Source: Candidatus Parcubacteria bacterium (GTDB taxonomy: Bacteria; Patescibacteriota; Minisyncoccia; UBA6257; 2-01-FULL-56-20). Taken from it: a DNA stretch of 64,000 bases. Under the pieces are notes generated by a model. The model saw only the letters and a program-made list of their open reading frames with translations. It was not told where the DNA came from and did not search any database. The stretch is taken from the NCBI GenBank assembly GCA_027450205.1, contig DAIDJL010000004.1:11932-75931 (forward strand), given 5' to 3'. Shown here one piece after another: positions 1 through 64,000 of this stretch. Each line of letters starts with the position of its first letter. Position 1 is the stretch's first letter. The translations under genes were made by a program, and so were the position numbers.

Positions 1-1546
1 GATCCCGATCTGGGTTGCGGATTACGTGCTGGGTTCATACGGTACGGGCGCCATCATGGCGGTGCCCGCGCACGACGAGCGGGATTTTGAGTTCGCGAAA
101 AAGTTCGGTTTGCCTATCAGGAAGGTTGTAGTTCCAAAACCGATCATTCCCGGCGTGCCCAATGTGAGCGCTGCAATGGGTGGTGCAGCGCCGGAGTTGC
201 GTGCGGAAGAAGACTTATGGGAAGACGTCGGTGATTTAATAAACTCTGGCGATTTCACCGGTATGGATTCGGATCAGGCGAAAGCAGAGATCACAGCATC
301 CGTTGGCGGTATATTAAAGACGCAGTACAAGATCCGCGACTGGTCCGTATCGCGCCAGCGATACTGGGGCGTGCCGATCCCGATGGTGCACTGTCCGAAG
401 TGCGGCATCGTGCCGGTGCCGGAGAGCGACCTGCCGGTCGTGTTGCCGCCACTCGAGAACTATCGGCCGCAGGGGATGCCGCCGCTCGCGAGCTCGCCTG
501 CGTTCATTAATGTGAAGTGCCCGCAATGCGGCGGCGGCGCCAAACGCGATGCGGAAACGCTCGATACCTTCGTTGATTCATCGTGGTATTTCCTGCGCTA
601 TCCCGATCCGCACAACGCGGCGGAAATTTTTGATAAGAAAAAAGTGGCACACTGGATGCCGGTGGATCTCTATGTGATCGGCGCGGAGCACACCGTGATG
701 CACCTGCTCTATTCGCGCTTCATCACCAAATTCTTGCACGACGAAGGGTATCTTTCGTTCACCGAACCGTTTACGAAATTACGGCATATCGGGCTTATCA
801 TGGGTGCGGATGGCGCGAAGATGTCCAAGAGCAAGGGCAACGTGGTGAATCCGGACGAGATCGTCGCCGAGTTCAGCGCGGACGCGATGCGAATGTACCT
901 GATGTTTCTCGGCCCGTTCGATGACGCAACGCCGTGGGATGCGCGCGGGATCCTCGGGGTGGAACGTTTCCTGAAGCGGTTCTGGAAATATTACGCCGGT
1001 ACGATAGAGCGTATGAAACAGCCGGCTGTCTCCGGAGGTGCGGGTGGCGCGGCGGCTCCCGAAAAGCCGTCCGCAAAGGCGGCACTCCATCGCGCCATCA
1101 AAAAAGTGGGCGAGGATATTGAAGCGTTCAAGTTCAACACCGCTGTTTCTGCGCTTATGATACTCTTAAATGAGATGGAGGCCGCTGCGCCGCTCGCCGA
1201 AGACGACCTTGTTTCGCTCGTAAAGATCCTTCACCCGTTCGCACCCCACGCGGCACAGGAGCTATGGTCGCTTATGGGCAACAATACCTATCTGGACTTT
1301 GAGCCGTGGCCGGCGCACGATCCGGCGCTTATTGCGGAGATAAAGATCAGCCTGGCGTTCCAGGTGAACGGCAGGACGCGGGATACGGTTTCCGTGGATG
1401 CATCGATCGGCGAGGATGCCGTGAAAGAGCTCGCGCTTGCGAACGAAAAAGTAAATGTCGCGCTCGCGGCGGCAGGGCTTGCGCCCGGCGCCGCGCCGAA
1501 GCGCATCATTTATGTGGATAAAAAACTGGTGAATATCGTCGTGTAA
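1..1546 (+). CDS. leuS: Leucyl-tRNA synthetase, C-terminal ~500 aa (5' end lies upstream of the window)
   Basis: Class I aaRS signature KMSKSKGN. LeuRS-specific blocks are present (YGTGAIMAVPAHDERDFEFA, zinc-binding CPKCG/CPQCGG region, anticodon-binding domain). The frame is open to the window edge. Confidence 0.9.
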   Translation, partial: IPIWVADYVLGSYGTGAIMAVPAHDERDFEFAKKFGLPIRKVVVPKPIIPGVPNVSAAMGGAAPELRAEEDLWEDVGDLINSGDFTGMDSDQAKAEITASVGGILKTQYKIRDWSVSRQRYWGVPIPMVHCPKCGIVPVPESDLPVVLPPLENYRPQGMPPLASSPAFINVKCPQCGGGAKRDAETLDTFVDSSWYFLRYPDPHNAAEIFDKKKVAHWMPVDLYVIGAEHTVMHLLYSRFITKFLHDEGYLSFTEPFTKLRHIGLIMGADGAKMSKSKGNVVNPDEIVAEFSADAMRMYLMFLGPFDDATPWDARGILGVERFLKRFWKYYAGTIERMKQPAVSGGAGGAAAPEKPSAKAALHRAIKKVGEDIEAFKFNTAVSALMILLNEMEAAAPLAEDDLVSLVKILHPFAPHAAQELWSLMGNNTYLDFEPWPAHDPALIAEIKISLAFQVNGRTRDTVSVDASIGEDAVKELALANEKVNVALAAAGLAPGAAPKRIIYVDKKLVNIVV

Positions 1547-1554
1547 TCATATCC

Positions 1555-2586
1555 ATGGGAAACAAGATCATTTTCATTGCGATCGTTATCGTTGCGCTCG
1601 GCATCGGACTGTATATTTACAGCTCCGGCGCGATCACGGCGGGGGTGAACGGGCTTAATGCTATCATTCACGCGCCGACAAGCACGATGTTCGGGGCGGC
1701 GTCAACCAGTACGGGATCCGGCGCCACTTCCACCGCCACGCCTTCGTCATCGAATTCTTCGTGGTGGTCGTCGCTTTTCAGCTTCCTTGGTCCCGGCGGC
1801 GGTGCGTTTACCGGGTCGGGGGCTTCACCGTTGCTGCCGGGGCGAACAACGATCACCGCGCCTTCGTCGGGGTCCGGTTTTACCGCTGCAACAACCACGG
1901 TCAACCCCGCCGATATCCCGAAAGGATTCACGGCTGACCAGCTCTCGCCGTATTTCCATAAAGTGCGCCTTGCCGGCGTATCCGCGGGGTCGTACTACTC
2001 TTACGGTACGATCACGCTTTCGTACAATAATTATAACTCCACTGGCACGATCGATATCACCGGATGGCAGATCAGGTCAAAGAACAGCGGCGAATACATT
2101 CCGCAGGCGATCAATATCTATGACCCGTCGGGACTGACGCCCGCAAGCGACATTCTGATGAAGGCCGGCGATGTCGTGTATCTCTATTCCTCGTCCGCAC
2201 CGTTCAATGTGCGGATCAACGAGTGCATCGGCTATATCGCGCATATCGCGAATTTTAAGCCCGCTTTGCCGCACAACTGTCCGTACGTAGACCGTTCGAC
2301 CATAACAAACTTCACCGGACAGTGCCAAAACTATATTCTCTCCATCGGTTCGTGCCAGCAACCGAACATGTCGAGCCCGCAGATCCCGCGTACGGATTAT
2401 GCATGCCGGGATTATCTGGAAAATAATTTCACCTATAAGTCATGCTTCCAGGCGCATGCCGGCGATGCGAAATTCCTGAGCAATCAAGTATGGGTGTGGA
2501 CGGGCAGCAACGTCGTGGATCCGTATCACGATATCGTTGAGTTGCTCGACCGGAACGGGCTGCTCGTGGACATCTATTCGTATTAG
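1555..2586 (+). CDS. Hypothetical membrane-anchored protein (N-terminal TM helix, Ser/Thr-rich linker, Cys-containing C-terminal domain)
   Basis: N-terminal hydrophobic helix IIFIAIVIVALGIGLYIY, a long S/T/G low-complexity linker, and a C-terminal region with 6 Cys. No recognisable family. Confidence 0.5.
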   Translation: MGNKIIFIAIVIVALGIGLYIYSSGAITAGVNGLNAIIHAPTSTMFGAASTSTGSGATSTATPSSSNSSWWSSLFSFLGPGGGAFTGSGASPLLPGRTTITAPSSGSGFTAATTTVNPADIPKGFTADQLSPYFHKVRLAGVSAGSYYSYGTITLSYNNYNSTGTIDITGWQIRSKNSGEYIPQAINIYDPSGLTPASDILMKAGDVVYLYSSSAPFNVRINECIGYIAHIANFKPALPHNCPYVDRSTITNFTGQCQNYILSIGSCQQPNMSSPQIPRTDYACRDYLENNFTYKSCFQAHAGDAKFLSNQVWVWTGSNVVDPYHDIVELLDRNGLLVDIYSY

Positions 2587-2610
2587 ACCCCTCCCGCGGC
2601 GCTTTGCCCG

Positions 2611-3630
2611 TTACGTTCGCTCCGTGAGCACCATGGTTATCGGCAATTCTTTTCCGTCACGGAGGATCTTGAGTACTATCTCGTCCCCGACGCCGGAGTT
2701 CTCGAGAAAGTCCTGGATGGGGTGATCGCGGTCAAGTTTCTTTCCGTTGATCTCCAGAACGATGTCGTTCTCCTGTATGCCGGCTTTTTCCGCCGGGCTT
2801 TCCGGGACGACGGCCGCATCCCGGTCGCTTTCGCGCGCCACAAGCGCCCCGTGGTCCACGGAGAGATGCATTTTTTTTGCGAGCGTTTCATCTATCATCA
2901 CATAGCGTACGCCGAGGAGCGGCCGCCGGATGCGGCCGTATTTTTTAATATCATCAATGTCGCGGTGTGCGGCATTCACCGGGATCGCGAAGCCGATAGA
3001 CTGCGCTCCGGAGACGATCGCGGCATTCACGCCGACCACGAATCCGTTGCGGTCCACGATCGGGCCGCCGGAGTTGCCGGGATTGATCGCGGCGTCGGTC
3101 TGGATAAGGCCGCGCATCTCCTGCGGCGGCGCGTCGGGATCCTGCTGGGCTGTAATGGAGCGCGAAAGGCCGGAGACGATGCCGACGGAAACGGTATTGC
3201 GGAAAATGCCGAGCGCGTTGCCGATGGCGATGAGCGATTGGCCGAGCTGGAGCTTCGTGGCGTCGCCGAGGCGCACGCAGGGGAGTTTGTCCGCCGCGAT
3301 CTTCAGGATCGCCACGTCGTTAATCGGGTCGCGGCTCAATATTTTTGCGGGAAATGCGCGGCCATCGCTCAGGATCACGGTATACTCCGCCTTTTTCTCG
3401 CTGACTACATGTTTGTTCGTGAGGATAAGCCCGTTCGGCGCCACGACAAATCCCGACCCGCCGCCGGTGGTCACCATGCCGTGCTCGTCCGCCGCGCCGT
3501 CGGGAATCGTCACGCCCGCGCCGCCATTCGGCATCTGTTTTTTAAGATCATCCAGTTTTTCCGCGATGGCGATCGAAACCACCGAAGGCATGACCTTTTT
3601 GATGACCTTGATGACGCGCTTATCGTCCAT
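2611..3630 (-). CDS. htrA: HtrA/DegP-family trypsin-like serine protease with C-terminal PDZ domain
   Basis: Catalytic-triad context TNKHVV ... D ... GNSGGP. The PDZ-like tail contains GDEIVLKILRDGK. Confidence 0.85.
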   Translation of the reverse strand: MDDKRVIKVIKKVMPSVVSIAIAEKLDDLKKQMPNGGAGVTIPDGAADEHGMVTTGGGSGFVVAPNGLILTNKHVVSEKKAEYTVILSDGRAFPAKILSRDPINDVAILKIAADKLPCVRLGDATKLQLGQSLIAIGNALGIFRNTVSVGIVSGLSRSITAQQDPDAPPQEMRGLIQTDAAINPGNSGGPIVDRNGFVVGVNAAIVSGAQSIGFAIPVNAAHRDIDDIKKYGRIRRPLLGVRYVMIDETLAKKMHLSVDHGALVARESDRDAAVVPESPAEKAGIQENDIVLEINGKKLDRDHPIQDFLENSGVGDEIVLKILRDGKELPITMVLTERT

Positions 3631-3704
3631 GGGATTATTTTAACATGAAAGAATTGACTCGCGCCAAGCATTAATGATAGTCTCAATGCGGGAGGTGGTC
3701 ATTA

Positions 3705-3938
3705 ATGGCACCTTATGGAACAAAATCGCTTCCTCCTGCCGTACGCCCGATCGCCATATGCTTCATCGTTTTTGTTTGGGTGGCAGCGGTGGGACTTTCG
3801 CTCCTAACGTATGCGACGTTTCAATCGTGGAAGAGTGCCGGTATCGTCGCAGTGATCGGCTTGGTCGTCGCGATTCTTGTAACCCGTATTTTGGGGAGTC
3901 TCCTGGGGTGGTGGACTACCAGCTTTCCCATCGACTAG
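3705..3938 (+). CDS. Small two-TM membrane protein, hypothetical
   Basis: 77 aa with two hydrophobic helices. GGGAGGTGG Shine-Dalgarno about 8 nt upstream of the ATG. Confidence 0.45.
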   Translation: MAPYGTKSLPPAVRPIAICFIVFVWVAAVGLSLLTYATFQSWKSAGIVAVIGLVVAILVTRILGSLLGWWTTSFPID

Positions 3939-3952
3939 TAAGTCTCTTCGTC

Positions 3953-3990
3953 GTCGATCGGCCGGGGTTTTAACCCCTGGCCGATTTTTT
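3953..3990. terminator. Bidirectional intrinsic terminator between convergent genes
   Basis: GC hairpin ATCGGCCGGGG-TTTTAA-CCCCTGGCCGAT followed by TTTTTT. It lies between the + small membrane gene and the - methyltransferase. Confidence 0.6.
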
Positions 3991-4870
3991 ATTTCACAAA
4001 TCGTACATAAATTCCCGACGGCATCACGCGTCCGGAACCTTTTTCGTTCACGCGCAATTCGCCGAATTCGCCGTTCTTGATCTCGCCGAACGAACCTTCC
4101 ATTGCCTGCACCAGTGATTGTGGCGCGTAACCCGCGGCGTAGCCGTTCAGTAAAAAGAACGAACCGGGTTTTTGCGCGAAAATTTTGCGTACGGCATCCA
4201 GCAGGGGAACAATATCCTCTTCAATACGCCACACTTCGCCGTCCGGACCGCGGCCGAATGCGGGCGGGTCGAGGATGATGCCGTCGTATACTGAACCGCG
4301 CCGGATCTCGCGTTGCACGAATTTGAGCGCGTCGTCGGTGATGTAGCGGAGTGTGTCCGGTGGAACTTTCGAGAGCGTCGCATTCTCCTTTGCCCATGTG
4401 TTGCTCTGCTTGGAGGCATCAAGATGGGTGACCATCGCGCCATGCTTTGCGGCAACGATGCTCGCAATGCCGGTGTAGCCGAAGAGATTGAGGATTTTTG
4501 GCGAGCCGCCGCGTTTTGCAAGCGCGCTCACGCGCTCGCCGATCCATTCCCAGTTCGGCGCCTGTTCGGGGAATACGCCGGTGTGCTTGAAGGACGTCAG
4601 CCGCAGGGTGAATCGCGCATCGCTGTGCCACGTGATATCCCACATCTCCGCGCCGCCCTTGTTCATCGAGCGCCAGGATCCCTTTCCGCCATCAAAACGG
4701 AATTCCGCTTTCGCGGTCTTCCATAGTTCCGGATGGAGCGGCTTCCAGATCGCCTGTGTCTCCGGTCGGATCAAAACAAACGGCCCGAACCGCTCCAGTT
4801 TTTTATTGTCGCCGGAGTCGAGAAGCTCGTAATCGGGCCAGCCGTCCGTAGAAAGATCAATTTGCCGCAT
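3989..4870 (-). CDS. Class I SAM-dependent rRNA methyltransferase (RlmI/RlmK-like, PF10672-type)
   Basis: Motifs LNLFGYTGIASIVAA (SAM-binding glycine-rich block) and ILDPPAF (catalytic motif IV). Overall architecture matches YccW/RlmI-like enzymes. Confidence 0.7.
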   Translation of the reverse strand: MRQIDLSTDGWPDYELLDSGDNKKLERFGPFVLIRPETQAIWKPLHPELWKTAKAEFRFDGGKGSWRSMNKGGAEMWDITWHSDARFTLRLTSFKHTGVFPEQAPNWEWIGERVSALAKRGGSPKILNLFGYTGIASIVAAKHGAMVTHLDASKQSNTWAKENATLSKVPPDTLRYITDDALKFVQREIRRGSVYDGIILDPPAFGRGPDGEVWRIEEDIVPLLDAVRKIFAQKPGSFFLLNGYAAGYAPQSLVQAMEGSFGEIKNGEFGELRVNEKGSGRVMPSGIYVRFVK

Positions 4871-5014
4871 AAAAGGATTATATCAGAAATCAAAAAGACC
4901 GTTCTTTCGAACGATCTTTTTGAAAATGGTGCTTGCGGCACCACGCTAGGCTGCCACCTTGATATCCATAGTACTCGGATCTCTATGGACGTCAAGTTTA
5001 AGTTCGTGCCAACG

Positions 5015-5086
5015 TTGACCGGTGGGGAGTCGAACCCCAAACTGCCAGGTGGCAGCCTAGCCGTGATACCGTTTCACCACCGGCCC
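5015..5086 (-). tRNA. tRNA-Gly(GCC)-like gene with aberrant anticodon arm (possible pseudo-tRNA) and structured 3' trailer
   Basis: Minus-strand read GGGCCGG-TG-GTGA-AACGGTA-TCAC ... TGGGG-TTCGACT-CCCCA-CCGGTCA-A gives canonical acceptor, D and T arms. The anticodon stem CTAGG/CCTGG encloses a 6-nt loop CTGCCA containing GCC, one nucleotide short of canonical. No CCA is encoded. Confidence 0.4.
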
Positions 5087-5159
5087 TCTCGGTCGTTGGC
5101 TTTGCCACCATAGCATAGAGGCAATTAAAACTGTCTAAACTCTATGTTTAATAAAAACA

Positions 5160-5996
5160 CTATTTCCCTAATGTGTCGCCGTGTCGCACGCTCCACTGAT
5201 ACAAAACGACCGCGGCGGACACCGACGCGTTCAGCGATTCGGTGCGCGCATGCATCGGGATCCGCAAAGAAATATCGCAACGTTCCATGGTTTTCTGGCG
5301 GATACCTTCGCCTTCGTTGCCCACGATGAAAAGCGCGGGCGCGGCAAATTGTTCGTCCATAATATTCTGTGCGCCGTTCATCACGAGTCCGTAAGTGACG
5401 AAGCCGATCTTTTTAAGCGCGTCCACGGCCTGGTTGACGTTGCCGATCGAGATGAGGGGAATGCGGAATGCCATGCCGGCGGAGGTCTTTACGACCGTGC
5501 CGGTGATCGGCGCCTGGTTATGGACGGGGATCAGCACGCCCGCCGCGCCGAACGCCGCCGCGGAGCGGATGATCGCGCCCACGTTGTGCGGATCGGTAAG
5601 CTCGTCGAGCAGGACGAGCATCGTCTTCTCGGTGGGGCGGAGACTTGCGATGAACTGCTTAAGATCAAGAAGCAGCGATCCTGGGTCGGTGACGGCGATC
5701 ACTCCCTGATGCGCGGTCTCACGGCCGACGACACGGTCTATTTCGCTGGATTTCAACACGCCGGGCGTGAGGCTGGCGTTGCGAAGCAGTGTCCGCAGTT
5801 CGGGATCATTCACTTCTGGCGACAAGAAAACCTTCCGCACTGCGTGCGGCGCATGCGCGAGCGCTTCCATCAGCGCATGTTTGCCGTAGATGTATATCTT
5901 CTCGCGCGAGCCATGCGCGGAATAGTGCGCGCGCGCAGGGTGTTCGCGGCGTGGTGCGCGGCCGGAGTGCGCGCGCGATGGGCGGTGCCTTTTCAT
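5160..5996 (-). CDS. rlmB: TrmH/SpoU-family 23S rRNA 2'-O-methyltransferase (RlmB-like)
   Basis: SpoU motifs LVLLDELTDPHNVGAIIRSAAAFG, FIVGNEGEGI, ESLNASVSAAVVLY. The ATG at 5996 (MKRHRP...) is preferred over the track start at 6071, whose extra N-terminus is Arg-rich junk. Confidence 0.8.
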   Translation of the reverse strand: MKRHRPSRAHSGRAPRREHPARAHYSAHGSREKIYIYGKHALMEALAHAPHAVRKVFLSPEVNDPELRTLLRNASLTPGVLKSSEIDRVVGRETAHQGVIAVTDPGSLLLDLKQFIASLRPTEKTMLVLLDELTDPHNVGAIIRSAAAFGAAGVLIPVHNQAPITGTVVKTSAGMAFRIPLISIGNVNQAVDALKKIGFVTYGLVMNGAQNIMDEQFAAPALFIVGNEGEGIRQKTMERCDISLRIPMHARTESLNASVSAAVVLYQWSVRHGDTLGK

Positions 5997-6000
5997 AGTC

Positions 6001-6639
6001 CTATTTCCCGTGCTGGAATTCCGTTCCCGGCTTCCATGGCACGCCGAGCCAGGGGAGCAGCCACCGGTCAATGCCGAGCCAGCCGGCGTTGCGCCAGGCG
6101 AGGATCAGGAATAGTTGGATCAAAAGGAGAAAGGGATTCGTGCTGACGGTGCCGGCGAATAAATAATTGAGGTTCATGAATGCGCCGAAGAACGCGGCGA
6201 TGCCGGTGAACGCGCCAAGCACGAGTCCGATGCCGACGGCCAGTTCGCCGAGGGTGATGATATACGAGAACGTCGCGGCATGGGGGATCGCGACGTTGCT
6301 GATGAACCATGCGTACCATCCCGCCACTGCCGGATTCGATCCTGCGGCTTTTGCGAGCGCGCCCTTCAGAAACCCGCTGATCGCCGTCCCCGCGTGCGCG
6401 CCGACCCATGCGGCGTTTGTCATCTTTTCCCATCCCGCCATCACCCATTCGTAGCCCACGTAGAGGCGGAGCAGGAGCCATACCCATGCTACGCGTGTGT
6501 CTGCGAATAAAAACTCCGCAATTTTCGGTTCGGGGATTACGACCGCTTCGTGCAATGGGCTTTCAGCCATGGAGTTATCATACCATAGATTGTGCGGTTT
6601 GCATGGGCGAGACAGCCGCGACGGCGGGAGCGTCGTCAC
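6001..6639 (-). CDS. DoxX-family membrane protein
   Basis: Four predicted TM helices with DoxX-like composition (WVWLLLRLYVGYEWVMAGWEK ... FLLLIQLFLILAW). The true start is possibly the internal MAESPL. Confidence 0.55.
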   Translation of the reverse strand: MTTLPPSRLSRPCKPHNLWYDNSMAESPLHEAVVIPEPKIAEFLFADTRVAWVWLLLRLYVGYEWVMAGWEKMTNAAWVGAHAGTAISGFLKGALAKAAGSNPAVAGWYAWFISNVAIPHAATFSYIITLGELAVGIGLVLGAFTGIAAFFGAFMNLNYLFAGTVSTNPFLLLIQLFLILAWRNAGWLGIDRWLLPWLGVPWKPGTEFQHGK

Positions 6640-6776
6640 GTTGACCGCGCGTTAGCCCCTATAAAAGCTGGATAAAATTCTTAGGCACGATCGGCGCCGC
6701 CGAAAATCATTACCGACCCCATATTCCAATTGTATTAGTGGTAAAGGTCGAGAAAACATAATTATCTACCAAACAT

Positions 6777-6950
6777 ATGTGGAAACAATGGACAAACGTG
6801 GTGCTCGGACTCCTGGTTCTTATTGGTACATACGCGGGAGTGACCATGGGATGGATTATGACCGGCGTGGCATTGATGACCATTCTGGCTTGCTGGGCTG
6901 GAATAGAAGGCCTCGGAGCGGAAAGCAGATCGGCAGCACATGCGCATTAG
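6777..6950 (+). CDS. Unannotated small hydrophobic protein (57 aa, two predicted TM helices)
   Basis: ATG..TAG frame encodes MWKQWTNVVLGLLVLIGTYAGVTMGWIMTGVALMTILACWAGIEGLGAESRSAAHAH. It is absent from the ORF track only because it is under 60 aa. It lies directly upstream of hsp20. Confidence 0.3.
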   Translation: MWKQWTNVVLGLLVLIGTYAGVTMGWIMTGVALMTILACWAGIEGLGAESRSAAHAH

Positions 6951-6995
6951 CGTGCGGCGGATGGCAAAGGTCGGCAATAATTAATAACTAAAACC

Positions 6996-7457
6996 ATGCC
7001 CATCATTAGAAAAGCGAAAGAAGAGAACGAGCCGTTGTCGCTTCGCGAAGCGATGGGCCGCCTGTTTGATGAGAGTTTTTGGAGCCCATTCGACTTTTCT
7101 GTTCCGGTGATCCGCGGACGCTGGTTGGCTTATCCAAAAACTGATGTCTCGGAAACCGATCGCGAGGTTACGGTAGTTGCGAACATTCCCGGAATTGATC
7201 CCGACAAAATAGAAATTGATGCGGGCGACAGTTCGATTCGCCTAAGCGGCAAGCTTGAGAAAGAGGCGGAAGAGAAGGGAAGGCAATTCTACCGCTATGA
7301 GCGTGAATATGGGGAGTTCAGCCGTGAAGTCCCGTTACCCGCAAAGGTTGATCCGGATAAGGTTTCGGCGAAGGCGAAGAATGGCGTGCTCACGATCACG
7401 CTTCCGAAAATAGAAAAAGAGAGCCGAAAGAAGATAGAAATAAAAAAGGAATCGTGA
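6996..7457 (+). CDS. Hsp20/alpha-crystallin family small heat shock protein
   Basis: Alpha-crystallin domain, including the C-terminal GVLTITLPK motif. Confidence 0.85.
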   Translation: MPIIRKAKEENEPLSLREAMGRLFDESFWSPFDFSVPVIRGRWLAYPKTDVSETDREVTVVANIPGIDPDKIEIDAGDSSIRLSGKLEKEAEEKGRQFYRYEREYGEFSREVPLPAKVDPDKVSAKAKNGVLTITLPKIEKESRKKIEIKKES

Positions 7458-7613
7458 AAAAAATGAACACCACGACGTTCGATAGGAGGTGATCGCGGCT
7501 GCAATCGCCATTTGTCGTATCAGTCCGCGATCGCCTCATGGCGGGTAGTGGTATAGTCATATTCCAAACAATGCGGCACACCAGGAGGGGACGCCTTTTT
7601 CTTTATTTTGCTG

Positions 7614-7698
7614 CGGAGAGGGTGGGATTCGAACCCACGGGCCCTTGCGGGCGGCCGCATTTCAAGTGCGGTGGAATAAACCACTATCCGACCTCTCC
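7614..7698 (-). tRNA. tRNA-Ser(TGA)
   Basis: Acceptor stem GGAGAGG/CCTCTCC. Anticodon stem CCGCA/TGCGG with loop CTTGAAA. Long variable arm. T-arm GTGGG-TTCGAAT-CCCAC. Confidence 0.85.
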
Positions 7699-7711
7699 AT
7701 ATTCAATTTTG

Positions 7712-7782
7712 TGGACCCACGGGGAATCGAACCCCGACCTCCTCCATGCCATGGAGGCGTAATACCATTTTACTATGGGCCC
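7712..7782 (-). tRNA. tRNA-Ala(GGC)
   Basis: Acceptor stem GGGCCCA/TGGGTCC carries the G3:U70 Ala identity pair. Anticodon stem CCTCC/GGAGG with loop ATGGCAT. T-arm CGGGG-TTCGATT-CCCCG. Confidence 0.8.
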
Positions 7783-7862
7783 TTTTTTATGACGATAGCA
7801 ATCCTGCCACTCATTCTATATATATTGCGACCATTGCGTCAATCGTCTATAGTGTTTGCAAA

Positions 7863-7934
7863 GCCCTCGTAGTTCAATGGATAGAACAAATCCGTCCTAA
7901 GGATAAAATGGAAGTTCGATTCTCCCCGAGGGCA
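7863..7934 (+). tRNA. tRNA-Arg(CCT)
   Basis: Perfect acceptor stem GCCCTCG/CGAGGGC. D-arm GTTC-AATGGATA-GAAC. Anticodon loop GTCCTAA. T-loop TTCGATT. Confidence 0.8.
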
Positions 7935-7943
7935 CACCGACAC

Positions 7944-7978
7944 GGCGGAGTTATCCACCGCCGGGCTTTTCTTTTTTT
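7944..7978 (+). terminator. Intrinsic terminator after tRNA-Arg
   Basis: Hairpin GGCGG-AGTTATCCA-CCGCC followed by GGGCTTTTCTTTTTTT. Confidence 0.65.
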
Positions 7979-8492
7979 GGGAGAGTGGTACGGTAAAAGG
8001 AGCTGCTTTCGGTGTCCAACCAGGGATCGGAAGTACATCTTTAAATACCGAGGGTAAAATGGCAACAGTCGTAGTTGCGCTTAGCGGTACCCGGGAGACC
8101 CATATCCCGGGAAATGGCGTTCCTCGCTTATCCCAACCCCAGTTTGTTTGCACGGATCCCCACCTTTCCGGCAGGCTTCTCTCCGATTTCCTGCAGGGCG
8201 TCAATTGCACCCTTTCCGGTCCGCAGAAGATGCGGATGCTGGATCACGCCAAAGTCTGTCCGTCTTGCAATGGCGTGCTGACAAGGAAGTTTGGAAAGAG
8301 GTTTTCCTGGGACAATTAAGGTCGAGTTTTCGGATTTTTTACCCCACCCCCACACCATGGCGTCGTTTTCATTTTTAGGATCCGGCGCCATCACTCTGTT
8401 CGGACCCTTGAAAAGGGTCCGCATTTCTGTAACTATAGAGCGGGGAGGGTTTTTGATTGGCAGGGGTCCAAGGCGCCGCACGCATGCAAAGC

Positions 8493-8579
8493 GGTGAGGT
8501 GGCTGAGTGGTCGAAGGCGCCGCACTCGAAATGCGGTGTACCTGAAAGGGTACCGTGGGTTCGAATCCCACCCTCACCG
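8493..8579 (+). tRNA. tRNA-Ser(CGA)
   Basis: Acceptor stem GGTGAGG/CCTCACC. Anticodon stem CCGCA/TGCGG with loop CTCGAAA. Long variable arm. T-arm GTGGG-TTCGAAT-CCCAC. The acceptor stem is extended by a flanking inverted repeat GCATGCAAAGC / GCTTTGCATGC. Confidence 0.85.
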
Positions 8580-8634
8580 CTTTGCATGTGCAGCCTTCTT
8601 TCTTGGTCCACGGCCGCAGGCGCGGTACAAGATC

Positions 8635-8707
8635 GCCACCTTAGCTCAGCTGGTAGAGCAGTGCTTTCGTAAAGCAAAGGTCCCCGGTTCAAATCCGGGA
8701 GGTGGCT
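8635..8707 (+). tRNA. tRNA-Thr(CGT)
   Basis: Acceptor stem GCCACCT/AGGTGGC. D-arm GCTC-AGCTGGTA-GAGC. Anticodon loop TTCGTAA. T-arm CCCGG-TTCAAAT-CCGGG. Confidence 0.8.
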
Positions 8708-8728
8708 CAGAGGTGGTATAATGGAATC

Positions 8729-8956
8729 ATGAGCCGAAGATCGCCCGAACAATCCTTTCAGCCGGAGCAGGGGAACCTTTTCCCCGACGATCCCGAGTTT
8801 TTGGCGATCATGGAATCGGTGCGAAAGGCGAATCCGCAGACATCATTTTCCAAAAATGACGAAGCATTGAAACAATTGGCGGAGATCGAATGGGAGCGCC
8901 GAAAATCCGGCAAGCGGATGCCGCGATCCGAGGAGCACGACCATTTTCTTGATTGA
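8729..8956 (+). CDS. Hypothetical small acidic protein (75 aa) upstream of prfB
   Basis: The in-frame ATG at 8729 lies just 3' of tRNA-Thr. The track start at 8702 overlaps the tRNA and is unlikely. No family is recognised. Confidence 0.35.
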
Positions 8957-8969
8957 TTTTTAAAAAAAC

Positions 8970-10011
8970 ATGGACCACTCAGAACAACTCAACGAATTGG
9001 ATGCCGAAGCTCGCCGGTTGGGCGAGCGTCTTTGACCTCGGCGCAAAACGAAAGCGGATCGCGGAGCTTGAGGCGGAAATGTCATCCGCCGGTTTTTGGA
9101 GTGACCGCCAGAACGCGGATGCAAAGATACAGGAGCTCGGCGAATTGAACGACGTCGTCTCCCGGTGGAGCGATATCCGGACCGGCATCGCCGGGCTCGG
9201 GTCCGCGTTTGATGAAAATAGTTTCCATGATGTTAAACGCAAGTTCCGCGAATTCGAGCTGACGCAGCTTTTCGCCGGTCGTTATGACAAGCAGGCCGCG
9301 GTGCTTGCGATCTATCCGGGTGCGGGCGGCGATGATGCCTTGGACTGGGCGCGGATGCTGGGCGTTATGTACGAGGGCTACGCGAAGCAGCGCGGGTGGA
9401 AGGTGCGTGAAGTGGATGACAATCCGCGTTCGCGCACGATCGAGATCACCGGCCCGTACGCATATGGTTATTTAAAGAACGAATCCGGAGTGCACCGGTT
9501 GGTGCGCATTTCGCCGTTCAACGCGAAGCATTCGCGCGAGACGTCGTTCGCGCTCGTGGAGGTGGTGCCCGATCTGCCGCAGCTCGACGAATCGAAATTG
9601 CAGATCCCGGAAAGCGATCTTAAATTCGAATTTTCCCGCGCCGGCGGTCCGGGCGGCCAGAACGTGAATAAAGTGGAGACGGCGGTGCGCGTGATCCACG
9701 TGCCCACCGGCATCGCGATCAGCTCGCGCGCCCAGCGCTCCCAACAGCAGAACCGCGAGCAGGCATTAAAAATATTGAAGGCAAAGCTTTTTCAATTGAT
9801 GGAGCGGGAAAAAGTGGAAGAGGTGGGTGCGTTGCGTACGAAAGTGAAGCCGGAGTGGGGAAGTCAGATCCGTTCGTACGTATTAAACCCATATCAGATG
9901 GTGAAGGATCACCGTACCGAAGCGGAAACGGCGCGCGTGGATGACGTGCTGGCGGGAAATATCGATATGTTCATAGAAGCGATGTTGGAGCAACCGAAGC
10001 TTGACAAATAG
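8970..10011 (+). CDS. prfB: Peptide chain release factor 2, with programmed +1 ribosomal frameshift
   Basis: ATG at 8970 opens a 21-codon frame [21 protein letters not shown] that ends at the canonical CTT TGA C shift site (9030-9036). The +1 frame continues [14 protein letters not shown] through to the conserved GGQ motif ([13 protein letters not shown]). The six-frame track's TTG start at 8953 is an artefact of the frame switch. Confidence 0.9.
9030..9036 (+). other. prfB +1 programmed frameshift site CTT TGA C
   Basis: Sequence cgtCTTTGACctc. The 0-frame stop is TGA, and the +1-frame GAC begins the RF2 body. Confidence 0.85.
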
Positions 10012-10206
10012 CCATATTATGGCATATAATATATTCGAAGATTAGAGCCCTTTTACAGTCATAAAATCAATTGAATTAATGGTTTGGTTGCGGCCCTTGG
10101 CGCGTAGAAGCGTATGCGTCGCGGGTCGCAACCAACCCCGGAGGAACATCATCCGAAGCAGCGCGATGTTCAGGGACTTGGACGGCAGAAAAAGGAGGAC
10201 TTGCGC

Positions 10207-10884
10207 ATGAAAAACGCAACCCTTGAACAAGGAATGAAAGTGCAGAAAATGATCGTGGATAAAGGAACGCCGGACGAGCAGCTCCAGTGGACGCTGGAAT
10301 CGGGGGCGTTGTCCGACCTCTTCGATGCGAACCCCATAGAGTTCAACCGCGATGCTTTCCGGGCGTTTCTCGGCCTCAAACCGTTGAACCCACCGGCTCC
10401 GCCACTCCTCATTCCTGTCGGCACAACGACCGTGGCCGCAACGACGAATCCGTTCGTCGTCCGCGACCGCATCGTCGTGAATACCCCGAAGAACGCGCCC
10501 GTGAAGATTTACTTCGTGAGCGACTACTTCAAGCAGTGCTTCTACGGAAAGACGGAAGAGGCATTCGGGGGATCGACGCTTAACTATGGCAAGCTCTCGC
10601 GCTCGTCCGTGGATGGCCCGATCATCGCTGAACTCGGCGGCAAAGCCAAGGCAGAGACCACCCTCACCGAGGTCTATGCGCTCATGGAAGTGCAGAAGAA
10701 CGGCGAGAAAGATCCTCTGCTCACCAATGGTTACGCGAACATTTTCTATGTCCGTGACATCAATGGCGTGCTCCGCGCGGTCGTCGTGTACTGGAACGGC
10801 GTCGGCTGGCGCGTGGACGCGGACGGCGTCACGCACCCGGGCGCGTGGGACGTTGGCGACCAGGTGTTTTCCCGCAATTCTTGA
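10207..10884 (+). CDS. Hypothetical protein (no recognisable family)
   Basis: Strong RBS AAAGGAGGA 8 nt before the ATG at 10207, preferred over the track start at 10114. The C-terminus is ...VVVYWNGVGWRVDADGV. The gene ends at tandem hairpin terminators. Confidence 0.6.
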   Translation: MKNATLEQGMKVQKMIVDKGTPDEQLQWTLESGALSDLFDANPIEFNRDAFRAFLGLKPLNPPAPPLLIPVGTTTVAATTNPFVVRDRIVVNTPKNAPVKIYFVSDYFKQCFYGKTEEAFGGSTLNYGKLSRSSVDGPIIAELGGKAKAETTLTEVYALMEVQKNGEKDPLLTNGYANIFYVRDINGVLRAVVVYWNGVGWRVDADGVTHPGAWDVGDQVFSRNS

Positions 10885-10945
10885 AATCTTGAGTACCTTG
10901 GGTTCTACGATTTTTTTAGAACCCTTGGACTCTTCAACCCTTTGA

Positions 10946-10986
10946 CCCTCGCATCTTTTTCGGAAGGAGCGAGGGTTATTTTTTTT
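10946..10986 (+). terminator. Intrinsic terminator
   Basis: Hairpin CCCTCGC ... GCGAGGG followed by a T8 run. A second hairpin GGGTTCTA ... TAGAACCC sits just upstream, followed by a TATACT -10-like box. Confidence 0.6.
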
Positions 10987-10998
10987 GCTATACTATGC

Positions 10999-11328
10999 AA
11001 TGAAAGCTCGCATACGGAACGGTCATGGCTTTTCCGTCGCGCTTTTAGAAAACTATTCTGCCGGAATCGCGCCGGGTACGCCTTGCGCGAGTGCGTGAAT
11101 CGGTTTCTTTCAAAAATTCAAGAAATGGATAATATTCTAGCGCTTCGCGATGATTTGCGAAATGGCACATATCGGCATGGCGGCTATCAGGCATTCAACA
11201 TTTCCGACCCCAAGCCGCGGAATATCCACAAGGCATCGGTGCGTGACCGCCTATTACCCCCCCGCGACCAGTCATTAATTCTTATAAGGGAATGCTTAGC
11301 CACGGCAATGCCTATAAACAAACATTAA
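10999..11328 (+). pseudogene. N-terminal fragment of a retroelement reverse transcriptase, DGR-type RT-like, truncated
   Basis: The translation ...ILALRDDLRNGTYRHGGYQAFNISDPKPRNIHKASVRDRL matches the N-terminal/motif-1 region of retroelement RTs (consensus G.Y..G.Y..F.I.(D/E)PKPR.I....(F/V)RDR(L/V)). This is closest to diversity-generating-retroelement RTs as recalled. The frame stops 10 codons after RDRL. No RT motifs 2-7 (YxDD etc.) exist downstream, and there is no usable ATG. Confidence 0.5.
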
Positions 11329-11380
11329 ATCTTCCTTAAAAAGTTTTTGACTTTGTTTTTGTGGAGATTATGCTTGTTGT

Positions 11381-11749
11381 ATGAAAAAAACAAAACTAAC
11401 AAAGAAGAAAATGACGATCGAGGATCTGGCAGTAAAAATGGATGGATTAGCGACCAAAACCGATCTAAAAATAGACGAGTCTGTAGGCAGTCTGGCCATT
11501 ATGGTTCAGAACGGCTTTATGGAAACCGCAAAACAAGAAGATCTACTTGCACTTACCGAGCGTGTCAAAAAAATAGAAGAACGTCTTGATGGGCATGATA
11601 AGGAATTTAAGGGCATGCATCAAAATTTTGACGATTTATTTCAAAAGATCAAAGAAATAAGAGAGGATATGAAGGAAGCCGACAGTCGCGCCGACGTGGT
11701 AGACCTGCAGATCCGCGTAAGCAAACTCGAAAAGAAAATTCGTTCATAA
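11381..11749 (+). CDS. Hypothetical coiled-coil protein (K/E-rich, 122 aa) in an AT-rich insert
   Basis: Strongly helical heptad-like sequence. GC is markedly lower than the surroundings. The TTGACT -35-like box lies upstream. Confidence 0.55.
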   Translation: MKKTKLTKKKMTIEDLAVKMDGLATKTDLKIDESVGSLAIMVQNGFMETAKQEDLLALTERVKKIEERLDGHDKEFKGMHQNFDDLFQKIKEIREDMKEADSRADVVDLQIRVSKLEKKIRS

Positions 11750-11773
11750 TATTTTCAAAGAATATTGTATTTT

Positions 11774-11888
11774 GGGCTCATCCCTTTATCTTTTAAAAGG
11801 CGTCTCGGAGCCGCGAGGGCGGCGAGAGCCGAGGCGCGCACTCAGCAGAGGGTGATGACGTACTTTTAAAAGATAAGAGGATGAGCCC
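11774..11888. repeat. Hairpin-flanked structured repeat, copy 1 (26-bp imperfect inverted repeat arms around a ~55-nt conserved GC-rich core)
   Basis: Arms GGGCTCATCCCTTTATCTTTTAAAAG / CTTTTAAAAGATAAGAGGATGAGCCC. The core CGGAGCCGCGAGGGCGGCGAGAGCCGAGGCGCGCACTCAGCAGAGGGTGATGACG recurs at 49.7 kb with compensatory changes. Confidence 0.6.
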
Positions 11889-11927
11889 TGGTGGGATATT
11901 TTTTTAAAATAGTGTATCATTAAGTAC

Positions 11928-12611
11928 GTGATCGTTTTCCAGGGAGTTTCCAAGCATTATACGGGCCACGGGGTCGCACTTGAGGATGTTGATTTCCAGA
12001 TCGACCCCGGAGAATTTGTTTCTCTCGCCGGCCGCTCGGGCGCCGGAAAGTCCACTATTATAAAGTTATTGATTGGAGAGGAAAAACCGTCAAAAGGACG
12101 CGTTTTTTTCGGGCAATATGAGGTGAACAAGCTGCAGGACAACGAACTACCGGCATTCCGGCGCCACATCGGGGTCGTGTTCCAGGATTTTCGCCTGCTT
12201 CCCACCAAGACCGCGTATGAAAACGTTGCGTTTGCGCTTGAAGTTGCCGGCCGGCCCCAGCGGGAGATCGCCGAGCTTGTGCCGCAGGTATTGGATATGG
12301 TGGGCCTGGGAGACAAGACGAAGAATTTCCCCAACGAACTTTCCGGCGGAGAGCGCCAGCGCGTCGCGATCGCACGTGCGATGATCCATCGCCCGGAGGT
12401 CGTTATCGCCGACGAGCCCACGGGCAATCTCGACCCATTCCACACGTTCGAGATCATTAAGCTGTTGGAAAAGATCAACCAGCTTGGCACCACGGTGGTG
12501 CTTGCCACCCACGACAAGGAGATCATCAATACCCTTGAGCGACGGGTATTGACGCTGGACAAGGGCCGCCTCATTCGCGACGAGAAAAAAGGAAAATATA
12601 TCCTGGTCTGA
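11928..12611 (+). CDS. ftsE: Cell division ATP-binding protein FtsE
   Basis: Walker A GRSGAGKST, ABC signature LSGGERQR, Walker B VVIADEPTGNLD. High similarity to E. coli FtsE. GTG start. Confidence 0.9.
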   Translation: MIVFQGVSKHYTGHGVALEDVDFQIDPGEFVSLAGRSGAGKSTIIKLLIGEEKPSKGRVFFGQYEVNKLQDNELPAFRRHIGVVFQDFRLLPTKTAYENVAFALEVAGRPQREIAELVPQVLDMVGLGDKTKNFPNELSGGERQRVAIARAMIHRPEVVIADEPTGNLDPFHTFEIIKLLEKINQLGTTVVLATHDKEIINTLERRVLTLDKGRLIRDEKKGKYILV

Positions 12612-12641
12612 CGTCGGGCCAACAATGTATAATAATTAAAG

Positions 12642-13550
12642 ATGTTCACCATCATTTCGCGTATCTTCCATTTCGGGTTCAAGAATTTCTGGCGGAACGG
12701 CTGGCTTTCCACGGCGACGATCGCCATCATGACGCTCGCGGCGATCGGATTTTTAGGTCTTATTATTTTTGGCGTCGTCACTCACGCTGCGGCGTCCGCG
12801 ATCCAGGATAAGATAGATATCAGCGTTTATTTCAACACCAATACGCCCGAGGACGAGATATTGAACATCCAGCAGTCGCTTGAGGGATTGTCGCAGGTGG
12901 CAAGCGTGGATTATATCTCCCAGGACCAGGCGCTTGCGACGTTCCAAAAGAATCACGCGAACGACCCGACGGTCAGTCAGGCCATCAATGCGCTTGACGC
13001 CAATCCACTTGAGGCGTCGCTCAACATCAAAGCGAAGGATCCGAGCCAGTACGGCGCCATCAATGATTATCTGAGCTCCCCGGATCTTGCTTCGTATATA
13101 GACACCATCAGTTACACGCAGAACCAGGATGTGATCAACCGTCTGGCCGCGATTGTGCGCGATGTTTCGATCGGCGGATGGCTTATGACCATTTTCCTTG
13201 CGCTCGTCGCGGGACTTGTCATGTTCAATACGATCCGCCTTGCCATTTATTCCAATCGCGAGGAGATCGGCGTGATGCGCGTGGTGGGGGCGTCAAACAG
13301 TCTGGTGCGCGGCCCGTTTGTGGTAGAGGGCATGTTGTGGGGATTGATCGCCGCGCTCATCAGTCTTGTCGTGTTTGCCCCCGTACTCTATTTCGTTTCG
13401 CCCTATCTTAACGAATTCATTCCGGGCCTGGATATTTTCAGGTATTTTTATACGCACATCATCCTGCTTTTCATCTATGAACTGCTCTTTGGGGTCGTCA
13501 TCGGAGGATTGTCCAGTTTCTGGGCCGTCCGCCGTTATTTGAAGAATTAG
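12642..13550 (+). CDS. ftsX: Cell division permease FtsX
   Basis: FtsX topology with N-terminal TM, large extracytoplasmic loop, three C-terminal TMs and the conserved R-x-E-I-x-V-M block (REEIGVMRVVGAS). Confidence 0.85.
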   Translation: MFTIISRIFHFGFKNFWRNGWLSTATIAIMTLAAIGFLGLIIFGVVTHAAASAIQDKIDISVYFNTNTPEDEILNIQQSLEGLSQVASVDYISQDQALATFQKNHANDPTVSQAINALDANPLEASLNIKAKDPSQYGAINDYLSSPDLASYIDTISYTQNQDVINRLAAIVRDVSIGGWLMTIFLALVAGLVMFNTIRLAIYSNREEIGVMRVVGASNSLVRGPFVVEGMLWGLIAALISLVVFAPVLYFVSPYLNEFIPGLDIFRYFYTHIILLFIYELLFGVVIGGLSSFWAVRRYLKN

Positions 13551-13631
13551 CCCTTGAACGATCTCGTTCCACAACCATTGCCGCCGGCGGAGGAAGGCCC
13601 GAAGCCGCCGCTGCACCACGATGCGCCCGCT

Positions 13632-14522
13632 ATGGCGCGCAAACATAAGGCAAGGCGCCGGCTGGCCGTGGCCGCCGTCATCGTGGCTGCCGCCGGCATG
13701 GCGTTGTGGTATTTCCAAAAATCACTTTCTTTGCCGTTGCAGCATATTGCCGAATTCGGCAATTCCATCGATACCTCACTGACAAATCAGCTGGAACAGA
13801 ATTTTTCCGCACCGTCGCCGTTGCAGCAGGTTACCAAGGCGACGCCCAAAAAAACAAACATTCTCACCGTTGCGGGGGTGATCGCGCAGACGAACATGCA
13901 GCGGGCGCAGAATGGCGACCTCCCGCCGCTTTCGGAGAATGCCACGCTTGACGCTATCGCTACGCTTCGCATTTCCGATATGTTTGCCCAGCAATATTTT
14001 GCACACGTCGGGCCGCAGGGTGAGAGCGCGCTTACCGTGGCGAGCAGCGTACATTACGCGCATCTTGCGCTTGGCGAGAATCTTGCGCTTGGGTTGTTTG
14101 CCGGTGATGCCGGTGTGGTGGATGCGTGGATGAACAGTCCCGGCCACCGCGCGAATATTTTGAACGCGCACTATACGCAGATCGGCGTTGCCGTGCGTGA
14201 GGGGATGTTCCAGGGACAGGAGACGTGGATCGCGGTGCAGGTATTCGGCCGGCCGGCATCCGATTGTCCGTCGCCGGATGCGAATTTGAAGACCAGCATA
14301 GACCTCTCCGAAAAACAGATCAGCGCGATGGCTGCGGAACTCACGTCCGACAGAGCCGCCATAGCCGCCATGTCGCCGCAGGCCGGACCGCAATACAACG
14401 CAAAGGTGGAAGATTACAATAATCTTGCGGCGCAATATAACAACCTCGTCGCAGAGACCAAGACCGCCATCGGCATGTATAACGACGAGGTTGCCGCGTT
14501 CAACCAGTGCCTCAGCGAATAG
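13632..14522 (+). CDS. Membrane-anchored CAP/SCP (PR-1-like, YkwD-type) domain protein
   Basis: CAP motif GHRANILNAHYTQIGVAV plus TM anchor AVAAVIVAAAGMALWYF. The ATG at 13632 is preferred over the track's TTG at 13554. Confidence 0.7.
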   Translation: MARKHKARRRLAVAAVIVAAAGMALWYFQKSLSLPLQHIAEFGNSIDTSLTNQLEQNFSAPSPLQQVTKATPKKTNILTVAGVIAQTNMQRAQNGDLPPLSENATLDAIATLRISDMFAQQYFAHVGPQGESALTVASSVHYAHLALGENLALGLFAGDAGVVDAWMNSPGHRANILNAHYTQIGVAVREGMFQGQETWIAVQVFGRPASDCPSPDANLKTSIDLSEKQISAMAAELTSDRAAIAAMSPQAGPQYNAKVEDYNNLAAQYNNLVAETKTAIGMYNDEVAAFNQCLSE

Positions 14523-14573
14523 CTGACCCTCTCCGCTGGTAAAAAAGCCGTTATTTTGCTATCATTGCGGTGT

Positions 14574-15320
14574 ATGTTGAACATTTCCCTTGTCGCGGAG
14601 AAAGTTTTTTCTATCGGGCCGTTCCCGGTGACGAATGCACTGCTTTTATCGTTCGTGGTGCTTGTGGTTGCCGCCGTCATTGCCGTCACCCTCAAAACAA
14701 AGCTTGCGATGGTTCCCGGCATGTTGCAGAACATCGCCGAAGTAGCGCTTGAAGGCGCGCTTGGCCTGATGGATTCGGTGCTGGGAAGCCGTAGGCAATC
14801 GGAGAAATACCTTCCGCTCGTATTCACGATTTTTATTTTCATACTCATTTCCAACTGGTTCGGGCTGGTTCCCGGCGTCGGTTCGGTGACGATCGGCCAT
14901 GGCGCGGACGCAGTGCCGCTGCTTCGGTCGCCCGCAAGCGACATTAATTTTACGCTCGCACTCGCGCTTATCGCCGTTACGATGGTGAACGTGTTCGCGG
15001 TCTCGATCGTCGGGTTGCGTGAACGCGCGTCCGTTTTTTTTAACTTTGGCAGCCCGATCAAGCTTTTCGTCGGATTGCTTGAGCTTATCTCTGAATTTGC
15101 TAGAATTATCTCGTTCACGTTCCGTCTTTTCGGCAACGTGTTCGCGGGCGAGGTCCTGCTTGCCATCATGGCGCTTCTTGTGCCATATCTCGTTCCATTA
15201 CCGTTCATGTTCCTGGAGGTGTTCGTGGGATTCATCCAGGCGTTCATTTTCGGGATGCTCACTCTGATATTCGTGGCGCTGGCGATCACCCCTCATGAAG
15301 GCGAGGCGGCGGGTCATTGA
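14574..15320 (+). CDS. atpB: F-type ATP synthase subunit a
   Basis: Conserved Arg-containing helix ISFTFRLFGNVFAGE. Five to six TM helices. Confidence 0.85.
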   Translation: MLNISLVAEKVFSIGPFPVTNALLLSFVVLVVAAVIAVTLKTKLAMVPGMLQNIAEVALEGALGLMDSVLGSRRQSEKYLPLVFTIFIFILISNWFGLVPGVGSVTIGHGADAVPLLRSPASDINFTLALALIAVTMVNVFAVSIVGLRERASVFFNFGSPIKLFVGLLELISEFARIISFTFRLFGNVFAGEVLLAIMALLVPYLVPLPFMFLEVFVGFIQAFIFGMLTLIFVALAITPHEGEAAGH

Positions 15321-15454
15321 TGCCGCGGGTGGAAAGGTCGTTATTAAATTAAATAAATCCCAAATTCCAATATCCAAACCCCAAATAAGCATCCAAACCC
15401 TAAATTTCAATTTGGAATTTGAGCTTTGGGGTTCAGGCATTATTTGGAATTTAG

Positions 15455-15712
<258 letters not shown>

Positions 15713-15749
15713 CCGTTTTGTGCAGTAAACGCCGCCGGACGGCGTTACG

Positions 15750-16298
15750 ATGCCCTTGGCGCCAAAGAATCTATTTCACGCAAAAAATCATATGCAGCAA
15801 TTAGTGGATCAATTGGGTATCAATTGGCAGCTCCTGCTCAGTCAGGCGGTCAATTTTGCGCTGCTTCTGATCGTGTTGCGTATTTTTGTGTATAAGCCGT
15901 TATTGAAGCTGTTGCACGACCGGCGCGAGAAGATCGAGGGAGGGTTGGTGAAGGCCGAAGAGGCCGAACGCCGCCTTCACGAAGTTGACGAGATCGGCAA
16001 GGGAAAGATCAAGCATGCCGAAGCGGAAGCGGTCAGCATTCTCAAGAAGACGGAGTCGGACGCGAAGACGCTCGAGGAAAAACTTCTCGCCGAAGCCAGG
16101 CGCCGCGAGGAAGAAGCGATGGCCGGTGCCGCCGTGCGCCTGCGTTCACAGGAAGAAGAATCGCGCCGCGCGATGGAAAAAGAAGCAGCGGCGCTCGTGC
16201 GCGCCGCCATCGTGAGAACGGTCGAACTCTCGCCGGAAAAGATAGATGATGCCTTGATCGCAAAAGCGGTCGGCGAGGCGAAACAGCAGGTCGCATGA
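15750..16298 (+). CDS. atpF: F-type ATP synthase subunit b
   Basis: Single N-terminal TM followed by a long charged helix (A/E/R-rich). The start could instead be the internal ATG at 15792. Confidence 0.8.
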   Translation: MPLAPKNLFHAKNHMQQLVDQLGINWQLLLSQAVNFALLLIVLRIFVYKPLLKLLHDRREKIEGGLVKAEEAERRLHEVDEIGKGKIKHAEAEAVSILKKTESDAKTLEEKLLAEARRREEEAMAGAAVRLRSQEEESRRAMEKEAAALVRAAIVRTVELSPEKIDDALIAKAVGEAKQQVA

Positions 16299-16681
16299 GA
16301 TATCCCGCGCACATTTACGCAAAAGCGCTCGTAGACGTTTTGTCCGTGCCTGCTGGTCCGGGCAAAAAACATGACGACGAGATCGCAAAGAATTTTCTCG
16401 CGCTCGTGCGGAAGAACGGCGACGAGGGGCATCTGCAGAAGATCCTTGAGGAGGCGTCGCGGTTCGCGCGCGGCAAGAGCGGCGTGCGGAAGGTCACCAT
16501 CGCTTCGGCGCGGGAACTGAGCTCTTTGCAGGGCAGGCATCTGGACCAATTCGTAAAGCCGGGGGATGTCGTCGTGAGACGGATCGATTCCGATCTCATC
16601 GCGGGGGTTAAGATCACCATCAACGACGAATTGCAGTTCGACGGGTCGCTGAAGAACAAATTAAACAAGATGCTCCGCTGA
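16295..16681 (+). CDS. atpH: F-type ATP synthase subunit delta (OSCP), short form
   Basis: C-terminal delta motif IDSDLIAGVKITINDELQFDGSLKNKL. The start overlaps the atpF stop (ATGA). Confidence 0.8.
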   Translation: MRYPAHIYAKALVDVLSVPAGPGKKHDDEIAKNFLALVRKNGDEGHLQKILEEASRFARGKSGVRKVTIASARELSSLQGRHLDQFVKPGDVVVRRIDSDLIAGVKITINDELQFDGSLKNKLNKMLR

Positions 16682-16725
16682 TATCCTGGAATTTAGTCAC
16701 GTGGTATTTGGAATTTTAACTATAT

Positions 16726-18252
16726 ATGTCATACGAAATAATAGAAAAATTAAAAAAGGATATCGAAGGATATAAAGAGAAGCCCGAATGGGCTGAGGTC
16801 GGCCGCGTCATCGAGGTCGGCGACGGGATCGTCAAGATCCTCGGCTTACGCAATGCGGTCAGCCAGGAAGTGCTCATTATAGAGACCGCGCACGGCGAAC
16901 GTCCGGCGCTTGCGCTCAGCCTGGAGGAGGAATCCATCGGCGGGCTCGTACTTGGTGATTTTCTTTCGGTGGCGGTGGGGGACACGGTGCGCCGCACGGG
17001 CGACGTGCTTTCCATCCCGGTTGGCGACGAATTGATCGGGCGCGTCGTCGATCCGTTGGGCGAACCGCAGGACGGATTGGGGCCGATATTCAAAGCCGGC
17101 AGTAAGCCCCAGCGTAATCCGATGGAACGGCGCGCGCCCGGCATTCTTGAGCGCGAAGGAGTAAACACGCCGGTGCATACCGGCATCAAGGCGATCGACG
17201 CACTTATTCCGATCGGCCGCGGGCAGCGCGAGCTTATCATCGGCGATCGCCAGTCGGGAAAGACCGCCGTCGCGCTTGATGCCATTTTGAACCAAAAGAA
17301 CGACACCGGCCGCCGCACGCCGATCTGCATTTACGTCGCGATCGGCCAGAAGGAATCAAAGATCGTAAAGATCGCCGAGACGCTCAAAAAGTTCGACGCC
17401 TTCAAATACAGCATCATCGTCTCGGCCTCGGCGGGATCGCCGGCGGCCATGTGGTATCTTGCGCCGTACGCGGGCACCGCGATCGGCGAATATTTCCGCG
17501 ACAAGGGCATGGATGCGCTCATTGTTTACGACGATCTTTCCAAGCACGCGTGGGCATACCGTCAGATCTCTTTGTTGTTGCGCCGCCCGCCGGGCCGCGA
17601 GGCGTATCCGGGCGACGTCTTCTATCTGCACTCGCGCTTATTGGAGCGGTCCGCAAAGCTTTCCAAAGAGAAGGGCGGCGGTTCGCTTACCGCGCTGCCG
17701 ATCGTGGAAACCCAGCTGGGCGACGTGACGGCATATATTCCGACGAACATCATCTCCATCACTGACGGGCAGATCTATCTGGAGACGGATCTCTTCAACC
17801 AGGGCCAGCGCCCGGCGCTGAACGTCGGTATCTCGGTATCACGTGTCGGTTCCGCTGCGCAGACGAAGGCCATGAAGAAAGTGGCCGGCAAGCTTAAGCT
17901 TGCGCACGCGCAGTTCCGCGAGCTCCAGGCATTCGCGCAGTTTGCCACGGACGTGGACGAGGCCACGCGCAAGCGTATTCTGCAAGGACAAAAGATCAAT
18001 GAGGTTTTGAAGCAGAGCGACCTCGACCCGATGCCGGTGGAGGAGCAGGTCTGCGTGTTCTACGCGGTGCTCAACAACTATTTTGAGAATGTGGCCGTGG
18101 AAGATATTGCAAAGACGGAAGCCGGCCTTGTTGATTATCTCAGCAAACTTCACGAAGACGATATTTTGAGACCGATTCGCGAAACAGGATTGTTCGACGA
18201 GACGACGGAGAGCAAATTAAAAGAGGCGATCACGAGGTTTTTGGCAAAATAA
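16726..18252 (+). CDS. atpA: F-type ATP synthase subunit alpha
   Basis: Walker A GDRQSGKT. Highly conserved alpha-subunit blocks. Confidence 0.95.
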   Translation: MSYEIIEKLKKDIEGYKEKPEWAEVGRVIEVGDGIVKILGLRNAVSQEVLIIETAHGERPALALSLEEESIGGLVLGDFLSVAVGDTVRRTGDVLSIPVGDELIGRVVDPLGEPQDGLGPIFKAGSKPQRNPMERRAPGILEREGVNTPVHTGIKAIDALIPIGRGQRELIIGDRQSGKTAVALDAILNQKNDTGRRTPICIYVAIGQKESKIVKIAETLKKFDAFKYSIIVSASAGSPAAMWYLAPYAGTAIGEYFRDKGMDALIVYDDLSKHAWAYRQISLLLRRPPGREAYPGDVFYLHSRLLERSAKLSKEKGGGSLTALPIVETQLGDVTAYIPTNIISITDGQIYLETDLFNQGQRPALNVGISVSRVGSAAQTKAMKKVAGKLKLAHAQFRELQAFAQFATDVDEATRKRILQGQKINEVLKQSDLDPMPVEEQVCVFYAVLNNYFENVAVEDIAKTEAGLVDYLSKLHEDDILRPIRETGLFDETTESKLKEAITRFLAK

Positions 18253-18274
18253 CCGTACGGCTAAAATAAAAAAC

Positions 18275-20858
<2,584 letters not shown>

Positions 20859-20862
20859 AAGT

Positions 20863-21402
20863 ATGAGCTCAACTTTAGAGATGCCAAATAATATTGATGT
20901 TGAAAACGAAGGGGGATCCTTCATTAAATTTGAATCATCGAAAGAGCACTATAAGGCGGAGGCATGCATCGTGTGGTGCTACGATGCCCGGTTTGCGGAT
21001 CTGTATAATGATTTTCTGTCGCAGCGCGGTTTTGAGGATTCGAAAGTGGATGCCGTCAAAGGCGCAGGCGGCGCGCAGGCGCTTGCGGGAGGGGAGGGTG
21101 CCGATCGCACGGTCGCGGAATCCCAGATCGCGAAATCGATCAAGCTTCATCATACCGAGCGTGTCATTTTGATGGTACACATGGACTGCGGCGGCTATGG
21201 CGGTTCCAAGGCGTTTGGCGATGATCATCAGGCGGAATGGGACCACCACGTCGCCGAGCTTCAAAAAGCGGCGGATCTCGTGCAGAGCCAGTTTCCGCAG
21301 GTGAAAGAGATCGAGTGCTGGCTGGCCGACTTTGACGGTATACATAAGATCGACGCGATCACGGGTGCCGAAGCAAAAGAGGAGGAAGAGGAAGCGGCAT
21401 AA
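20863..21402 (+). CDS. Beta-class carbonic-anhydrase-like protein, paralog 1
   Basis: Zinc-ligand motifs in beta-CA order: C-Y-D-A-R (CIVWCYDARF), then about 60 residues later H-M-D-C-G-G (LMVHMDCGGYGG). Acidic poly-Glu tail. Confidence 0.5.
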   Translation: MSSTLEMPNNIDVENEGGSFIKFESSKEHYKAEACIVWCYDARFADLYNDFLSQRGFEDSKVDAVKGAGGAQALAGGEGADRTVAESQIAKSIKLHHTERVILMVHMDCGGYGGSKAFGDDHQAEWDHHVAELQKAADLVQSQFPQVKEIECWLADFDGIHKIDAITGAEAKEEEEEAA

Positions 21403-21483
21403 ATTCTCTTTTCTGTTGGACATATTTTGAAAATTAGGGTATACTTTTGCTAGTGGATTTAAATTCCCATTTTGCTCTGAGGG

Positions 21484-22053
21484 TTGCAAATGGCAGGATT
21501 GTTAGCTGCAGACCGCGCGTTCATCGAAAAACTTCGGAAAGCCGGAGTGTTTCTGGATGTGGAAAATCACCTTATTGACCAGACGGCAGGAGTGATTCTG
21601 GTAACATGTTCGGATGCGGATCGCTTTTGCGATATTTTTATGCATCAGATTTACATGCAGTCGGGATGCCGTCCCGATCCTCGCATTCACGTATTGGCTT
21701 GGCATGGTGGCGCTCTCGCATGCGCGCCGTGCTCACCGATCAACCGTCGGAAACATGCAGATGATGTTTTTCTGGACCAGATCATTGATGCCCGCGCGTT
21801 AAAAGGGATCAATGTTGTGGCGTTATATGCTCACGCGCCTTGCGGCGCGGCCGGGCACCATGGCGTCAGTCTTGAACGGGTCATCGCCCTTCAGGTCAGA
21901 GCTAAGCGCAGGATCAAGGCATTGAACGAAGGGGTCATGGTTGTTTGCTTCTTCCATGTTGATTACGGAAACGGCAAACAGCGGACGTATTTCCTCTGCC
22001 GTGAAAAATGGGAGCAGTGGGCGGAGGCTCATGGTATTCAGGCCATTGCCTGA
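21484..22053 (+). CDS. Beta-class carbonic-anhydrase-like protein, paralog 2 (divergent)
   Basis: Same ligand arrangement: CSDADRF ... AHAPCGAAGHHG. Roughly 25% identical to paralog 1. Confidence 0.45.
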   Translation: MQMAGLLAADRAFIEKLRKAGVFLDVENHLIDQTAGVILVTCSDADRFCDIFMHQIYMQSGCRPDPRIHVLAWHGGALACAPCSPINRRKHADDVFLDQIIDARALKGINVVALYAHAPCGAAGHHGVSLERVIALQVRAKRRIKALNEGVMVVCFFHVDYGNGKQRTYFLCREKWEQWAEAHGIQAIA

Positions 22054-22134
22054 TATCTTTCCGGGCCGGGAATTTTTCTCCCGGCTCATTTTTTATCTTT
22101 CTAAGGCGCGCCGCGTGCGATATAATGGAATGGA

Positions 22135-22413
22135 ATGAAAAATCATCCACCGGCCCTTTTTACCGAAAAAGTTTATGCTGTTGTGGCGAAGATCCCGCGC
22201 GGGAAGACGATGACCTATGGTGAGGTCGCCCGCCGGGCGGGACGGCCGGGCGCTGCCCGCGCAGTGGGGAACATCATGCACAATAATCCGGACACGAAAA
22301 AAGTGCCGTGCCATCGCGTGGTGCGGGCGGATGGAACGCCCGGAGGCTACGCGTGGGGCATAAAAAGGAAGATCGCGCTCCTGCGGCGCGAAGGCGCAAT
22401 TCCGTTCAGATAG
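22135..22413 (+). CDS. ogt: Methylated-DNA-protein-cysteine methyltransferase DNA-binding domain protein (Ogt/MGMT C-terminal domain only)
   Basis: Active-site motif PCHRVV and a helix-turn-helix (TYGEVARRAGRPGAARAVG). Confidence 0.8.
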   Translation: MKNHPPALFTEKVYAVVAKIPRGKTMTYGEVARRAGRPGAARAVGNIMHNNPDTKKVPCHRVVRADGTPGGYAWGIKRKIALLRREGAIPFR

Positions 22414-22453
22414 AGCGCGTTTCGGCACGATTGCCGTATGGTATACTGGAGGC

Positions 22454-22936
22454 ATGAAATCTTTGGGTGCCCTGAAGACATTGGCCATCGTGTTCGCCGT
22501 GATCATCATCATCCTGCTGGGCGTGCTCTTTTTCTACAATCCTGCGAAGGCGCCGCTGCTCCCGCCGGACAACGCCGGCGGGGCGAAAATACTCCAGCCG
22601 ACCCTTTCCGCGGACGGGCATCTTGGCGTGACGGCGCCGCAGCCGGGCGCGCTCGTGACGTCGCCGGTCACCGTCGTGGGCACCGTCACCGGCGGCGGAT
22701 GGTTTTTTGAGGCGTCATTTCCGGTAAAGGTTCTGGACGGCAACGGCACGGTCATCGGCCGCGGCATCGCGCAGGCGCAAGCCGACTGGATGTCCACGAG
22801 CTCCGTGCCCTTCACCGCAATCGTGCAATTTTCCGCGCCGGCAGGCGCCACGGGCACGGTCGTGCTTTCCAAGGACAATCCGTCCGGCAATCCCGCAATG
22901 GACATGTCTCTCAGCATTCCGATAAGATTCAAATAA
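22454..22936 (+). CDS. Membrane-anchored protein with Ig-like (Gmad2-like) domain, hypothetical
   Basis: N-terminal TM LAIVFAVIIIILLGVLFF followed by a beta-rich domain (VTVVGTVTGGGWFFEASFPVKVLDGNGTVIG). Confidence 0.45.
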   Translation: MKSLGALKTLAIVFAVIIIILLGVLFFYNPAKAPLLPPDNAGGAKILQPTLSADGHLGVTAPQPGALVTSPVTVVGTVTGGGWFFEASFPVKVLDGNGTVIGRGIAQAQADWMSTSSVPFTAIVQFSAPAGATGTVVLSKDNPSGNPAMDMSLSIPIRFK

Positions 22937-22946
22937 AATATCATTT

Positions 22947-23402
22947 ATGAATTTCGAAAAAGGAGCAAGTGAGAATCCCGAAACGAGGATGGTACGGACC
23001 ATCGATGGTTCTTCCAAAGGCACCGTCGAGGCGCTGGATGCCGTCGTTCATTTTCTGGAGTCGGCGGATCTGAACGGAGATCGCATCGATGACATCAAGA
23101 AGACCGTGCGCGTCGGGATCGAGAACGCCGTTACCTATGCCAACCACGGAGATGCGAAAAAATCGATCGTTGTCGAGCTTTCGGTAAATGTCGCAAAGGA
23201 CAGCGAAGGATCCGTGGAAATATCCATCGCGGGCGAAGACAAAGCGGTGGAAGCGTCTTCTCCTACGGAAGCTGAGGCCAGTCTGCAGGGCGCGCGGGCA
23301 GGAGATCTTTTCATGAAGCTCCCGGCGGGCATTGAAGTGACCCTTTTTCCCGAGGAGAACAGGGTGATATTGAAGCGGAACGCGGAACCGGCAGGGGAAT
23401 AA
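22947..23402 (+). CDS. Hypothetical acidic protein, possibly GHKL/anti-sigma-factor-like ATP-binding fold
   Basis: Weak resemblance to the RsbW/SpoIIAB-type HATPase fold (VRVGIENAVTYANHG ... ELSVNV). No firm motif. Confidence 0.3.
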   Translation: MNFEKGASENPETRMVRTIDGSSKGTVEALDAVVHFLESADLNGDRIDDIKKTVRVGIENAVTYANHGDAKKSIVVELSVNVAKDSEGSVEISIAGEDKAVEASSPTEAEASLQGARAGDLFMKLPAGIEVTLFPEENRVILKRNAEPAGE

Positions 23403-23441
23403 AAAAAGCCCCCCGTCATGGATCGTTGAATATGACGGGGG

Positions 23442-23699
23442 TTACTTCGTGGGAAAAAGATCAAGCTGATGACGGTTAAAGAATGCTTTGTCGCTGCCGG
23501 ATTTGCCGAGCTTGCTGCAAACGAGTGCGCGCATTTCGCTTTGGAGGGGATCATTGCGGATCCCATGTTTATCGAGCGCCACGATGACGGCACCCAATGC
23601 ATTCTTCTTATAAGGCTGTCTGCCGTATAGCTCGCTGGCATCGTGAAGGACCGCCAGGAACAGCGGGCTTTCCTCCAGTTTTATTTCTTTGGTTGCCAA
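23442..23699 (-). CDS. Hypothetical small protein (85 aa)
   Basis: ORF with AT-rich flanks. First gene of a two-gene minus-strand cassette. No family recognised. Confidence 0.4.
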   Translation of the reverse strand: MATKEIKLEESPLFLAVLHDASELYGRQPYKKNALGAVIVALDKHGIRNDPLQSEMRALVCSKLGKSGSDKAFFNRHQLDLFPTK

Positions 23700-23822
23700 G
23701 GCGCACCTCTCCTTTCCTGTTTAGTATTTTAACATAAATATCCGATATACGCAACTAGGGACAGGATAAGAAAAGCCGCCCCGTAATGTGCGGGGCGGCC
23801 GGGTTATTGCATGGACGATAGA

Positions 23823-24278
23823 CTAGAACGTCCGAAACTTGTCTGCGAATGCGGGGTTGTTTTCCAACTTCTCCTGAACGAGCCGGGAGCGGGAAGAGAT
23901 TTGGCGGTGGATGATCCCGACGAGCTCGGAGATCCTTTTGGGATCTTCTTTGTCGGGATTGTATTGAGCAAAGGTCAGCTCAATAGCCTTTTCAAACGAG
24001 ACCTGATAGTCGACAAGCACTCTCACGTAATCCGTCAATGCCTTGACGGAATAGGAGATCTCTTTGCGTTGCCGTTCTCTTCTGATCGCGGCGCGGATCT
24101 CGCATTTAAGTATCTCCTGCGTTTCGCCGGGCTCGATGTGGTATTGCCCCATCAGGTATTCCAGCGCGTTCTCAAGGCCGCCGAACTCGCGCATGGATTC
24201 TCTTGTTTCGGTGATCAGGGTTGCAAGAGAAACATCAAAACTCTCTCGTTCGGGCGGTAATGCGATATTGGCCGTCAT
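23823..24278 (-). CDS. Hypothetical protein (151 aa)
   Basis: ORF with typical codon usage and a mostly helical prediction. No family recognised. Confidence 0.45.
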   Translation of the reverse strand: MTANIALPPERESFDVSLATLITETRESMREFGGLENALEYLMGQYHIEPGETQEILKCEIRAAIRRERQRKEISYSVKALTDYVRVLVDYQVSFEKAIELTFAQYNPDKEDPKRISELVGIIHRQISSRSRLVQEKLENNPAFADKFRTF

Positions 24279-24402
24279 TCGTTACCTCGAAAATGAAAAT
24301 AGTACCGTCTCTATTTCTACCCTTTTTTATTAGAGATGTCAAAGTTTTGTGCAATATCTTTCTATGCCAGTTCCGTTATAATTTAACTATCGTATCAACA
24401 TT

Positions 24403-25059
24403 ATGATTCCTCCCAAAGACCTTCCGCGCCTGCGCGCCCGGTGGCGCAAGATTTCCCGCACGCTTGGCAGGCTTTTTCCGCATCCCAAGATCGCGCTCAC
24501 GTACGGCAATGCGTGGGAACTGCTCGTGGCGGTTCAGCTTTCCGCGCAGTGCACGGACAAGAAAGTGAATGAGGTGACGCCCGCGCTGTTCAAAAAGTAC
24601 CGGACGCTCGACGCGTATGTGCGCGCTGGCAGGACGGCGGCCGGCGTTCGCGCGTTCGAAGCGATGGTGAAGCAGACCGGATTCTATCGCGCGAAGACGC
24701 GCAACATTCTCGCGGCGGCACGCGTGGTCAAGGAAAAGTTCGGCGGCAAACTCCCGCGCACGATGGCGGAGATGGTGACAATCCCGGGCGTCGGCCGCAA
24801 GTCGGCGAACGTCATCCTCGGCAACACCTACGGCGTGGTGGAGGGGATCGCGGTGGACACGCACGTGATGCGCCTGTCGCGCGTGCTCGGCCTCTCGCGC
24901 GAAAAGACGCCGGAGAAGATAGAGCAGGACCTGATGGCCATCATCCCGCGCAAGGATTGGTTTCGCGCCACGTACATGCTGATCGACTACGGCCGCGCCT
25001 ACTGCGTGGCACGCCCGCACAAGCACGAGCTGTGCCCGCTGACGAAAGTGGTGGGGTAG
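24403..25059 (+). CDS. nth: Endonuclease III (DNA glycosylase/AP lyase)
   Basis: HhH-GPD motif IPGVGRKSANVIL, catalytic Lys/Asp context, and C-terminal 4Fe-4S cluster C-x6-C-x2-C-x5-C (CVARPHKHELCPL). Confidence 0.9.
   Translation: MIPPKDLPRLRARWRKISRTLGRLFPHPKIALTYGNAWELLVAVQLSAQCTDKKVNEVTPALFKKYRTLDAYVRAGRTAAGVRAFEAMVKQTGFYRAKTRNILAAARVVKEKFGGKLPRTMAEMVTIPGVGRKSANVILGNTYGVVEGIAVDTHVMRLSRVLGLSREKTPEKIEQDLMAIIPRKDWFRATYMLIDYGRAYCVARPHKHELCPLTKVVG
24985..25059 (+). repeat. Direct repeat copy A (3' end of nth)
   Basis: The 72-75 nt segment GACTACGGCCGCGCCTACTGCGTGGCACGCCCGCACAAGCACGAGCTGTGCCCGCTGACGAAAGTG... is repeated at 25869-25940 with 3 mismatches over the shared ~66 nt. Confidence 0.8.
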
Positions 25060-25133
25060 GGGGAATAAAAAAAAGAAAAGCGCCGCCCTCATAAAAAGAT
25101 GGGCGGCGCATGGATATTAGTAAGGAAGAGCCA

Positions 25134-25775
25134 TTATTGTTTGTTGGCGAGAAATTCCCGGCCTTTGCCAACGGTGGTGTTTATGGGAGTGTCTGCAGCA
25201 CACAGCGGGCATTCATCCGCTTCCCAACTTTTGAGATCGATGCTAGTAAGCGAGTAGAGTTCTGGAAGAAGGCCAATGTCTCCTTCTGTCACTCCGCCGC
25301 GGTTATAGATGGCGCCAAGCCCAATGACGTTTCCGCCGAGCGCGTAGACGGCATCGAATACTTTCTTCGCCGAACCACCGGTAGTAAGGACGTCCTCGAC
25401 GATAAGGATGTTTTTGCCGGGGATGAGTTTTTCATATCCCCGTTTGATAACGAATTTATCGCCATCTTTTTCGGCATAAACCGCGAGCACGATACGACCG
25501 GAGAGCGTGGACAGCATACTTGCGGTGTGTTGCGATAGGATGATGCCGCCCTTTTCCGGTCCGACAACAACATTGACTTCGCGATCCAAAAAGTGTTGGG
25601 CGAAGTAAAGGCAGAGGTATGAGGTTTCCCTCGTGTGCGGGTAGATGGCATCCTTGTTCACATAAGCCGAACCATGCTTACCCGATGTATAGACGAAGTG
25701 ACCATCGTTGAGCACGGCACCCACTCGTCCGAGGATCTTCATTGCGTCCAACTGAATTTTTCCTTCTGCATTCAT
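25134..25775 (-). CDS. pyrE: Type I phosphoribosyltransferase, orotate phosphoribosyltransferase-like
   Basis: PRPP-binding motif ILIVEDVLTTGGS. N-terminal GHFVYTSGKHGSAYVNK resembles OPRTase. C-terminal extension with CPLC. Confidence 0.6.
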   Translation of the reverse strand: MNAEGKIQLDAMKILGRVGAVLNDGHFVYTSGKHGSAYVNKDAIYPHTRETSYLCLYFAQHFLDREVNVVVGPEKGGIILSQHTASMLSTLSGRIVLAVYAEKDGDKFVIKRGYEKLIPGKNILIVEDVLTTGGSAKKVFDAVYALGGNVIGLGAIYNRGGVTEGDIGLLPELYSLTSIDLKSWEADECPLCAADTPINTTVGKGREFLANKQ

Positions 25776-25868
25776 AAGGCATGCTTCCTTTCAAAGGGCT
25801 GTTGGGCCGGATCCCGTTTGGATTGGGCTTAGGTATGGTTTATCAGAAAAATTGCGGGATGGCAAATG

Positions 25869-25940
25869 GACTACGGCCGCGCCTACTGCGTGGCACGCCC
25901 GCACAAGCACGGGCTGTGCCCGTTGACGAAGGTGCTCTAG
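25869..25940 (+). repeat. Direct repeat copy B (duplicate of nth 3' end, encodes DYGRAYCVARPHKHGLCPLTKVL*)
   Basis: Near-identical to 24985-25059. Lies ~810 bp downstream on the far side of the pyrE-like gene. Confidence 0.8.
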
Positions 25941-25984
25941 AATCGTATCCTTGGAGTAGCAGCGCATTTCTAGGAGGGTGAAAT

Positions 25985-26422
25985 ATGATAACCGTGACGC
26001 TCTCTGGTTTGCCAGAGATGGGCGAAGATGCCAAGCGGTCGCTATTCCGCAACTGCGTGGCCGCGATATGTCTTGAAAAGGATTGGGACCTCAAGAAAAG
26101 GGATTTTATCTTTGAGTTCTCGCCGTCAACAATAATTTCCGCAAATGAGACGCATCAGATCAACGTTGTCGTCCATGGCTTTCCTATAAAGCCCAGAGAT
26201 GGAAGGATTCGCAACCTCTTTGCGCACGTGCTTGGAACCAAGCTCCGAGAATGGTATCCAGACATTTTTATCCGGGTTCGTGTGCCAAAGGTCGATTCCG
26301 AGGAAGGATTTTGGAGTTCAGATCGAAAGCCAAATCCCTATCAGGCGGTTCGTGAGCTCGAGCGCATGCTCGGACCGAAGGCGGGCGTCGGAGACGAGTG
26401 CCTCGACTATCGGCGTTACTAA
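25985..26422 (+). CDS. Hypothetical protein (145 aa), lower-GC segment
   Basis: ORF with a GGAGGG RBS-like sequence upstream. No family recognised. Confidence 0.4.
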   Translation: MITVTLSGLPEMGEDAKRSLFRNCVAAICLEKDWDLKKRDFIFEFSPSTIISANETHQINVVVHGFPIKPRDGRIRNLFAHVLGTKLREWYPDIFIRVRVPKVDSEEGFWSSDRKPNPYQAVRELERMLGPKAGVGDECLDYRRY

Positions 26423-26540
26423 TTTATCGGGCCATCAATAAACGATCTGGGGAGCGAAAGCCCCCCCGATTTTTCTATGATCAATATAGAGTCGTATTTA
26501 CGGTCTTTATTCGTACATTAACATGTGTTAATATACGAAT

Positions 26541-26795
26541 ATGAAAAAAGATTTCTATTCAACAGCCGAAGTTGCCCAGATATTGAACCTAAGCCGGGTT
26601 TCTGTTTTTAATAGGATCAAAAAGGGGAAGATCAAAGCCACTAAGGTTGGGCGTAATTTTATCGTTACCCACGACGAGCTTCTGGAAGCATTAGGCGATA
26701 AAATCGGTCCGGCAAAAAAAGCACAGATCGAGAAAGCCATCAATCGGGCCATGAAGGATTATAAAGAAGTTTTTGAGAAACTTGCCAAGGAATGA
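26541..26795 (+). CDS. Excisionase/AlpA-family helix-turn-helix DNA-binding protein
   Basis: HTH_17-type motif YSTAEVAQILNLSRVSVFNRIKKGKIKATKVGRNFIV. Short basic protein. Confidence 0.65.
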   Translation: MKKDFYSTAEVAQILNLSRVSVFNRIKKGKIKATKVGRNFIVTHDELLEALGDKIGPAKKAQIEKAINRAMKDYKEVFEKLAKE

Positions 26796-26957
26796 GACCT
26801 AAGCCGATTACCATCGCGGAGGTCGAATATACACGCATTTCTGTTGGCACATACGGTTGATTTCTAAAGTCGTCTGGCCAATATCCCTTCGGGATATCCC
26901 CATTTTGACACCGTCAAAAGTGTGCTAAAATGGATATTGTTAGTTAGAAGAAAGGCC

Positions 26958-27003
26958 GCTTTCCGGTGTGAGGCTGGAACGCGGTTTTTCGTTTTTTTTG
27001 ACT
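26958..27003 (+). terminator. Intrinsic terminator upstream of uvrB promoter
   Basis: Stem CCGCTTTCC ... GGAACGCGG followed by TTTTTCGTTTTTTTT. Then TTGACT-17nt-TAAACT, a promoter-like pair. Confidence 0.55.
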
Positions 27004-27099
27004 CTCCATTAAAAAAACATTAAACTGGATTGGCAGAGATTTGGATGAGCAACCCCTATAGCCCTCGGGCAAGGGGCGTTTCGAACTATAACGAACGCC

Positions 27100-29226
27100 A
27101 TGAACCACTTCGAGATCATATCCGACAACAAACCCGCGGGGGACCAGCCGAAGGCGATCGCATCGCTCGTTTCGGGGTTGCGCTCCGGCCTGCGCGACCA
27201 GACCCTGCTCGGCGTCACCGGCTCCGGCAAGACCTTCACGATGGCGAACGTGATCCAGCAGATCGGCAAGCCGACGCTCGTGATCGCGCACAACAAGACG
27301 CTCGCCGCGCAGCTCTGCAACGAGTTTCGCGAGCTTTTCCCGAACGCATCCGTCAATTATTTCGTTTCGTACTACGACTACTATCAGCCGGAGGCGTACA
27401 TCCCGACGAGCGACACCTATATAGACAAGGAGGCGCTGATCAACGACGAGATCGACAAGCTGCGCCACGCGGCCACGATGGCTCTTCTTACGCGGCGCGA
27501 CGTGATCATCGTGGCGTCAGTGTCGTGCATCTACGGCCTCGGCGCGCCGGAGGAGTACGCCAAGAACATCGTGCACTTCAAGGTGGGCGACGCGGTGAAC
27601 CGCCATGAGTTTTCGCGCAAGCTTGTTTCGCTGCAGTTCAACCGCACGACCGCGGACCTCAAGCGCGCCACGTACCGCCTGCGCGGCGAGAACTGGGAGA
27701 TCATGCCGGCGGATCGCGAGGTCATCTATAACCTGGAGGTGTCGGGCGGCGTGATCCGCGCCATCTATGAAGTGGATCCGGTGAAGGGGTTTCAGCCGGG
27801 CAAGACGCCGGCGATCCCGGATATTTTATTCGCGCCGGCGAAGCACTTTATTACCGAGCCGGCCTCGCGCGAACGTGCCATCAACGATATTAAAATTGAA
27901 TTAAAAGAACAGCTCGCCAAGTTTGACCGCGAGAAGAAGTTCCTGGAAGCCGAGCGGCTGGAGCGGCGCACCAAGTTCGATCTCGCGATGATGGCGGAGG
28001 TGGGATACTGCCACGGCATCGAGAACTATTCGCGCCATCTTTCCGGGCGCGCCGCGGGCGAGCCGCCGGCCACTTTGCTTGATTACTTCCCGCACAAACC
28101 GGCCGCAGCGGGCGCTGATGCCGGCACGCCGGACTTTCTCACCATCATCGACGAGTCGCACATGACCGTGCCGCAGCTGCAGGGCATGTTCAACGGCGAC
28201 GCCGCGCGCAAGAAGACGCTCGTGGAATACGGATTCCGTTTGCCGTCCGCGATCGATAACCGGCCGTTGCGGTTTGAGGAATTCGACGCGCGCATCGGCC
28301 AGGTCATCTACACGTCCGCCACGCCGGGGCCGTACGAGTTGAAAGTGAGCAGGCCGGCGCCTGCGGGAGCCCCCCGCCAGGACGGGGGCCAGATAGTAGA
28401 GCAGATCATCCGCCCCACCGGCCTCGTCGATCCGAAGATCACGGTCAAGCCCGCGCGCGGGCAGGTGGAGGACCTGATCCCGCGCATCGAGGAGCGCGTG
28501 GCCAAGCACGAGCGCGTGCTCGTGACGACGCTCACCAAGCGTATGGCCGAGGACCTCTCGGCGTATCTGGAAGAGCGAAAAATAAAAGTGAACTATCTGC
28601 ACAGCGATGTGAAGACGATGGATCGCATCAAGATCCTTACCGACCTGCGCAAGGGGAAGATCGAAGTGCTCGTCGGCGTGAACTTGCTCCGCGAAGGTCT
28701 CGACCTGCCGGAGGTTTCCTTGGTCGCCATTTTGGATGCGGATAAGGAAGGATTTCTGCGCAGCGAGGTTTCTTTGATCCAAACGATCGGCCGCGCGGCG
28801 CGCAACGTGGAAGGCGAAGTACTGATGTACGCGGACAACATCACCGGTTCCATCGAGCGCGCCATGCGCGAAACCGATCGTCGCCGCACGATCCAGCTGG
28901 CGTACAACAAAAAGCACGACATCACGCCGCGCACCGTCGTGCGTAAGATCTCGGACATCCTGCCGGATATTGACGATATCCTGAAGCTGGAGACGGCGCC
29001 GGTGCCGCGGTCCAAGACCGCGCTGCAGCGGCTGATCGCGGAGAAGGAGCGCGAGATGAAGCTTGCCGCGAAGGAGCTCAACTTCGAGCTCGCGGGAATA
29101 TTGCGCGATGAGATCCGTGAGCTGAACAAAAAGGCGGGGGCGGTGGAGGAGGTGATGAAGGCGGGGCGGAAGGAGACATTGGACGCCGCGCATGCCGCGG
29201 GGTTGTCGCAAAAAAAGAAAAGATAA
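27100..29226 (+). CDS. uvrB: Excinuclease ABC subunit B
   Basis: Walker A GVTGSGKT, beta-hairpin region, helicase motifs and a C-terminal UvrB/UvrC interaction helix. Full-length conservation. Confidence 0.95.
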   Translation: MNHFEIISDNKPAGDQPKAIASLVSGLRSGLRDQTLLGVTGSGKTFTMANVIQQIGKPTLVIAHNKTLAAQLCNEFRELFPNASVNYFVSYYDYYQPEAYIPTSDTYIDKEALINDEIDKLRHAATMALLTRRDVIIVASVSCIYGLGAPEEYAKNIVHFKVGDAVNRHEFSRKLVSLQFNRTTADLKRATYRLRGENWEIMPADREVIYNLEVSGGVIRAIYEVDPVKGFQPGKTPAIPDILFAPAKHFITEPASRERAINDIKIELKEQLAKFDREKKFLEAERLERRTKFDLAMMAEVGYCHGIENYSRHLSGRAAGEPPATLLDYFPHKPAAAGADAGTPDFLTIIDESHMTVPQLQGMFNGDAARKKTLVEYGFRLPSAIDNRPLRFEEFDARIGQVIYTSATPGPYELKVSRPAPAGAPRQDGGQIVEQIIRPTGLVDPKITVKPARGQVEDLIPRIEERVAKHERVLVTTLTKRMAEDLSAYLEERKIKVNYLHSDVKTMDRIKILTDLRKGKIEVLVGVNLLREGLDLPEVSLVAILDADKEGFLRSEVSLIQTIGRAARNVEGEVLMYADNITGSIERAMRETDRRRTIQLAYNKKHDITPRTVVRKISDILPDIDDILKLETAPVPRSKTALQRLIAEKEREMKLAAKELNFELAGILRDEIRELNKKAGAVEEVMKAGRKETLDAAHAAGLSQKKKR

Positions 29227-29316
29227 AAAAGGTTCTAACAAGACCTTTTTATCTGGGGGTGGCACGCAGTTGAATGCCTGCCAATCCTTGATCCGCGATC
29301 GGTTTGCCGTGAATGT

Positions 29317-30588
29317 TTATTGGGGGGCGAACGCTGCGATATCGGCACCTACCTGGGAATCGGCGTTGGTCCATGACCATTTGGGATTGACGCTGTTATT
29401 TGCCGAATCAATGAGATAAGCCATATCGGCGAACTCTCCATTGCCTGCTCCGGTCTGCGGATCCAGGATCGTAAATCCGGAATCTATCGCTTGACCGGCG
29501 GGATTGTGTGTATAGATGGCAAGGAAGCCGGAAACTATCAGCTCGCCGGTCCTGGCGGGAGTGATAGGCCCGGAATTGAGGGAGGTCACCGTGGCGTCGG
29601 TTCCGGTGCCGTTTTGTGTATCGAACACTGCGGAGGTGGTCATTGTCCCGCTCCATGCACTCGCCAATATCGTTGGATAGGAACCGTTTGCCGTGAATGT
29701 CTGGGTTGGGCTTGTGGTAGGATTGTAACAATAAAAGATGGTTATAAATCGGTTGTTGCCTCCGTCCTGGTATGACGTCAAGCCGTGCCATGTATTACCT
29801 TGGGAGTCGGTAGGAGCAGGAGGCGCAGTTTGATAGTTTGCGACCACGGCGATGAGCAGGGTCGCTCCCGTGGTGTTGATGGCCGGAGTGGTGGCGGAAC
29901 TTCCTGAATTGGTAGCGTATGTGTGGGAAATGAGCGCTATTGATGCGTTGCCGCCGCCAAAATCTATCGGGGCCAACGTAAGGCTCGATCCTTTCTCTAA
30001 AATATCGGCATACCTTCCTCCGTCGGTCTGACCTGTAGCCTGAAATTTAGTGGATTCCATCTTGGCGGTCAGCTCGTAAGAAGAGCCATTCGCTTCGTAG
30101 GTATAGTAAAGTCCGGTGGAGGAATTGTTGCTCGGGTCTATAGGGAGGCTCCCCAGAGGGGATCCCATTGACAAGGAGGAGAAATTTATCGGGATCCATC
30201 CCGCTCCATTTGTGCTGCGATAATTTTGCGGGGAGGAACACTGATAGGAATAGCCCGCAGGAAGGGAGGGGAGACCAAGGGACGAGCAGGTTGACGTTTG
30301 ATTTCCCGATAGGGTTGGATCGGGCAGAGAAACGTAGACCAAGGAGGCGGTGCCCATCGTATATCCGGCGCTTCCTTCCTGATCTTCCTGATAGAGGGAA
30401 ATGGCCCGGGTGATGGTGTTGAGGTCGGAAACGCGGTTCGCGTCGCGGGCTTGCTTCAAAAGTTCTGCGGGGTTCAAAACCAGCACCACGACGACTGCGA
30501 GGACCGCAATAATGGCGATGACAACCAGGAGTTCGATAAGGGTGAACCCTCGAAAACTCCGCCCCGGCGAGGGGATATGATCATTCAT
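29317..30588 (-). CDS. Type IV pilin-like protein with large C-terminal domain (prepilin N-terminal methylation motif)
   Basis: Class III signal MNDHIPSPGRSFRG|FTLIELLVVIAIIAVLA. The 400-aa mature region is Thr/Ser/Gly-rich and beta-rich. Confidence 0.75.
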   Translation of the reverse strand: MNDHIPSPGRSFRGFTLIELLVVIAIIAVLAVVVVLVLNPAELLKQARDANRVSDLNTITRAISLYQEDQEGSAGYTMGTASLVYVSLPDPTLSGNQTSTCSSLGLPSLPAGYSYQCSSPQNYRSTNGAGWIPINFSSLSMGSPLGSLPIDPSNNSSTGLYYTYEANGSSYELTAKMESTKFQATGQTDGGRYADILEKGSSLTLAPIDFGGGNASIALISHTYATNSGSSATTPAINTTGATLLIAVVANYQTAPPAPTDSQGNTWHGLTSYQDGGNNRFITIFYCYNPTTSPTQTFTANGSYPTILASAWSGTMTTSAVFDTQNGTGTDATVTSLNSGPITPARTGELIVSGFLAIYTHNPAGQAIDSGFTILDPQTGAGNGEFADMAYLIDSANNSVNPKWSWTNADSQVGADIAAFAPQ

Positions 30589-30761
30589 CTTTATGGTTAT
30601 AGTATATCACGATAATGCATATGCATAACTTAAATCGTTACGGGCAATCGGATATGCCGGATTTGAAGTATTCTTTGAAAACCATTACACTGGAGCGGTA
30701 TGAATTCGGCAGACCCCTCCTATGAGCGCCGCTCGGAGGGGATTTAGCATCAAAAAAAACA

Positions 30762-33338
30762 ATGAAACACGATAAGATCATCATCAAAGGCGCGCGCGAG
30801 CATAATCTCAAGGATGTGAACCTGGAGATCCCGCGCGATAAAATGGTCGTCTTTACCGGGCTTTCCGGTAGTGGAAAATCATCGCTTGCATTCGACACGA
30901 TATTTGCCGAAGGCCAGCGCCGCTATATTGAATCGCTCTCCGCGTACGCGCGGCAATTTTTAGGGCGCCTGGACAAGCCGGATGTGGACGACATCGAGGG
31001 TCTCTCGCCGGCCATCTCCATCGATCAAAAATCGCATTCTGCCAACCCGCGCTCCACGGTGGCGACGATCACGGAAATCTACGATTATCTCCGTGTGCTT
31101 TTCGCACGCGCCGGAAAACCGTATTGCCCCACCTGCGGCCGCGAGATCAAAAAATTGACGAATGAGGAGATCGTGGATGTCGCGATCGATATCTCGGACA
31201 GCAATAAAGATAAGAAGAATTTCGTCATCCTTGCGCCGGTGGTGCGCGGCCGCAAAGGCGAGTATTATCAGATGCTCTACGATTTTCTGAATGCCGGATT
31301 TTCCGAGGTGCGCATCGACGGAAAATATCACTCATTGCGTGAGCGCGTGGAGCTCAGCCGTTATAAAGTGCACGACATTGATCTCGTTGTGGACCGCTTA
31401 CCGTCGGGAATGAACTTTAAGGACAAAGATAATCGTTTGCGGCTTGCCGAAGCGATCGAGTCGGCGCTCAAGTACGGCAATGCGGTGGTGACGCTCATCA
31501 CTGATAAGGAGATTTCTCTCTCGGCAAAGTTCACGTGCCCGCACGACGGATTCTCCTTTCCGGAGATCGAGCCGCGCCTGTTCTCGTTCAACAGTCCGTA
31601 CGGCGCATGTCCGGAATGCCACGGTCTTGGCACGAAGGATCTGTGGTCCGAAGAGCTCTGTCCGGTGTGCGACGGTAAACGGCTTCGTGTGGAAAGCTTG
31701 AATGTATTGATAGACGACAAGAGCATCCATACCGTCACCGCGCTTTCTATAGAAGACGCACATGCGTTCTTTTCCGGCTTGAAGTTCAAGGCGACGTCAA
31801 TGAATGAGGTCGCCGAAGCGCCGCTCCGGGAGATCAAAAATAGATTAAAGTTCATGATGGATGTCGGGTTGGAATATTTGACGCTTGACCGAAAAGCGGG
31901 GACGTTGTCGGGCGGCGAGGCCCAGCGTATACGGCTTGCGTCGCAGATCGGCTCACGCCTGGTGGGAACGCTCTATATATTGGACGAGCCGACGATCGGT
32001 CTGCACCAGCGTGATAATGCGAAGCTCATTCAGACGCTCAAGGACCTGCGCGACCTCGGCAACACGATCATCGTGGTCGAGCACGATGAGGACACCATTC
32101 GCGAATCGGATTATCTGGTGGATATCGGACCGGGTGCGGGCGTGCATGGTGGGAAGGTGGTGGCGCAGGGACCCATGCCGGAGCTTGTCAAAGATATGAA
32201 ACAGAATTCGCTTACCCTGCAATATTTGCGCGGCAAGAAGTTCATCGAGGTGCCGGAGACGCGGCGCAAGGTGGTGTTGCCCGCGGAACGCGGCGTGAAG
32301 GTCACGGCGAAGACAAAGTTGGGTGGTGGAAGCGGTACGTCGCAGGAGTTTTTGAAGATCCGCGGCGCGCATGCGAACAATTTAAAGGATGTGGATGTGG
32401 ATATTCCATTGCGGCGCTTCACCGCGGTGACCGGCGTCTCGGGCAGCGGCAAATCGTCACTTGTCTACGACGTGCTGTACAAGGCCGTCGCGGACAAGCT
32501 GAATCACGCGAGCTTCAAGGCGGGTGGATACAAGCAGATTTTGGGTCTGGAATACATCACACGCATCATCAACATCGACCAGGCGGCGATCGGCCGCACG
32601 CCGCGGTCCAATCCGGCGACGTACGTCGGCGCGTGGACGCACATCCGCGACCTTTTCGCAGGCACCGAGGACGCCCGCGTGCGTGGGTACAAGCCGGGCC
32701 GGTTCAGCTTCAACGTCCCGGGTGGGCGTTGCGAGAACTGCGAAGGCCACGGCACGATCGCGATCGAGATGCATTTCCTGCCGACGGTGTACGTCACGTG
32801 CGACGTGTGCAAGGGCAAGCGCTTCGATCGCGAGACGCTCGCCGTGGAATATAAAGGCAAAAATATTTACGATGTCTTACAGATGACGATCGAGGAAGCC
32901 GTTAAATTCTTTGAGGACATTCCGTGGCTGATGGACAAGCTCACTATATTAGAAGAGGTGGGTCTGGGATATCTCGAGCTCGGCCAGTCGGCGACGACGC
33001 TTTCCGGCGGCGAGGCCCAGCGCATCAAGCTGTCCGCGGAGCTCGGCAAGCGCGACACGCGCCGCACGCTCTATCTGCTCGACGAGCCGACGACCGGCCT
33101 TCACTTTGCCGATGTGGACCAGTTGATAAAAGTGTTGCAGCGGCTTGTCGATCGTGGCAACACGATCGTCGTCATCGAGCACAACTTGGACGTCATCAAG
33201 ACCGCGGACTGGGTGATCGACCTCGGCCCCGAAGGAGGCGCCCGCGGCGGGACGATCGTCGCGGTCGGCGCGCCGGAAGAGATCGTGCGCAAGAAGGCGA
33301 GCGTGACGGGGGAATACCTGCGGCCGCTGCTGCAGTAG
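30762..33338 (+). CDS. uvrA: Excinuclease ABC subunit A (compact form)
   Basis: Two ABC ATPase modules ([12 protein letters not shown] / [11 protein letters not shown], signatures LSGGEAQR twice) and zinc-finger CxxC pairs. 858 aa. Confidence 0.95.
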
Positions 33339-33360
33339 TCCCGGGTGCTATACTAAAACC

Positions 33361-33639
33361 ATGAAGATATACGACAATAAGATCTGGCGGGACGGGCAGA
33401 AGATCGGATGGATCGACGGCAGTCATATTCGCACGGAACCGGATGGGCGCAGGCTTGGCTACTTCGAAAACGATTTTGTCTATAATATGGACGGACATAA
33501 GCTCGCGTATATGCTCGAGGACGAGTTGAGGTTTGAGAATGGCGCCACACCGATCCGGTTGGAAAAGGTGAACGAAGAGATCGAGGGAACGGCGCCGTTG
33601 CTTGAAAAGTGCGCCGTGCAGGTGCTCATGGAAGAATAG
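33361..33639 (+). CDS. Hypothetical small protein between uvrA and uvrC (92 aa)
   Basis: Intact ORF with normal codon usage. No family recognised. Confidence 0.4.
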   Translation: MKIYDNKIWRDGQKIGWIDGSHIRTEPDGRRLGYFENDFVYNMDGHKLAYMLEDELRFENGATPIRLEKVNEEIEGTAPLLEKCAVQVLMEE

Positions 33640-33670
33640 TCAGTAAATCAGTATAATAGGGAGGTTAAAA

Positions 33671-34885
33671 ATGATTAAAACCTCCGTTCCATACAAGAAA
33701 TTTCCCGAAACGCCGGGCGTCTACATCATGAAGGACGCCGCCGGGCGCGTGTTGTACGTGGGCAAGGCGGGGAATTTGCGCCGGCGCGTGTCAAGCTATT
33801 TCGAGCGGCCGCACGACGTGCGCATCCAGACGCTGGTCAGTAAGATCGCGCGCATCGACATTGAACAGAAGGATACTGCGCTCGAGGCGCTGATCCGCGA
33901 AGCGGAGCTCATCAAAACACTTACGCCGCCGTTCAATGTGCGCGAGAAGGATGACAAGAGCTTTTTATATTTCGAGGTCACGCGCGAGAAATTTCCGCGG
34001 GTACTGCTCGTGCGCGGCGCGGGTGCGGCGAGCGGGCGGCTTTATGGGCCGTTCACTTCCGCGTCGAGCGCGCGCGAGGCGTTGCGTATCCTGCGGCGCA
34101 TCTTCCCATGGAGCACGCATAACCCGGACGAGCTCGGCAAGATGAAGCGCCCGTGTTTCAATTACGAGATCGGATTATGCCCGGGCACGTGCGTGGGTGC
34201 CGTCACGCACGAGGAATATCTGAAAAATATAGAGCGGTTGCGGATGTTCTTTGAGGGCAAGAAGGCGCATATCATCCGCGCACTTGAAAAAGACATGAAG
34301 GCGGCGAGCAGGAAGCAGGAGTTCGAGAAGGCGGAAAAATTTCGGCGGCAGATATTCGCGTTGCGGCATATCCAGGATACCGCACTCATCTCGGACAGCG
34401 AGATGCTGGTGCCGGGGGGTGTCGCTGGGGCATTGAGGGATGGCTACCGCATCGAAGGTTACGATATTTCCAATATCTCCGGCACGTCCGCCGTAGGTTC
34501 TATGGTGGTGTTCGAGGACGGCGAACCGAATAAGAGCGCATATCGTAAGTTCAAGATCCGCAGCATCTTCCAGCCGAACGATGTCGGGATGTTGAAAGAA
34601 GTGCTTGAGCGCCGCTTTTCCCGCGCGGACTGGCCGATACCTGATCTAATCTTGATCGACGGCGGCCTCGCGCAGGTGAATACCGCGCGTCGCGTTCTGC
34701 TCCGCGCCGAAAAAAAGATCCCTATCATGGGGATCGCGAAGGGTCCGCGGCGCGACCGCAATGATATCATCGGTCTTATCCCGAAGGGTGTGCAAAAGGA
34801 GACATTGATCAGGGTGCGCAACGAAGCGCACCGGTTCGCCATCGGATATCACAAAGCATTGCGGCGGGTGAGGACGTTCGCCTAA
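33671..34885 (+). CDS. uvrC: Excinuclease ABC subunit C, short form lacking the C-terminal HhH region
   Basis: GIY-YIG N-terminal nuclease (GVYIMKDAAGRVLYVGKAGNLRRR) and UvrBC-interaction region. 404 aa, versus ~600 aa typical. Confidence 0.85.
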   Translation: MIKTSVPYKKFPETPGVYIMKDAAGRVLYVGKAGNLRRRVSSYFERPHDVRIQTLVSKIARIDIEQKDTALEALIREAELIKTLTPPFNVREKDDKSFLYFEVTREKFPRVLLVRGAGAASGRLYGPFTSASSAREALRILRRIFPWSTHNPDELGKMKRPCFNYEIGLCPGTCVGAVTHEEYLKNIERLRMFFEGKKAHIIRALEKDMKAASRKQEFEKAEKFRRQIFALRHIQDTALISDSEMLVPGGVAGALRDGYRIEGYDISNISGTSAVGSMVVFEDGEPNKSAYRKFKIRSIFQPNDVGMLKEVLERRFSRADWPIPDLILIDGGLAQVNTARRVLLRAEKKIPIMGIAKGPRRDRNDIIGLIPKGVQKETLIRVRNEAHRFAIGYHKALRRVRTFA

Positions 34886-35466
34886 TTCACGATGACGACT
34901 GCGGGGCTGATAAGTTCGCCGAGGCCGTTCCCATCGAACCGGATACTGATCGCATAAGTGCCGGGGACGACATCCTTCTTGTCCGCGCTGTAGCGGGCGA
35001 GGTAGATGGAACGCGCATCCCAGCTGTATGACGTTTGGTTCGGGCCGGTCTCCGAGAGAATGACGCCGACAAATGCTTTGGTGTTCGCATTGATCAGGTC
35101 GATCTCCCCGGTGACGTCCGCGGCGTTATTCCACGAGATGACGTTCGGGCTTCCCATGGTCCAGATGCTGTTCGCGACCGGTGCGAGGAGGTCGATGGTG
35201 ATGGAGGGACTTGGGAGGGTGGGGGTGGCGGCGCCTCTGGCCGGGCGCGTCTCCGTACCGTTCGAGTTCGTCATCACCCCGCTTGACGTTGTGCTGGCGG
35301 CGGTTGACGTGCTCGTGTTTTGCATCCCGGCGCCGTTATTCGGCGCATTCTTTGGGGTGTTGCCGTTATTCATCGATCCTATAATGAAATAGATGCCAAG
35401 TATGACCACTATCGCGATTCCCGCAACGGTTCCGACAGTTTTCCATTTTATTTGGGATAGGTTCAT
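34882..35466 (-). CDS. Membrane-anchored protein with S/T-rich linker and C-terminal beta domain, hypothetical
   Basis: N-terminal TM VAGIAIVVILGIYFIIG followed by low-complexity N/T/S region. Confidence 0.45.
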   Translation of the reverse strand: MNLSQIKWKTVGTVAGIAIVVILGIYFIIGSMNNGNTPKNAPNNGAGMQNTSTSTAASTTSSGVMTNSNGTETRPARGAATPTLPSPSITIDLLAPVANSIWTMGSPNVISWNNAADVTGEIDLINANTKAFVGVILSETGPNQTSYSWDARSIYLARYSADKKDVVPGTYAISIRFDGNGLGELISPAVVIVN

Positions 35467-35515
35467 GTGTTTTATTATACCAAACCGGACAGTAAAATGG
35501 TATTATTAAAGAAGG

Positions 35516-37177
35516 ATGATAGCCGATGAGATACGACAATTTTTTCACGGGGACGTGGCGGTAGATGATGCTACGCTTGCGAAATTCAGCCGCGATTATT
35601 CGCTTTTTAAGGTCCGCCCGCAGGTGGTGGTCTTTCCTAAAGATGTTGACGACATAAAAAACCTCGTAAAGTTTGTGGCGCAAAAAAAGGCGGCAGGGGA
35701 GGATGTGTCGCTCACCGGCCGTTCGGCCGGAACCGACATGACCGGCGGGCCGCTCAGCCAGGGGATCATCGTCTCGTTCACGAAATATTTCAACCATATC
35801 GTCGAGATAGGCAGTGACGAGGCCAAGGTAGAGCCGGGCGTCTATTTCCGCGATTTTGAAAAGGCGCTGACCGAAAAAGGCCTGCTCTATCCGGCATTCC
35901 CCGCGTCAAAAGACCTGTGCGCCCTCGGCGGCATGGTCAACAATAATTCCGGCGGCGAGAAGACGCTTGCATACGGAAAAACGGAGGATTACGTGCAAGC
36001 GGTGAATATCGTAATGAGCGACGGCGAGCAGCACACGTTATGGCCGCTCGCGGGCGATATGCTTCAGGCAAAGTTGGACGAGCAGAGTTTTGAGGGTGAT
36101 ATCTATCGCAAGCTCTATAAGCTGATCAGCGATAATTACGACGCGATCAAGGCGGCCAAGCCGGACGTCTCAAAGAATTCCGCCGGTTATTATCTGTGGA
36201 ACGTGTGGAACAAAGAGACCGGCGTGTTTGATATCACAAAGCTGATCGTCGGTTCGCAGGGGACGCTTGGCCTGCTCACCGAGGCGAAACTGAGGCTGGT
36301 GCCGCTCAAGAAGCATTCGCGGCTGTGCGTGGTGTTCCTGAAAGACCTTACGCCGGTCGCGGATCTGGTGGAGAACGTATTGCCGTTCCATCCGGAAAGC
36401 ATTGAATCGTATGACGATAAGACGATCGCGGTGGCGGTCAAGCTGTGGCGGCAGGTGATCGGATCAATGAAGGGCAACATATTCACGCTCGGTTTCCAGT
36501 TCATCCCGGAGGCGTGGATGGTGCTTACCGGCGGCATGCCGAAGATGATCATGCTCATCGAGCTTACCGGGGATGATGAAAAACAGCTCGATGGACAGCT
36601 CGCCGCGCTCGCGGCCGATGTCCGCACGTTTGCGAAGACGCACAAGGGCATCCGCGTCCATCCGTTGCGCAATGAAAAGGCGGAAGGGAAATATTGGACG
36701 ATCCGACGCCAAAGCTTCGCGCTGCTGCACAACAATACGACCGGGCTTGATACCGCGCCGTTCATCGACGACTTTATCGTCAAGCCGGAATATATGCCGG
36801 AGGTACTGCCCCAGGTGAATGCGATCTTGGACAAATATAAAGAGGACCTTATTTATACGATCGCAGGTCATCCGGGCAATGGTAATTTCCATATCATTCC
36901 GTTAATGAACCTGAAAGACGATCGCGTGCGGGCGCTCATTCCGAAGATCTCGGAAGAGGTTTACCGGCTCGTGTTCAAATATCACGGTTCCATCACGGCC
37001 GAGCATAATGACGGACTTATCCGCACGCCATATCTGGAGGAGATGTACGGGCCAAAGATCGAGGAATTGTTCGTGGAGGTAAAGAAGATATTTGATCCGC
37101 TGAACATCTTCAATCCGGGCAAAAAAGTGGGCGGGAGCCTGCAGTACAGCGAGGAGCATATCGCATCAACGCAGTAA
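35516..37177 (+). CDS. FAD-linked oxidase (GlcD/D-lactate dehydrogenase-like, FAD_binding_4 + C-terminal oxidase domain)
   Basis: FAD-binding block VSLTGRSAGTDMTGGPL. Overall two-domain architecture of FAD-linked oxidases. Confidence 0.7.
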   Translation: MIADEIRQFFHGDVAVDDATLAKFSRDYSLFKVRPQVVVFPKDVDDIKNLVKFVAQKKAAGEDVSLTGRSAGTDMTGGPLSQGIIVSFTKYFNHIVEIGSDEAKVEPGVYFRDFEKALTEKGLLYPAFPASKDLCALGGMVNNNSGGEKTLAYGKTEDYVQAVNIVMSDGEQHTLWPLAGDMLQAKLDEQSFEGDIYRKLYKLISDNYDAIKAAKPDVSKNSAGYYLWNVWNKETGVFDITKLIVGSQGTLGLLTEAKLRLVPLKKHSRLCVVFLKDLTPVADLVENVLPFHPESIESYDDKTIAVAVKLWRQVIGSMKGNIFTLGFQFIPEAWMVLTGGMPKMIMLIELTGDDEKQLDGQLAALAADVRTFAKTHKGIRVHPLRNEKAEGKYWTIRRQSFALLHNNTTGLDTAPFIDDFIVKPEYMPEVLPQVNAILDKYKEDLIYTIAGHPGNGNFHIIPLMNLKDDRVRALIPKISEEVYRLVFKYHGSITAEHNDGLIRTPYLEEMYGPKIEELFVEVKKIFDPLNIFNPGKKVGGSLQYSEEHIASTQ

Positions 37178-37244
37178 TTACGCCCCCAAAGCCGCCCCTG
37201 CGGTCTTTAATCTTTCTTTAATCCGGTTTTGCTATGGTTGGTGG

Positions 37245-38213
37245 GTGAAAAAACGCGCCCGCGCCGTTTCCTACTTTTTCTCCCTGATCGCCGTGGCGGC
37301 GATATTTTTCAGCATAGAATTCATCACTGAAAAATATTTCTATCCGGACGATGAGACGGTGGATATCCTCGCCGCCGTCATTGGCGCGCTCCTGTTCGCG
37401 CGTTTTCGGCGATTTTTCGACCGTGTGACCGACCGGATATTCTTCCATGGCCCGCGGGATACCCGCGCGGAATTCATTACGAACATTTCCCACGAGCTGC
37501 AGACGCCGATCGCCATCCTGCGTGGAAACGTTGAGGTGCTGCAAAGCGGGTGCGCGACGGATGCGGAGCGCGTTTTGGCTGAGCGGGTGATCGTGACGAC
37601 GCTCGACGGCATGTCACGCCTCATCGGCAGCGTCCTCCGGAGTGCCAAGGCCACATTTGACGTAAAAGCGGCTTCCCGGGAATATCTGGCGGTGGGGGCA
37701 TTGCTGCGTGAAGTGCATGAGGATTGCCACATTCTTGCGGAAGACAAGGGGATCCGCTTCGTTATTGCGCCGGATGCGGCGGATGACGGGGGCGAAGGCA
37801 GTGAATTTCTTTTTGTCCGCGCCGAGCGCGACCGGCTCAAGGAGGTGATGCTGAATCTTATCAGCAATGCGTTCAAGCATACCGCGCGCGGCGGCGTGGT
37901 GACGCTGCGGGCGGAACGGGCGAGGGCCATCGGGCGCGCCGGGGCTGTTGCGCGCATCACCGTGGAAGACACCGGCACGGGCATTCCGCCGGAGGCATTG
38001 CCGCATATCTTCGAGCGGTTCTATAAGATCAAGAACGGGTATATCGCGTTCGCCGATGGCGGTGATGCCGGTGCGCCGCCCGTGCCGAGCACCGGCGTCG
38101 GCCTCAATATCTGCCGCCAGATCGTGGAGGCGCACGGCGGTACGATCACCGCGGAGAGTGCGCCGGGCAAGGGAAGCCGTTTCGTCATCCATCTGCCGCT
38201 CGCGCCGCCGTAA
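37245..38213 (+). CDS. Sensor histidine kinase
   Basis: H-box FITNISHELQTPIAIL. N, G1 and G2 boxes (LISNAFKHT, EDTGTGIP, GVGLNICRQIVEAHGG). One N-terminal TM. GTG start. Confidence 0.8.
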   Translation: MKKRARAVSYFFSLIAVAAIFFSIEFITEKYFYPDDETVDILAAVIGALLFARFRRFFDRVTDRIFFHGPRDTRAEFITNISHELQTPIAILRGNVEVLQSGCATDAERVLAERVIVTTLDGMSRLIGSVLRSAKATFDVKAASREYLAVGALLREVHEDCHILAEDKGIRFVIAPDAADDGGEGSEFLFVRAERDRLKEVMLNLISNAFKHTARGGVVTLRAERARAIGRAGAVARITVEDTGTGIPPEALPHIFERFYKIKNGYIAFADGGDAGAPPVPSTGVGLNICRQIVEAHGGTITAESAPGKGSRFVIHLPLAPP

Positions 38214-38241
38214 CGTGTGCCGTATCTGCTATAATAAACTC

Positions 38242-39012
38242 ATGAACATAACAATAATGCCCTCAAAAAAACTCTACTCCCAGGTGTCATCGGGCGACCT
38301 CGTCCTCGACAGCAGCGGGGAGAAGGATAAGCAATATGTATTGAAGCTGCGGGACCTTCCTGCCGACGAAAAGCCGCGTGAGAAGCTCATCAAATATGGC
38401 CCGTCGGTGCTTTCGCTCGCGGAACTTTTTGCCGTTGTGCTGAACGTCGGCACGAAAAAGGAGGAAGTGCTGAGCATGTCGCGCCGCCTGCTCAAAGAAT
38501 ACGGTGACAGCGCGATCGTCAACCAAAAGGATCCGGAGAAGATAAAAGAGCTGCTTGGCATCCCGCTCGGCAAAGCCTGCCAGATCGTTGCGACGTTCGA
38601 GCTCGGGCGCCGGTTCTTCAAGGCGCCGGACGGCCGCAAGCCGCTCACGATCCGCACCGCGAGCCAGGTCTATGAATATTTAAAAGATATGAAAGACCTC
38701 CCGAAGGAGCATCTGCGCGGGTTATATCTCGACACGCACTATCAGCTGATCCATGATGAGGTCGTGTCCATCGGCACGCTCACGTCCAACATCATCCATC
38801 CGCGCGAGGTGTTCCGTCCGGCGCTCGAATACTCCGCGTCGGCGGTGATCCTGGCGCACAACCATCCCTCCGGCGTGGCGAAGCCGAGCGACGCGGACAT
38901 CGCGATCACGCGCCAGATCGTGGAAGCCGGCAAGATCCTGGGCATTTCGCTCCTGGACCATGTCATCATCACAAAAAACAAGTTTGAGAGCGTGCCGGTG
39001 GAGTATTTGTGA
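38242..39012 (+). CDS. radC: RadC-family JAB/MPN-domain protein
   Basis: N-terminal HhH-like region plus JAMM motif HNHPSG...SDADI. The ATG at 38242 is preferred over the read-through track start at 37948. Confidence 0.8.
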   Translation: MNITIMPSKKLYSQVSSGDLVLDSSGEKDKQYVLKLRDLPADEKPREKLIKYGPSVLSLAELFAVVLNVGTKKEEVLSMSRRLLKEYGDSAIVNQKDPEKIKELLGIPLGKACQIVATFELGRRFFKAPDGRKPLTIRTASQVYEYLKDMKDLPKEHLRGLYLDTHYQLIHDEVVSIGTLTSNIIHPREVFRPALEYSASAVILAHNHPSGVAKPSDADIAITRQIVEAGKILGISLLDHVIITKNKFESVPVEYL

Positions 39013-39078
39013 TGGAACTGGCGTTATTTAGTTATCCCCAGCTTTGAATAGTGAATTTGATAGAATAGAGATAATCTA

Positions 39079-42000
39079 ATGAGGCAACGATTTCTATCCA
39101 GTCGCATAGCCCATTTTGTTCTGTCTGGAGCCGCCACTTTGCTTGGCGGTTTTCTTTTTCTTCTTCCATCAGCGCAGGCAAGCACCATAAACGTTATAAG
39201 TAATATTACGACGAGTACAACATGGGTTGCGAGTAATGTGTACGTTTTTAATAACAACCTGATCGCAATTCAGTCCGGGGTTACCCTTACCATCGCAAGC
39301 GGTACTGTTGTGAAATTTAACGGCACATCTTCAGGATTGACGGTTGACGGTACATTGCAAGCTAATGGCGCAGCCGGAAATCAAATTTATTTTACTTCCG
39401 TTAATGACAATTCAGTGGGTGGGACTATTAGTGGATCGACAGGGAGTCCGGCCGCTGGTAATTGGGCCGATATCGGGATTGCTTCAGGGGGTATCGCAAA
39501 TATAACCGACGCAGTGGTTCGCTATGGGGGATCTTCAAGCGGGGGGTCTGCGGATATCAATCAGTCCGGCGGGGTGCTTACTGTTTCAAGCACGCAAATA
39601 GCGACAAGTACGTTATATGGTTTGTATATATCTGCCGGAACCAGTACGGTTGAAACGAGCACGTTTACCACAAATGGTTTTTATGGATTCTATGAGACCG
39701 GCTCTGCCTCGCTCACTCTCACGAGCAGCACGTTTTCTCAAAACGACTTCACGGGTTATGTTAATTTTGGAAGCGGCGCTACGTTTATCCCTTCTGGAAA
39801 TTCCGCTTCTGAAAATATTACCGAAAACGGTTATGACATTTTAGGAACCCTTACCAAAAACGAGACATTATATGATGACGGTGTTCCTTATGTCATTGGC
39901 TATAACAATGGCGTTGGGGTCACTATTGCACCAGGGACGTCTCTGACTATCAATCCCGGTACGATTATAAAATTTCTTAAAGTCAGCTCCGCTGCTTATA
40001 TTGATGTAAAAGGCATCCTCAATGTTCAAGGAACATTAACCAACCCAGTATATTTTACCTCGATCAAAGACAACTCTGTTGATTCTGGGACGGGGGGGAG
40101 CACTACATCCACCCCGGGCTTGGGCGATTGGGGAAGTATTGAAATTGATCCCGGGGCAAGTACAACGATTATGAATGCTATCATTCGTTATGGTGGTGCT
40201 ACAGGGTCTGCATATTACAATTCTGCCGATATCGACATAGCGGGAGGCGTTTCATCACTCTCTTCTGTAACGGTGGCATCGAGTAGTAATTATGGTATTC
40301 AATCCACCGCTGGAACGATAACTATTTCAAGTAGCACCATCAGTAGTAATGGGGCATCGGGAATCTACGCATATAGCTCATCCGGCACTATTAATATTTC
40401 GAGTAGCACTTTCGCTAATAACGGTGTTGATGCGGCATTGATTAATTTTACGAGCGCCGTTACCTTTGTTCCTTTAGGGAATACTGCGTCAGGTAATGGC
40501 GAGAATGGGTATGATATCCGCGGGACGTTAAGCACGAACGAGACTTTATACAATGACGGCATTCCTTACGTTATTGGCTATAACAATAATGATGGTGTCA
40601 CTGTTGCCTCAGGGACCACACTTACCATCAGTAGTGGAACGGTCATAAAGTTCTTGCATCAGACTACGGCGTCGTTTCTGGATATAAAGGGACGCTTAAA
40701 TGTTCAGGGAACACCAACCAACAAAGTTTATTTTACCTCAATTAAGGACAACTCAATCGATCCCGGTACTGGCGGGAGCACTACGTCTACTCCAGGTCCT
40801 GGCGATTGGGGACGTATTGAAATTGATTCTGGTGCAAGCACAACAATCAACAATGCTTTCATTGGGTACGGCGGCTATTCCTTGACTCCCGCGACCGATA
40901 TTTACCAAGCGGGAGGTGTTTCAACTATCATTAATTCGCAGATCGCTGATAGTTTAGATGATGGCATCAATATAAACGGAGGAACATCGACTATTACACT
41001 CTCCGAATTTAATGGCAATGGGCATGGTGGAATTTATATGAATGGCGGGATGATCACGATTTCAACAAGCAGCATCCAGGGAAACGTCACTTACGGAATG
41101 TACAACGGTGATAATGTTACTTCCACCGCCATTGCCGAAAATAATTGGTGGGGATCAACAACTGGCCCGACGAATGCCGCGAATCCTGGAGGCACAGGCG
41201 ATGTGGCGTCATCATATGTTGATTTTAATAACTGGCTCAATTATTCTCCGGTAAACGGAACTACAACTTTAAGTAATCTTATGCAGTATAAATCGGATGC
41301 GACAACAACGCTTAGCGAGGGGAGCTCTACCACCGAATCAATTATAGTGTTCGGTGCAAAACTGCAATCATTAGCTACAAGTACAGAAAGCCTTCAAGTG
41401 GAAGTTGAACCAGTGGGTACTATGTTTACCAATACCGTTACCGTATCCAGCACTTATGTGGTTCCCGGAAGCAATGCGACGGCAACATTCCCACTTGTGG
41501 ATACTCGCGAGATCAGCGGAAATGGAAGCTATCATTGGCAGGCGAGGGTAACTGATCAATTGGGAGATACTTCCGGATGGCAATTGTTTGGGCCGAACTC
41601 AAGCTCTACTGATTTCAAAATTAGTGCGGTGCCACTTTATACACAGGTCACGTCGACCTACCCTTCGCCTTCTGCAACTACGGGGACTGTCTGGTGGGCA
41701 CCTCAATTATTAGATGGTATCGCCACAAATACTATCGCCGGCTTCGGCTGCTTAATTACATCTGTGACGATGGACCTTCGATCGTATGGGATAACAACCA
41801 CTACAATGCAAAGTTATATGAGTAGTACCGATGTTAATCCTGCGAACTTAAATGATTGGCTTGAGATGGCAAATAGTTCTGGTACGGGTTATTTCCCGGC
41901 GGGAAGTGGTCTTATGAATTGGCAGGACATCCCTTACTATTCCGAAACTCCATCAGGCACGTTTAGAGTTTGGTATAACGTTACTACCGATCATATATCT

Positions 42001-42633
42001 TCACCTTCAAGCACATGGGTTAATAAATGGCTTGATTATACTTCAACGGGAACGGTGCCAGTAATTTTAACCGAAGGAAATATTTCCGGTGTGACTCATT
42101 TTGTAGTGGCAACGGGATTCGCTAATAACAATAATACTTCGACCTATACCTTACGCGATCCATTCTTTTATAACACTCAATATTTGAATCAAGCATCATC
42201 AACAGCAAATCATATTTATGGATATGCCAATACCTATGCGAGTGCAAATATTCTCGAGCCGACTTCTACCGCTGTTTTGCCTCTTTACCTCGAATATACT
42301 ATTGATAGCATGCACACACTTTTGATCACTGATCCGAATGGAAATAAACTTGGCATAAATTTAGGCACCGGCGTTGAATATAATCAGATACCAGATGCAG
42401 CAGAGGACGATAGTCAGCCGGGCGTTCGTTTTCTTACTATTTACCATCCAATAGATGGAAATTATACGTTAAGTATTGGAGGGTCTGGGAAATATGAGTT
42501 ATCAAGTTTCGTAGCTGATGGGAAGCATATGCCTATTCCGCAGATAATTTCATCAACTACACCATCTTCGGCCGCTGCGATATATCATCAAGATTATAAT
42601 TCTTTGAATCTTTCAGCTAGCACAGTCCAGTAA
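39079..42633 (+). CDS. Giant secreted beta-helix repeat protein (1184 aa) with three tandem ~200-aa modules and a C-terminal Cys/His/Asp-containing domain
   Basis: Signal peptide ...FLFLLPSAQAS. Three near-identical modules each contain GT(V/I)IKFL, YFTSIKDNS, GDWG.IEI, IRYGG and ENGYDI.GTL..NETLY.DG.PYVIGYNN. A Thr/Ser-rich tail carries GFGCLIT ... GVTHFVVATGF ... TLRDP, suggesting a papain-like triad. The GC content is markedly low for this window. Confidence 0.7.
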   Translation: MRQRFLSSRIAHFVLSGAATLLGGFLFLLPSAQASTINVISNITTSTTWVASNVYVFNNNLIAIQSGVTLTIASGTVVKFNGTSSGLTVDGTLQANGAAGNQIYFTSVNDNSVGGTISGSTGSPAAGNWADIGIASGGIANITDAVVRYGGSSSGGSADINQSGGVLTVSSTQIATSTLYGLYISAGTSTVETSTFTTNGFYGFYETGSASLTLTSSTFSQNDFTGYVNFGSGATFIPSGNSASENITENGYDILGTLTKNETLYDDGVPYVIGYNNGVGVTIAPGTSLTINPGTIIKFLKVSSAAYIDVKGILNVQGTLTNPVYFTSIKDNSVDSGTGGSTTSTPGLGDWGSIEIDPGASTTIMNAIIRYGGATGSAYYNSADIDIAGGVSSLSSVTVASSSNYGIQSTAGTITISSSTISSNGASGIYAYSSSGTINISSSTFANNGVDAALINFTSAVTFVPLGNTASGNGENGYDIRGTLSTNETLYNDGIPYVIGYNNNDGVTVASGTTLTISSGTVIKFLHQTTASFLDIKGRLNVQGTPTNKVYFTSIKDNSIDPGTGGSTTSTPGPGDWGRIEIDSGASTTINNAFIGYGGYSLTPATDIYQAGGVSTIINSQIADSLDDGININGGTSTITLSEFNGNGHGGIYMNGGMITISTSSIQGNVTYGMYNGDNVTSTAIAENNWWGSTTGPTNAANPGGTGDVASSYVDFNNWLNYSPVNGTTTLSNLMQYKSDATTTLSEGSSTTESIIVFGAKLQSLATSTESLQVEVEPVGTMFTNTVTVSSTYVVPGSNATATFPLVDTREISGNGSYHWQARVTDQLGDTSGWQLFGPNSSSTDFKISAVPLYTQVTSTYPSPSATTGTVWWAPQLLDGIATNTIAGFGCLITSVTMDLRSYGITTTTMQSYMSSTDVNPANLNDWLEMANSSGTGYFPAGSGLMNWQDIPYYSETPSGTFRVWYNVTTDHISSPSSTWVNKWLDYTSTGTVPVILTEGNISGVTHFVVATGFANNNNTSTYTLRDPFFYNTQYLNQASSTANHIYGYANTYASANILEPTSTAVLPLYLEYTIDSMHTLLITDPNGNKLGINLGTGVEYNQIPDAAEDDSQPGVRFLTIYHPIDGNYTLSIGGSGKYELSSFVADGKHMPIPQIISSTTPSSAAAIYHQDYNSLNLSASTVQ

Positions 42634-42637
42634 TAAT

Positions 42638-43330
42638 ATGAATAAAAAAGGTTCAATAAATATCGCACTTATTATTCTCGTCGTTTTGCTAATAGTTGGC
42701 GCTATTTGGTATTATGAAGCAAATAAGGAGAGTGCATTTCAAATGTCACTTTCTCACGATACTATTACGACAACCTCGATTCAAACAACTGCGGCAAGTT
42801 CAACCGTACCCCCGAGTACTTCATGGTTAGCATCCATAAAGCGGACAAGTCCGGAGGTGGTGCCCGTGCCCAGTTCAGTTTTAATTTCTGAAAAAATTCG
42901 AGGTAAGTTTGCTTTCATCCAAGGAGGAGATGTTTGGGTTGCTGACCAAGATGGAAACAGTCAATTACAACTAACTCATGCGGGTAGTGAGGGGGAGGTG
43001 AGAGATTTCACTTTTTCTCCTAATTTTCAATATCTTGAATATCACATCCCGTGGTTTGGAGCTTACGCTCGTGGAACAATTAATATTCTTGATTTGAATA
43101 CTAATAAAGTAGTTTTTCAAGTCAATGGATTGACTCTTTATCAGTTCGGTACATTTAAATCAATGTTAGGATCTCAAACGCCATACGTAGCTTTCGATAG
43201 TTGGATTAATAATAACCAATTCATTTATGACGCTTGGGGGCTGGATGGTCCCGGTGGCGGAGCAAATGAATATGGAAAGTTACTCGTTGATTTACAAAAC
43301 GGAACGACTACGGTGATACAACCTCAATAG
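42638..43330 (+). CDS. Membrane-anchored hypothetical protein (230 aa), beta-rich
   Basis: N-terminal TM IALIILVVLLIVGAIWYY. Same low GC as the upstream giant gene, and probably co-transcribed with it. Confidence 0.5.
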   Translation: MNKKGSINIALIILVVLLIVGAIWYYEANKESAFQMSLSHDTITTTSIQTTAASSTVPPSTSWLASIKRTSPEVVPVPSSVLISEKIRGKFAFIQGGDVWVADQDGNSQLQLTHAGSEGEVRDFTFSPNFQYLEYHIPWFGAYARGTINILDLNTNKVVFQVNGLTLYQFGTFKSMLGSQTPYVAFDSWINNNQFIYDAWGLDGPGGGANEYGKLLVDLQNGTTTVIQPQ

Positions 43331-43395
43331 GATCTAATGAAACATTTTCGACTTAGGAAATTTTCCTTTGTCGATTTTTCTGCTATAATCTCCCT

Positions 43396-44172
43396 ATGGT
43401 GGATTTCTCGCATTTAACGAAGGCCTATAAAAAGAAGGTGGTCGTGGACGATTTTACGCTTTCCGTGGATGTGCCGATCTTCGGTTTTTTGGGACAGAAC
43501 GGGGCGGGGAAGACGACGATCATGAAGATGATCGTAGGATTGCTCCAGCCCACAAGCGGCACGATAACGATCGACGGGGCGCTCTCGTCGCATCCTATTT
43601 TTAAAAAGAAGCTGGGGTACATGCCGGAGACGCCGTACTTTTACGAGCGCATGACCGGCATGGAATTTTTGCGTTTCTGCGACGAACTTTTTGATAACAC
43701 GAACAGCGGCGCCGATCCGGCGGCACGAACATCGCACTACGAGGAAATTTTAAAGAAGGTGGGTATCTTTGCCGCGCGCAACGCGGAGATCCGCACGTAT
43801 TCCAAGGGTATGCGCCAGCGCCTCGGCTTCGCGCAGTCGCTCGTGAACGATCCGGAATATTTATTTTTAGATGAGCCGCTTGACGGCCTTGATCCGATCG
43901 GCCGGCGGGAAATGAAAGAGGTGATGCTCGCGCTCAAGCACGAGGGCCGGAAGATATTTTTGAATACGCATATCCTCGCCGACGTGGAGGAGATCTGCGA
44001 TGAGGTGGGGATCGTGCACAAAGGAAGATTATTGTACGCCGGCAGCGTGAAGGCGTTCTGCGCGGGCAAGCCGCTCGAAGAGCGGTTCATGGAAGCGGTT
44101 GCGGAACACGAATCGATCGCGCTCAATGCCGTGCCGGCGCACGAGATACCTGCGGGCCATCATCAAAAATAG
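43396..44172 (+). CDS. ABC transporter ATP-binding protein
   Basis: Walker A GQNGAGKTT, Q-loop, signature-like YSKGMRQRL and Walker B LFLDEPLDGLD. Confidence 0.85.
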   Translation: MVDFSHLTKAYKKKVVVDDFTLSVDVPIFGFLGQNGAGKTTIMKMIVGLLQPTSGTITIDGALSSHPIFKKKLGYMPETPYFYERMTGMEFLRFCDELFDNTNSGADPAARTSHYEEILKKVGIFAARNAEIRTYSKGMRQRLGFAQSLVNDPEYLFLDEPLDGLDPIGRREMKEVMLALKHEGRKIFLNTHILADVEEICDEVGIVHKGRLLYAGSVKAFCAGKPLEERFMEAVAEHESIALNAVPAHEIPAGHHQK

Positions 44173-44173
44173 C

Positions 44174-44938
44174 ATGAGAAATATCTTTATCATCGCAAAA
44201 AATACGTTGAAGCTGGAGATCCGTGACAAGATCCTGTACGGCATCATCGTATTCGGCCTGCTCTATGTATTTTTTACGCTTTTTCTTGCCGATCTGGTCT
44301 TAAAGGAGCCAACCATGGTGAAAGCCTTCGGGCTTACCGGAATCTACTTTTTCAACGCCATCATTGCGCTGTTTCTCGGCACGACATCGTTCTTTAAGGA
44401 TGTCGATCGCAAGGTGGTCTATTTCATCCTTTCAAAGCCGGTGTCGCGCGCGCAATTCCTGCTGGGCAAGTTCTTCGGGCTCTGCATGGTGCTTTTGCTT
44501 ACGAGCGGCATCCTTGCCGTGGCGTACGAGGGCGTGGTGACCTATAAGCTGGGGATGTTCGACGGGATCGGGCTCGTGGCCGTCGCGATGCAATTCCTCG
44601 AGATGGCGCTCTTTCTCGCGTTCGCGATATTCGTTTCCACATTCGCGAGCTCGCTGCTCTCCATCGTATATACCTCCGGCGTGTTCTTTCTCGGCCATAT
44701 CGTGAGCCAGCTCGTGATCGATGCGAAGGCGATTGGCATAAGCGGCATCCGGTTATGGCTGGTGGAGATCCTCTATTATGTATTCCCGAACCTGGAGAAG
44801 TTCGACGCGCGCGATTTTGCGATCCACGCGGTCGCCGTGCCGTGGGCTTCGTTCAGTCTGGCCGTTGCATATGCCGCCGCATATATCATTTTTCTCCTTG
44901 CCGCCGCAGTGTGGATCTTCAATAAAAAAGAAATTTAG
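44174..44938 (+). CDS. ABC-2 family transporter permease
   Basis: Six predicted TM helices. Its start overlaps the stop of the ATPase gene. Confidence 0.7.
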   Translation: MRNIFIIAKNTLKLEIRDKILYGIIVFGLLYVFFTLFLADLVLKEPTMVKAFGLTGIYFFNAIIALFLGTTSFFKDVDRKVVYFILSKPVSRAQFLLGKFFGLCMVLLLTSGILAVAYEGVVTYKLGMFDGIGLVAVAMQFLEMALFLAFAIFVSTFASSLLSIVYTSGVFFLGHIVSQLVIDAKAIGISGIRLWLVEILYYVFPNLEKFDARDFAIHAVAVPWASFSLAVAYAAAYIIFLLAAAVWIFNKKEI

Positions 44939-44941
44939 AGC

Positions 44942-45805
44942 ATGGCGCGGCTCAGTAATCCATTTGCAAAATTAGGAGTGCTGGGGCTGCTCCTCGCGCT
45001 GGTGGTGCTTTTGCAGTTTGAATACGACGCCACCAAGATGACGCTTCCCGCGTCGAGCGCCCAGACCATGTCGCCGTTCATGGTGCGCCTGCTTGACATG
45101 GGATTCCATCCCGCCGTCGCATCGTTCCTGTGGGCGACCACGATGCCGGAGATACTCGACCTTTTCAATAAAAAAACGGAATATTTTACCGATCTCGCGT
45201 TCGTGAATGCGGTTGATCCGAAATTAAGCTACCCGTACGCATTTTCGGTGTTGACGCTGCCTGCGGTGCCGGCGAGCGACGATCCCCAGGCGATCGAACA
45301 GGCGCAGGCGATCGGCCGGCAGGGGCTTGCGAACGCGGACACCGATTGGCGCATCGCGTATTATATGGCGACGAACGAATTCCTGTACGCAAAGAACGAA
45401 CAGAAAGCGCTGTGGTATTACAATCTCGCCGCGCAGACGCCGGGCATCCCGGCATACGCCGAGCGATTCTCGTTGAACTTCGGGATAGAAACGAATCAGC
45501 GGCAGAAAACGGAACAGCTGTGGGAGACCATCAAGGATTCAACGAACGATCCCGCCGAGAAGGCGCGCGCGCAGGCTTTCATCGATCACCTCCAGGATTT
45601 TGATTATCTTGACGCGGCATCGAAGCAGTATAAGAAAGCGTTCGGCGTTTATCCGACGTCCACCGCCGAGCTCGTTGCGAAGGGGATCATCCCGGCCGTG
45701 CCGGTGGACCCGTTCGGGTTCACGTTCATCATCCAGGCTGACGGCACATCCGCGATCGACCTGAGCCATTTCCCTGCGTATATGTCGACAAGCTCCGCGC
45801 AATGA
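44942..45805 (+). CDS. Hypothetical membrane-anchored protein (287 aa)
   Basis: N-terminal TM VLGLLLALVVLL. Helical repeat-like body. No family recognised. Confidence 0.45.
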   Translation: MARLSNPFAKLGVLGLLLALVVLLQFEYDATKMTLPASSAQTMSPFMVRLLDMGFHPAVASFLWATTMPEILDLFNKKTEYFTDLAFVNAVDPKLSYPYAFSVLTLPAVPASDDPQAIEQAQAIGRQGLANADTDWRIAYYMATNEFLYAKNEQKALWYYNLAAQTPGIPAYAERFSLNFGIETNQRQKTEQLWETIKDSTNDPAEKARAQAFIDHLQDFDYLDAASKQYKKAFGVYPTSTAELVAKGIIPAVPVDPFGFTFIIQADGTSAIDLSHFPAYMSTSSAQ

Positions 45806-45866
45806 TGCCGTATCGTTGCGCCGGACCGGTGTTCGCTTGAATTTTCCGCGAAAAAAAGCGATAGTT

Positions 45867-46904
45867 ATGGGCGATATGAAACTATCCATCGGCATCGTCG
45901 GGCTTCCGAACGTGGGCAAATCGACACTGTTCCACCTGATCACCAAGCAAAACATCACGATCGCCAACTATCCCTTTGCGACGATAGATCCCAATGTGGG
46001 CGTCGTTGCCGTTCCCGACGAGCGCCTGGAGAGGTTGAACACGCTTTCCGCGTCCAAAAAGAAGATCCCGGCCGTCGTGGAGTTCTTCGATATTGCCGGT
46101 CTCGTAAAAGGCGCGAACAAGGGCGAGGGTTTGGGTAATGCGTTCCTGGATGACATCCAGCTGACGCAGGCGATCGTCATGGTGGTCCGCGCGTTCGAGA
46201 ACCCGGATATCGTCCATGTGGATAATTCAGTGGATCCGGTGCGCGACATCGACATCATCAATTTGGAATTGATGATGAAAGATCTTGCGGCCGTGGATAA
46301 GCGGCTCATGCGCGTGGAAGCGGAAGCGCGCGCGGGGAAGAAGGAGGCGCTGCATGATAAAGAGATTTTGGAGCGATTGAAGAAATCGTTGGAAAGCGGG
46401 GTGTTGCCGGTGAGCGATGCGGACCTATTGCACGCGATCAAAAGCGAACCGCGGCTGAACGACCTGCGTCTGCTTACCGCAAAGCGACAGCTCTACCTCG
46501 TCAACGGAAAGGAATCCGACGTCTCCGACGGCCTGCGCGGCAAGATCGCGTCGCTCGGCGCGGAATATCTCGTCGCCGACCTTTCGTCGCCCGAGGCGGA
46601 ATCGAGCGGTATTCCCGAGCTCGTCAAAAAAGCGTACCACACGCTTGATCTCATCAGCTTCTTTACGACCGGGGAGGACGAGACGCGCGCGTGGACGATC
46701 GAACGCGGAACCAAGGCTCCCCAGGCGGCGGGCGTCATCCATACCGACTTTGAAGAGAAGTTCATCCGCATGGAGGTCGTTCCGACGGATAAGTTATTAG
46801 AGGCGGGCGGCTGGAGCAAGGCGAAACAAAAGGGATGGTTGCGTGTGGAGGGGAAGGAATATGTGGTCGCGGATGGCGATGTGATAGAGGTGCGCCATGG
46901 GTAG
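45867..46904 (+). CDS. ychF: Ribosome-binding ATPase YchF (Obg-family GTPase)
   Basis: G1 motif GIVGLPNVGKST. Matches E. coli YchF through to the C-terminal TGS domain. Confidence 0.9.
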   Translation: MGDMKLSIGIVGLPNVGKSTLFHLITKQNITIANYPFATIDPNVGVVAVPDERLERLNTLSASKKKIPAVVEFFDIAGLVKGANKGEGLGNAFLDDIQLTQAIVMVVRAFENPDIVHVDNSVDPVRDIDIINLELMMKDLAAVDKRLMRVEAEARAGKKEALHDKEILERLKKSLESGVLPVSDADLLHAIKSEPRLNDLRLLTAKRQLYLVNGKESDVSDGLRGKIASLGAEYLVADLSSPEAESSGIPELVKKAYHTLDLISFFTTGEDETRAWTIERGTKAPQAAGVIHTDFEEKFIRMEVVPTDKLLEAGGWSKAKQKGWLRVEGKEYVVADGDVIEVRHG

Positions 46905-46950
46905 GAATGCCGCCCTTTTAAGAAAGATTTAATGCGGCAGCTGGTATAAT

Positions 46951-47589
46951 GTGTTTATGCGGCCATTTCCAACAAAACAATTCAAGGATCTTCCAAGAGA
47001 GCTCGCGCTATTAAAGAAGCTGCGGACCCCCGGAGCGATCCAGGATTTTTTGAACGGTATCCCGTTCAATTTTGAAGAGAAAGGGGAAACACATCGGTCG
47101 CCCGCGATGTTGCTACGGGCAAAGGAGGCCCATTGCATGGAGGGAGCGATGCTCGCCGCCGCGGCGCTGTGGCTGCATGGCCGTCCGCCGCTTATTATGG
47201 ACCTCAAGACGACCGAACGGGATGTGGATCACGTGGTCGCGCTTTTTAAAGAGGGGAATCGCTGGGGTGCCATCAGCAAGACCAACCATGGGGTGCTTCG
47301 CTATCGCGATCCGATCTATCGCGATCCGCGCGAGATCGCAATGTCGTATTTCAATGAATATTTCTTGGATGACGGGACGAAGACCATGCGCAGTTTCTCC
47401 CGGCCGTTCGACCTTTCGCGGCGCAATGATGCGTGGCTGACCACGAAAGAAAAACTGGATGATATCGCCATCGCGCTCGATGATTCTCCGCATGTCATGA
47501 TCGTCGGTGCCCGCGCCGCTGCGCGCCTGCGCCGCGCCGATCCGGTAGAGATCAAAGCGGGAAAGATCGTGGAATGGAGGAAAAAATAA
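46951..47589 (+). CDS. Hypothetical protein (212 aa)
   Basis: Intact ORF. Weak transglutaminase/papain-like hints (AHCMEGA ... DHVVALF) only. Confidence 0.4.
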   Translation: MFMRPFPTKQFKDLPRELALLKKLRTPGAIQDFLNGIPFNFEEKGETHRSPAMLLRAKEAHCMEGAMLAAAALWLHGRPPLIMDLKTTERDVDHVVALFKEGNRWGAISKTNHGVLRYRDPIYRDPREIAMSYFNEYFLDDGTKTMRSFSRPFDLSRRNDAWLTTKEKLDDIAIALDDSPHVMIVGARAAARLRRADPVEIKAGKIVEWRKK

Positions 47590-47706
47590 AAATGAGGCCA
47601 GCGGAACAAAAGAGTTCCACTGGCCTGGAGACGAGTCGTCAAGCCTGAATCTGGGCCGAACTTTGATCAGCCTGGCTGGCGACACCGCTTTTAAATCCTA
47701 TCATTC

Positions 47707-48312
47707 TTAATTCCTTCTATCAAGCGCCGAGCCAAGCGTCTCGTCGTCCGCGAATTCGATCTCGCCGCCGGTAGGAAGGCCGCGCCCAAGCCGGCTGATC
47801 TTTTTGCCGAGCGGCGCGAGCTCTTTCAGCAGGAGCGACGCTTGGAAGTCCCCGAGCGTCGTCGGGTTGAAGCCGAGGATGATCTCGTCGGCCGCGCCAC
47901 CCAGCTCATCCGCGATATATTTCTTTAAGCTAAGAAGCCGCGTTTTTTGCCATGCCTCCAAGAATCCCGTCTTCGGCACGGGGCCGACGATGAAGTAGCG
48001 CCCGGTGAACTTTTTTGTGTTCTCAAGTGAAAGATAATCCGTCTCTTTTTCCACCACCATGATGACGCGCTGATTCCGTGCCGGGTTCATGCAGACGTCG
48101 CACAGTGCGCCCGCGTTCTGATGGATGAAAAAACATCGCTCGCAGATCTTGATCGCGCGCAGGGCGTCGATGCTCTGCGCAAGCACGCGCAGATCTTCTT
48201 TTGGCCGTCCGATCAGGTAGAACGCAAGCCGCACCGCCTGCCGCGGCCCGATGGATGGCAGCTCCGCGAGCGCATCCACCACCTTTTGCACCGGCTCGGG
48301 GAGTTTCATCAT
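47707..48312 (-). CDS. recR: Recombination protein RecR
   Basis: HhH motif LPSIGPRQAVRLAFYL, C4 zinc finger CERCFF...C..C, Toprim domain and Walker-B-like tail. Confidence 0.9.
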   Translation of the reverse strand: MMKLPEPVQKVVDALAELPSIGPRQAVRLAFYLIGRPKEDLRVLAQSIDALRAIKICERCFFIHQNAGALCDVCMNPARNQRVIMVVEKETDYLSLENTKKFTGRYFIVGPVPKTGFLEAWQKTRLLSLKKYIADELGGAADEIILGFNPTTLGDFQASLLLKELAPLGKKISRLGRGLPTGGEIEFADDETLGSALDRRN

Positions 48313-48929
48313 GAGTTTTTTTGAGCTTCCTGTTTAATCATTGCAATAATCTCGGGAAATTTCGATATATTGAAATGTCCATTCTTACTCTTATAAATTG
48401 TGATACGGGCATTATTTAATTTCTTTCGATACTTCTCAGCATGAATAACAGGCACGACATTATCATCTTTTGAAAAAAGAAGATGAAGATATTTACAGTT
48501 TTTTTCCATAAGCGAGAGGTTAGCTTTCAATTTAAACCCGCCAACGAGGTCTTCGGTCGGGGTCGTATCATCGTAAGGCGGTGCGATTAAATACACGGAT
48601 ATTGCTTTCTTGGGCAGTTTATTTTCGGAGAGATATTTTGCAAGAAAAATACCACCCAGAGATGAGCCAATTAAGATATAGCGACTTTTTAGAAGAGGTA
48701 TATATTTTTTAAAAACAATCTTCCAATCTCTATATTTTGCATTATCTTGAAGTGGCATGCGCGGCCCGATGACTTCAAATTTCTTACCCAACTTTTTTTC
48801 TAAATAATCACCTGTCCAATACCTTTTTTTCTTAGTTGACACTTTCTTTGTGCGAAGGTAATGCAAATAATCCTTGTCATTTTTAAAAGTCATCCCGCCA
48901 TGTATCGTTAGCACCTGAATCTGTTTCAT
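48309..48929 (-). CDS. Alpha/beta-fold serine hydrolase (RBBP9/YdeN-like), low-GC gene
   Basis: Nucleophile elbow GSSLGG, with downstream Asp and His (NGHFNI). AT-rich codon usage, unlike the flanks. Confidence 0.55.
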   Translation of the reverse strand: MKQIQVLTIHGGMTFKNDKDYLHYLRTKKVSTKKKRYWTGDYLEKKLGKKFEVIGPRMPLQDNAKYRDWKIVFKKYIPLLKSRYILIGSSLGGIFLAKYLSENKLPKKAISVYLIAPPYDDTTPTEDLVGGFKLKANLSLMEKNCKYLHLLFSKDDNVVPVIHAEKYRKKLNNARITIYKSKNGHFNISKFPEIIAMIKQEAQKNS

Positions 48930-48987
48930 TACGTGCTTTTATTATCACTCTATTTTTCGCCTTAAGCAATTTTTACCCGGCGGCCGA

Positions 48988-49629
48988 TTAATTCTGACTT
49001 AAGGGGATTGCGACCTCCTCGAGTAATGACGCCTTCTTCATGCCGTCTTCTTTTCCATACCAAAAGACGGTCACGCTTGAAACGGTTATATCCTTACTTT
49101 CGATCGCTTTGAGATTTCTTTGAGACTCCGCGATATCGGCCTGTGGCTTATCAAAATCAATTTCGCCGAGCGTGATATGCGGATCGAACACTTCTTCTGG
49201 AACATGATATGCCTGCAAACTTTGGCGGCTACCGTCAGTGTGAATTCCTTGGCTTTCCAATCTCTTTTGGATTTTTTCAGATATGAATGGGCTGCGATAA
49301 GGAATGGCCAGCGCTGATACTATATCGTGCAGTTTCTGCAACTGTTGCTTATTGGAGACATCCATAATGTAAAGATTCCGATGTCGATCATTCTCGACTC
49401 TTATTTTCGGCGCAAGAAGTGAAACGGTAAATGGTTTTATAGAAAGTCCGCGAAGTTTTTCTAATAGCTTTGGATATCCATCAGATGTATAGCTATCGAG
49501 ATAGAGCGTAATATGCGGCTCCGACTTATAACTACTTCCATACTCGGAAATAAAACGCTGCTTCTCCTGCCAAAGCACATTTGTAATGTTATCCGGGAAA
49601 GTTATACGAATGCTGATATCGTATCTCAT
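48988..49629 (-). CDS. 2H-phosphoesterase superfamily protein (LigT/2'-5' RNA ligase-like)
   Basis: Two H-x-T-x motifs (EPHITLYL and DPHITLGE) at the expected spacing. Confidence 0.6.
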   Translation of the reverse strand: MRYDISIRITFPDNITNVLWQEKQRFISEYGSSYKSEPHITLYLDSYTSDGYPKLLEKLRGLSIKPFTVSLLAPKIRVENDRHRNLYIMDVSNKQQLQKLHDIVSALAIPYRSPFISEKIQKRLESQGIHTDGSRQSLQAYHVPEEVFDPHITLGEIDFDKPQADIAESQRNLKAIESKDITVSSVTVFWYGKEDGMKKASLLEEVAIPLSQN

Positions 49630-49658
49630 TTCGATCGAGAAATAATATAAGAAGTCAT

Positions 49659-49784
49659 GGCATTATGAGGCATACAAATTTGTCCCGAGGGGAATCGCGG
49701 AGCCGCGTAGGCGGCGAGCGTTAGGGCGCATTCAGCAGAATGCGACCCGTCCCCGAAGGACATGTTTGTATGCCTCATAATGCC
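49659..49784. repeat. Hairpin-flanked structured repeat, copy 2 (perfect 20-bp inverted arms around the conserved core; distal arm overlaps dnaB stop codon)
   Basis: Arms GGCATTATGAGGCATACAAA / TTTGTATGCCTCATAATGCC. The core CGGAGCCGCGTAGGCGGCGAGCGTTAGGGCGCATTCAGCAGAATGCGACCCG aligns with copy 1. Confidence 0.6.
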
Positions 49785-51139
49785 GGCAGCTCTTCGTATC
49801 TCTTCTCTATCGTCTTGAAGCTGGCGAGCTCGCCATTGAAGAAGAAGTCCATATCTTTGAGCGCGCCGTTGCGGTGCTTGGCGACGCGGAGGTGCACCGT
49901 ATTATCGGCGGATGATGCGGTGTCGTTCGGGTTGCGTTCGTCGCGATAGAGGAACATGACGACGTCGGCGTCCTGTTCAATGGAGCCGGAGTCGCGGAGA
50001 TCCGAGAGGCGGGGGATCTTGTGATCGCGCTGTTCAAGGCCGCGCGAAAGCTGGGAAAGCGCGAGCACCGGCACCTTGAGCTCGCGGGCAAGCGCCTTGA
50101 GTCCGCGCGAGATCTCGGTGATCATGTTCACCATGTTGTCGCTGTTCGTGCGCGGGCGGATGAGCTGGAGATAATCCACGACGAGCAGGTCAAGGCCGTG
50201 TTCCACCTGGAGTCTCCGCGCCATGGAACGCATCTGGAGCACGTTCAGTGACGGCGAATCGTCTATATAGATCTTTACGCCGGAAAGGCGGTCGAGCGCT
50301 TCCTGGATCATGGAGAACTCGCTGTCATTTCTGATCCGGCCGGTAAGGATGTTCCAGAGCGGCACCTGCGATTCCGCGGAGATGATGCGGTCCTGCAGCG
50401 ATTCGCGCGACATTTCGAGCGAGAATACGCCGACGCTGAACCCGGCTTTGCCCGCGTTGCGCGCGATGTCGAGCGCGAACGACGTTTTTCCGACGGACGG
50501 CCGCGCGCCGAGGATCACGAGTTCGGATTTATGCAATCCGGAAAGGCACTCGTCGAGCGCGGGAAATCCGGTAGGTACGCCGCGCAACTTTCCGCCCCCG
50601 GCGTGGAGGTTCGCAATGCGTTCGTACGCGCTCGTGAGATCATCTTTGAGCGCCACGAAATTTTGCGGCAATGATTTCTGCGAGATCGAGAGGATCTTCT
50701 GCTCGACGTCGTCGAGCAGATCCTCCACCTCGCCGCCATTCGAGAACACGTTCTCGGCGATCTCCGCCGATGCCCGGATGAGGTCGCGCAGCACCTTCTT
50801 TTCTTTTACGATCGTGGCATAGTGCTGCACGTGCGACGCGCTCGATACGTGGTTCGTCAGGTCGGCAAGATACGCCGAGCCGCCGATATCCTTGAGCCAC
50901 TCGTGTTCCTTGAGGTAGTTCGCCAGGCTGAGGACATCAATCGGCTGATGTTTCTCGTAGAGGGAGAGAATGGCTTTATATATCCGTTCATGCGCGGGAG
51001 TATAAAAATCTTCGGGCAATAAAATATCCGCCACGCGGAAAATCGCGTTCTTGTCGATAAGGACGGAACCCAGCACCGCCTGTTCCGCTTCAAGGTTTTG
51101 GGGCGGAAGTTTGAGTTGTGATTTTTTGCTGACCGTCAT
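49775..51139 (-). CDS. dnaB: Replicative DNA helicase DnaB
   Basis: N-terminal domain plus RecA-like domain with Walker A GARPSVGKT, Walker B LLVVDYLQL, and an arginine finger. Confidence 0.95.
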   Translation of the reverse strand: MTVSKKSQLKLPPQNLEAEQAVLGSVLIDKNAIFRVADILLPEDFYTPAHERIYKAILSLYEKHQPIDVLSLANYLKEHEWLKDIGGSAYLADLTNHVSSASHVQHYATIVKEKKVLRDLIRASAEIAENVFSNGGEVEDLLDDVEQKILSISQKSLPQNFVALKDDLTSAYERIANLHAGGGKLRGVPTGFPALDECLSGLHKSELVILGARPSVGKTSFALDIARNAGKAGFSVGVFSLEMSRESLQDRIISAESQVPLWNILTGRIRNDSEFSMIQEALDRLSGVKIYIDDSPSLNVLQMRSMARRLQVEHGLDLLVVDYLQLIRPRTNSDNMVNMITEISRGLKALARELKVPVLALSQLSRGLEQRDHKIPRLSDLRDSGSIEQDADVVMFLYRDERNPNDTASSADNTVHLRVAKHRNGALKDMDFFFNGELASFKTIEKRYEELPAL

Positions 51140-51163
51140 GGATATTTGATCGAACCTCAGTTA

Positions 51164-52606
51164 TTAAAAAAATCTTTTCCGTATCCGGGAGCCGCTCTTG
51201 AAATCCCTTATAGCATATCCTAATCCTTCTATATCTTTTCTCAAAGCGTCGGACTGGATAAACTGTTTATTGCTCCTGAGTTCGGCATATATTCTCGCCT
51301 TTTCGGCTATTTCTGCGTTATCGACGGGCAGCGAGGCGTCGGCCATGGCGGTTTCCAGCCCAAGCCCCAAGACTGCGTCGTAGTGCTTGACGAGCGCAAG
51401 CTTTTCTTTCGGATTCCCGCCGTCGGCCAGCATTTCATACAATACGGCAAGTGCCTGCGGCGTGTTCAGGTCGTCGTCCAGCGCCGCGTGGAACTCCAGT
51501 TTATAGTGTTCGAGGGATCTTTTCGGCGTTTTCGCCGCCGTTTCGCCGCCATCCGCATCTGCCGCCTGCGCGGCTTCAAAGAGGTCATTTACCGCCTCGT
51601 AGAGCCGTTCGATGCCGTTCCGCGCCGCCTCCATGCTTTCCCAGGTGAAGTTGAGTCGCGTACGGTAGTGCGCGCCGAGCACGAGATAGCGGTAGACGAG
51701 GGGATGGAAGCCGCGCGATGCGAGCTCCGCGAGCGTGAGGGAATTTCCCTCTGACTTTGCCATCTTGCCGCCGTCGAGCAGAAGGTGCTCGCCGTGCATC
51801 CAGACGCGCGCGAGCGGGACGTCGTACGCGGCCTCCGACTGCGCGATCTCGTTCGTGTGATGCGTGCCGACGAGATCGATGCCGCCGGCGTGGATGTCGA
51901 ACGGCTGGCCGAGAAAGTGCCGTGCGATCGCGGAGCACTCGATATGCCATCCGGGAAATCCTTCGCCCCATGGCGACGGCCAATGCAAAAGATGTTTTTT
52001 AAATTTTCCCTCCAGCTTGAACCAAAGCGCGAAATCGGCAGGGTTGCGCTTGTCGCTGTCGACCACAACCTCCTCACGCGCGCCGGTCATCTTTTCTTCG
52101 AGCGATTGCCCCGAGAGCGCGCCGTACGACGGGAACTTGCTCACGTCGTAATAGACCGCCTTCGGCGTATCGTATGCATATTCTTTTTCGAGGAGCGTTT
52201 GAACGAGCGCGATCTGTTCGCGCACGTATTCGCTCGCGGGCGCGACGATATCCGGCATGGTGATGTTCAGTTTTGCGAGATCGTCAAAGAACGCGTCGGT
52301 ATAGAACCGCGCGATGTCCTCCACGGATTTTTTTTGTTCCGCGGCGGCGGTCTCGAGCTTGTCGTCGCCCGCATCGGCGTCGCCGGTGAGGTGTCCCACA
52401 TCCGTGATGTTCATCACGCGCCGCACCGCGTATCCGTCCGCGCGCAATGTCCGTTCAAGGATGTCCTCAAAAATGAACGTCCTCAGATTGCCGATATGCG
52501 CGAAGTTATAGACGGTCGGACCGCAGGTATACAATCCGACCCAATCCGGATGGACGGGCGTGAGCGGCTCCTTTTTGCGCGAAAGCGTGTTGTAAAGCGT
52601 GATCAT
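51164..52606 (-). CDS. cysS: Cysteinyl-tRNA synthetase
   Basis: HIGH-type motif (HIGN) and KMSKS-type motif (KMAKSEGN). Zinc-binding Cys and anticodon-binding domain conserved. Confidence 0.9.
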   Translation of the reverse strand: MITLYNTLSRKKEPLTPVHPDWVGLYTCGPTVYNFAHIGNLRTFIFEDILERTLRADGYAVRRVMNITDVGHLTGDADAGDDKLETAAAEQKKSVEDIARFYTDAFFDDLAKLNITMPDIVAPASEYVREQIALVQTLLEKEYAYDTPKAVYYDVSKFPSYGALSGQSLEEKMTGAREEVVVDSDKRNPADFALWFKLEGKFKKHLLHWPSPWGEGFPGWHIECSAIARHFLGQPFDIHAGGIDLVGTHHTNEIAQSEAAYDVPLARVWMHGEHLLLDGGKMAKSEGNSLTLAELASRGFHPLVYRYLVLGAHYRTRLNFTWESMEAARNGIERLYEAVNDLFEAAQAADADGGETAAKTPKRSLEHYKLEFHAALDDDLNTPQALAVLYEMLADGGNPKEKLALVKHYDAVLGLGLETAMADASLPVDNAEIAEKARIYAELRSNKQFIQSDALRKDIEGLGYAIRDFKSGSRIRKRFF

Positions 52607-52702
52607 ATTAAATCATTATAAAACCCCGGCCAAAACAAAGACAGCCTCCCGCCCCCCCAAAAAAAAAGATGGACCGTCCGGCTGCGGGGCTGTCTTTTCG
52701 TT

Positions 52703-53584
52703 TTAAAACCACCCTTTTCGCCGGAAATAGATGGTGAGCGAGACCATTCCGACCATCATGATGCCGAAGATGATCCAGAACGCGTTGGGCATGTTGACGA
52801 GCGGCGTGCCGCGCGTGTTCATACTGAAGAGCGCCGCGATGAGCATGAACGGGAAGGTAAGGAATGAGAGCGACGTGAATGTCTTCATCACGCTGTTGAT
52901 CTTGAGATTCATCAATTGGTTGTTCGTGTCCTCAAAGTCGGAGATCGCCTCGCGATAATCTTCCAGCTGGTTCACTACCTTCAGCTGGTCGCCGATGAGG
53001 TCGTTCAGGTAGATTTCCGCGCTGTCGCCCCAGAACTTCTTCCCCTTTGCGAGGAGCGATCGCAGGATCGGTTCCTGGAGGCGGACGACGATGCGGTATT
53101 CCGAAACATCCCGCTTGACGTAGGTGATGCGCTCAAGCACTTCCTTCTCGCGGTCCTTGAATATTTCCTTGCCGACCGCCTCTACTTTCTCGCGGATATG
53201 GCGGAGCTGGCGTTCCTGGAAGCTGATGAGGTGTTCGATCAGGTGGTACATCACCGCAAGCGAGGAATCGCAGTGCGCGATATTGGGTTCGTCGAGCGCA
53301 CCCTCCAGGCCGTCGTAGTGTACGGTGATGACCGTGTTTTTGGTGATGATGAAATCGATCTCCGTCCGCGCGCTTGCTTCGTCGCGGTGGTCGTAGACGG
53401 GGAAGTAATAGATGAAGTAAAGATAGTTCCGGTATGCTTCCACGCGTCCGCGCGCGGACGGACCCCGCAGCTCGTCAACGATGATCGGATGGATCCCGAA
53501 TTCCTTTCCGAGCCATGCAAGGTCTTTTTCCGACGGCTTGCCGACATTGATCCACTGGACGCCTTTGCCCTTCCGGATTTCCAT
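52703..53584 (-). CDS. corA: CorA-family divalent cation transporter
   Basis: Cytoplasmic funnel domain plus two C-terminal TM helices with a GMN-like loop (LFSMNTRG). Confidence 0.7.
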   Translation of the reverse strand: MEIRKGKGVQWINVGKPSEKDLAWLGKEFGIHPIIVDELRGPSARGRVEAYRNYLYFIYYFPVYDHRDEASARTEIDFIITKNTVITVHYDGLEGALDEPNIAHCDSSLAVMYHLIEHLISFQERQLRHIREKVEAVGKEIFKDREKEVLERITYVKRDVSEYRIVVRLQEPILRSLLAKGKKFWGDSAEIYLNDLIGDQLKVVNQLEDYREAISDFEDTNNQLMNLKINSVMKTFTSLSFLTFPFMLIAALFSMNTRGTPLVNMPNAFWIIFGIMMVGMVSLTIYFRRKGWF

Positions 53585-53699
53585 AATGGTATTTTAACAT
53601 ATTCGGCGTTTGTCCTCGCCCGGCAACCCCTTCCATTTTTTCACCGATGTGGTATAATGATTCCAGCGGTAAAATTCTTTTGATGAGAGGTTTCGCGTA

Positions 53700-54068
53700 A
53701 TGGGAATCATGACTGAACGGAAGTTCCATGGCATGGTTTTGGATCTTTTGGGATCTGAAGCGTGTCCGCGATATCGGTCCGGGCTTTTCGATGCCCTGAA
53801 CGATATCGGAAATCCCCGCTCTTTCGAGACGGTCGAAAACGTTGACGATGTTCGCTACGCGGAAGGACATGCCGCAGGGAAAAAGCTGCGGGAATTGTTC
53901 CTTGGGCTTGACGGGAAAATCGGGGACGAGGCGGTCACCGCCGAGATCTGCCGGTTGGTGGAGTGCGATGCCGAACGCATCCCCCTTGATGTTCTCAACA
54001 AGGCTTCGTGGGAGGGGGATCGGCGGATCCGGGCGGCCTTCAATGCTCTCCTGGACCCTGTTTTCTGA
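53700..54068 (+). CDS. Hypothetical protein (122 aa), low confidence
   Basis: ORF in the divergent corA/hrcA intergenic region. No RBS or family support. Confidence 0.25.
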   Translation: MGIMTERKFHGMVLDLLGSEACPRYRSGLFDALNDIGNPRSFETVENVDDVRYAEGHAAGKKLRELFLGLDGKIGDEAVTAEICRLVECDAERIPLDVLNKASWEGDRRIRAAFNALLDPVF

Positions 54069-54144
54069 CAATTAATGTTTTTTAAGGTCTTTCGCGGCCA
54101 GGTACCCCCACCTGGCCGCCTCTTTTTTCCTAAAAAGATAGCTC

Positions 54145-54183
54145 TTGGCACTCTCTTGACGAGATTGCCAACGGGCGTATAAT
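54145..54183 (+). promoter_or_regulatory. CIRCE-like HrcA operator overlapping a sigma70-type promoter
   Basis: TTGGCACTC-N9-GATTGCCAA, against the CIRCE consensus TTAGCACTC-N9-GAGTGCTAA. The spacer contains TTGACG (-35), and TATAAT (-10) follows 16 nt later, immediately upstream of hrcA. Confidence 0.7.
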
Positions 54184-54191
54184 GAGCACGA

Positions 54192-54863
54192 ATGACCGAC
54201 CGAACGGCACAAATTTTGGAGGCGGCGATCCAGGAGTTCATCAATACCGGCGACCCGGTGAGTTCGGGCTTGCTCTATGACCGTTACGAGTTTGGGATAA
54301 AACCGGCGATGATCCGGCTCGAGCTTGATGAGCTGGAAGACGCCGGATATTTGGAACAACCGCACCACTCGGCGGGGCGGGTGCCGACCAACAGCGGTTA
54401 TGAATTTTTTGCGAAACGGATGCTCGGCGCCGCGGCGGCTGCGAACACCGCGCGACAGAACGACCTGCGCCAGATGCTCGAAGATCGCGCGTGGCCGGAT
54501 CTTCTAAATGAACTTTCCGCACAACTGGGGTTGCTGAGCGTGTGCGCCGACCTTACACGCGAGGCGGTGTATAAAGCGGGGCTGCAGCACCTGATCGACA
54601 ACCTCGATTGGCATGACCAAAGCGGCATCCGTTCCGTCATCCGCGATTTTGAAGAGGTGGAGAACCGTGTCCCGCGGGCGAGCGAAAAATTGGGCATCGG
54701 GCCGCAGATCTTCATCGGGAAGAAAAGTCCGGTCACATCGAGTGACAGTCTTTCCGTGGTGGGAGGAAATTATCAGATCGGCGATGCCACCATTTCCATC
54801 TTTGCCATCGGTCCCAAGCGGATGGATTATAAAAAGGTCATTAAAATTTTCAAAAATCTATAA
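54192..54863 (+). CDS. hrcA: Heat-inducible transcription repressor HrcA (short form)
   Basis: N-terminal winged-helix ILEAAIQEFINTGDPVSSGLL. Position at the head of the grpE-dnaK-dnaJ operon, behind the CIRCE element. Confidence 0.8.
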   Translation: MTDRTAQILEAAIQEFINTGDPVSSGLLYDRYEFGIKPAMIRLELDELEDAGYLEQPHHSAGRVPTNSGYEFFAKRMLGAAAAANTARQNDLRQMLEDRAWPDLLNELSAQLGLLSVCADLTREAVYKAGLQHLIDNLDWHDQSGIRSVIRDFEEVENRVPRASEKLGIGPQIFIGKKSPVTSSDSLSVVGGNYQIGDATISIFAIGPKRMDYKKVIKIFKNL

Positions 54864-54865
54864 CC

Positions 54866-55363
54866 ATGAACGACGATAAAGAAAAGGAGATCCAGCAGCC
54901 GGAGCCGAACGAGCTCGAAGCGAAGCTCGCGGAAGCGGAAAAGGCCCGCGACGAATATCTTGCCGGATGGCAGCGCACCAAGGCGGACTTTATCAATTAC
55001 AAAAAAGAGGAGATGAAGCACCTGGAGGACGTCGCGCGCTACGGCAGCGAGGATCTCATCAAGGACCTCATTGGCGTGATCGACAATTTTGACCTCGGCC
55101 TGCGCACGATGGAGAAGTCCGGGCCGGTGGAGCGCGGCATTTATCTTATCCGCACGCAGATCGAGGATATTTTAAAGAAGCGCGGACTGGTAAAGGTGGA
55201 GATCAAGCCGGGCGACGAGTTTGATCCGATGATCGCCGAGGCCATGACGGAGGTGCCGTCGGAGCGCCCGCCGGGCACGATCGTGGAGGAAGTGGAGCCG
55301 GGCTATCGGCTGCACGAAAAGATTTTAAGGCCAGCGAGGGTAATACTAAGCAAGGGGAAGTGA
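54866..55363 (+). CDS. grpE: Nucleotide exchange factor GrpE
   Basis: Coiled-coil N-terminus and conserved C-terminal beta-domain (FDPMIAEAM ... VEPGYRLHEKILRPARV). Confidence 0.9.
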   Translation: MNDDKEKEIQQPEPNELEAKLAEAEKARDEYLAGWQRTKADFINYKKEEMKHLEDVARYGSEDLIKDLIGVIDNFDLGLRTMEKSGPVERGIYLIRTQIEDILKKRGLVKVEIKPGDEFDPMIAEAMTEVPSERPPGTIVEEVEPGYRLHEKILRPARVILSKGK

Positions 55364-55377
55364 TTAATAGTGGTAAT

Positions 55378-55626
55378 ATGAATTATTACGCAGAAAATCC
55401 AGTACCAATATTTCCGCATGAAGATGACTTGCCAGAAGAAGTGCAATGGGTTGATTTAACTTTTTCAGACATTGCTTTTGCCGGTACCACGAGTGCATAT
55501 GTTACGTCTGGTAATGTTTATAAATCGACATCTCCAGGATTTATTAAAACAGATAATGGTAATTTGATAGAGATTTTAAGTGATAGTAAATTAAATAATA
55601 ATGAATTAAACAAACTAATTAATTAA
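55378..55626 (+). CDS. Hypothetical small AT-rich ORF inserted between grpE and dnaK
   Basis: 83 aa, N/K/Y-rich. GC content is conspicuously lower than the flanking chaperone genes. Confidence 0.35.
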   Translation: MNYYAENPVPIFPHEDDLPEEVQWVDLTFSDIAFAGTTSAYVTSGNVYKSTSPGFIKTDNGNLIEILSDSKLNNNELNKLIN

Positions 55627-55632
55627 AAAACT

Positions 55633-57531
55633 ATGGCAAAAATTTTAGGAATCGATTTGGGAACAACGAACTCGGCGGTAGCCGTTATGGAAGGCGGCGA
55701 GCCGAAGATCTTGGAGAACGCGGAGGGCAACCGCACGACGCCGTCGATCGTGGCGATCTCAAAGTCCAATGAACGGCTCGTTGGCCTGCTCGCGAAGCGG
55801 CAGTCGGTGACGAATCCGAAGAACACAATCTTTTCCGTCAAGCGCCTTATTGGCCGCAAGTTCACGGACGAGGTAGTGCAGAAGGACAAGGCGTGGCTTC
55901 CGTACGAGATCAAGGCCAGCGCGAATGGCGGCGTGGACGTAAAGATGGGCGATAAGTGGTACTCGCCGGAGGAAGTTTCCTCTTTTATATTGGCGAAGCT
56001 GAAGGCGGATGCGGAGGCGCGTCTGGGCGAAAAGATCGAGGAGGCGGTGATCACGGTGCCGGCGTACTTTGACGACGCGGAGCGTCAGGCCACGAAGAAC
56101 GCGGGCGAGATTGCAGGGCTTAAGGTGCGGCGCATTTTGAACGAGCCGACGGCGGCGGCGCTCGCATATGGCATGAACAAGCAGAAGAATGAGAAGATCG
56201 TCGTCTACGACTTTGGCGGCGGCACGTTCGACATTTCTGTTTTGGAAGTGGGCGATGACACGGTGGAGGTCAAGGCGACCGGCGGCGACACGCACCTCGG
56301 CGGCGACGACTTTGATAAGAAGATCCAGGAGTTTTTGGTGGACGAATATAAGAAGCAGGAAGGAGTGGATATTTCCAAGGATCCGCTCGCGCTCCAGCGG
56401 TTGAAGGAAGCGGCGGAGAAGGCGAAGCATGAATTGTCGTCTGCGGCGGAGACGGAGATCAATCTGCCGTACATCACCTCCGGGCCGGAAGGGCCGAAGC
56501 ACTTCGTGATGAAGCTTTCGCGCGCGAAGCTGGAATCGCTCGTGGCGGAATATATCGATCGTTCCATCGCGCTCACGAAAGAGACGGTGACGGCGGCCGC
56601 GCCGAAGGGCGCCGGGTTCCAGCTCTCGGAGATCAATGAGGTCATCATGGTCGGCGGCCAGACGCGCATGCCGGCGATGGTGGAGGCGGTCAAGAAATTG
56701 TTCGGCAAGGACCCGCATCAGGGCATCAATCCGGACGAGGTCGTCGCGATCGGCGCGGCGGTGCAGGCCGGCATCCTGCAGGGCGACGTCAAAGATATTC
56801 TTCTGCTCGACGTGACCCCGCTCACGCTTTCCATCGAAACGTTCGGTTCCGTGGCAACGCCGATGATCCCGAAGAACACGACGGTGCCGACCGCGAAGTC
56901 GCAGGTGTTCAGCACCGCGGCCGACAATCAGACGTCGGTGGAAGTGCACGTCACGCAGGGTGAGCGCCCGATGGCGTCGGACAACAAGACGCTTGCGCGG
57001 TTCATCCTGGACGGCATCCCGCCGGCGCCGCGCGGTGTGCCGCAGGTGGAGGTCACGTTTGATATTGACGCGAACGGCATCCTGAACGTTTCGGCCAAGG
57101 ATAAGGCGAGCGGCAAGACGCAGTCGGTCAAGATCGAGGCGTCCACGTCGCTTTCTAAGGATGATATTGAAAGAATGAAGAAAGACGCCGCCGAACACGC
57201 GGCGGAGGACGAGAAGAAGCGCGCGCTTATCGAAGTGCGCAACCAGGCGGAGTCGCTCATGTACACCGCCGAAAAGGCGGTGAAGGATGCGGGCGAGACG
57301 CTCGCGGCTGACATCAAGGCCGGCGTGGAAGAAAAGCTGGCGGCGCTGAAGAACGTGAAGGATGGCGAGGATGAGGCCGCGATCAGGTCCGCAACGGAGG
57401 CGCTTTCCACAGAGATACAAAAAATCGGCCAGGCGGCGTATAATAAAACAAATGAACCTCAGGGAAGTGATGGCGGGAACCAGCCCGGCGGACCAGCAGG
57501 GGCAGAACCTGATCAATCCGGCCAGAATTAA
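55633..57531 (+). CDS. dnaK: Molecular chaperone DnaK (Hsp70)
   Basis: Hsp70 signatures [16 protein letters not shown] and VGGQTRMP. Full-length conservation. Confidence 0.97.
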
Positions 57532-57586
57532 AACCGCGGAACGGGCGCCGGGGTTCTGGCGTTCGCTCGGTCTTGATGCGGTAGCG

Positions 57587-58480
57587 GTGCTTGCCGCTGC
57601 GCTGTTCGGGTTCCTCTATTACCGCTATCTTACGCAGGGATTATCGGTATGGTTCCTCCTCGCCGCGCTCACATTTTTCGGTGTAGCGTGCGTCATGGAA
57701 ACCCTGCTTACCAAAAGCGCATCGCGCAGCCTGCTCGTCATCATCCTGGAGACCGGTGCGGCGCTCGGATTCTTCTGGCGCGACGATCTGCAGATTATCG
57801 GGATCATCGCGCTCATCATGATCGTTATGCTTGCGTGGGGACATTTTTCCGCCCGATCGCTCGTGCGGAACGCGATCGAGGTCCCGTTCTTCGGGGTGAG
57901 CGGGGATGTGCTCGGCAAGTTTACGACCGCGCTCCTGCTCTTTATGATCCTTGCGTATGTTCCGCAGATCGGCGGAAACGCGCTGGTTGTTTCCCAGCAG
58001 AGCTTCCGCACCTTCTTTGACTGGACGTCGGGGTTCATCAACAGTTTTTATCCGGGATTGACGTTGAACGGTTCGTTCGGGGATTTCGCGCAAAGCGTTT
58101 CCAGGATGGAACTTGCGAATAATCCGAGCTTCAAAAATCTGAACACCGCGCAACAGAACGTCGCGCTCCAGCAGGCGAGCGATCAGTTCGCGCAGAACTT
58201 TTTACAGGGCGCCGCATCGGGGACGGTTGCGGCGTCGGCGCCGGCGAGCGACGCGTTTTATAACGTGTTGAACGGCGTACTCGGCGCGTGGCAGAGCCAG
58301 TCGTCGGGATGGTTCGATGTCGGATGGGTGACGGTGCTCTTCATCGGCCTGCGCACGATAGGCATTCTTTTCGTATGGGCCGCCCAGTTCATCTCGCTCA
58401 TGTTCTACGAGCTATTGCTCGCGCTCGGTTTTATGAAGATTTCCGAGGAATCTCATCCGCGCGAGGTCCTCGGGTATTAA
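57587..58480 (+). CDS. Polytopic membrane protein between dnaK and dnaJ, hypothetical
   Basis: About 7 predicted TM helices. No in-frame ATG near the dnaK stop, so the start is probably GTG 57587 (or ATT 57527). Confidence 0.4.
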   Translation: MLAAALFGFLYYRYLTQGLSVWFLLAALTFFGVACVMETLLTKSASRSLLVIILETGAALGFFWRDDLQIIGIIALIMIVMLAWGHFSARSLVRNAIEVPFFGVSGDVLGKFTTALLLFMILAYVPQIGGNALVVSQQSFRTFFDWTSGFINSFYPGLTLNGSFGDFAQSVSRMELANNPSFKNLNTAQQNVALQQASDQFAQNFLQGAASGTVAASAPASDAFYNVLNGVLGAWQSQSSGWFDVGWVTVLFIGLRTIGILFVWAAQFISLMFYELLLALGFMKISEESHPREVLGY

Positions 58481-58508
58481 TTGTCGGATCTGAATATATG
58501 GATCATTC

Positions 58509-59618
58509 ATGAAAGATTATTATTCAATTTTAGGGGTTTCAAAGACCGCCTCCGAGGAAGAGGTCAAAAAGGCGTACCGAAAATTGGCGCACCAGCATCA
58601 CCCGGACAAGGCCGGCGGCGATGAAAAAAAATTCAAAGAAATAAACGAGGCATATCAGGTGCTTTCGGACAAGAACAAGCGTGCGCAGTATGACCGGTTC
58701 GGCACCGCTGAGCCGATGGGCGGCTTTGGCGGTGCGGGCGGGCAATGGGGGGGAGCCGGGTTCCCGGGCGGCGGGCAATGGAGCAATGTCGGTTTCGACC
58801 CGTCGCAATTCGGCGACATGGGCGATTTCGGCGACATTTTCGAAAGTTTTTTTGAAGGGATGGGCGGCGCGCCGCGGCGGAAGACGTACGAAAAAGGGTC
58901 CGATCTTGAGGTTCAGGAACAGATAACGCTGGAAGAGGCGTTCGGCGGCACGATAAAGACCGTCCGCCTCAGGACATTCGTGCAATGTGCGAAATGCGGC
59001 GGCAAGGGCGCGGAGCCGGGCAGTGGTTTCGAAAAGTGCACGACGTGCGATGGGCAGGGACAGATCCGCGAACAGCGCCGGACGTTCTTTGGCAGTTTTT
59101 CACAGGTAAAGACGTGCGCCAAGTGCCATGGCACCGGCGAAGTCCCCAAAAAACCCTGTGCCACGTGCAAGGGCGCCGGGCGCGTGGAATCGAACCGTGA
59201 CATCAATATCGATATCATGGCGGGGATCGATGACAATCAGATCATTAAAGTGAAGGGGATGGGCGAAGCGGGCGAGCGTGGCACTGCCGCCGGCGACCTT
59301 TATGTACGTGTGCGCGTGCGCCCGCATGCGGTGTTCGCGCGACACGGTGCCGATCTCATCGTTACCCGGGACCTCAAGCTTGTGGATCTTCTGCTCGGCA
59401 AATCCATCACGGTGCCGGTCATTTCGGGTGGCACGATCACGGCGGAGATCCCTGCCGGGTTCAACCTTAAAGAATCATTACGGATCGCGGGGCAGGGCAT
59501 GCCGCATATCGGTTCACGCGCCCGCGGCGATCTTCTCGTGAACTTTATGATCAAGGCGCCCAAAAAGCCGGGCGCGAAGGCAAAAGAGCTGCTCGAAAAA
59601 TTAGAAAAGGAGCAGTAA
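58509..59618 (+). CDS. dnaJ: Molecular chaperone DnaJ
   Basis: J-domain with HPD (HHPDKAGG), G/F-rich linker, and four CxxCxGxG zinc-finger repeats. Confidence 0.95.
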
Positions 59619-59632
59619 GAAATGGTAGTTTT

Positions 59633-60061
59633 ATGGATAACAATATCAAGATCTTTGCCGACAAAAGATCGGTAAAGCCCGCCGAGGCGGCGGCGCTGTA
59701 TGTTGAATTAGGCTGGGGGACGCCGCGGGAATATTCCGTAGCACGGATGAAGCGTTCGCTTGCGCACTGCGATATCGTCGTTTCCGCACGCAATGCCGCA
59801 GGGGAGCTGGTGGGCATTGGTCGAGCGCTCAGCGACTTTGCGATTGATACGAAGATCCTTGACCTCATCATCGCGCCGGAATATCAGCGTCAGGGCCTTG
59901 GACAGGCGATGATGAAAAGGATCGCGGCGGCCGCGAAGGGTACGTCTATTTATTTTGAGACGGGAAAGAAAAATTTTGCTTTCGCGGCAAAGTGCGGATA
60001 TGCAAAGCGCGGCGGCTTGACGGTATTCATAAAAAAATCCCCCCGAGATCAGAGTGGTTGA
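59633..60061 (+). CDS. GNAT family N-acetyltransferase
   Basis: Acetyl-CoA-binding motif QRQGLGQAMMKRI. Confidence 0.75.
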   Translation: MDNNIKIFADKRSVKPAEAAALYVELGWGTPREYSVARMKRSLAHCDIVVSARNAAGELVGIGRALSDFAIDTKILDLIIAPEYQRQGLGQAMMKRIAAAAKGTSIYFETGKKNFAFAAKCGYAKRGGLTVFIKKSPRDQSG

Positions 60062-60564
60062 TCTCGAAGGGGTTTTGTTTCCGGGTGACCCAGGAGTATC
60101 TGGAGGGCGAATTTTCCCCATCCGAGCACTTCCCAGGTATATGCGAACCATGGAGAATCGTTTTCAGTGCTCGAACAGCTTTCGATCTCGCCCTTGAATC
60201 CGAGCCAGCGCCACATCGCAACGATGCGTCGGAGATGGTAACTTGAGCTTACGACGCTCACCGATGTCGCGTGCAATTGCCGGAGGACGCCGATCGCCGC
60301 CCGGGTTTCCTGCAGGGTGGTATTTGCCAATGGCCGATGGATCAGCCGATCCATAGGCCATTGCAACCGTCCTAGTTCGCGGATGGTCGCCTCCCTAAGA
60401 AAGGGAATGACGTCATTAACTGAAAATACCATCACCGAATTGTGATATGTTCGCGCGACCGCCACCGCTTTCCGGCATCGGTCTGCGGCGTCGCTATGCA
60501 GGGTGCCATTCTTTTTTACCCTGCCGCCGTACAACACAATTACTTCGATTCCGTCGGATGACAA
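60049..60564 (-). CDS. DUF218/YdcF-like (SanA/ElyC family) protein
   Basis: Rossmann-like YdcF pattern (VIVLYGG ... SSSYHLRR). Confidence 0.45.
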   Translation of the reverse strand: MSSDGIEVIVLYGGRVKKNGTLHSDAADRCRKAVAVARTYHNSVMVFSVNDVIPFLREATIRELGRLQWPMDRLIHRPLANTTLQETRAAIGVLRQLHATSVSVVSSSYHLRRIVAMWRWLGFKGEIESCSSTENDSPWFAYTWEVLGWGKFALQILLGHPETKPLRDQPL

Positions 60565-60694
60565 GTCTACCTCCCTTCAGCCGGCACTGATGTGTATTAT
60601 ATATAATATATTAAAAATAGTCAACTATATCGATCCGATAAGGTTGCGGAGATATTGAAAAAACGGGACTTTTTCATTAGTATGAGAAAGTACT

Positions 60695-60768
60695 GCCCCT
60701 ATAGCTCAGTCTGGTAGAGCAGCTCCCTTTTAAGGAGATGGTCCCAGGTTCAAATCCTGGTGGGGGCA
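60695..60768 (+). tRNA. tRNA-Lys(TTT)
   Basis: Acceptor stem GCCCCTA/TGGGGGC. D-arm GCTC-AGTCTGGTA-GAGC. Canonical Lys anticodon loop CTTTTAA. T-arm CCAGG-TTCAAAT-CCTGG. Confidence 0.85.
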
Positions 60769-60772
60769 CAGA

Positions 60773-61528
60773 ATGAAATTGATCTCTCTGAACGTGTGGG
60801 GAGGGGTTGCCGGCAGAGAAAAGGTCCTGGATTTTTTTGCATCGCAGAGCGACGTTGATATTTTTTGTCTTCAGGAAATATGGAACGGCGGACACGAGAT
60901 GATCGGTCGCACCGCGGGAGGAAGGCCGCTTGCCGGCATCGCGCACTGGCTGCTTGCCGATATCGGCGCCGTGCTGAAAAATCATGCCGCTTATTTTCGG
61001 CCTCAGTTCAAGGATTATTACGGACTGACGATGTTCATCAAAAAGAATATTCCGGTGCAGGAAGAAGGCGAAGTGTTCGTATATAAAGAACGCGGATATT
61101 TTTCCGAGGACGATATCGGCGACCATTCCAGAAATATCCAATATGCGAGGATGGGATCCGCCGTTGGTCCGCGCACTGTTGTGCATGTCCACGGACTTTG
61201 GAACGGCAAGGGAAAAACCGATTCTGCGGATCGCCTATTGCAATCGGATAACATAGCCCGTTTTTTGAGCAGCGTGAAAACCCCCTCGGTCTTTTGCGGC
61301 GATCTTAATTTGCTTCCCGAGACCGAAAGTCTGAAAAAGCTTGAAGCCTTGGGAATGAGAAATCTCATCAAAGAGTTCGGTATCACTTCGACCCGGTCGA
61401 GTTTCTATACGAAGCCGGTTCGATTCGCGGATTATATGTTCGTGAGCGACGGCATCGAGGTAAAAGATTTCAAGGTTCTTCCGGACGAGGTTTCCGATCA
61501 TCTTGCTCTGTATCTCGAATTCTCATAG
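60773..61528 (+). CDS. Endonuclease/exonuclease/phosphatase (EEP) family protein
   Basis: EEP catalytic blocks: N-terminal LNVWGG...DIFCLQE and C-terminal SDHLALYLEF. Confidence 0.75.
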   Translation: MKLISLNVWGGVAGREKVLDFFASQSDVDIFCLQEIWNGGHEMIGRTAGGRPLAGIAHWLLADIGAVLKNHAAYFRPQFKDYYGLTMFIKKNIPVQEEGEVFVYKERGYFSEDDIGDHSRNIQYARMGSAVGPRTVVHVHGLWNGKGKTDSADRLLQSDNIARFLSSVKTPSVFCGDLNLLPETESLKKLEALGMRNLIKEFGITSTRSSFYTKPVRFADYMFVSDGIEVKDFKVLPDEVSDHLALYLEFS

Positions 61529-61538
61529 GATTTTAGCG

Positions 61539-62180
61539 ATGGCGCACCCTTCGTTTAAAAATAATTACTTCGTTCTGCGGCACGGAGAAAGCATGCCAAA
61601 TATGCGTGGGGTTATTTTAAGCCATCTGGACGAGGGCAAGAAGGATGAGCATATGCTTACAAAGAACGGAGAGGAGCAGGTCTTCCGTTCGGTGCGGAAA
61701 GAAAAAGAACGCGGCTCGCTGGATGGCGAAACGATGATCTATTCTTCGCCGTTTTCGCGGTGCCGACGGACGGCGGAGATCGCAAAAGATGTGTTGGGCG
61801 TGCAGACGGAGGTCGTTATTGATGACCGTCTGCGCGAGCGATGGTTCGGCGATTGGGAGGGTACGAGCAACGCCAATTATCAAAAAGTGTGGGATAGAGA
61901 TGTTTTCGATCCCGATCATAAAGATGCAAGCGTGGAAAGCACTGCGGAGGTTTTCCGAAGGGTCGCCGGACTTATACACGACCTGGAAGAAAAGTATTCC
62001 GGTAAGAATATTTTACTGGTTTCCCATGGCGACGCGCTACAGATACTCCAGACATTTTTTGAGAACAGGCCGCCGTCCGCACACCGGAGCATTCCGCATC
62101 TGAAGGTGGCGGAAATAAGAAGGATGAATGAGCGTCGCGACAGATCACGTCCGGATAATGCCCAAATCATGGTAGAATAG
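61539..62180 (+). CDS. Histidine phosphatase (phosphoglycerate mutase family)
   Basis: RHG motif (FVLRHGES) and the C-terminal His region (LLVSHGDALQ). Confidence 0.75.
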   Translation: MAHPSFKNNYFVLRHGESMPNMRGVILSHLDEGKKDEHMLTKNGEEQVFRSVRKEKERGSLDGETMIYSSPFSRCRRTAEIAKDVLGVQTEVVIDDRLRERWFGDWEGTSNANYQKVWDRDVFDPDHKDASVESTAEVFRRVAGLIHDLEEKYSGKNILLVSHGDALQILQTFFENRPPSAHRSIPHLKVAEIRRMNERRDRSRPDNAQIMVE

Positions 62181-62186
62181 ATCTAT

Positions 62187-62609
62187 ATGGATGAAGTCCC
62201 GATGCCCGTACCGCAAGGCCCCGTGTCGTCCGCGCCCATGGCCGTCGTTGCGCCGCCGATCTGTCCGCGCTGCCATTTTGTGGTGAAGCCGGAATATTAT
62301 TATTGTCCCAACTGCGGCGCGAAGCTTACCGAGCCGCCGCTCGGTGTCGCGCTCATGGACCAGCTATTGCTTTACGCATTCAGCATCATCCTTCCGTGGA
62401 TCGCGTATCTTGCGATCACTAAATGGCAGGGAATAAAATATCTTCGCGCGCCGAGCGCGCAGGCGAGGCAGATCGGCCTCATCGCGCTTGTCCTGCTCGT
62501 CGTTTCGAGCATCATCATGTTCTGGCTTACTACCATGTGGGTGCAGGGATATATTCAGCAGTCATTGAACGATGTGAATAATTTGGGCGGGCTTGGTAAC
62601 GGGCTTTGA
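62187..62609 (+). CDS. Zinc-ribbon domain membrane protein, hypothetical
   Basis: N-terminal CPRC...CPNC zinc ribbon followed by two TM helices. Confidence 0.5.
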   Translation: MDEVPMPVPQGPVSSAPMAVVAPPICPRCHFVVKPEYYYCPNCGAKLTEPPLGVALMDQLLLYAFSIILPWIAYLAITKWQGIKYLRAPSAQARQIGLIALVLLVVSSIIMFWLTTMWVQGYIQQSLNDVNNLGGLGNGL

Positions 62610-62615
62610 TCGATA

Positions 62616-63272
62616 ATGACGAGATGGGTGGTCGGTATTGATGAAGTTGGGCGGGGGGCGCTGGCGGGGCCGGTGGTGGTCGCCGCCGCGATGCTTGCCG
62701 TCGACGCTCGCGGGCGTATCAGGCATGCCCCATTTCGGACATTAAAAGATTCTAAAAAACTGAGTCCCGCGCGCCGGGAGTTTTGGGCTAAAGAGCTTGC
62801 GAAGCGCACCGCTGCCGGTGCGGGCGTGGGGTTTGCGCTTGCGCGGGTATATCCGCGGGGGATAGAGCGTATAAACATCTCCGCCGCCGCGAACCTTGCC
62901 GCATTCCGGGCTTGCTCGCGATTATTAAAAGATCATAAATTATCGCCGGCGGTGGTGGCAGTGTATCTTGATGGCGGATTGTTCCTTGGCAGCCGCGCGC
63001 GGCAGGAGACGTCTCGAAACAAAGCAGGTATTGCCGCAAAAACCGTCATCAGGGGCGATGAGAAGATCCCTGCGGTTGCCGCGGCGTCCATCATCGCCAA
63101 GGTCTCGCGCGACCGGTTCATGGTGAGGCTGGCAAAAAAATATCCCGGATATGGATTTGAGGTTCATAAGGGATATGGGACGGTCGCCCACCGTCGAGCC
63201 TTAAAAAAACAGGGCCCGTGCGATGCTCATCGGTTGACTTTTTTGCCCGCGCGCCATATTATAAACAAATAA
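62616..63272 (+). CDS. rnhB: Ribonuclease HII
   Basis: Active-site block VVGIDEVGRGALAGPVVVAA, plus the DSK and GSG-type motifs downstream. Confidence 0.9.
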   Translation: MTRWVVGIDEVGRGALAGPVVVAAAMLAVDARGRIRHAPFRTLKDSKKLSPARREFWAKELAKRTAAGAGVGFALARVYPRGIERINISAAANLAAFRACSRLLKDHKLSPAVVAVYLDGGLFLGSRARQETSRNKAGIAAKTVIRGDEKIPAVAAASIIAKVSRDRFMVRLAKKYPGYGFEVHKGYGTVAHRRALKKQGPCDAHRLTFLPARHIINK

Positions 63273-63293
63273 ATTAATCTTTAATCCAATCAG

Positions 63294-63446
63294 ATGGCAG
63301 GCGTACCAACCAAGCATCATACCAGGAGCAAGACCGGGAACCGGCGTTCGCACCTTGCGATGAAGAAGCAAAAGCTTCTTGTTTGCAGGAATTGCGGCGC
63401 TCCACGGAAGCCGCATCGGACGTGCGCGCAGTGCGGAAAAATGTAA
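63294..63446 (+). CDS. rpmF: 50S ribosomal protein L32
   Basis: 50-aa ORF MAGVPTKHHTRSKTGNRRSHLAMKKQKLLVCRNCGAPRKPHRTCAQCGKM. Matches the L32 pattern (basic N-terminus, RRSH, CxxC...CxxC). Not in the track because it is under 60 aa. Confidence 0.8.
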   Translation: MAGVPTKHHTRSKTGNRRSHLAMKKQKLLVCRNCGAPRKPHRTCAQCGKM

Positions 63447-63501
63447 TTATCCTCGCATCATGAATCGGTCGCTCTTTGCAGAAATTGTTCTTTCCTAAAC
63501 C

Positions 63502-63930
63502 ATGGCTACACGGCATCTTATTAGAACCGTCGTTCTCCAGTCACTCTACGAGTGGGATTTTTATAACCAAAAAAAGGATATCACCGAGATCCTTGAGCGG
63601 AATATGGCAGAGTTCGCGCCGGGCGTGGACGAGCCGGAGTTCGGTTGGAAGATACTGCAGGGGGTGGCGGTACACCTCAAAGACATTGACGCCGTCATCC
63701 GCCGCGCCGCGCCGGAATGGCCGCTTGAAAAGATCGCGGTGATCGACCGCAATATTTTACGCATCGGCCTTTATGAACTGATGTACGCGGATCCCGAAGA
63801 GGTTCCGCCGAAGGTTGCCATCAACGAATCGATCGAACTTGCAAAGAACTATGGCGGGCCGAACGCGGCGCGCTTCATCAACGGCGTGTTAGGAACGGTC
63901 TATCGCGAGAGGGTTCCCGCAGCGAAATAA
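63502..63930 (+). CDS. nusB: Transcription antitermination factor NusB
   Basis: Conserved NusB blocks: N-terminal [17 protein letters not shown] and C-terminal [25 protein letters not shown]. Confidence 0.9.
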
Positions 63931-64000
63931 GGGCGCATCATAATGGCATTATCCGACGAATTGGAAAAAAATATCGGTATCACGTTTTTTAATAAGGACC

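What the first reader, a model, noticed from the sequence alone, without database searches (positions are those of the whole stretch)
4921..5110. tRNA-Gly-like element with a one-nucleotide-short anticodon loop, a 13-bp inverted repeat that competes with the anticodon arm, and a hairpin-rich 3' trailer
On the minus strand, the acceptor, D and T arms are textbook tRNA. The anticodon stem CTAGG/CCTGG, however, closes a 6-nt loop (CTGCCA, containing GCC), not the canonical 7. The 13-nt segment CTAGGCTGCCACC covering that stem-loop has a perfect reverse complement GGTGGCAGCCTAG about 90 nt downstream. Two more short hairpins and a terminator-like GGTGC-TTGC-GCACC hairpin fill the trailer. This could be a decaying pseudo-tRNA, a tRNA whose maturation involves an alternative long-range pairing, an unusual frameshift-suppressor-like tRNA, or a single-base assembly error.
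Basis: seen in the sequence. Interest (0 to 1): 0.55.

Follow-up and report, generated by a model that had tools for sequence, protein, structure and literature searches.

The report
tRNA-Ala mimic with its own antisense RNA
The odd "tRNA-Gly" is one half of a conserved two-part RNA module of Paceibacteria (candidate phyla radiation): an alanine-type tRNA look-alike with a non-standard anticodon arm, followed by a small RNA gene whose 5' end base-pairs with that arm. No such pair turned up in Rfam or the searched papers.

Summary
On the minus strand, 5086-5015 folds as a cloverleaf with a 6-bp anticodon stem and a 6-nt loop. A perfect 15-nt complement (23 bp with G-U pairs) lies 87 nt downstream.

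About 30 related loci from other Paceibacteria assemblies carry the same module. The anticodon-arm sequence differs between them and the downstream segment changes in step: 97.6% of cells paired, 12 of 23 pairs changed on both sides. Non-Watson-Crick pairs in the core are almost all G-U on the tRNA-sense strand, so selection acts on RNA.

It is not tRNA-Gly. G3:U70 occurs in 27 of 27 intact acceptors and A73 in 26 of 27, which is the alanine identity set. The closest real tRNA in the window is tRNA-Ala(GGC).

A near-consensus promoter (TTGACN, 16 nt, TAnnAT), at constant spacing in every member that keeps the downstream half, places a transcription start 7-8 nt before the complementary segment. 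That predicts a separate ~75-nt RNA made of seed, hairpin and terminator.

Best reading: a dedicated antisense RNA that opens the anticodon and D arms of an alanine-accepting, non-decoding tRNA mimic. The cellular function is unknown.

The parts
5124..5139 (-). Conserved 16-nt block TTTAGACAGTTTTAAT upstream of the tRNA-like gene, in the -35/upstream region of promoter P1. It could be a regulator site.
   Evidence: Conserved in nearly all members, including distant ones. In the window it is the only match with fewer than 3 mismatches. Its role is inferred.
5107..5115 (-). P1 extended -10 box, TGCTATGGT (pattern TGnTAnnnT). The predicted start falls about 7 nt downstream, at the leader helix strand.
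   Evidence: The pattern TGnTAnnnT recurs at the same place in members whose surrounding sequence differs. Promoter activity is inferred, not measured.
5094..5100 (-). Leader strand GCCAACG, which pairs with the trailer strand at 5014-5008.
   Evidence: A 6-8 bp leader/trailer duplex is present in nearly all intact members, at -10 to -14 kcal/mol against -4 to -8 for shuffles. It covaries to GGTCAGTG/CATTGACC and GGTCAATG/CATTGGCC.
5015..5086 (-). tRNA-Ala-like RNA, 72 nt. Acceptor stem 5086-5080/5022-5016 (G1.A72, G2-C71, G3.U70). D arm 5077-5063. Anticodon stem 5061-5056/5049-5044. 6-nt loop CTGCCA 5055-5050. T arm 5039-5023. A73 at 5015. No CCA is encoded.
   Evidence: ARAGORN, Rfam; cloverleaf 93.3% paired and G3.U70 in 17 of 17. 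G3.U70 in 27 of 27 intact acceptors and A73 in 26 of 27; the closest real tRNA in the window is tRNA-Ala(GGC).
5047..5070 (-). Target segment inside the tRNA-like RNA: end of the D loop, the 3' strand of the D stem, G26 (bulged), the 5' strand of the anticodon stem, the loop, and the first 3 nt of the 3' strand.
5008..5014 (-). Trailer strand CGTTGGC, partner of the leader strand.
4968..4995 (-). Internal promoter P2: -35 TTGACG (4995-4990), 16-nt spacer, -10 TACTAT (4973-4968). In this subfamily it also forms a hairpin with 4958-4971.
   Evidence: scan. TTGACN-16-TA[CT][TA]AT at identical spacing in all 27 sequences that keep the downstream half, including perfect TTGACA-16-TATAAT in the distant members L087, L121, L154 and L174; the hairpin is present only in the window subfamily.
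4886..4960 (-). Predicted small antisense RNA, about 75 nt: 5' seed, hairpin, intrinsic terminator.
   Evidence: The start is inferred from P2, since the seed begins 7-8 nt after the -10 box in every member. Fold (z = -5.6). No Rfam family matches, even at E up to 10.
4937..4959 (-). Seed. The core is 15 nt, AGGTGGCAGCCTAGC (4959-4945). A further 8 nt, GTGGTGCC (4944-4937), pair with the D arm through G-U pairs.
   Evidence: 23-bp helix, 97.6% of cells paired, 12 pairs changed on both sides, slid controls 31-51%; cognate duplex -32 kcal/mol against -19 for non-cognate pairs; 17 G.U against 4 A.C in total, and one A.C inside the strict 15-nt core.
4926..4944 (-). Small RNA hairpin GTGGTGC-CGCAA-GCACCAT, a diverged reverse complement of the D arm.
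   Evidence: Compensatory variants such as GGATGC-TAAA-GCATCC in L017. Homology to the D arm is read directly from the sequence.
4880..4923 (-). Intrinsic terminator: 15-bp stem (4923-4890) plus a T run. It ends both the P1 and the P2 transcripts.
   Evidence: It is the only terminator-like site between the tRNA-like gene and the next gene.

Best explanation
The locus is a self-contained pair of RNA genes found in Paceibacteria.

Gene 1, driven by promoter P1, makes an L-shaped tRNA mimic derived from tRNA-Ala(GGC). It keeps everything needed for recognition by alanyl-tRNA synthetase and other tRNA-handling proteins: G3:U70, G2-C71, A73, G18G19 and the T loop. Its anticodon arm is 18-19 nt instead of 17, has no fixed anticodon and lacks a conserved U33. 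It therefore cannot act as a normal decoder.

Gene 2 is driven by a strong sigma-70-type promoter, P2, that sits in the trailer of gene 1. It makes a roughly 75-nt RNA whose extreme 5' end is complementary to the mimic's anticodon arm.

Proposed pairing sequence: contact starts between the free 5' seed and the G+C-rich 6-nt loop. It then spreads down the 5' side of the anticodon stem and into the D arm, giving 15-23 bp. This is the same 5'-end-to-loop geometry as IS10 RNA-IN/RNA-OUT. The result is to replace the cloverleaf with a heteroduplex, which removes the L-shape and creates a long duplex that RNase III could cut.

The small RNA is therefore a dedicated antagonist, an 'anti-tRNA', that sets how much folded, alanine-chargeable mimic exists. 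Because no terminator separates the two genes, P1 read-through also carries the antisense segment in cis.

Shown: the two mutually exclusive pairings are both under selection; selection acts on RNA of the tRNA-sense strand; the alanine identity elements are conserved; the promoter geometry is conserved.

Inferred: the two separate transcripts; charging with alanine; the antagonistic outcome; what the mimic does once folded.
For: - Family: about 30 loci, 26 distinct full modules, from independent genome and metagenome assemblies.
- Antisense helix: 97.6% paired, 12 of 23 pairs changed on both sides, none of 500 shuffles reaches the observed value, slid controls 31-51%.
- Anticodon stem on the same columns: 93.8% paired, 4 of 6 pairs covary.
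- Non-Watson-Crick pairs in the helix: 17 G.U against 4 A.C on the tRNA-sense strand, with one A.C inside the strict 15-nt core. The D-arm extension contains fixed U.G pairs.
- Duplex energy: cognate -32 kcal/mol against -19 for non-cognate pairs. The cognate partner usually ranks first.
- Predicted heterodimer: -88.4 kcal/mol, against -63 to -70 for the two RNAs folded separately.
- P2: invariant 16-nt spacing, with the seed 7-8 nt after the -10 box, in all 27 sequences that keep the downstream half. Four distant members have a perfect consensus.
- L004 and L007 keep P2, the small RNA and the terminator although the tRNA-like gene is deleted.
- Identity: G3.U70 in 27 of 27 and A73 in 26 of 27, while acceptor pairs 5-7 covary. 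Alanine identity set from PMC9976931.
- The module occurs in at least three unrelated gene contexts, so it does not regulate a particular neighbouring gene.
Against: - There is no transcript evidence. Both starts, both 3' ends and any processing are predictions.
- P1 transcripts must read through the antisense segment, so an intramolecular role cannot be separated from a trans role.
- The window subfamily has a G1.A72 mismatch, and the leader pairs with the trailer. Either feature could hinder RNase P cleavage or charging.
- The energy model ignores tRNA tertiary structure and base modifications, so the predicted preference for the heteroduplex may be overstated.
- Two loci (L148, L190) keep the tRNA-like gene without a detectable small RNA within the sequence held, so the small RNA is not strictly indispensable.
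- The near-invariant GCCA in the loop suggests a further, unidentified partner.
Confidence: 0.5

Rival explanations
1. One cis-acting structured RNA. The whole stretch from P1 to the terminator (about 215 nt) is a single functional transcript. The antisense segment folds back on the anticodon arm, which would form a pseudoknot with the acceptor stem. It would act as a built-in switch or an RNase III processing site that governs maturation or decay of the tRNA-like part. P2 would be secondary or not used.
For: There is no terminator between the tRNA-like gene and the antisense segment. The full-region fold has z = -7.6 with the long helix formed. The P2 region also forms a hairpin with some compensatory changes in the window subfamily. 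A leader/trailer helix points to a structured precursor.
Against: The promoter hexamers and their spacing are conserved where the hairpin is not (L005, L017, L154). The seed always begins 7-8 nt after the -10 box. L004 and L007 retain a promoter-plus-small-RNA unit without any tRNA-like part.
Confidence: 0.25
2. Two-piece ribonucleoprotein. The duplex itself is the functional unit and the variable helix is only a connector, as in two-piece tmRNA. An alanine-charged acceptor/T domain would be joined to a second RNA, for example for a ribosome-rescue or non-ribosomal alanine-transfer role.
For: Alanine identity as in tmRNA. Rapid neutral-looking covariation in the helix is what a connector helix would show. 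The T arm stays folded in the predicted dimer.
Against: The small RNA holds nothing beyond seed, hairpin and terminator. There is no conserved reading frame or tag. ARAGORN reports no tmRNA. The anticodon stem, which competes with the duplex, is itself conserved by covariation, so the free cloverleaf matters too.
Confidence: 0.1
3. The tRNA-like RNA does decode: a mistranslating or frameshifting alanine tRNA (GCC reading Gly codons, or doublet decoding by the 6-nt loop).
For: Alanine identity is independent of the anticodon. Four members have a canonical 17-nt arm. ARAGORN assigns ordinary anticodons to several members: gtc, ttc, tac, cac, cga.
Against: 25 of 29 distinct sequences have an 18- or 19-nt arm. 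The U33 position is U, C or A, and no anticodon is conserved even between close relatives.
Confidence: 0.07
4. A DNA-level inverted repeat: an invertible promoter switch, a recombination site, or a quasi-palindrome kept perfect by template switching.
For: The repeat arms flank a promoter. Template switching can create matched changes without selection (general knowledge).
Against: Mismatches are strand-asymmetric: 17 G.U against 4 A.C, and fixed U.G pairs that would be A.C on the other strand. No member among about 30 has the inner segment inverted. No recombinase gene lies within 5 kb. The arms sit inside a conserved tRNA fold.
Confidence: 0.03
5. A decaying tRNA pseudogene or a one-base assembly error.
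For: Low Rfam score of 35.8 bits. A G1.A72 mismatch.
Against: The same geometry appears in many independent assemblies. The complementary seed has the matching length. The cloverleaf is 93% paired with covariation.
Confidence: 0.02

Closest known systems
tmRNA tRNA-like domain (SsrA)
   Same: A non-decoding RNA with a tRNA-Ala acceptor (G3:U70, A73) and a T arm. It is presumably recognised by AlaRS and other tRNA enzymes.
   Different: tmRNA has no anticodon arm, carries a tag reading frame and pseudoknots, and works with SmpB. Here there is a complete cloverleaf, no reading frame, and a separate antisense partner. ARAGORN finds no tmRNA.
Antisense RNA pairs that start at a 5' end and a hairpin loop (IS10 RNA-IN/RNA-OUT; CopA/CopT; hok/Sok type I toxin-antitoxin)
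   Same: A single-stranded 5' seed meets a G+C-rich loop and pairing spreads along one side of the stem. The antisense RNA has a strong promoter. The duplex is long enough for RNase III.
   Different: Those pairs are encoded on opposite strands of the same DNA, so their complementarity is automatic, and the target is an mRNA. Here the partners are separate, non-overlapping genes on the same strand. Complementarity is kept by selection, as the G-U pairs show. The target is a tRNA mimic with no reading frame.
T-box riboswitch
   Same: An RNA element that reads a tRNA by base-pairing with its anticodon loop.
   Different: A T-box pairs with 3-4 nt of a genuine tRNA, also reads its 3' end, and switches a terminator in an mRNA leader. 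Here 15-23 nt of a dedicated mimic are paired, no alternative to the terminator exists, downstream genes vary, and Rfam finds no T-box.
Bacterial Y RNA YrlA and other tRNA mimics (mascRNA, viral tRNA-like structures)
   Same: A non-coding RNA that copies the tRNA L-shape in order to borrow tRNA-binding proteins.
   Different: YrlA closes the 'acceptor' end and opens at the 'anticodon' end into a Ro-binding stem, and it lies near rsr. Here the ends are at the acceptor, no rsr is nearby, and no Rfam match is found.
3' external transcribed spacer of glyW-cysT-leuZ (a tRNA-precursor-derived sponge for small RNAs)
   Same: An RNA released from a tRNA transcription unit pairs with a small RNA.
   Different: There the spacer sponges small RNAs that have many mRNA targets. 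Here the tRNA-like body itself is the paired partner, and the interface changes too fast for shared mRNA targets. No second target site with 3 or fewer mismatches exists in the 64-kb window.
Non-proteinogenic tRNAs used outside the ribosome (e.g. Staphylococcus tRNA-Gly for cell-wall bridges)
   Same: An extra tRNA paralogue that may be charged but is not used for decoding.
   Different: Those keep a normal anticodon arm and have no antisense partner. No FemX- or MurM-type gene is linked here.

Membership tests
Canonical decoding tRNA | Cloverleaf with conserved D- and T-loop tertiary bases | tested here: met
   Rfam tRNA 35.8 bits against a cut-off of 29. G18G19 and TTCGA are present. Cloverleaf 93.3% paired.
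Canonical decoding tRNA | 5-bp anticodon stem with a 7-nt loop, U33, and an anticodon conserved among orthologues | tested here: not met
   The arm is 18 nt in 20, 19 nt in 5 and 17 nt in 4 of 29 distinct sequences. The base before 'GCC' is U, C or A. Loops differ between close relatives.
tRNA-Gly(GCC) | Bacterial glycine identity: U73, G1-C72, C2-G71, G3-C70, C35, C36 (PMC9976931) | tested here: not met
   The element has A73, G1.A72, G2-C71 and G3.U70. Only the CC in the loop fits.
tRNA-Ala identity (AlaRS substrate) | G3.U70, A73, G2-C71 (PMC9976931) | tested here: met
   G3.U70 in 27 of 27 intact acceptors, A73 in 26 of 27, and G2-C71 in 17 of 17 in the alignment (L134, outside that alignment, has A2), while pairs 5-7 covary. 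Pair 4:69 is C-G, as in the window's own tRNA-Ala(GGC).
tRNA-Ala identity (AlaRS substrate) | Actual aminoacylation with alanine | not testable with these tools
   Needs a charging assay. The G1.A72 mismatch in half of the members has an unknown effect.
tmRNA | tRNA-like domain without an anticodon arm, plus a tag reading frame and pseudoknots | tested here: not met
   ARAGORN reports no tmRNA. The cloverleaf is complete and no reading frame is conserved in the partner RNA.
T-box riboswitch | Stem I specifier loop, T-box sequence, and an antiterminator that competes with a terminator upstream of a regulated gene | tested here: not met
   No Rfam T-box hit at E up to 10. The terminator has no competing structure. 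Downstream genes differ or are convergent.
Type I toxin-antitoxin (hok/Sok-like) | A small toxic-peptide reading frame whose mRNA is bound by an antisense RNA | tested here: not met
   The target is a tRNA-like RNA. Overlapping ORFs (4733-5113 on +, 4771-5040 on -) are not supported, because the substitutions are compensatory for RNA pairs.
Antisense small-RNA/target pair (general kind) | Extended complementarity between two transcripts, maintained in evolution | tested here: met
Antisense small-RNA/target pair (general kind) | An independent transcript for the antisense partner | tested here: inconclusive
   Promoter geometry is conserved in all 27 sequences that keep the downstream half, and orphan small-RNA units exist. 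There are no expression data.
Invertible DNA switch | Inverted repeats flanking a promoter, a nearby invertase, and both orientations found | tested here: not met
   One orientation in about 30 loci. No recombinase within 5 kb. Mismatches are strand-asymmetric.
Y RNA / YrlA | Ro-binding stem formed by the 5' and 3' ends, a tRNA-like module, and linkage to rsr | tested here: not met
   No Rfam hit. No rsr-like neighbour.

The most novel reading that the evidence does not exclude
A protein-free, two-gene RNA system specific to candidate-phyla-radiation bacteria. An alanine-accepting tRNA mimic could be harmful or potent if free: it might mistranslate, jam ribosomes, or feed a non-ribosomal or rescue pathway. 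Its own co-evolving antisense RNA would hold it in check. That would be a new class of RNA-RNA 'toxin-antitoxin-like' or 'anti-tRNA' regulation.

A further twist is not excluded. The nearly invariant loop bases UGCCA are the exact complement of the anticodon loop of the genuine tRNA-Ala(GGC). The mimic might therefore bind that tRNA, with the small RNA competing for the same loop.
Probability: 0.25. Interest if true: 0.9.

Novelty: new variant of a known kind. Interest (0 to 1): 0.72.

Why it matters
Candidate-phyla-radiation bacteria make up a large share of bacterial diversity, and almost nothing is known about their regulatory RNAs. This module is compact and recognisable from sequence. Its pairing interface is written into the genome, so partner specificity can be predicted and re-engineered.

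If the mimic is charged with alanine, it would be a third kind of alanine-tRNA look-alike, after tRNA-Ala and tmRNA, and the first with a dedicated RNA antagonist. That would open testable questions about regulated mistranslation, ribosome rescue, or non-ribosomal use of aminoacyl-tRNA in organisms with minimal genomes.

There is also a practical consequence. tRNA finders label these genes 'tRNA-???', Val, Asp, Glu or Ser, which distorts tRNA inventories and genetic-code inferences for these genomes.

Tried and rejected
- Phage record search with the whole element: no match.
- Viral-contig scan with the D-arm/T-arm pattern: 10 hits, all ordinary tRNAs with no downstream complement longer than 8 nt.
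- Rfam at a permissive threshold on 4850-5250: only the tRNA model and chance-level hits.
- Seven literature searches (one of the eight calls failed on term syntax) on tRNA-like RNAs in CPR/Patescibacteria/Parcubacteria, short anticodon loops, antisense-plus-tRNA-like, structured RNAs in CPR, and G3:U70 mistranslation: nothing describing this module.
- RNAalifold on leader + tRNA + trailer: it gave a rod-like mis-pairing of the D and T arms, so I scored the cloverleaf explicitly instead.
- A second target for the seed in the window: none with 3 or fewer mismatches.
- Cis-regulation of the downstream methyltransferase: rejected. That gene has its own TGATATAAT box, which is also present in loci without the module. 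In other genomes the module faces a convergent ybeY or unrelated genes.
- A Shine-Dalgarno/anti-Shine-Dalgarno resemblance (AGGTGG/CCACCT): considered and dropped, because it is not conserved (L003, L032, L156).
- A tag-peptide reading frame in the small RNA: not conserved.
- Diversifying selection on the interface: not claimed. FtsA-linked loci at 90-95% protein identity differ at about 4 of 15 interface positions, which fits neutral compensatory drift.

Full report
**What is in the window.** On the minus strand, between a SpoU/TrmH-family methyltransferase gene (6071-5160) and a PF10672 SAM-methyltransferase gene (4870-3989), ARAGORN reports a 'tRNA-???' with a two-base anticodon, meaning a 6-nt loop. 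Rfam's tRNA model scores 35.8 bits against a cut-off of 29, with one loop position deleted.

The sequence read gives these parts:
- acceptor stem 5086-5080/5022-5016
- D arm 5077-5063
- a 6-bp anticodon stem, GCTAGG/CCTGGC (5061-5056/5049-5044)
- the loop CTGCCA (5055-5050)
- T arm 5039-5023
- A73 at 5015

The inverted repeat is 15 nt perfect (5061-5047 against 4959-4945) with 87 nt between the arms. The longest repeat in 300 dinucleotide-preserving shuffles was 11 nt. With G-U pairs and one bulge it extends into the D arm to 23 bp. Its coordinates miss the terminator (4923-4890) and the upstream promoter region.

**Source organism and relatives.** The TrmH protein retrieves 79 loci, all but one from Paceibacterota/Parcubacteria (candidate phyla radiation) assemblies. 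Directly after the TrmH stop codon, L003, L005, L006, L017 and L032 carry the same element. ARAGORN calls it '???', Ser(cga) or Val(tac), so the 'anticodon' is not conserved. Many other relatives lack the element cleanly (L001, L002, L008 and others). None has a normal tRNA-Gly there.

A metagenome scan with a D-arm/T-arm pattern, followed by nhmmer, raised the family to about 30 loci and 26 distinct full modules. The same pattern found only ordinary tRNAs in viral contigs.

**The long-range pairing is selected at the RNA level.** Between members the anticodon-arm sequence differs, for example GCTAGGCTGCCACCT in the window against GTCAGATCGCCATCT in L003. The downstream segment changes in step.

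On a 16-sequence alignment:
- The 23-bp helix is 97.6% paired.
- Twelve pairs changed on both sides (53 cells).
- None of 500 shuffles reaches the observed values.
- Slid controls give 31-51% pairing.

Cognate duplexes average -32 kcal/mol against -19 for non-cognate combinations. Non-Watson-Crick pairs total 17 G-U against 4 A-C when read on the tRNA-sense strand, with a single A-C inside the strict 15-nt core. The D-arm extension contains fixed U-G pairs. On the opposite strand, or in DNA, these would be mismatches. That argues against an invertible DNA switch or a quasi-palindrome kept by template switching.

The 6-bp anticodon stem, which uses the same nucleotides, is also conserved by covariation: 93.8% paired, 4 of 6 pairs with double changes (again). 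Two mutually exclusive structures are therefore both under selection.

**Not glycine, not a decoder, not an artefact.** The anticodon arm is 18 nt in 20, 19 nt in 5 and the canonical 17 nt in only 4 of 29 distinct sequences. The base in the U33 position is U, C or A. The matching length of the complementary seed in every member rules out a one-base assembly error.

The body is strongly conserved and the cloverleaf is 93.3% paired. G3.U70 is present in 27 of 27 intact acceptors and A73 in 26 of 27. G2-C71 holds in all 17 aligned sequences (L134, outside that alignment, has A2). Acceptor pairs 5-7 covary. This is the bacterial alanine identity set, and it contradicts the glycine set of U73, C2-G71 and G3-C70 (PMC9976931). 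The most similar real tRNA in the window is tRNA-Ala(GGC) at 7711-7782, which shares the GGGCC...GGTCCA acceptor, the D loop and the T arm. Many of the pattern hits in metagenomes were also tRNA-Ala(GGC). I infer that the element descends from tRNA-Ala(GGC).

**A second gene inside the 'trailer'.** Every sequence that keeps the downstream half has TTGACN, 16 nt, TA[CT][TA]AT between the tRNA-like part and the complementary segment. The distant members L087, L121, L154 and L174 have a perfect TTGACA-16-TATAAT. The complementary segment always begins 7-8 nt after the -10 box.

The predicted RNA (about 4960-4886) has a largely single-stranded 5' seed, a 7-bp hairpin (4944-4926) and a 15-bp intrinsic terminator. 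In the window subfamily the hairpin is a diverged reverse complement of the D arm. That suggests the gene arose by inverted duplication of the 5' half of the tRNA-like gene (read from the sequence).

L004 and L007 retain exactly this unit of promoter, small RNA and terminator although the tRNA-like gene is gone.

Upstream of the tRNA-like gene there is an extended -10 box (TGnTAnnnT, 5115-5107), preceded by a conserved 16-nt block (5139-5124). A leader strand (5100-5094) pairs with a trailer strand (5014-5008), and this helix covaries in other subfamilies. No terminator separates the two genes, so transcripts from the first promoter also contain the antisense segment.

**Context and dynamics.** The module occurs in at least three kinds of location:
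- between TrmH and the methyltransferase
- between a divergent ftsA and a convergent ybeY
- in other, unrelated places

No neighbouring protein gene is shared across contexts, so it is an autonomous RNA unit rather than a leader of a particular gene.

L087 holds two modules in tandem. Their interfaces differ at 4-5 positions, and cross-pairing is 6-12 kcal/mol weaker than cognate pairing.

Broken copies exist:
- L015 lacks the 5' half of the tRNA-like gene.
- L182 and L191 lack its 3' acceptor strand.
- L148 and L190 keep the tRNA-like gene but have a serine recombinase gene or a transposase-like gene immediately after it, and no small RNA in the DNA held.

**Mechanism proposed.** The small RNA's free 5' end meets the G+C-rich loop of the mimic. 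Pairing spreads along the 5' side of the anticodon stem and into the D arm. The predicted heterodimer (-88.4 kcal/mol) is 18-25 kcal/mol more stable than the separate folds. The L-shape is lost, and a 15-23-bp duplex forms that RNase III could cut.

I therefore read the small RNA as a dedicated antagonist of an alanine-accepting, non-decoding tRNA mimic. The pairing, its selection at the RNA level, the alanine identity elements and the promoter geometry are shown. The separate transcripts, the charging, the outcome of pairing and the role of the folded mimic are inferred.

Candidate roles, none tested:
- a harmful mistranslating or ribosome-jamming RNA kept in check
- a donor of alanine outside normal decoding
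- a decoy for tRNA-binding proteins

**Comparison with known systems.** The module works most like antisense pairs that start between a 5' end and a loop (IS10 RNA-IN/RNA-OUT, CopA/CopT, hok/Sok). Unlike them, the partners are separate genes on the same strand and the target is not an mRNA. It shares alanine identity and non-decoding status with the tRNA-like domain of tmRNA, but it has a full cloverleaf and no tag. It fails the defining features of a T-box, YrlA, a type I toxin-antitoxin, an invertible switch, and tRNA-Gly (membership table).

Rfam has no family for the small RNA, and seven full-text searches found no description of the module. I rate it a new variant of a known kind: an antisense RNA pair whose target is a tRNA mimic. 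There is a real chance that it is a new class once its function is known.

**Unexplained.**
- The loop bases GCCA are almost invariant in the window subfamily although the stem drifts. UGCCA is the exact complement of the anticodon loop of the genuine tRNA-Ala(GGC). Other subfamilies carry GACA, GUCAA, UUCAA, ACCA or AACA at the same place.
- Half of the members have G1.A72.
- The 16-nt block upstream of the first promoter is more conserved than a -35 region needs to be.

Noticed in passing
L087:820-1790 (minus strand): Two complete modules (tRNA-like plus small RNA) lie in tandem about 725 nt apart, separated by a small DUF167-like gene. Their pairing interfaces differ at 4-5 positions. Cross-pairing is predicted to be 6-12 kcal/mol weaker than cognate pairing.
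   Followed up: partly
L148 (tRNA-like at 4255-4327, minus) and L190 (262-334, plus): The tRNA-like gene is intact, but the trailer helix (in L148) and the small RNA gene are missing. A large serine recombinase gene (L148) or a transposase/integrase-like ORF (L190) starts or ends right at its 3' side. Mobile elements may be using the mimic as an attachment site, as they do real tRNA genes.
   Followed up: partly
window 4868-4885 (minus strand): An extended -10 box, TGATATAAT (4885-4877), lies only 6 nt before the ATG (4870) of the PF10672 methyltransferase, so the mRNA may be leaderless. The same box precedes the orthologous gene in loci without the module (L009, L012, L013).
   Followed up: no
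window 5050-5054 and 7711-7782: The loop bases UGCCA of the mimic are the exact complement of U33-G34-G35-C36-A37 of the genuine tRNA-Ala(GGC) 2.6 kb away. GCCA is nearly invariant in this subfamily while the surrounding stem covaries.
   Followed up: partly
L004:3898-4030 and L007:3814-3946: Orphan small-RNA units (promoter, seed, hairpin, terminator) abut the TrmH stop codon, with the tRNA-like gene deleted at the same junction in both genomes. Their seeds match the interface of full modules found in the ftsA/ybeY context (L003, L177). A partner may therefore exist elsewhere in those genomes.
   Followed up: no
window 7613-8708 and 60695-60769: None of the six real tRNA genes encodes the 3' CCA. 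The cluster Ser(TGA)-Ala(GGC) / Arg(CCT)-Ser(CGA)-Thr(CGT) keeps its order in many related genomes (L003, L004, L006, L008, L015, L032).
   Followed up: no
window 39079-44938: A low-GC stretch (0.43-0.45, against about 0.55 elsewhere) holds a 1184-aa protein with right-handed beta-helix repeats, a 230-aa ORF with no Pfam match, and an ABC transporter pair. It may be a horizontally acquired surface-protein island.
   Followed up: partly
window 48988-49629 (minus strand): A 2H-phosphoesterase / 2'-5' RNA ligase (LigT-like) gene lies next to recR and dnaB. This is an RNA-end-healing enzyme in a genome that also carries the tRNA-mimic module. No link was tested.
   Followed up: no
L134:9220-9291: This member has A2.C71 in the acceptor stem and a mismatch in the trailer helix. 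Its interface is identical to that of L130, from the same sample but in a different gene context. It could be a second, decaying copy in one genome, or strain variation.
   Followed up: no

Follow-up and report, generated by a model that had tools for sequence, protein, structure and literature searches.

The closest described relatives of the locus analysed here are diversity-generating retroelements (DGRs) of Patescibacteria/CPR. A cellular DGR clade limited to Patescibacteria ('DGR clade 2') was reported by Roux et al. (2021; PMC8144416), and the cassette order TR-(avd)-RT, in which TR is the template repeat and RT the reverse transcriptase, was designated Architecture B3 by Wu et al. (2018; PMC5758913). 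According to the latter study, about 10% of DGR-bearing complete genomes hold multiple DGRs, and some targets are non-adjacent. In Bordetella phage BPP-1, whose DGR consists of Brt, Avd, TR and the variable repeat (VR) of Mtd, a hairpin is located downstream of the VR (Guo et al. 2011; PMC3240598). Also among the closest known systems are TvpA of Treponema denticola and the other DGR variable proteins with a C-type-lectin fold. In the literature, no description was found of decay in this Patescibacteria DGR clade.

The window, by which the whole analysed stretch of 64 kb is meant, contains a region that is very probably the remnant of a chromosomal DGR of the Patescibacteria clade, gutted by two deletions with its target gene left intact. 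Membership in that clade is the assignment to which host annotation and cassette architecture point. Intact orthologues share RT motifs, a reverse-strand bAvd gene flanked by TR and RT, a TR/VR pair, and a small target gene with the VR at its 3' end; the copy in the window differs from these in having no TR, no avd and no catalytic part of RT, and is thus a relic. With the BPP-1 element the locus has in common the adenine-specific TR-to-VR logic and a hairpin after the VR. It can be observed that the two differ in several respects: the order is avd-TR-brt on one strand in BPP-1 and TR-(avd)-RT in the clade of the window; the target is a phage tail-fibre protein in BPP-1, whereas here it is a 225-aa protein without a Pfam domain in a chromosomal context; and, in the clade of the window, the TR is preceded by a conserved structured leader.

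Following established DGR biology, the intact element would have operated in several steps. A promoter located past the terminator of the target gene would produce a leader-TR RNA, and RT together with Avd would copy the TR into cDNA with misincorporation opposite template adenines. The cDNA would then overwrite the VR at the 3' end of the gene for the 225-aa protein, and this rewriting would diversify a ligand-binding surface that is probably C-type-lectin-like. In the window, deletion 1 took TR, avd and RT codons 1-35 from this machinery, and deletion 2 RT residues 80 to ~293. Because of the two deletions, and because the RT pieces are out of frame, the element has lost all capacity for diversification. 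Its VR stays fixed as it last was, and the target gene is still intact. Former activity of the element, the promoter role and the lack of a helper DGR elsewhere in the genome are components of this explanation that we infer.

Comparison with an intact syntenic cassette

Related loci are given here by L numbers. In L011 (JGI 3300041809), the order is prfB, target, TR, bAvd (reverse), RT (318 aa), a 128-aa coiled-coil ORF, ftsE, ftsX, CAP and atpB. The order in the window is prfB (8953-10011), target, RT scraps, coiled-coil ORF, ftsE (11928), ftsX (12642), a CAP-like gene and atpB, and the target proteins of the two loci are 70% identical at the amino acid level. Four blastn matches connect them:

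Window 8970-11128 with L011 3747-5915, 81%: prfB, target and spacer
Window 11125-11252 with L011 6631-6758, 87.5%: RT codons 36-78
Window 11280-11394 with L011 7423-7538, 87%: last RT codons, intergenic sequence and start of the coiled-coil ORF
Window 11895 onward with L011 7898 onward: ftsE and beyond

The intact orthologous cassettes have a TR/VR pair of 110-120 nt and are situated in a chromosomal, not a phage, context. Mismatches between their own VR and TR fall on TR adenines at 23 of 23 positions in L011, 22 of 22 in L007 and 20 of 21 in L010. From the synteny with L011 and these adenine mismatches it follows that the ancestral locus was a complete DGR of the order target(VR) - leader - TR - (avd) - RT. 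The features of the present locus are as follows:

10207-10884, forward strand: DGR target (variable-protein) gene, intact, 225 aa (mechanical ORF start at 10114)
10768-10884, forward strand: VR, orphaned, at the 3' end of the target gene, encoding ..VLRAVVVYWNGVGWRVDADGVTHPGAWDVGDQVFSRNS and the stop
10900-10924, forward strand: short hairpin after the VR and stop codon, GGGTTCTA / TAGAACCC, read from the sequence
10946-10986, forward strand: terminator-like hairpin with T-run (CCCTCGC ... GCGAGGG), after the target gene
10986-10994, forward strand: extended -10-like box, TGCTATACT, with TATACT at 10989-10994
10999-11124, forward strand: non-coding leader of the former DGR RNA, with hairpin 1 at 11014-11037 and hairpin 2 at 11059-11097
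11125-11128, forward strand: junction of deletion 1, ~715 bp lost, equal to L011 5916-6630 (TR, bAvd and RT codons 1-35)
11125-11256, forward strand: RT relic 1, residues 36-79 of a 318-aa DGR RT, with motif 1 and the start of motif 2
11257-11263, forward strand: C7 run at the junction of deletion 2, ~640 bp lost, equal to L011 ~6763 to ~7400
11264-11339, forward strand: RT relic 2, frame 3, last ~24 codons (residues ~295-318) with the native stop TAA at 11337-11339
11381-11749, forward strand: coiled-coil ORF of 122 aa, a resident gene and not part of the DGR

Remains of the reverse transcriptase

Relic 1 is read in frame 1 as MDNILALRDDLRNGTYRHGGYQAFNISDPKPRNIHKASVRDRLL. Within the window, two members of the RT family match it by tblastn with E-values of 7e-23 and 4.5e-22, and a search of 5.8 billion proteins returned 224 homologues, the best at E 2.3e-17, with identity of up to 86% over 44 residues. 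Each of the 224 matches is an N-terminal part of a single, strongly conserved RT family, and the labels of several name Parcubacteria or Patescibacteria as the source. Such E-values are far beyond chance, and the RT-like fragment that had been claimed in an earlier note on this DNA is therefore real. The same note held that the first ~80 residues survive, which has to be corrected: the sequence at 10999-11124 is leader, and the survivors are RT residues 36-79 and the last ~24 with the stop. A reading of 11000-11124 as an RT N-terminus with a frameshift near 11080, which was considered for its weak likeness to 'ENLLEAW..GKR..DVQEF', was rejected because this stretch is collinear with the non-coding spacer of the relatives and, in addition, contains hairpins that covary.

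Relic 1 is 87.5% identical in nucleotides to L011 6631-6758, with 42 of 44 residues identical. The differences comprise 17 synonymous and 2 non-synonymous changes (omega 0.02, dS 0.92); this predominance of synonymous changes implies that purifying selection acted for the greater part of the period after divergence from L011, and hence that the deletion is comparatively recent. Relic 2 lies in a frame-3 reading (11253-11339) that ends in ..RPVINSYKGMLSHGNAYKQTLNLP before the stop, the L011 counterpart being RPTIASYKGILSHGNAYKQTLNFP, likewise followed by a stop. Its region has nucleotide identity of 87% to L011 7423-7538 and 94% to L015. The two relics, in frames 1 and 3, are mutually out of frame.

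Both junctions were placed by comparing the left and right register of the assembled window with L011. At junction 1, to which the lost TR maps, the left side in L011 reads AAGAATTGG and the right side CTTATGGAT, with a microhomology of 3-4 nt, TGG / (A/T)TGG. Deletion 2 removed the fingers, palm and thumb with all catalytic motifs, including LGNLTSQ and YADD. The earlier statement that the frame dies in a C7 run agrees with the end of RT homology at 11257-11263, and the statement that no fingers or palm motifs occur downstream is upheld by the absence of YADD and LGNLTSQ, and of a second RT by tblastn, from the window; complete catalytic motifs of the forms YxDD and [I/L/V]GxxxSQ (motif 4) are missing from the window copy. 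Inactivation by an adjacent AT-rich insertion, as had been proposed, does not agree with the alignment. The 3' end of RT, its stop and the intergenic sequence are kept at 87% to L011, the ORF at 11381-11749 is the positional homologue of the post-RT ORF in L011 (tblastn E 9e-12) and L009 (E 6e-12), and the damage consists of two internal deletions.

Regarding the type of RT, the closest solved structure to the family is PDB chain 8ub7 (328 aa), named 'Reverse transcriptase', which we take to be the Brt of the Bordetella phage DGR. It is matched at E 1.8e-18 by the N-terminal homologue P0034 and at 1.9e-46 by residues 2-293 of the L011 RT, compared with E 5e-10 and about 1e-22, respectively, for group II and retron-type RT structures. 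The DGR-typical LGNLTSQ and YADD are present in the RT orthologues of L011 and L002. In L001 and L002, two contigs with close homologues, RT adjoins a Pfam bAvd gene and a ~200-aa gene whose 3' end repeats nearby sequence with mismatches at adenine positions. A cassette was counted as verified when its VR/TR mismatches were confined to adenines; the RTs of such cassettes are orthologous to the fragment, and 8ub7 is closer to the family than group II and retron-type RTs are, so that the fragment is of DGR type by descent. On the evidence of homology, then, the scrap is a dead RT of DGR type, which is also what the earlier note had made of it; its orthologues lie in cassettes with bAvd and an adenine-specific TR/VR pair.

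In profile searches of the fragment, which had been suggested as a check, PADLOC returned a match to its generic 'RT' profile only, at E 2.5e-4, and in Pfam and NCBIfam the 128-aa mechanical ORF at 10942-11328 had no RT match, because the RT fragment is too short. For members of the family, the DRT/UG profiles of PADLOC scored far below the generic RT profile. In Rfam, no intron or retron RNA was found in 10700-12000, nor any match at all.

As a separate observation on this family, the otherwise intact RT genes of two ENA assemblies, L001 (6001-6814) and L002 (6001-6989), are split in two ORFs by apparent frameshifts, and many of the family's database 'proteins' comprise no more than 72-181 aa from the N-terminus. 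Contig ends, assembly errors and genuine decay have probably all contributed to these short or split entries.

Target gene, variable repeat and leader

The 225-aa target protein has no Pfam match. It has 781 homologues, of which those that are named come from Patescibacteria, and one NCBI entry is 100% identical. Across relatives, the target gene outside the VR has an omega of 0.15-0.23, and the VR has a dN/dS of 0.9-2.2 at low dS. The earlier note had suggested a possible target at some other place in the genome; in fact the gene directly upstream is the target, and its VR is intact. No target paralogue was found within the 64-kb window. When the target proteins of L001 and L002, which belong to a different target family, were compared with the window by tblastn, nothing significant was obtained, and a W-rich match at 6034-6102, inside the membrane-protein ORF 6001-6639, was dismissed as chance.

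The own TR of the window being lost, the VR was compared with the TRs of relatives. It aligns at 74-80% to those of L011, L003, L005 and L010. Against the L011 TR, 19 of 22 mismatches lie at TR adenines (p 2e-8), and against the L003 TR, 20 of 26 (p 2e-7). A VR with adenine-specific mismatches at the 3' end of the target gene is thus found at 10768-10884, and the comparison with the TRs of relatives points to past DGR activity on it. The hairpin after the VR has an 11-nt insertion in the window copy compared with relatives, in which a GGGTC-NNNN-GACCC hairpin occupies the same spot. By analogy with the hairpin of Guo et al. 2011 (PMC3240598), it may represent the target-recognition hairpin of the DGR.

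The searches for TR, avd and RT covered 64 kb, from a contig that is at least 320 kb long. No TR was found in the 64 kb: over 103 nt, even the best A-tolerant non-self match to the VR carries 29 or more non-A mismatches, the TRs of relatives match nothing in the window but 10768-10889 by blastn, and self-blast of the window revealed no adenine-biased repeat pair. The earlier report that the window lacks a TR/VR pair consequently stands for the TR and falls for the VR, which occupies the 3' end of the upstream gene. Relatives carry a Pfam bAvd between TR and RT; in the window, no avd was found with Avd of L001, L002 and L011 as tblastn queries (best E 0.16). As TR, avd and a further RT are absent from the 64 kb, the element is non-functional within the window.

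One repeat pair was considered as a TR/VR candidate, namely the 69-nt direct repeat 24982-25050 / 25866-25934, with 94% identity and copies 884 bp apart. It was rejected since its four mismatches are not adenine-specific, and it probably reflects paralogous genes.

Downstream of the target gene, the terminator-like hairpin and the TATACT box that follows it, both of which had been pointed out before, are kept in relatives. A consensus scan missed the hairpin because its loop is 16 nt long. The box is kept in L003, L005, L009, L010, L011 and L007 as TGnTATACT, TGCTATAAT or TGATACAAT, and this conservation makes TGCTATACT the probable promoter of the leader-TR RNA. The leader is collinear up to 11128 with the VR-TR spacer of six relatives, including L003, L005, L009, L010 and L011, with nucleotide identities to the spacers of relatives of 77-87%. 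Its hairpins show covariation: 99% of the cells from 21 distinct sequences are paired, and double-change cells number 46, compared with 15.7 in shuffles and at most 9 in slid controls. The leader with its box and hairpins (10986-11124) also occurs in L003, L005, L007 and L009-L029, and it is kept in every decayed locus seen. We know of no 5' leader of such a kind for DGR RNAs. It could act as a 5' element that the DGR RNA requires, or as a transcript in its own right.

Loss of the cassette in relatives and competing explanations

A metagenome scan with the leader motif added 18 loci, and the state of each cassette was called by tblastn and blastn. Intact cassettes are present in L005/L006, L007, L010, L011, L012, L018, L021, L024 and L026, and three more are cut by contig ends. 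One result of the leader-pattern scan, L020, was a chance match without homology to the cassette and was discarded. The following loci are altered:

L009: syntenic; TR nucleotide ~20 fused to the last RT codons
L013: post-TR sequence fused to RT residue ~227
L015 (VFSW01165608.1): leader fused to RT residue ~283
L003: only the last ~26 codons of avd left, then a recombinase-like ORF
L023: leader, then a different TR-like remnant, then bL25; no RT downstream

In L023, an asparagine-rich TR-like sequence of another class (..NANRNDDGRWLDAYYDNPDNRWDRDNGFAF) lies at 1127-1414 on the reverse strand in place of the usual TR, and there is no RT within 1.4 kb.

The junctions in the window, L009, L013 and L015 all differ, implying independent losses. 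Positions 1-2339 of L015 correspond to window 9012-11367, with 94% nucleotide identity both in prfB and in the flank 3' of RT; the target allele has 31% amino acid identity and the leader 74% nucleotide identity to the window. From these uneven identities, the cassette appears to have been exchanged between close relatives.

Three other explanations of the locus were weighed against a DGR remnant with two deletions. If the local RT, TR and avd were dead and the VR were diversified in trans by another DGR outside the window (a 'remote VR'), the intactness of the VR, its 3' end, the post-VR hairpin and the target ORF would be accounted for, and multiple DGRs and non-adjacent targets have been reported (Wu et al. 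2018; PMC5758913). We regard this as improbable, given that the 64 kb hold no TR-like sequence, RT, avd or target paralogue, that Patescibacteria genomes are small, and that the cassette is a single local unit in relatives. The possibility that the fragment derives from a non-DGR retroelement, such as a group II intron, a retron or an Abi/DRT defence RT, beside an unrelated gene draws on the shortness of the 44-aa piece, which reaches no further than motif 1 and the beginning of motif 2, common to several RT classes. The lack of a Pfam match, the generic PADLOC match and the label 'retron-type reverse transcriptase' on some homologues speak in the same direction. Against it stand the 87.5% nucleotide orthology to the RT of a complete DGR at the same chromosomal locus, the much greater closeness of the family to 8ub7 than to group II or retron-type RTs, and the low DRT/UG profile scores relative to the generic RT profile, which together leave it scarcely any probability.

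An assembly or sequencing artefact would mean that the genome contains an intact DGR and that mis-joining or read collapse produced the 'deletions'. A metagenome-assembled genome is the probable source of the window, one of the two junctions coincides with the C7 homopolymer, and in other assemblies (L001, L002) apparent frameshifts often divide the RT genes of the family. However, the junctions lie away from the VR/TR repeat, where collapse would be expected, and the 715 and 640 bp lost are far beyond a homopolymer miscount. Three assemblies from other samples have differently placed deletions of the same cassette, and L015, a 94%-identical relative, has a degraded cassette at the same locus; independent deletions in relatives argue against an artefact in the window, and we consider one very improbable. 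Intact and deleted alleles may coexist in a mixed population.

Taken as the remnant of a DGR that died by two deletions, the locus is an ordinary pseudogenised DGR of a known kind in a known state of decay, and its value is mainly comparative. It provides a base-pair-resolved case of the death of a chromosomal DGR, in which deletions at microhomology and at a homopolymer spared the target, and several relatives lost the same cassette independently. It further brings to light a conserved leader RNA with covarying hairpins, which precedes the TR in this CPR DGR clade. For annotation, it demonstrates that an 'orphan' VR can be recognised via the TRs of relatives, and that mechanical ORFs spanning the VR-TR spacer should not be taken as RT N-termini. 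Each time, the deleted loci kept the target gene with its VR in a frozen state, and also the structured leader RNA and its probable promoter. Recurrent and adaptive loss of the mutator, as distinct from random decay, is conceivable, in that lineages may 'lock in' a selected receptor variant through loss of the DGR, or the leader RNA may have a role of its own. We hold this to be rather unlikely; the loci were found via the target gene or the leader, so that their retention is partly a matter of ascertainment, and this bias weakens the adaptive reading.

The neighbourhood of the relic yielded several minor observations. The coiled-coil ORF has a GC content of 0.40, compared with 0.47-0.49 in its orthologues and 0.54 for the window, and its protein is 34% identical to the positional homologues, compared with 80-87% for the flanking DNA; this composition and divergence suggest allele replacement or fast evolution. 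Between this ORF and ftsE, at 11774-11888, lies a palindromic element of 115 nt, the 26-nt arms of which have 2 mismatches. Folded as RNA, it reaches -73.2 kcal/mol (z -7.4). The window contains one copy; the element has no Rfam match and is missing from the syntenic L009 and L011. It may be a small insertion or a MITE-like element. Further away, ARAGORN called a tRNA with a two-base 'anticodon' (gc) at 5014-5086 on the reverse strand; the call may be false, or the tRNA may be unusual or contain an intron. A direct repeat of ~435 nt at 39761-40196 / 40442-40874, with 72% identity and a distance of 678 bp, probably reflects tandem paralogous genes.

Follow-up and report, generated by a model that had tools for sequence, protein, structure and literature searches.

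A family of three-way-junction hairpins with locus-specific stems at gene 3′ ends in CPR bacteria

Genes and hairpin elements in the window

The DNA analyzed here, referred to below as the window, is a stretch of 64,000 nucleotides from a Candidatus Parcubacteria bacterium (contig DAIDJL010000004.1), and lies within one replichore, because its GC skew is positive throughout. It carries two copies of a structured element, at 11774-11888 and 49659-49784, both with the core on the + strand, exactly where an earlier reading made from the sequence alone had placed them. Copy 1 is located between a 122-aa ORF (stop at 11749) and an ftsE-like ABC ATPase gene (start at 11928), with all three on the + strand. 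Rather than abutting ftsE, as had been described, it leaves a gap of 25 nt after the stop of the 122-aa ORF and one of 40 nt ahead of the ftsE-like start. Copy 2 is flanked by two minus-strand genes, dnaB and a LigT-like gene, such that its core is antisense to both, and its overlap with the stop codon of dnaB (49775-49777, TCA on the + strand) is as had been proposed. The two copies and their parts are as follows.

11774-11888, + strand: copy 1, whole element, long-stem form; covariance model 76 bits, E=1.7e-25
11774-11799, + strand: copy 1, 5′ arm of the outer stem; partner 11863-11888, 26 nt, 92% complementary (repeat I3)
11804-11828, + strand: copy 1, P2 hairpin, CUC / GGA / GCCGC-GAGG-GCGGC / GA / GAG
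11833-11860, + strand: copy 1, P3 region, with the UCAGCAGA loop at 11842-11849; lower P3 helix degenerate here
11863-11888, + strand: copy 1, 3′ arm of the outer stem (repeat I3)
49659-49784, + strand: copy 2, whole element, long-stem form; covariance model 75 bits
49659-49685, + strand: copy 2, outer 5′ arm; its sequence is that of the minus-strand dnaB 3′ end, i.e. an inverted duplicate of the gene end
49689-49693, + strand: copy 2, 5′ strand of the inner P1 (GGGGA); partner 49750-49754
49696-49720, + strand: copy 2, P2 hairpin, CGC / GGA / GCCGC-GUAG-GCGGC / GA / GCG
49724-49748, + strand: copy 2, P3 hairpin, GGG-CGCAUUC-AGCA-GAAUGCG-(A)-CCC; the bulged A is 49745
49758-49784, + strand: copy 2, outer 3′ arm; covers the last two sense codons of dnaB and its stop (49775-49777)

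The 26-nt arms of copy 1 (11774-11799 and 11863-11888) contain a single C.A mismatch and a single U.G pair (92% complementary), and those of copy 2 (49659-49693 and 49750-49784) are perfectly paired over the first 20 bp and 86% complementary across 35 nt. Relative to dinucleotide shuffles, the folds had z-scores of -9.2 (copy 1) and -12.6 (copy 2). Both copies share the 20-mer GGAGCCGCGNRGGCGGCGAG, which is present exactly twice in the window against 0.18 expected occurrences, and the covariance model found no third window copy, even with its filters off; two of the approximately 60 gene ends in the window carry the element.

The core motif put forward in the sequence-only reading is indeed shared, with two corrections to its spacing: CGGAGCCGCG and GGCGGCGAG are separated by 2 nt and not 1, and the gap from GGCGC to CAGCAGA, given as 3 nt, has that length in copy 2 and is 5 nt in copy 1. 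The P3 helix is partly degenerate in copy 1 (alignment row window:11789-11875). The GAGG versus GTAG difference, which had been taken for a compensatory change, falls at a loop position and is therefore a mere loop difference; the same is true of most of what had been called compensatory between the two copies, and two copies alone are insufficient for covariation. Neither window copy has a consensus promoter or a terminator-like site. Specifically, the GC-rich hairpin followed by a U-tract that defines an intrinsic terminator is absent at both, and the terminator suggested earlier is thus not found there.

Several other features were noted in the window. A 17-bp perfect inverted repeat (I8, 8483-8588) encloses tRNA-Ser(cga) at 8493-8580, such that the acceptor stem continues for 10 bp beyond both ends. 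At 4945-5086 is a conserved tRNA-like gene (Rfam tRNA 35.8 bits), for which ARAGORN gives a 2-nt anticodon (gc) and which is overlapped by a 15-bp perfect inverted repeat (4945-4959 and 5047-5061); this gene is also present in two of the related loci, L010 (6345-6417) and L026 (5520-5592). The GC content is 0.44 at 40001-44000, versus 0.51-0.58 elsewhere in the window. Upstream of copy 1, the ORF at 10942-11328 is a reverse transcriptase remnant, with 85% identity over 48 aa to an intact RVT_1 gene that is located beside a bAvd gene in L040 (8612-9958), and the 256-aa ORF at 10114-10884 had no Pfam match; judging from the sequence, the region 10114-11328 looks like a decayed diversity-generating retroelement. 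A tie between this remnant and copy 1 was considered and rejected, because L040 carries the reverse transcriptase and bAvd without having the element.

Fold, covariation and extent of the family

Both window copies fold as a three-way junction composed of P2, P3 and a long, locus-specific closing stem. In P2, a variable helix of 3 bp is followed by the GGA/GA internal loop, which is invariant, and then by a GCCGC/GCGGC helix that a G-N-R-G tetraloop caps; P3 contains a bulged A and ends in the loop UCAGCAGA (AGCA loop). Scanning one genome per species with the exact pattern returned 39 loci, of which approximately 30 were true copies, and the covariance model, R1, recognized 41 confident copies in these loci and the window. 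Among the metagenome matches listed, 80 were searched with the same model and gave 80 further copies. The pattern scan and the model together recovered at least 121 copies (41 in genome loci and the window, and 80 among the metagenome loci listed), so that the wider search with the core motif proposed along with the original reading gave at least 119 copies beyond the two in the window.

Standard pairs occupied 91% of cells in the first set, versus 34-47% when partners were slid, and 93% versus 32-60% in the metagenome set; changes on both sides were present at 20 of the 23 pairs in each set, and the observed values were reached by none of 500 shuffles in the first set and at most one of 500 in the metagenome set, with the caveat that both alignments were fitted to the model. 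Copies that the exact pattern had missed carried compensated changes in P2b (GGCGC/GCGCC, GGCAC/GUGCC and AGCGC/GCGCU), and also had the closing pair on the AGCA loop flipped. Covariation of the three-way-junction core is strong, and is established because of the 119 further homologues rather than through the two window copies.

Little or no variation was seen at the unpaired purines, which comprise those of the GGA/GA loop and G-N-R-G, the AG that precedes P3, the bulged A and AGCA, and the invariant ones are all on one strand. Moreover, the core helices of all copies contain 22 G.U versus 8 A.C pairs (p=0.016), with the same trend in the arms, and the G.U pairs come mostly from the short-stem form described below. 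Because G.U exceeds A.C and the invariant unpaired purines are located on it, we take the core-sense strand to be the one that folds.

The true copies in the genome scan were in MAGs assigned to Paceibacterota, Parcubacteria, Minisyncoccia, Kaiserbacteria and Woesebacteria, or in MAGs with no reliable taxon name; two MAGs with true copies are labeled Pseudomonadales, a name that is unreliable here. Otherwise, all credible copies were from Paceibacteria, Parcubacteria, Woesebacteria or unnamed metagenome contigs. GC-rich pattern matches outside of the candidate phyla radiation (CPR) were chance matches and were discarded, and no viral contig matched the exact pattern. The three-way-junction hairpin family is restricted to CPR bacteria. 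Within these, single MAGs had six to eight copies in the few loci sampled (CAWDZM01, OY970354 and CAVOJZ01), and at least seven of the metagenome copies were located at contig termini.

The Rfam 15 scan that had also been suggested returned no family at the gathering score for the window, for both copies or for 38 related loci, and, apart from chance matches to snoR28 and isrD, nothing that overlapped any copy at E<=10. The tRNA, rRNA, LOOT and group I intron matches in the scanned loci were all elsewhere than the copies. We also considered SRP RNA, 5S-like RNA, tRNA-like RNA, the hammerhead and other ribozymes, and the k-turn, whose motifs misfit on inspection and had no Rfam support. The publications found in our literature search do not describe the family. 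The two window copies are confirmed as true members of a large hairpin family that is uncatalogued in Rfam 15.

Short-stem and long-stem forms and their turnover between relatives

The short-stem copies (35-56 bits) have a P1 of 7-8 bp. They occur either within tRNA gene arrays, in which they are spaced like a tRNA, or immediately behind the stop codon of rplL, in every case in the same orientation as these genes. Their layout is A-A′-core-A, where A is a direct repeat of the 3′ end of the upstream gene and A′ is an inverted copy of it that forms the 5′ strand of P1. Nine of the 13 short-stem copies with an upstream tRNA have the repeat of the tRNA 3′ end right after P3; the repeats start in the T-loop, and eight are 19-24 nt long with at most one mismatch, the ninth being 15 nt. 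The same layout was built from the rplL 3′ end in four loci (L015, L047, L105 and L120). The fixed junction with an exact tRNA-end repeat makes the co-orientation with tRNAs explicable without co-transcription. Direct repeats of a tRNA end, as seen for tRNA-targeting integrative elements, were present at short-stem copies and not at the window copies, and the short-stem insert, at only about 100-130 nt, has no tyrosine or serine integrase of its own.

Some additional features were observed near tRNA genes and in other short-stem loci. L094 has an unrelated 119-nt insert after tRNA-Lys (2828-2970), flanked by a 17-nt direct repeat of the tRNA-Lys 3′ end, which is missing from the otherwise identical contigs L065 and L116 and is therefore polymorphic within one population. 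A group I intron is located 9 nt after the short-stem copy in L085 (432-721), and a LOOT RNA is present in L115 (1494-1615).

The long-stem copies, which include both window copies, scored 60-98 bits and have arms of 17-60 bp that are almost purely Watson-Crick, a duplex length sufficient for an RNase III processing stem (approximately 20 bp at minimum). Their outer end overlaps or abuts the 3′ end of a neighboring gene (overlap +8 to -17 nt), and the opposite arm is an inverted copy of that end; the inverted ends of dnaB, ychF, tRNA-Glu, tRNA-Arg and tmRNA were all found in arms, which in L012 take in approximately 33 nt of the 3′ part of tRNA-Glu. Over the whole family, the elements are found at the 3′ ends of tRNA and tmRNA genes, on either side of 23S rRNA, and at protein-gene stop codons. 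A long-stem copy abuts the 3′ end of the tmRNA gene in L049 (1145-1466). On a single contig (L072), the 23S rRNA has a sense copy 4 nt upstream of its 5′ processing strand and an antisense copy 6 nt downstream of its 3′ processing strand, and antisense long-stem copies were also located inside the 23S-5S spacer and between tandem genes.

The orientation of the long-stem form was strongly skewed, with about 38 copies at the 3′ end of an opposite-strand gene versus about eight in sense (approximately 46 copies). The convergent long-stem cores contained 706 Watson-Crick pairs, three G.U and one A.C. Orientation relative to local GC skew gave no signal (16 against 25), and only about half of the loci with multiple copies were strand-concordant. 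The -10-like hexamers in front of 71 long-stem copies had no sharp positional peak, the region being only AT-richer, and the listed 3′ flanks of copies contained no T-runs. Arms were alike only between orthologous loci. In this small sample, no two paralogous copies shared arms and no arm had a match outside of orthologous loci, which bears out the initial description of the outer stems as specific to each locus.

Comparison of orthologous loci exposed both gain or loss and long retention. The site of copy 1 is empty in the orthologous loci L040, L041 and L042, the spacers at this site being 57 nt and 49 nt in the two closest relatives compared. Copy 2 has orthologues in L013 and L036, and L027 has a copy at the same position downstream of dnaB; a copy is present there in at least four genomes, with arms that are fully diverged yet still paired and loops that have been kept. 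The 23S flanks carry a copy in at least three genomes. These old, stable sites resemble what would be seen under selection for a host function. At the orthologous site in L014 and L016-2, the core differs by many compensated pairs, which fits long-term structural selection as well as replacement.

The second copy in L013 is located after ychF, a site at which L036 retains no more than the outermost 10-bp palindrome, the window sequence there being unrelated. In the spacer between ychF and the next gene of the window (46905-46950), we noted a GCCGC...GCGGC hairpin and TGGTATAAT, an extended -10 motif, at the place of the full element in L013. The 23S-5S spacers of L009 and L022 contain unrelated long hairpins between flanks that are 92-94% identical, one with a truncated core and the other with none. 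In orthologous pairs, the flank with the overlapped gene was conserved, while the opposite flank often was not. Gene content on the 5′ side of copy 2 is variable, because the LigT-like and serine-hydrolase genes beside it (48309-49629) are absent in L036 and partly replaced in L013.

Finally, we observed other hairpin families of the same design, in which locus-specific perfect stems of 24-37 bp surround a conserved apical module, either GATAAGAATCAAC or GAAC-AAUCCCGAAGGGUGAGCCC-GUUC. Hairpins with such other modules are at L022 1858-1921, L035 6354-6436, L007 3199-3291 and 3887-3983, and L041 1559-1642. In L035, the first base of the hairpin directly follows tRNA-Pro. The one in L041 is located between ftsE and ftsX, overlaps the ftsE stop and has an arm that is the inverted ftsE end, with a different apex and without the three-way-junction core. 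On the minus strand of L030, a GC-rich sequence of approximately 130 nt is present twice (5470-5600 and 6780-6913), each immediately followed by a three-way-junction element and then GTTGCCGCACTCGGTCTKGGAC; this could represent a structured RNA of larger size, or else a composite repeat with the element nested in it.

Possible nature of the element and comparison with known systems

Our preferred reading, held tentatively and falling somewhat short of probable, is that of a non-autonomous insertion element with gene 3′ ends as its targets and a core folded in single-stranded form. The three-way-junction core of approximately 60 nt would be the part under sequence-specific selection, and its purine-bearing strand would fold single-stranded for recognition by a putative factor. 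The element would then insert at gene 3′ ends. In the short-stem form, the last 15-24 nt of the target would become directly repeated on both sides, with an inverted copy closing the stem; in the long-stem form, a closing stem of 17-60 bp would have as its outer end an inverted copy of the neighboring gene's 3′ end. Templated repair or template switching between the arms may extend the palindrome and keep it perfect, and the hairpin, once inserted, would be inherited with the gene whose end it overlaps. We infer mobility as the cause, and favor an insertion element, because target ends are repeated, orthologous sites are empty, copies are numerous, each form has a fixed orientation, and wobble pairs are nearly absent. 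Against this, no transposase, integrase or partner protein was identified, nor was there a transposase-like neighbor in the loci inspected, and transposition of a unit together with its arms was not seen, paralogous copies sharing none. The direct repeats could also be functional rather than insertion scars, since they form P1, and alternative pairing with the tRNA end is possible. The long-retained sites, together with an orientation that follows neither local GC skew nor, in about half of the multi-copy loci, a common strand, likewise count against insertion.

Alternatively, the copies could be the multiple genes of a family encoding a stable small RNA of approximately 70-90 nt, with the sense strand as product and a core that binds a putative protein; those in tRNA arrays would be released with the tRNAs, and the long stems of Paceibacteria would be RNase III-type processing stems that free the core, as for 23S rRNA. 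We view this as conceivable, albeit on the unlikely side. Short-stem copies are co-stranded in tRNA arrays or after rplL with tRNA-like spacing, as such genes would be, although the exact tRNA-end repeat at a fixed junction accounts for the co-orientation. Likewise, the excess of G.U over A.C points to folded RNA, yet it is concentrated in the short-stem form, and G.U pairs are nearly absent from long-stem cores. Consistent with an RNA product are features typical of folded RNA (unpaired purines that are invariant, and possibly a tandem G.A motif), the conservation of loops at long-retained sites, the window tRNA-Ser that likewise sits within a 17-bp perfect stem, and the copies that abut the 23S processing stem. 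However, a sense RNA would need its own promoter, because the long-stem copies mostly run antisense to the overlapped gene, and there was neither a consensus promoter nor a consistently placed -10 box. The sequence-only reading had argued from covariation to a functional RNA. Its premise holds by virtue of the 119 further homologues. Functional RNA is just one of two live options; pairs in the long-stem copies are almost all Watson-Crick, and most of these copies are antisense to the gene they adjoin.

It is more doubtful, and in our estimation rather unlikely, that the element is a cis-acting 3′-end hairpin of the neighboring transcript, whether a stabilizer, a processing or punctuation site, or an atypical terminator, in which the long stem would function in either orientation and the GC-rich junction would be a very stable cap. 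This would suit the approximately 46 copies whose hairpin begins within or at the final codons, or the 3′ end, of the gene next to it, and the fact that in orthologues the hairpin stays linked to this gene, the other flank being variable. It would also suit hairpins of like build, with the apical module different or absent, at equivalent positions (L022 5930, L035 6354, two in L007, and L041 1559), and the 23S-5S spacer, which always has a long hairpin of unconserved sequence. A passive cap, however, leaves the invariant loop nucleotides and the 38:8 orientation bias unexplained. No U-tract follows the stems, only the two gene ends of the window mentioned above have such a hairpin, and the arms over tRNA-Glu in L012 would compete with folding of the tRNA.

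Improbable in our judgment, as a more particular proposal, is an element that builds a long perfect hairpin from its target's 3′ end, either by a transposition or recombination mechanism with inverted plus direct target duplication around a folded ssDNA core, or as a host three-way-junction scaffold that would present an shRNA-like stem against the neighboring transcript. Chance resemblance or the decaying duplication of an ordinary intergenic segment, to which the degenerate P3 helix of copy 1 might be credited, has a negligible probability given at least 121 copies from numerous genomes, whose helices all show compensatory changes and whose loops are invariant, and given two window occurrences of a motif expected 0.18 times, and the original description as a structured repeated element and not a decaying duplication is upheld. 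A non-autonomous insertion element need not be wholly separate from its rivals: the readings may overlap, with a mobile element having been domesticated at dnaB and the 23S flanks.

CPR bacteria comprise a large, mostly uncultured share of bacterial diversity and have tiny genomes, and no survey of their non-coding elements surfaced in our literature search. The architecture is unusual in that a conserved apical junction is joined to locus-specific, perfectly paired arms made from the ends of neighboring genes. The elements mark the ends of tRNA, tmRNA, rRNA and protein genes, as well as boundaries of variable gene content. If mobile, they would represent an unusual insertion mechanism that targets and duplicates gene 3′ ends; if RNA, a new and widespread small RNA of CPR bacteria. 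In practical terms, they break metagenome assemblies and can confuse the annotation of gene ends.

Among known systems, REP sequences and REPINs (cf. PMC3733652) are imperfect palindromes of 20-40 nt that are conserved and bear a GTAG or CGTC tag; they are mobilized by RAYT transposases, and are thought to act on mRNA 3′ ends. To our knowledge, no RAYT gene is linked to the CPR family. Like REP/REPIN, the CPR hairpins are short, multi-copy, extragenic palindromes at gene ends that fold as hairpins and are non-autonomous. The difference is that REP conserves the arms, while the CPR family conserves the apical three-way junction and has locus-specific arms, in which we found no shared palindrome and no tag. 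Correia/NEMIS of Neisseria, ERIC, RPE, BOX and RUP are similarly dispersed, intergenic, hairpin-forming repeats. The long inverted-repeat stems of Correia elements are RNase III substrates in mRNA. In contrast to the CPR paralogues, which share nothing in their arms, these repeats have shared terminal inverted repeats and fixed direct target duplications. The MITE-like assignment made initially is likewise not supported, since the conserved part is the center and the arms are not terminal inverted repeats common to all copies; target duplication takes the form of direct repeats of 15-24 nt at short-stem copies and of inverted repeats, with overlaps of +8 to -17 nt, at long-stem copies.

Integron attC and the CTX-phage attP used by XerCD resemble the family in conserving structure over sequence and in having unpaired bases that mark the active strand, in sites at or overlapping the 3′ end of an ORF with the folded strand antisense to it, and in adjacent gene content that varies. 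Unlike attC, which conserves the base of the hairpin (R and L boxes) and has a variable apex, the CPR hairpins have a variable base and a conserved apex. Apart from one gene-plus-element pair in tandem in L001, nothing resembling a cassette array is evident, and we know of no integron integrase for the family. Some genetic elements reportedly use tRNA and tmRNA genes as integration sites, entering at the T-loop or the 3′ end (Williams 2002, NAR). The short-stem form is similar to these in that a direct repeat from T-loop to 3′ end flanks the insert and leaves the tRNA intact, and a tmRNA neighbor was found too; it differs in its insert of approximately 100-130 nt, lack of an integrase, use of many tRNAs and rplL as targets, and additional inverted copy of the target.

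The mitochondrial double-hairpin and other repetitive hairpin-forming elements (cf. PMC2800124) also place two adjacent GC-rich hairpins across intergenic regions, gene ends and rRNA spacers of compact genomes, and differ in belonging to another domain of life without detectable homology, and in having neither a long locus-specific stem nor invariant loops. The RNase III processing stems of rRNA and tRNA share with the family a long, near-perfect duplex around a structured RNA, and copies are located 4-6 nt from the 23S stem; those stems flank their product on the transcribed strand, whereas most CPR copies are antisense to the local unit. In how they would operate, the CPR hairpins come closest to REP/REPIN and Correia-type repeats and to folded single-strand sites such as attC, yet they depart from what defines these, with conserved and variable parts exchanged and with neither common terminal repeats nor tags. 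The family is best classed with interspersed palindromic, structured elements, of which it is a variant form.

Follow-up and report, generated by a model that had tools for sequence, protein, structure and literature searches.

A beta-carbonic-anhydrase-like gene pair closing the F1Fo ATP synthase operon of Parcubacteria: family conservation, predicted fold and possible function

The stretch of Candidatus Parcubacteria DNA analysed here, which is 64,000 nucleotides long and is called the window below, carries an F1Fo ATP synthase operon followed by two further genes on the same strand, ORF1 and ORF2 (Table 1). As judged from the list of open reading frames and their translations, the operon is complete and has the order atpB-E-F-H-A-G-D-C. 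The proteins encoded by atpA, atpG and atpD had orthologs in related loci with E values down to 1e-289, while the delta protein is short and matched only part of the OSCP profile. When the epsilon protein was searched against Pfam, no match to a C-terminal domain was found; the protein consists of the N-terminal beta-sandwich domain alone and the regulatory helices are absent. Epsilon proteins of the same size are usual in relatives, the median length in 67 related loci being 82 aa when counted from the first Met. In a comparison made by eye with the I. tartaricus motif, the c-subunit was found to have E-A-V instead of E-S/T-T and to lack the helix-1 Gln, and it looks like an H+-type subunit.

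Table 1. Coordinates of the ATP synthase operon, the two downstream genes and the associated signals in the window
Feature	Position	Strand	Description
F1Fo operon atpB-E-F-H-A-G-D-C	14556-20858	+	Complete
atpB	14556-15320	+	Assigned by order, size and sequence, not by family search
atpE	15458-15712	+	Assigned by order, size and sequence, not by family search
atpF	15750-16298	+	Assigned by order, size and sequence, not by family search
atpH (delta), short	16295-16681	+	128 aa; OSCP match spans profile positions 65-168 only
atpA	16726-18252	+	Protein orthologs in related loci
atpG	18275-19210	+	Protein orthologs in related loci
atpD	19213-20613	+	Protein orthologs in related loci
atpC (epsilon)	20610-20858	+	82 aa; Pfam ATP-synt_DE_N, E 4e-18, residues 1-80 of 82
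ORF1	20863-21402	+	179 aa; minimal beta-class carbonic-anhydrase-like protein, Pfam Pro_CA_2
Promoter-like site TGGACA-17-TATACT	21417-21445	+	In the ORF1-ORF2 spacer; 10/12 consensus matches
ORF2	21484/21490-22053	+	187 aa from 21490; divergent beta-carbonic-anhydrase-fold paralog, Asp44 at the Arg position
Terminator-like hairpin	22063-22097	+	GC-rich, 9-bp stem with 7 GC pairs, then ATTTTTTATC

The first-pass annotation had placed the start of ORF1 5 nt after atpC, and this position was correct: the atpC stop codon ends at 20858, leaving a gap of 4 nt. The terminator-like hairpin with its T-run lies 10 nt 3' of the ORF2 stop codon. From atpC to ORF2 no terminator of similar strength was listed, the only candidates there being weak stems of 5-6 pairs inside the ORFs. 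This pattern fits transcription of atpB through ORF2 as one unit. ORF1 and ORF2 are separated by a spacer of 87 nt that contains a promoter-like site. A promoter at this place would agree with the situation in relatives, in which the opposite strand often carries ORF2. The site itself is weak evidence, because two promoter-like sites were found in the region while 1.8 were expected from shuffled sequences, so that the count was no higher than in the shuffles.

ORF1 matched the Pfam family Pro_CA_2 (PF20393) with 47.7 bits and an E value of 2.2e-12, above the cutoff of 30, whereas its score against Pro_CA (PF00484) was 13.4 bits (E 0.092) and stayed below the cutoff of 25.7. No match of ORF1 to an NCBIfam model was found. 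Membership in Pro_CA_2 was shared by 53 of the 56 listed ORF1 homologs in addition to ORF1 itself. An alternative start at M7 (position 20881) corresponds to the NCBI call for the identical protein. The CYDAR motif occupies residues 39-43 and the HMDCGG motif residues 106-111. When 142 non-redundant sequences of the ORF1 family were aligned, C39, D41, R43, H106 and C109 were essentially invariant. The presumed zinc-ligand positions C39, H106 and C109 were kept in at least 136 of the 138 sequences with a residue there, and the Asp-Arg dyad was equally stable (D41 in 135/138, R43 in 138/138). These five residues, C, D, R, H and C, are the ones that the beta class as a whole conserves (Smith and Ferry). 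Further invariant positions of the ORF1 family were H29, Y30, C35, W38, D63, AGGA68-71, S92 and H96. Apart from the AGGA stretch these are polar residues without counterpart in known beta-carbonic anhydrases, and they could indicate that the protein acts on another substrate or offers a surface for binding.

ORF2 probably starts with the ATG at 21490, because a GAGGG sequence lies 6 nt upstream of it, homologs begin with MAG or MSG and the NCBI call has 187 aa. The motifs of ORF2 are CSDADR (residues 40-45) and HAPCGAAG (residues 115-122). In an alignment of 206 sequences of the ORF2 family, C40, D42, H115 and C118 were kept at 99-100%. The position of the catalytic Arg was occupied by Asp in 87%, by His in 9% and by Arg in only 1% of the same sequences. 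Arg45 of ORF2 stands one residue out of register (CxDxxR) and is variable in the family, with Q in 62% and R in 27%. Thus, the ligand arrangement of beta-carbonic anhydrases that the first-pass annotation had read in both proteins was upheld for the Cys/His/Cys motifs, which are present and conserved in each, and was not upheld for the Arg of CSDADR, which is out of register and not conserved. H67, K105 and P117 were additional invariants of the ORF2 family. ORF2 therefore carries, as far as its sequence tells, the metal ligands without the full catalytic set of a beta-carbonic anhydrase.

No match of ORF2 to any Pfam or NCBIfam model was found, and none of 29 members of its family matched the Pro_CA_2 model even at E 10. 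An exhaustive profile search at E <= 1e-3 retrieved 722 cluster representatives of the ORF2 family, indicating that the family is substantial yet has no Pfam or NCBIfam model. The first-pass annotation had advised a profile search against Pro_CA and related families. What was found was a related family for ORF1, above the Pro_CA_2 cutoff and under that of PF00484, and no direct match for ORF2.

The two proteins share 23% identity (BLASTP E 5e-4), in agreement with the earlier description of them as highly diverged from each other. When the family profiles were compared with hhalign, they aligned over 116 columns with 95.7% probability (E 9e-9), and this alignment supplied the link to a related family that direct searches with ORF2 had not given. 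The CxD, GGA and HxxCG motifs were in register between the profiles. The HMM of each family also picked up members of the other, with E values from about 1e-8 to 1. ORF1 and ORF2 are thus two anciently diverged members of the beta-carbonic anhydrase fold, ORF2 being a remote paralog of ORF1. In the alignment, D63 and H96 of the ORF1 family correspond to H67 and K105 of the ORF2 family. A 'charge swap' between R43/D63 in ORF1 and D44/H67 in ORF2 was considered as an altered active-site pair. The idea was dropped, because strand 2 has both D63 and H67 at its N-terminal end, which places them across the parallel sheet from the predicted zinc site.

The pattern C.D.{40,90}H..CG was matched by 3 of the 770 six-frame ORFs in the window, ORF1 and ORF2 included, while residue shuffles gave 0.08 expected matches per ORF set, so that the motifs of ORF1 and ORF2 are no chance occurrence. 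The third match (1306-1521) was a chance one, in an out-of-frame ORF within a leuS-like gene that was named from its aminoacyl-tRNA synthetase sequence motifs. Across 142 homologs of ORF1 and 206 of ORF2, the motif residues were kept at 97-100%.

AlphaFold2 models of ORF1 and ORF2 had pLDDT values of 88.1 and 92.1, respectively. Both showed a beta-alpha-beta core in which the Cys motif ends strand 1 and the His/Cys motif ends strand 3. In beta-carbonic anhydrases the motif residues are likewise placed at the C-terminal ends of these two strands. When the ORF1 model was compared with the PDB using Foldseek, the top 50 matches all had the beta-carbonic anhydrase fold (best E 2e-6, TM 0.45-0.58). 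The best matches were CafA, Cab (1G5C), CafC and Rv1284, and CS2 hydrolase (3ten, 3teo) was also among them with E 4e-5. The top 50 matches of the ORF2 model were all beta-carbonic anhydrases (best E 4e-4, TM 0.39-0.50). Structure prediction therefore agreed with the fold that had been assigned from the motifs, both models retrieving only proteins of the beta-carbonic anhydrase fold, namely beta-carbonic anhydrases and CS2 hydrolase.

Searches of PDB sequences with the single proteins or the family profiles gave only marginal matches to beta-carbonic anhydrases (E 0.65-1.6). The HHTDCGM segment of Rv1284 aligned with VHMDCGG of ORF1. Comparison with a profile of the E. coli Can family, which was built from close homologs (at least 76% identity in the last homolog search), was weak, with E values of 2e-4 and 0.011 and the motifs in register. 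In the latter case, the deep ORF2 profile placed C40, D42, D44, H115 and C118 opposite C42, D44, R46, H98 and C101 of Can. The ties of ORF1 and ORF2 to canonical beta-carbonic anhydrases at the level of sequence are thus weak but consistent.

Gene order was analysed in related loci, numbered with the prefix L, in which A1 denotes the ORF1 family and A2 the ORF2 family. A search with the ORF1 family yielded 80 metagenome loci, and 54 of these had enough upstream sequence; the samples behind these contigs include peat and groundwater. The gene directly upstream of A1 on the same strand was atpC in 44 of these 54 and atpD in a further 5, i.e. in 49/54 loci A1 follows the ATP synthase genes. The first-pass annotation had called the arrangement unusual and had advised a check of the gene order after atpC in relatives. 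The order was kept there; for bacteria as a whole such a gene order is unusual, but within the Parcubacteria/Paceibacteria lineage it is the rule. Such a lineage-wide rule makes the coupling to energy metabolism, which had been suggested from the single genome, much more credible.

Relatives of ORF2 were found in ten GTDB species genomes, and A2 was linked to atp genes in 7 of these 10 loci and in several more contigs. Six of the ten genomes were labelled Paceibacterota, Paceibacteria, Parcubacteria or Liptonbacteria, two Saccharibacteria, one only 'bacterium' and one Gammaproteobacteria. At least five different layouts were seen in which A2 adjoins the atp operon. The order atpC-A1-A2 of the window was also present in L017, L020, L047 and L099, while at least 15 loci had atpC-A1 with A2 convergent (e.g. 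L006, L009, L010, L012 and L106). The order atpC-A2-A1 was found in L011 and L013, atpC-A2 alone in L008 and L097, and A2 or A2-A1 divergent from atpB in the Lloydbacteria loci L002-L005 and in L101. The survival of the linkage through inversion, order swap and relocation is a classic sign of functional coupling.

A second beta-carbonic-anhydrase-like gene stood beside A1 in at least 33 of the 54 loci. A1 occurred without A2 in 21/54 loci, A2 occurred beside atp genes without A1 in L008 and L097, and an A2 homolog without atp neighbours was found in L001, on a 293-kb contig, and also in L105. With the two families so often found apart, ORF1 and ORF2 are unlikely to form an obligate heterodimer.

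Other branches of the superfamily were found at the same place. In L107 the genes to either side are syntenic with those of the window (atpC, X, A2, an MGMT-like gene, Gmad2 and HhH-GPD), and the slot X of ORF1 is filled by a CsoSCA-like protein of 352 aa. This protein matched Pro_CA weakly (E 0.077) and the carboxysome shell carbonic anhydrase model TIGR02701 with E 1.9e-6 and 27 bits, the equivalog cutoff being 241. The CsoSCA-like family has the invariant motifs CMDGR, N.GG and H-x9-GC, and its members come after A1 in L023, L040, L048 and L067. ORFs with CSDRR...H.EC come after A1 in L022 and L057, and one with CVDPD...HNEC does so in L058; all of these were missed by the A1 and A2 HMMs. 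With the slot of L107 and the ORFs missed by the HMMs taken into account, the true count of second beta-carbonic-anhydrase-like genes is above 33/54. At least three divergent beta-carbonic anhydrase branches have therefore been recruited to the tail of the atp operon, and this repeated recruitment of different branches points to selection for the chemistry and not for one protein surface.

Among known enzymes, ORF1 and ORF2 are most usefully compared with the minimal Cab-type beta-carbonic anhydrases, i.e. Cab of M. thermoautotrophicum (1G5C), Rv1284 of M. tuberculosis (1YLK) and CafC/CafD of A. fumigatus. They share with these the size (about 150-190 aa) and the alpha/beta fold (Foldseek probability 1.0), and ORF1 also shares CxDxR after strand 1 and H-x-D/x-C-G after strand 3. 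They differ from them in an identity of only 12-18%, in scores of both proteins below the Pro_CA (PF00484) threshold, in the extra invariants of each family and, for ORF2, in the Asp that replaces the dyad Arg. The Cys-to-His spacing is 67 in ORF1 and 75 in ORF2, compared with 56 in E. coli Can. Pro_CA_2 itself is described as 'putative carbonic anhydrase', and we found no characterised member, i.e. none with measured activity, metal content or interaction in the literature. The tie of Pro_CA_2 to the ORF2 family is visible only at the profile-profile level, which makes the latter a sister family at the level of the superfamily. The 352-aa protein of L107 resembles CsoSCA (TIGR02701; beta-like, formerly the epsilon class) in the catalytic-domain region, in CxDxR and in the long His-to-Cys spacing; unlike CsoSCA, it is far under the equivalog cutoff and has no carboxysome genes nearby. 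The window itself contains no CsoSCA-like protein.

Carbonic-anhydrase-like modules on ion-translocating complexes are known from DabA-DabB, from CupA/CupB on cyanobacterial NDH-1 and from the gamma-carbonic anhydrase of plant complex I. The concept is the same, a zinc protein of carbonic anhydrase type tied, by its genes or physically, to a proton-translocating membrane machine. Unlike in these systems, the partner here is F1Fo, ORF1 and ORF2 are small and soluble-looking, and the tie is one of gene linkage. To our knowledge there is no precedent of a carbonic anhydrase module for an F-type ATP synthase. We found no literature report on the function of Pro_CA_2 or on a carbonic anhydrase gene in CPR atp operons, and two things appear to be new, the Arg-less family and the conserved partnership with the operon of the ATP synthase, while the fold and the chemistry are familiar.

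A large part of bacterial diversity belongs to the CPR, whose members have to keep up a membrane potential without respiratory chains. In these organisms a beta-carbonic-anhydrase-like gene is effectively the ninth gene of the atp operon, and behind it there is often a second paralog, one that diverges fast. The linkage suggests that the ATPase works together with CO2/bicarbonate chemistry in Parcubacteria/Paceibacteria. It also provides a testable handle on how the ATP synthase is used, with proton supply or buffering, activation by bicarbonate and CO2-dependent regulation as the options. In addition, a sizeable family that had not been modelled, the Arg-less CxDxD...HxPC branch with ORF2, has been defined by its 722 cluster representatives.

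As a working interpretation, to which we give roughly even chances, ORF1 would be an active minimal zinc beta-carbonic anhydrase that serves F1Fo, and ORF2 a modified enzyme or a binding or regulatory partner. The pair itself makes up the conserved 3' end of the F1Fo operon in this Parcubacteria/Paceibacteria (CPR) bacterium. ORF1 is most likely active and Cab-like; it would be co-transcribed and probably translationally coupled with atpC, and its cytoplasmic reaction would be the conversion, in both directions, between CO2 + H2O and HCO3- + H+. It probably binds zinc. The enzyme served would be an H+-type ATP synthase whose epsilon has no inhibitory C-terminal domain and which, in ultra-small fermentative cells, is probably often an ATP-driven proton pump. 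In acid-secreting animal cells, cytosolic CA II supplies H+ from CO2 to proton ATPases and leaves bicarbonate behind. By analogy, ORF1 may draw on the CO2/bicarbonate pool to supply protons fast or to buffer them. The analogy to CA II is a functional one only, CA II being an alpha-class eukaryotic protein that works with V- or P-type ATPases and has no homology to ORF1 or ORF2. ORF1 may also make bicarbonate available, an anion that is known to activate F1-ATPase and that relieves MgADP inhibition. Points against the working interpretation are the score of ORF1 under the Pro_CA threshold, the weak sequence ties to canonical beta-carbonic anhydrases, Foldseek TM values of only 0.45-0.55, the extra invariant polar residues of the ORF1 family and the missing Arg of ORF2.

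For ORF2, the proposed role would be that of a modified enzyme or of a CO2/bicarbonate-binding or regulatory partner. It is probably not a standard carbonic anhydrase, because Asp replaces the Arg of the Asp-Arg dyad while the metal site is kept. In beta-carbonic anhydrases the catalytic Asp is oriented by this Arg, and the same Asp is able to act as a ligand of the zinc, which closes the site; R36 variants of Cab are strongly impaired. Lacking the catalytic Arg, ORF2 may not be a conventional carbonic anhydrase and may instead be a low-activity or ligand-sensing variant.

Conserved membership in an operon fits a structural or regulatory subunit equally well. One alternative, which we consider unlikely, is that ORF1, ORF2 or both have no enzymatic role and serve the CPR ATP synthase as accessory or regulatory subunits or as assembly factors. 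The beta-carbonic anhydrase fold would then be a repurposed, metal-stabilised binding module that perhaps offsets the missing C-terminal domain of epsilon and the short delta, or gates the ATPase by CO2/bicarbonate. Several observations agree with such a role: ORF1 follows atpC after 4 nt and the pair ends the operon, a linkage kept in some 90% of the loci; both epsilon and delta are shortened; ORF2 is without the catalytic Arg; and the invariants off the predicted zinc site (D63/H96 in ORF1, H67/K105 in ORF2) could form a docking surface. However, at least three very different beta-carbonic anhydrase branches occupy the slot, which is hard to square with one docking interface, and the five catalytic residues are strictly kept in ORF1, where a structural role would not need them. 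The A2 homologs without atp neighbours (L001 and L105) also argue against it.

The beta-carbonic-anhydrase-like proteins might also dock on the streamlined CPR F1Fo with its truncated epsilon and short delta and thereby form a new kind of accessory module, either an energy-coupled carbonic anhydrase that links proton translocation to the interconversion of CO2 and bicarbonate or a CO2/bicarbonate-sensing brake, with ORF2 as a non-catalytic partner. We regard this as quite unlikely. The brake would take the place of the lost C-terminal domain of epsilon, and ORF2 would be the sensing or docking partner. If such a physical association were true, it would be the first carbonic anhydrase-type module on an F-type ATP synthase.

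It is likewise doubtful, in our estimate, that ORF1 is an ordinary housekeeping beta-carbonic anhydrase that rides on a strong constitutive atp operon without a specific tie to the ATP synthase. It would then feed residual carboxylations with bicarbonate, or the form II/III RuBisCO of some CPR with CO2, and ORF2 would be a decaying or neofunctionalised duplicate. Beta-carbonic anhydrases are indeed widespread housekeeping enzymes, genes of reduced genomes often join highly expressed operons, A1 stands alone in 21/54 loci, and ORF2 possibly has a separate promoter. Hitch-hiking, however, does not predict a linkage to atp genes that outlasts inversion, order swap and a move to the atpB side. Moreover, the ORF2 family is under clear purifying selection, as seen from its 722 representatives with invariant ligands, and ORF2 is therefore not a decaying gene.

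Hydrolysis of COS, CS2 or a related heterocumulene in place of CO2 hydration is very improbable: CS2 hydrolase was among the Foldseek matches of ORF1 and the family-specific invariants could reshape the substrate tunnel, but the best structural matches were true carbonic anhydrases, no sulfur-metabolism context was seen in any locus examined, and the linkage to the ATP synthase would be left unexplained. The COS and CS2 hydrolases of the beta-carbonic anhydrase fold have the same five catalytic residues as the carbonic anhydrases, so sequence cannot separate the two groups. With regard to annotation of the locus, an antisense ORF of 184 aa (20935-21489) was an artefact of the conserved ORF1 frame. 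One member of the ORF2 family is already labelled 'Carbonic anhydrase' in UniRef, indicating that the likeness had been picked up by automated superfamily annotation.

In the window, the atp operon encodes an epsilon subunit (atpC) of 82 aa that consists of the N-terminal domain only, and a delta subunit of 128 aa that matches positions 65-168 of the OSCP profile. The short epsilon was common to 67 related loci. By its subunit sequences, this lineage's ATP synthase is structurally streamlined and lacks the epsilon brake that normally restrains ATP hydrolysis. Extra genes have been inserted into the operons of relatives, and the operon of the window contains none of this kind. Between atpG and atpD, the inserts included a 1128-aa Big_7/SH3_3 protein and a conserved unknown protein of 119-126 aa, and the gap between these two genes was 2-2.7 kb in the related loci L017, L031, L047 and L057. 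In Lloydbacteria, atpA and atpG are separated by a gene with an NYN domain together with several small genes of unknown function. The gene directly upstream of atpB in the window encodes a protein of 322 aa with a CAP (cysteine-rich secretory protein) domain.

Coordinates of features in the window and in related loci
Feature	Location
CAP domain protein	window 13554-14522
Delta subunit	window 16295-16681
Epsilon subunit (atpC)	window 20610-20858
C-terminal end of ORF1	window 21376-21399
C-terminal end of ORF2	window 22033-22050
Genes downstream of ORF2	window 22135-25059
Operon inserts in relatives	L099:324-3710; L002:957-4152; L101:957-1337
352-aa family protein after atpC	L107:3819-4877
Other members of the 352-aa family	L023:593-1690; L067:581-1669; L048:273-1352; L040:1911-2567
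ORF2 homolog	L001:8001-8555
Mbh/Mrp- or complex-I-like cluster	L097:6880-12585; L098:5577-11282

The position of ORF1, the beta-CA-like gene after atpC, was occupied in L107, a locus syntenic with the window, by a member of a 352-aa family in which the CMDGR, N.GG and H-x9-GC motifs are invariant. In the other loci the gene of this family came after the ORF1-family gene. The match to TIGR02701 (carboxysome shell carbonic anhydrase) was sub-threshold, with an E value of 1.9e-6. The 352-aa family looks like a third beta-CA-like family of the same atp-operon slot.

An Ala-Ala end was near-constant among those ORF1 homologs that possess a C-terminal tail (16 of the 142 sequences in alignment A1, such as ...AKTAAA and ...EEEEAA). 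This ending resembles an ssrA-like ClpXP degron. For ORF2, the divergent beta-CA-fold paralog, the nearest homologs share the conserved C-terminus G-[IV]-x-A-[IV]-[AC] (alignment A2).

Downstream of ORF2 are genes for an MGMT-type DNA_binding_1 protein of 92 aa, a protein with a Gmad2 domain, another with a weak HATPase_c_2 match and an HhH-GPD glycosylase. These genes were syntenic with the related loci L107, L099 and L106, so that in this lineage a small, conserved group of DNA-repair genes lies beside the atp-CA block.

An ORF2 homolog with 62% identity was located on a 293-kb contig (L001), with no atp genes nearby. It adjoins an Iron_traffic (YggX-like) gene and a ferredoxin-nitroreductase; the neighbours on this contig (a GAF/sigma-54 activator, MurJ, bactofilin and RNase R) were not CPR-like in appearance. 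This homolog could reflect lateral transfer out of CPR, or else a chimeric contig.

On two Parcubacteria contigs (L097 and L098), a cluster of Complex1_30kDa/49kDa, two Proton_antipo_M, Oxidored_q2 and NADHdh genes runs head-on toward the ORF2 homolog situated after atpC. By its domain content, this cluster is a putative Mbh/Mrp- or complex-I-like membrane module adjoining the ATP synthase. Such a module was unexpected in a CPR genome.
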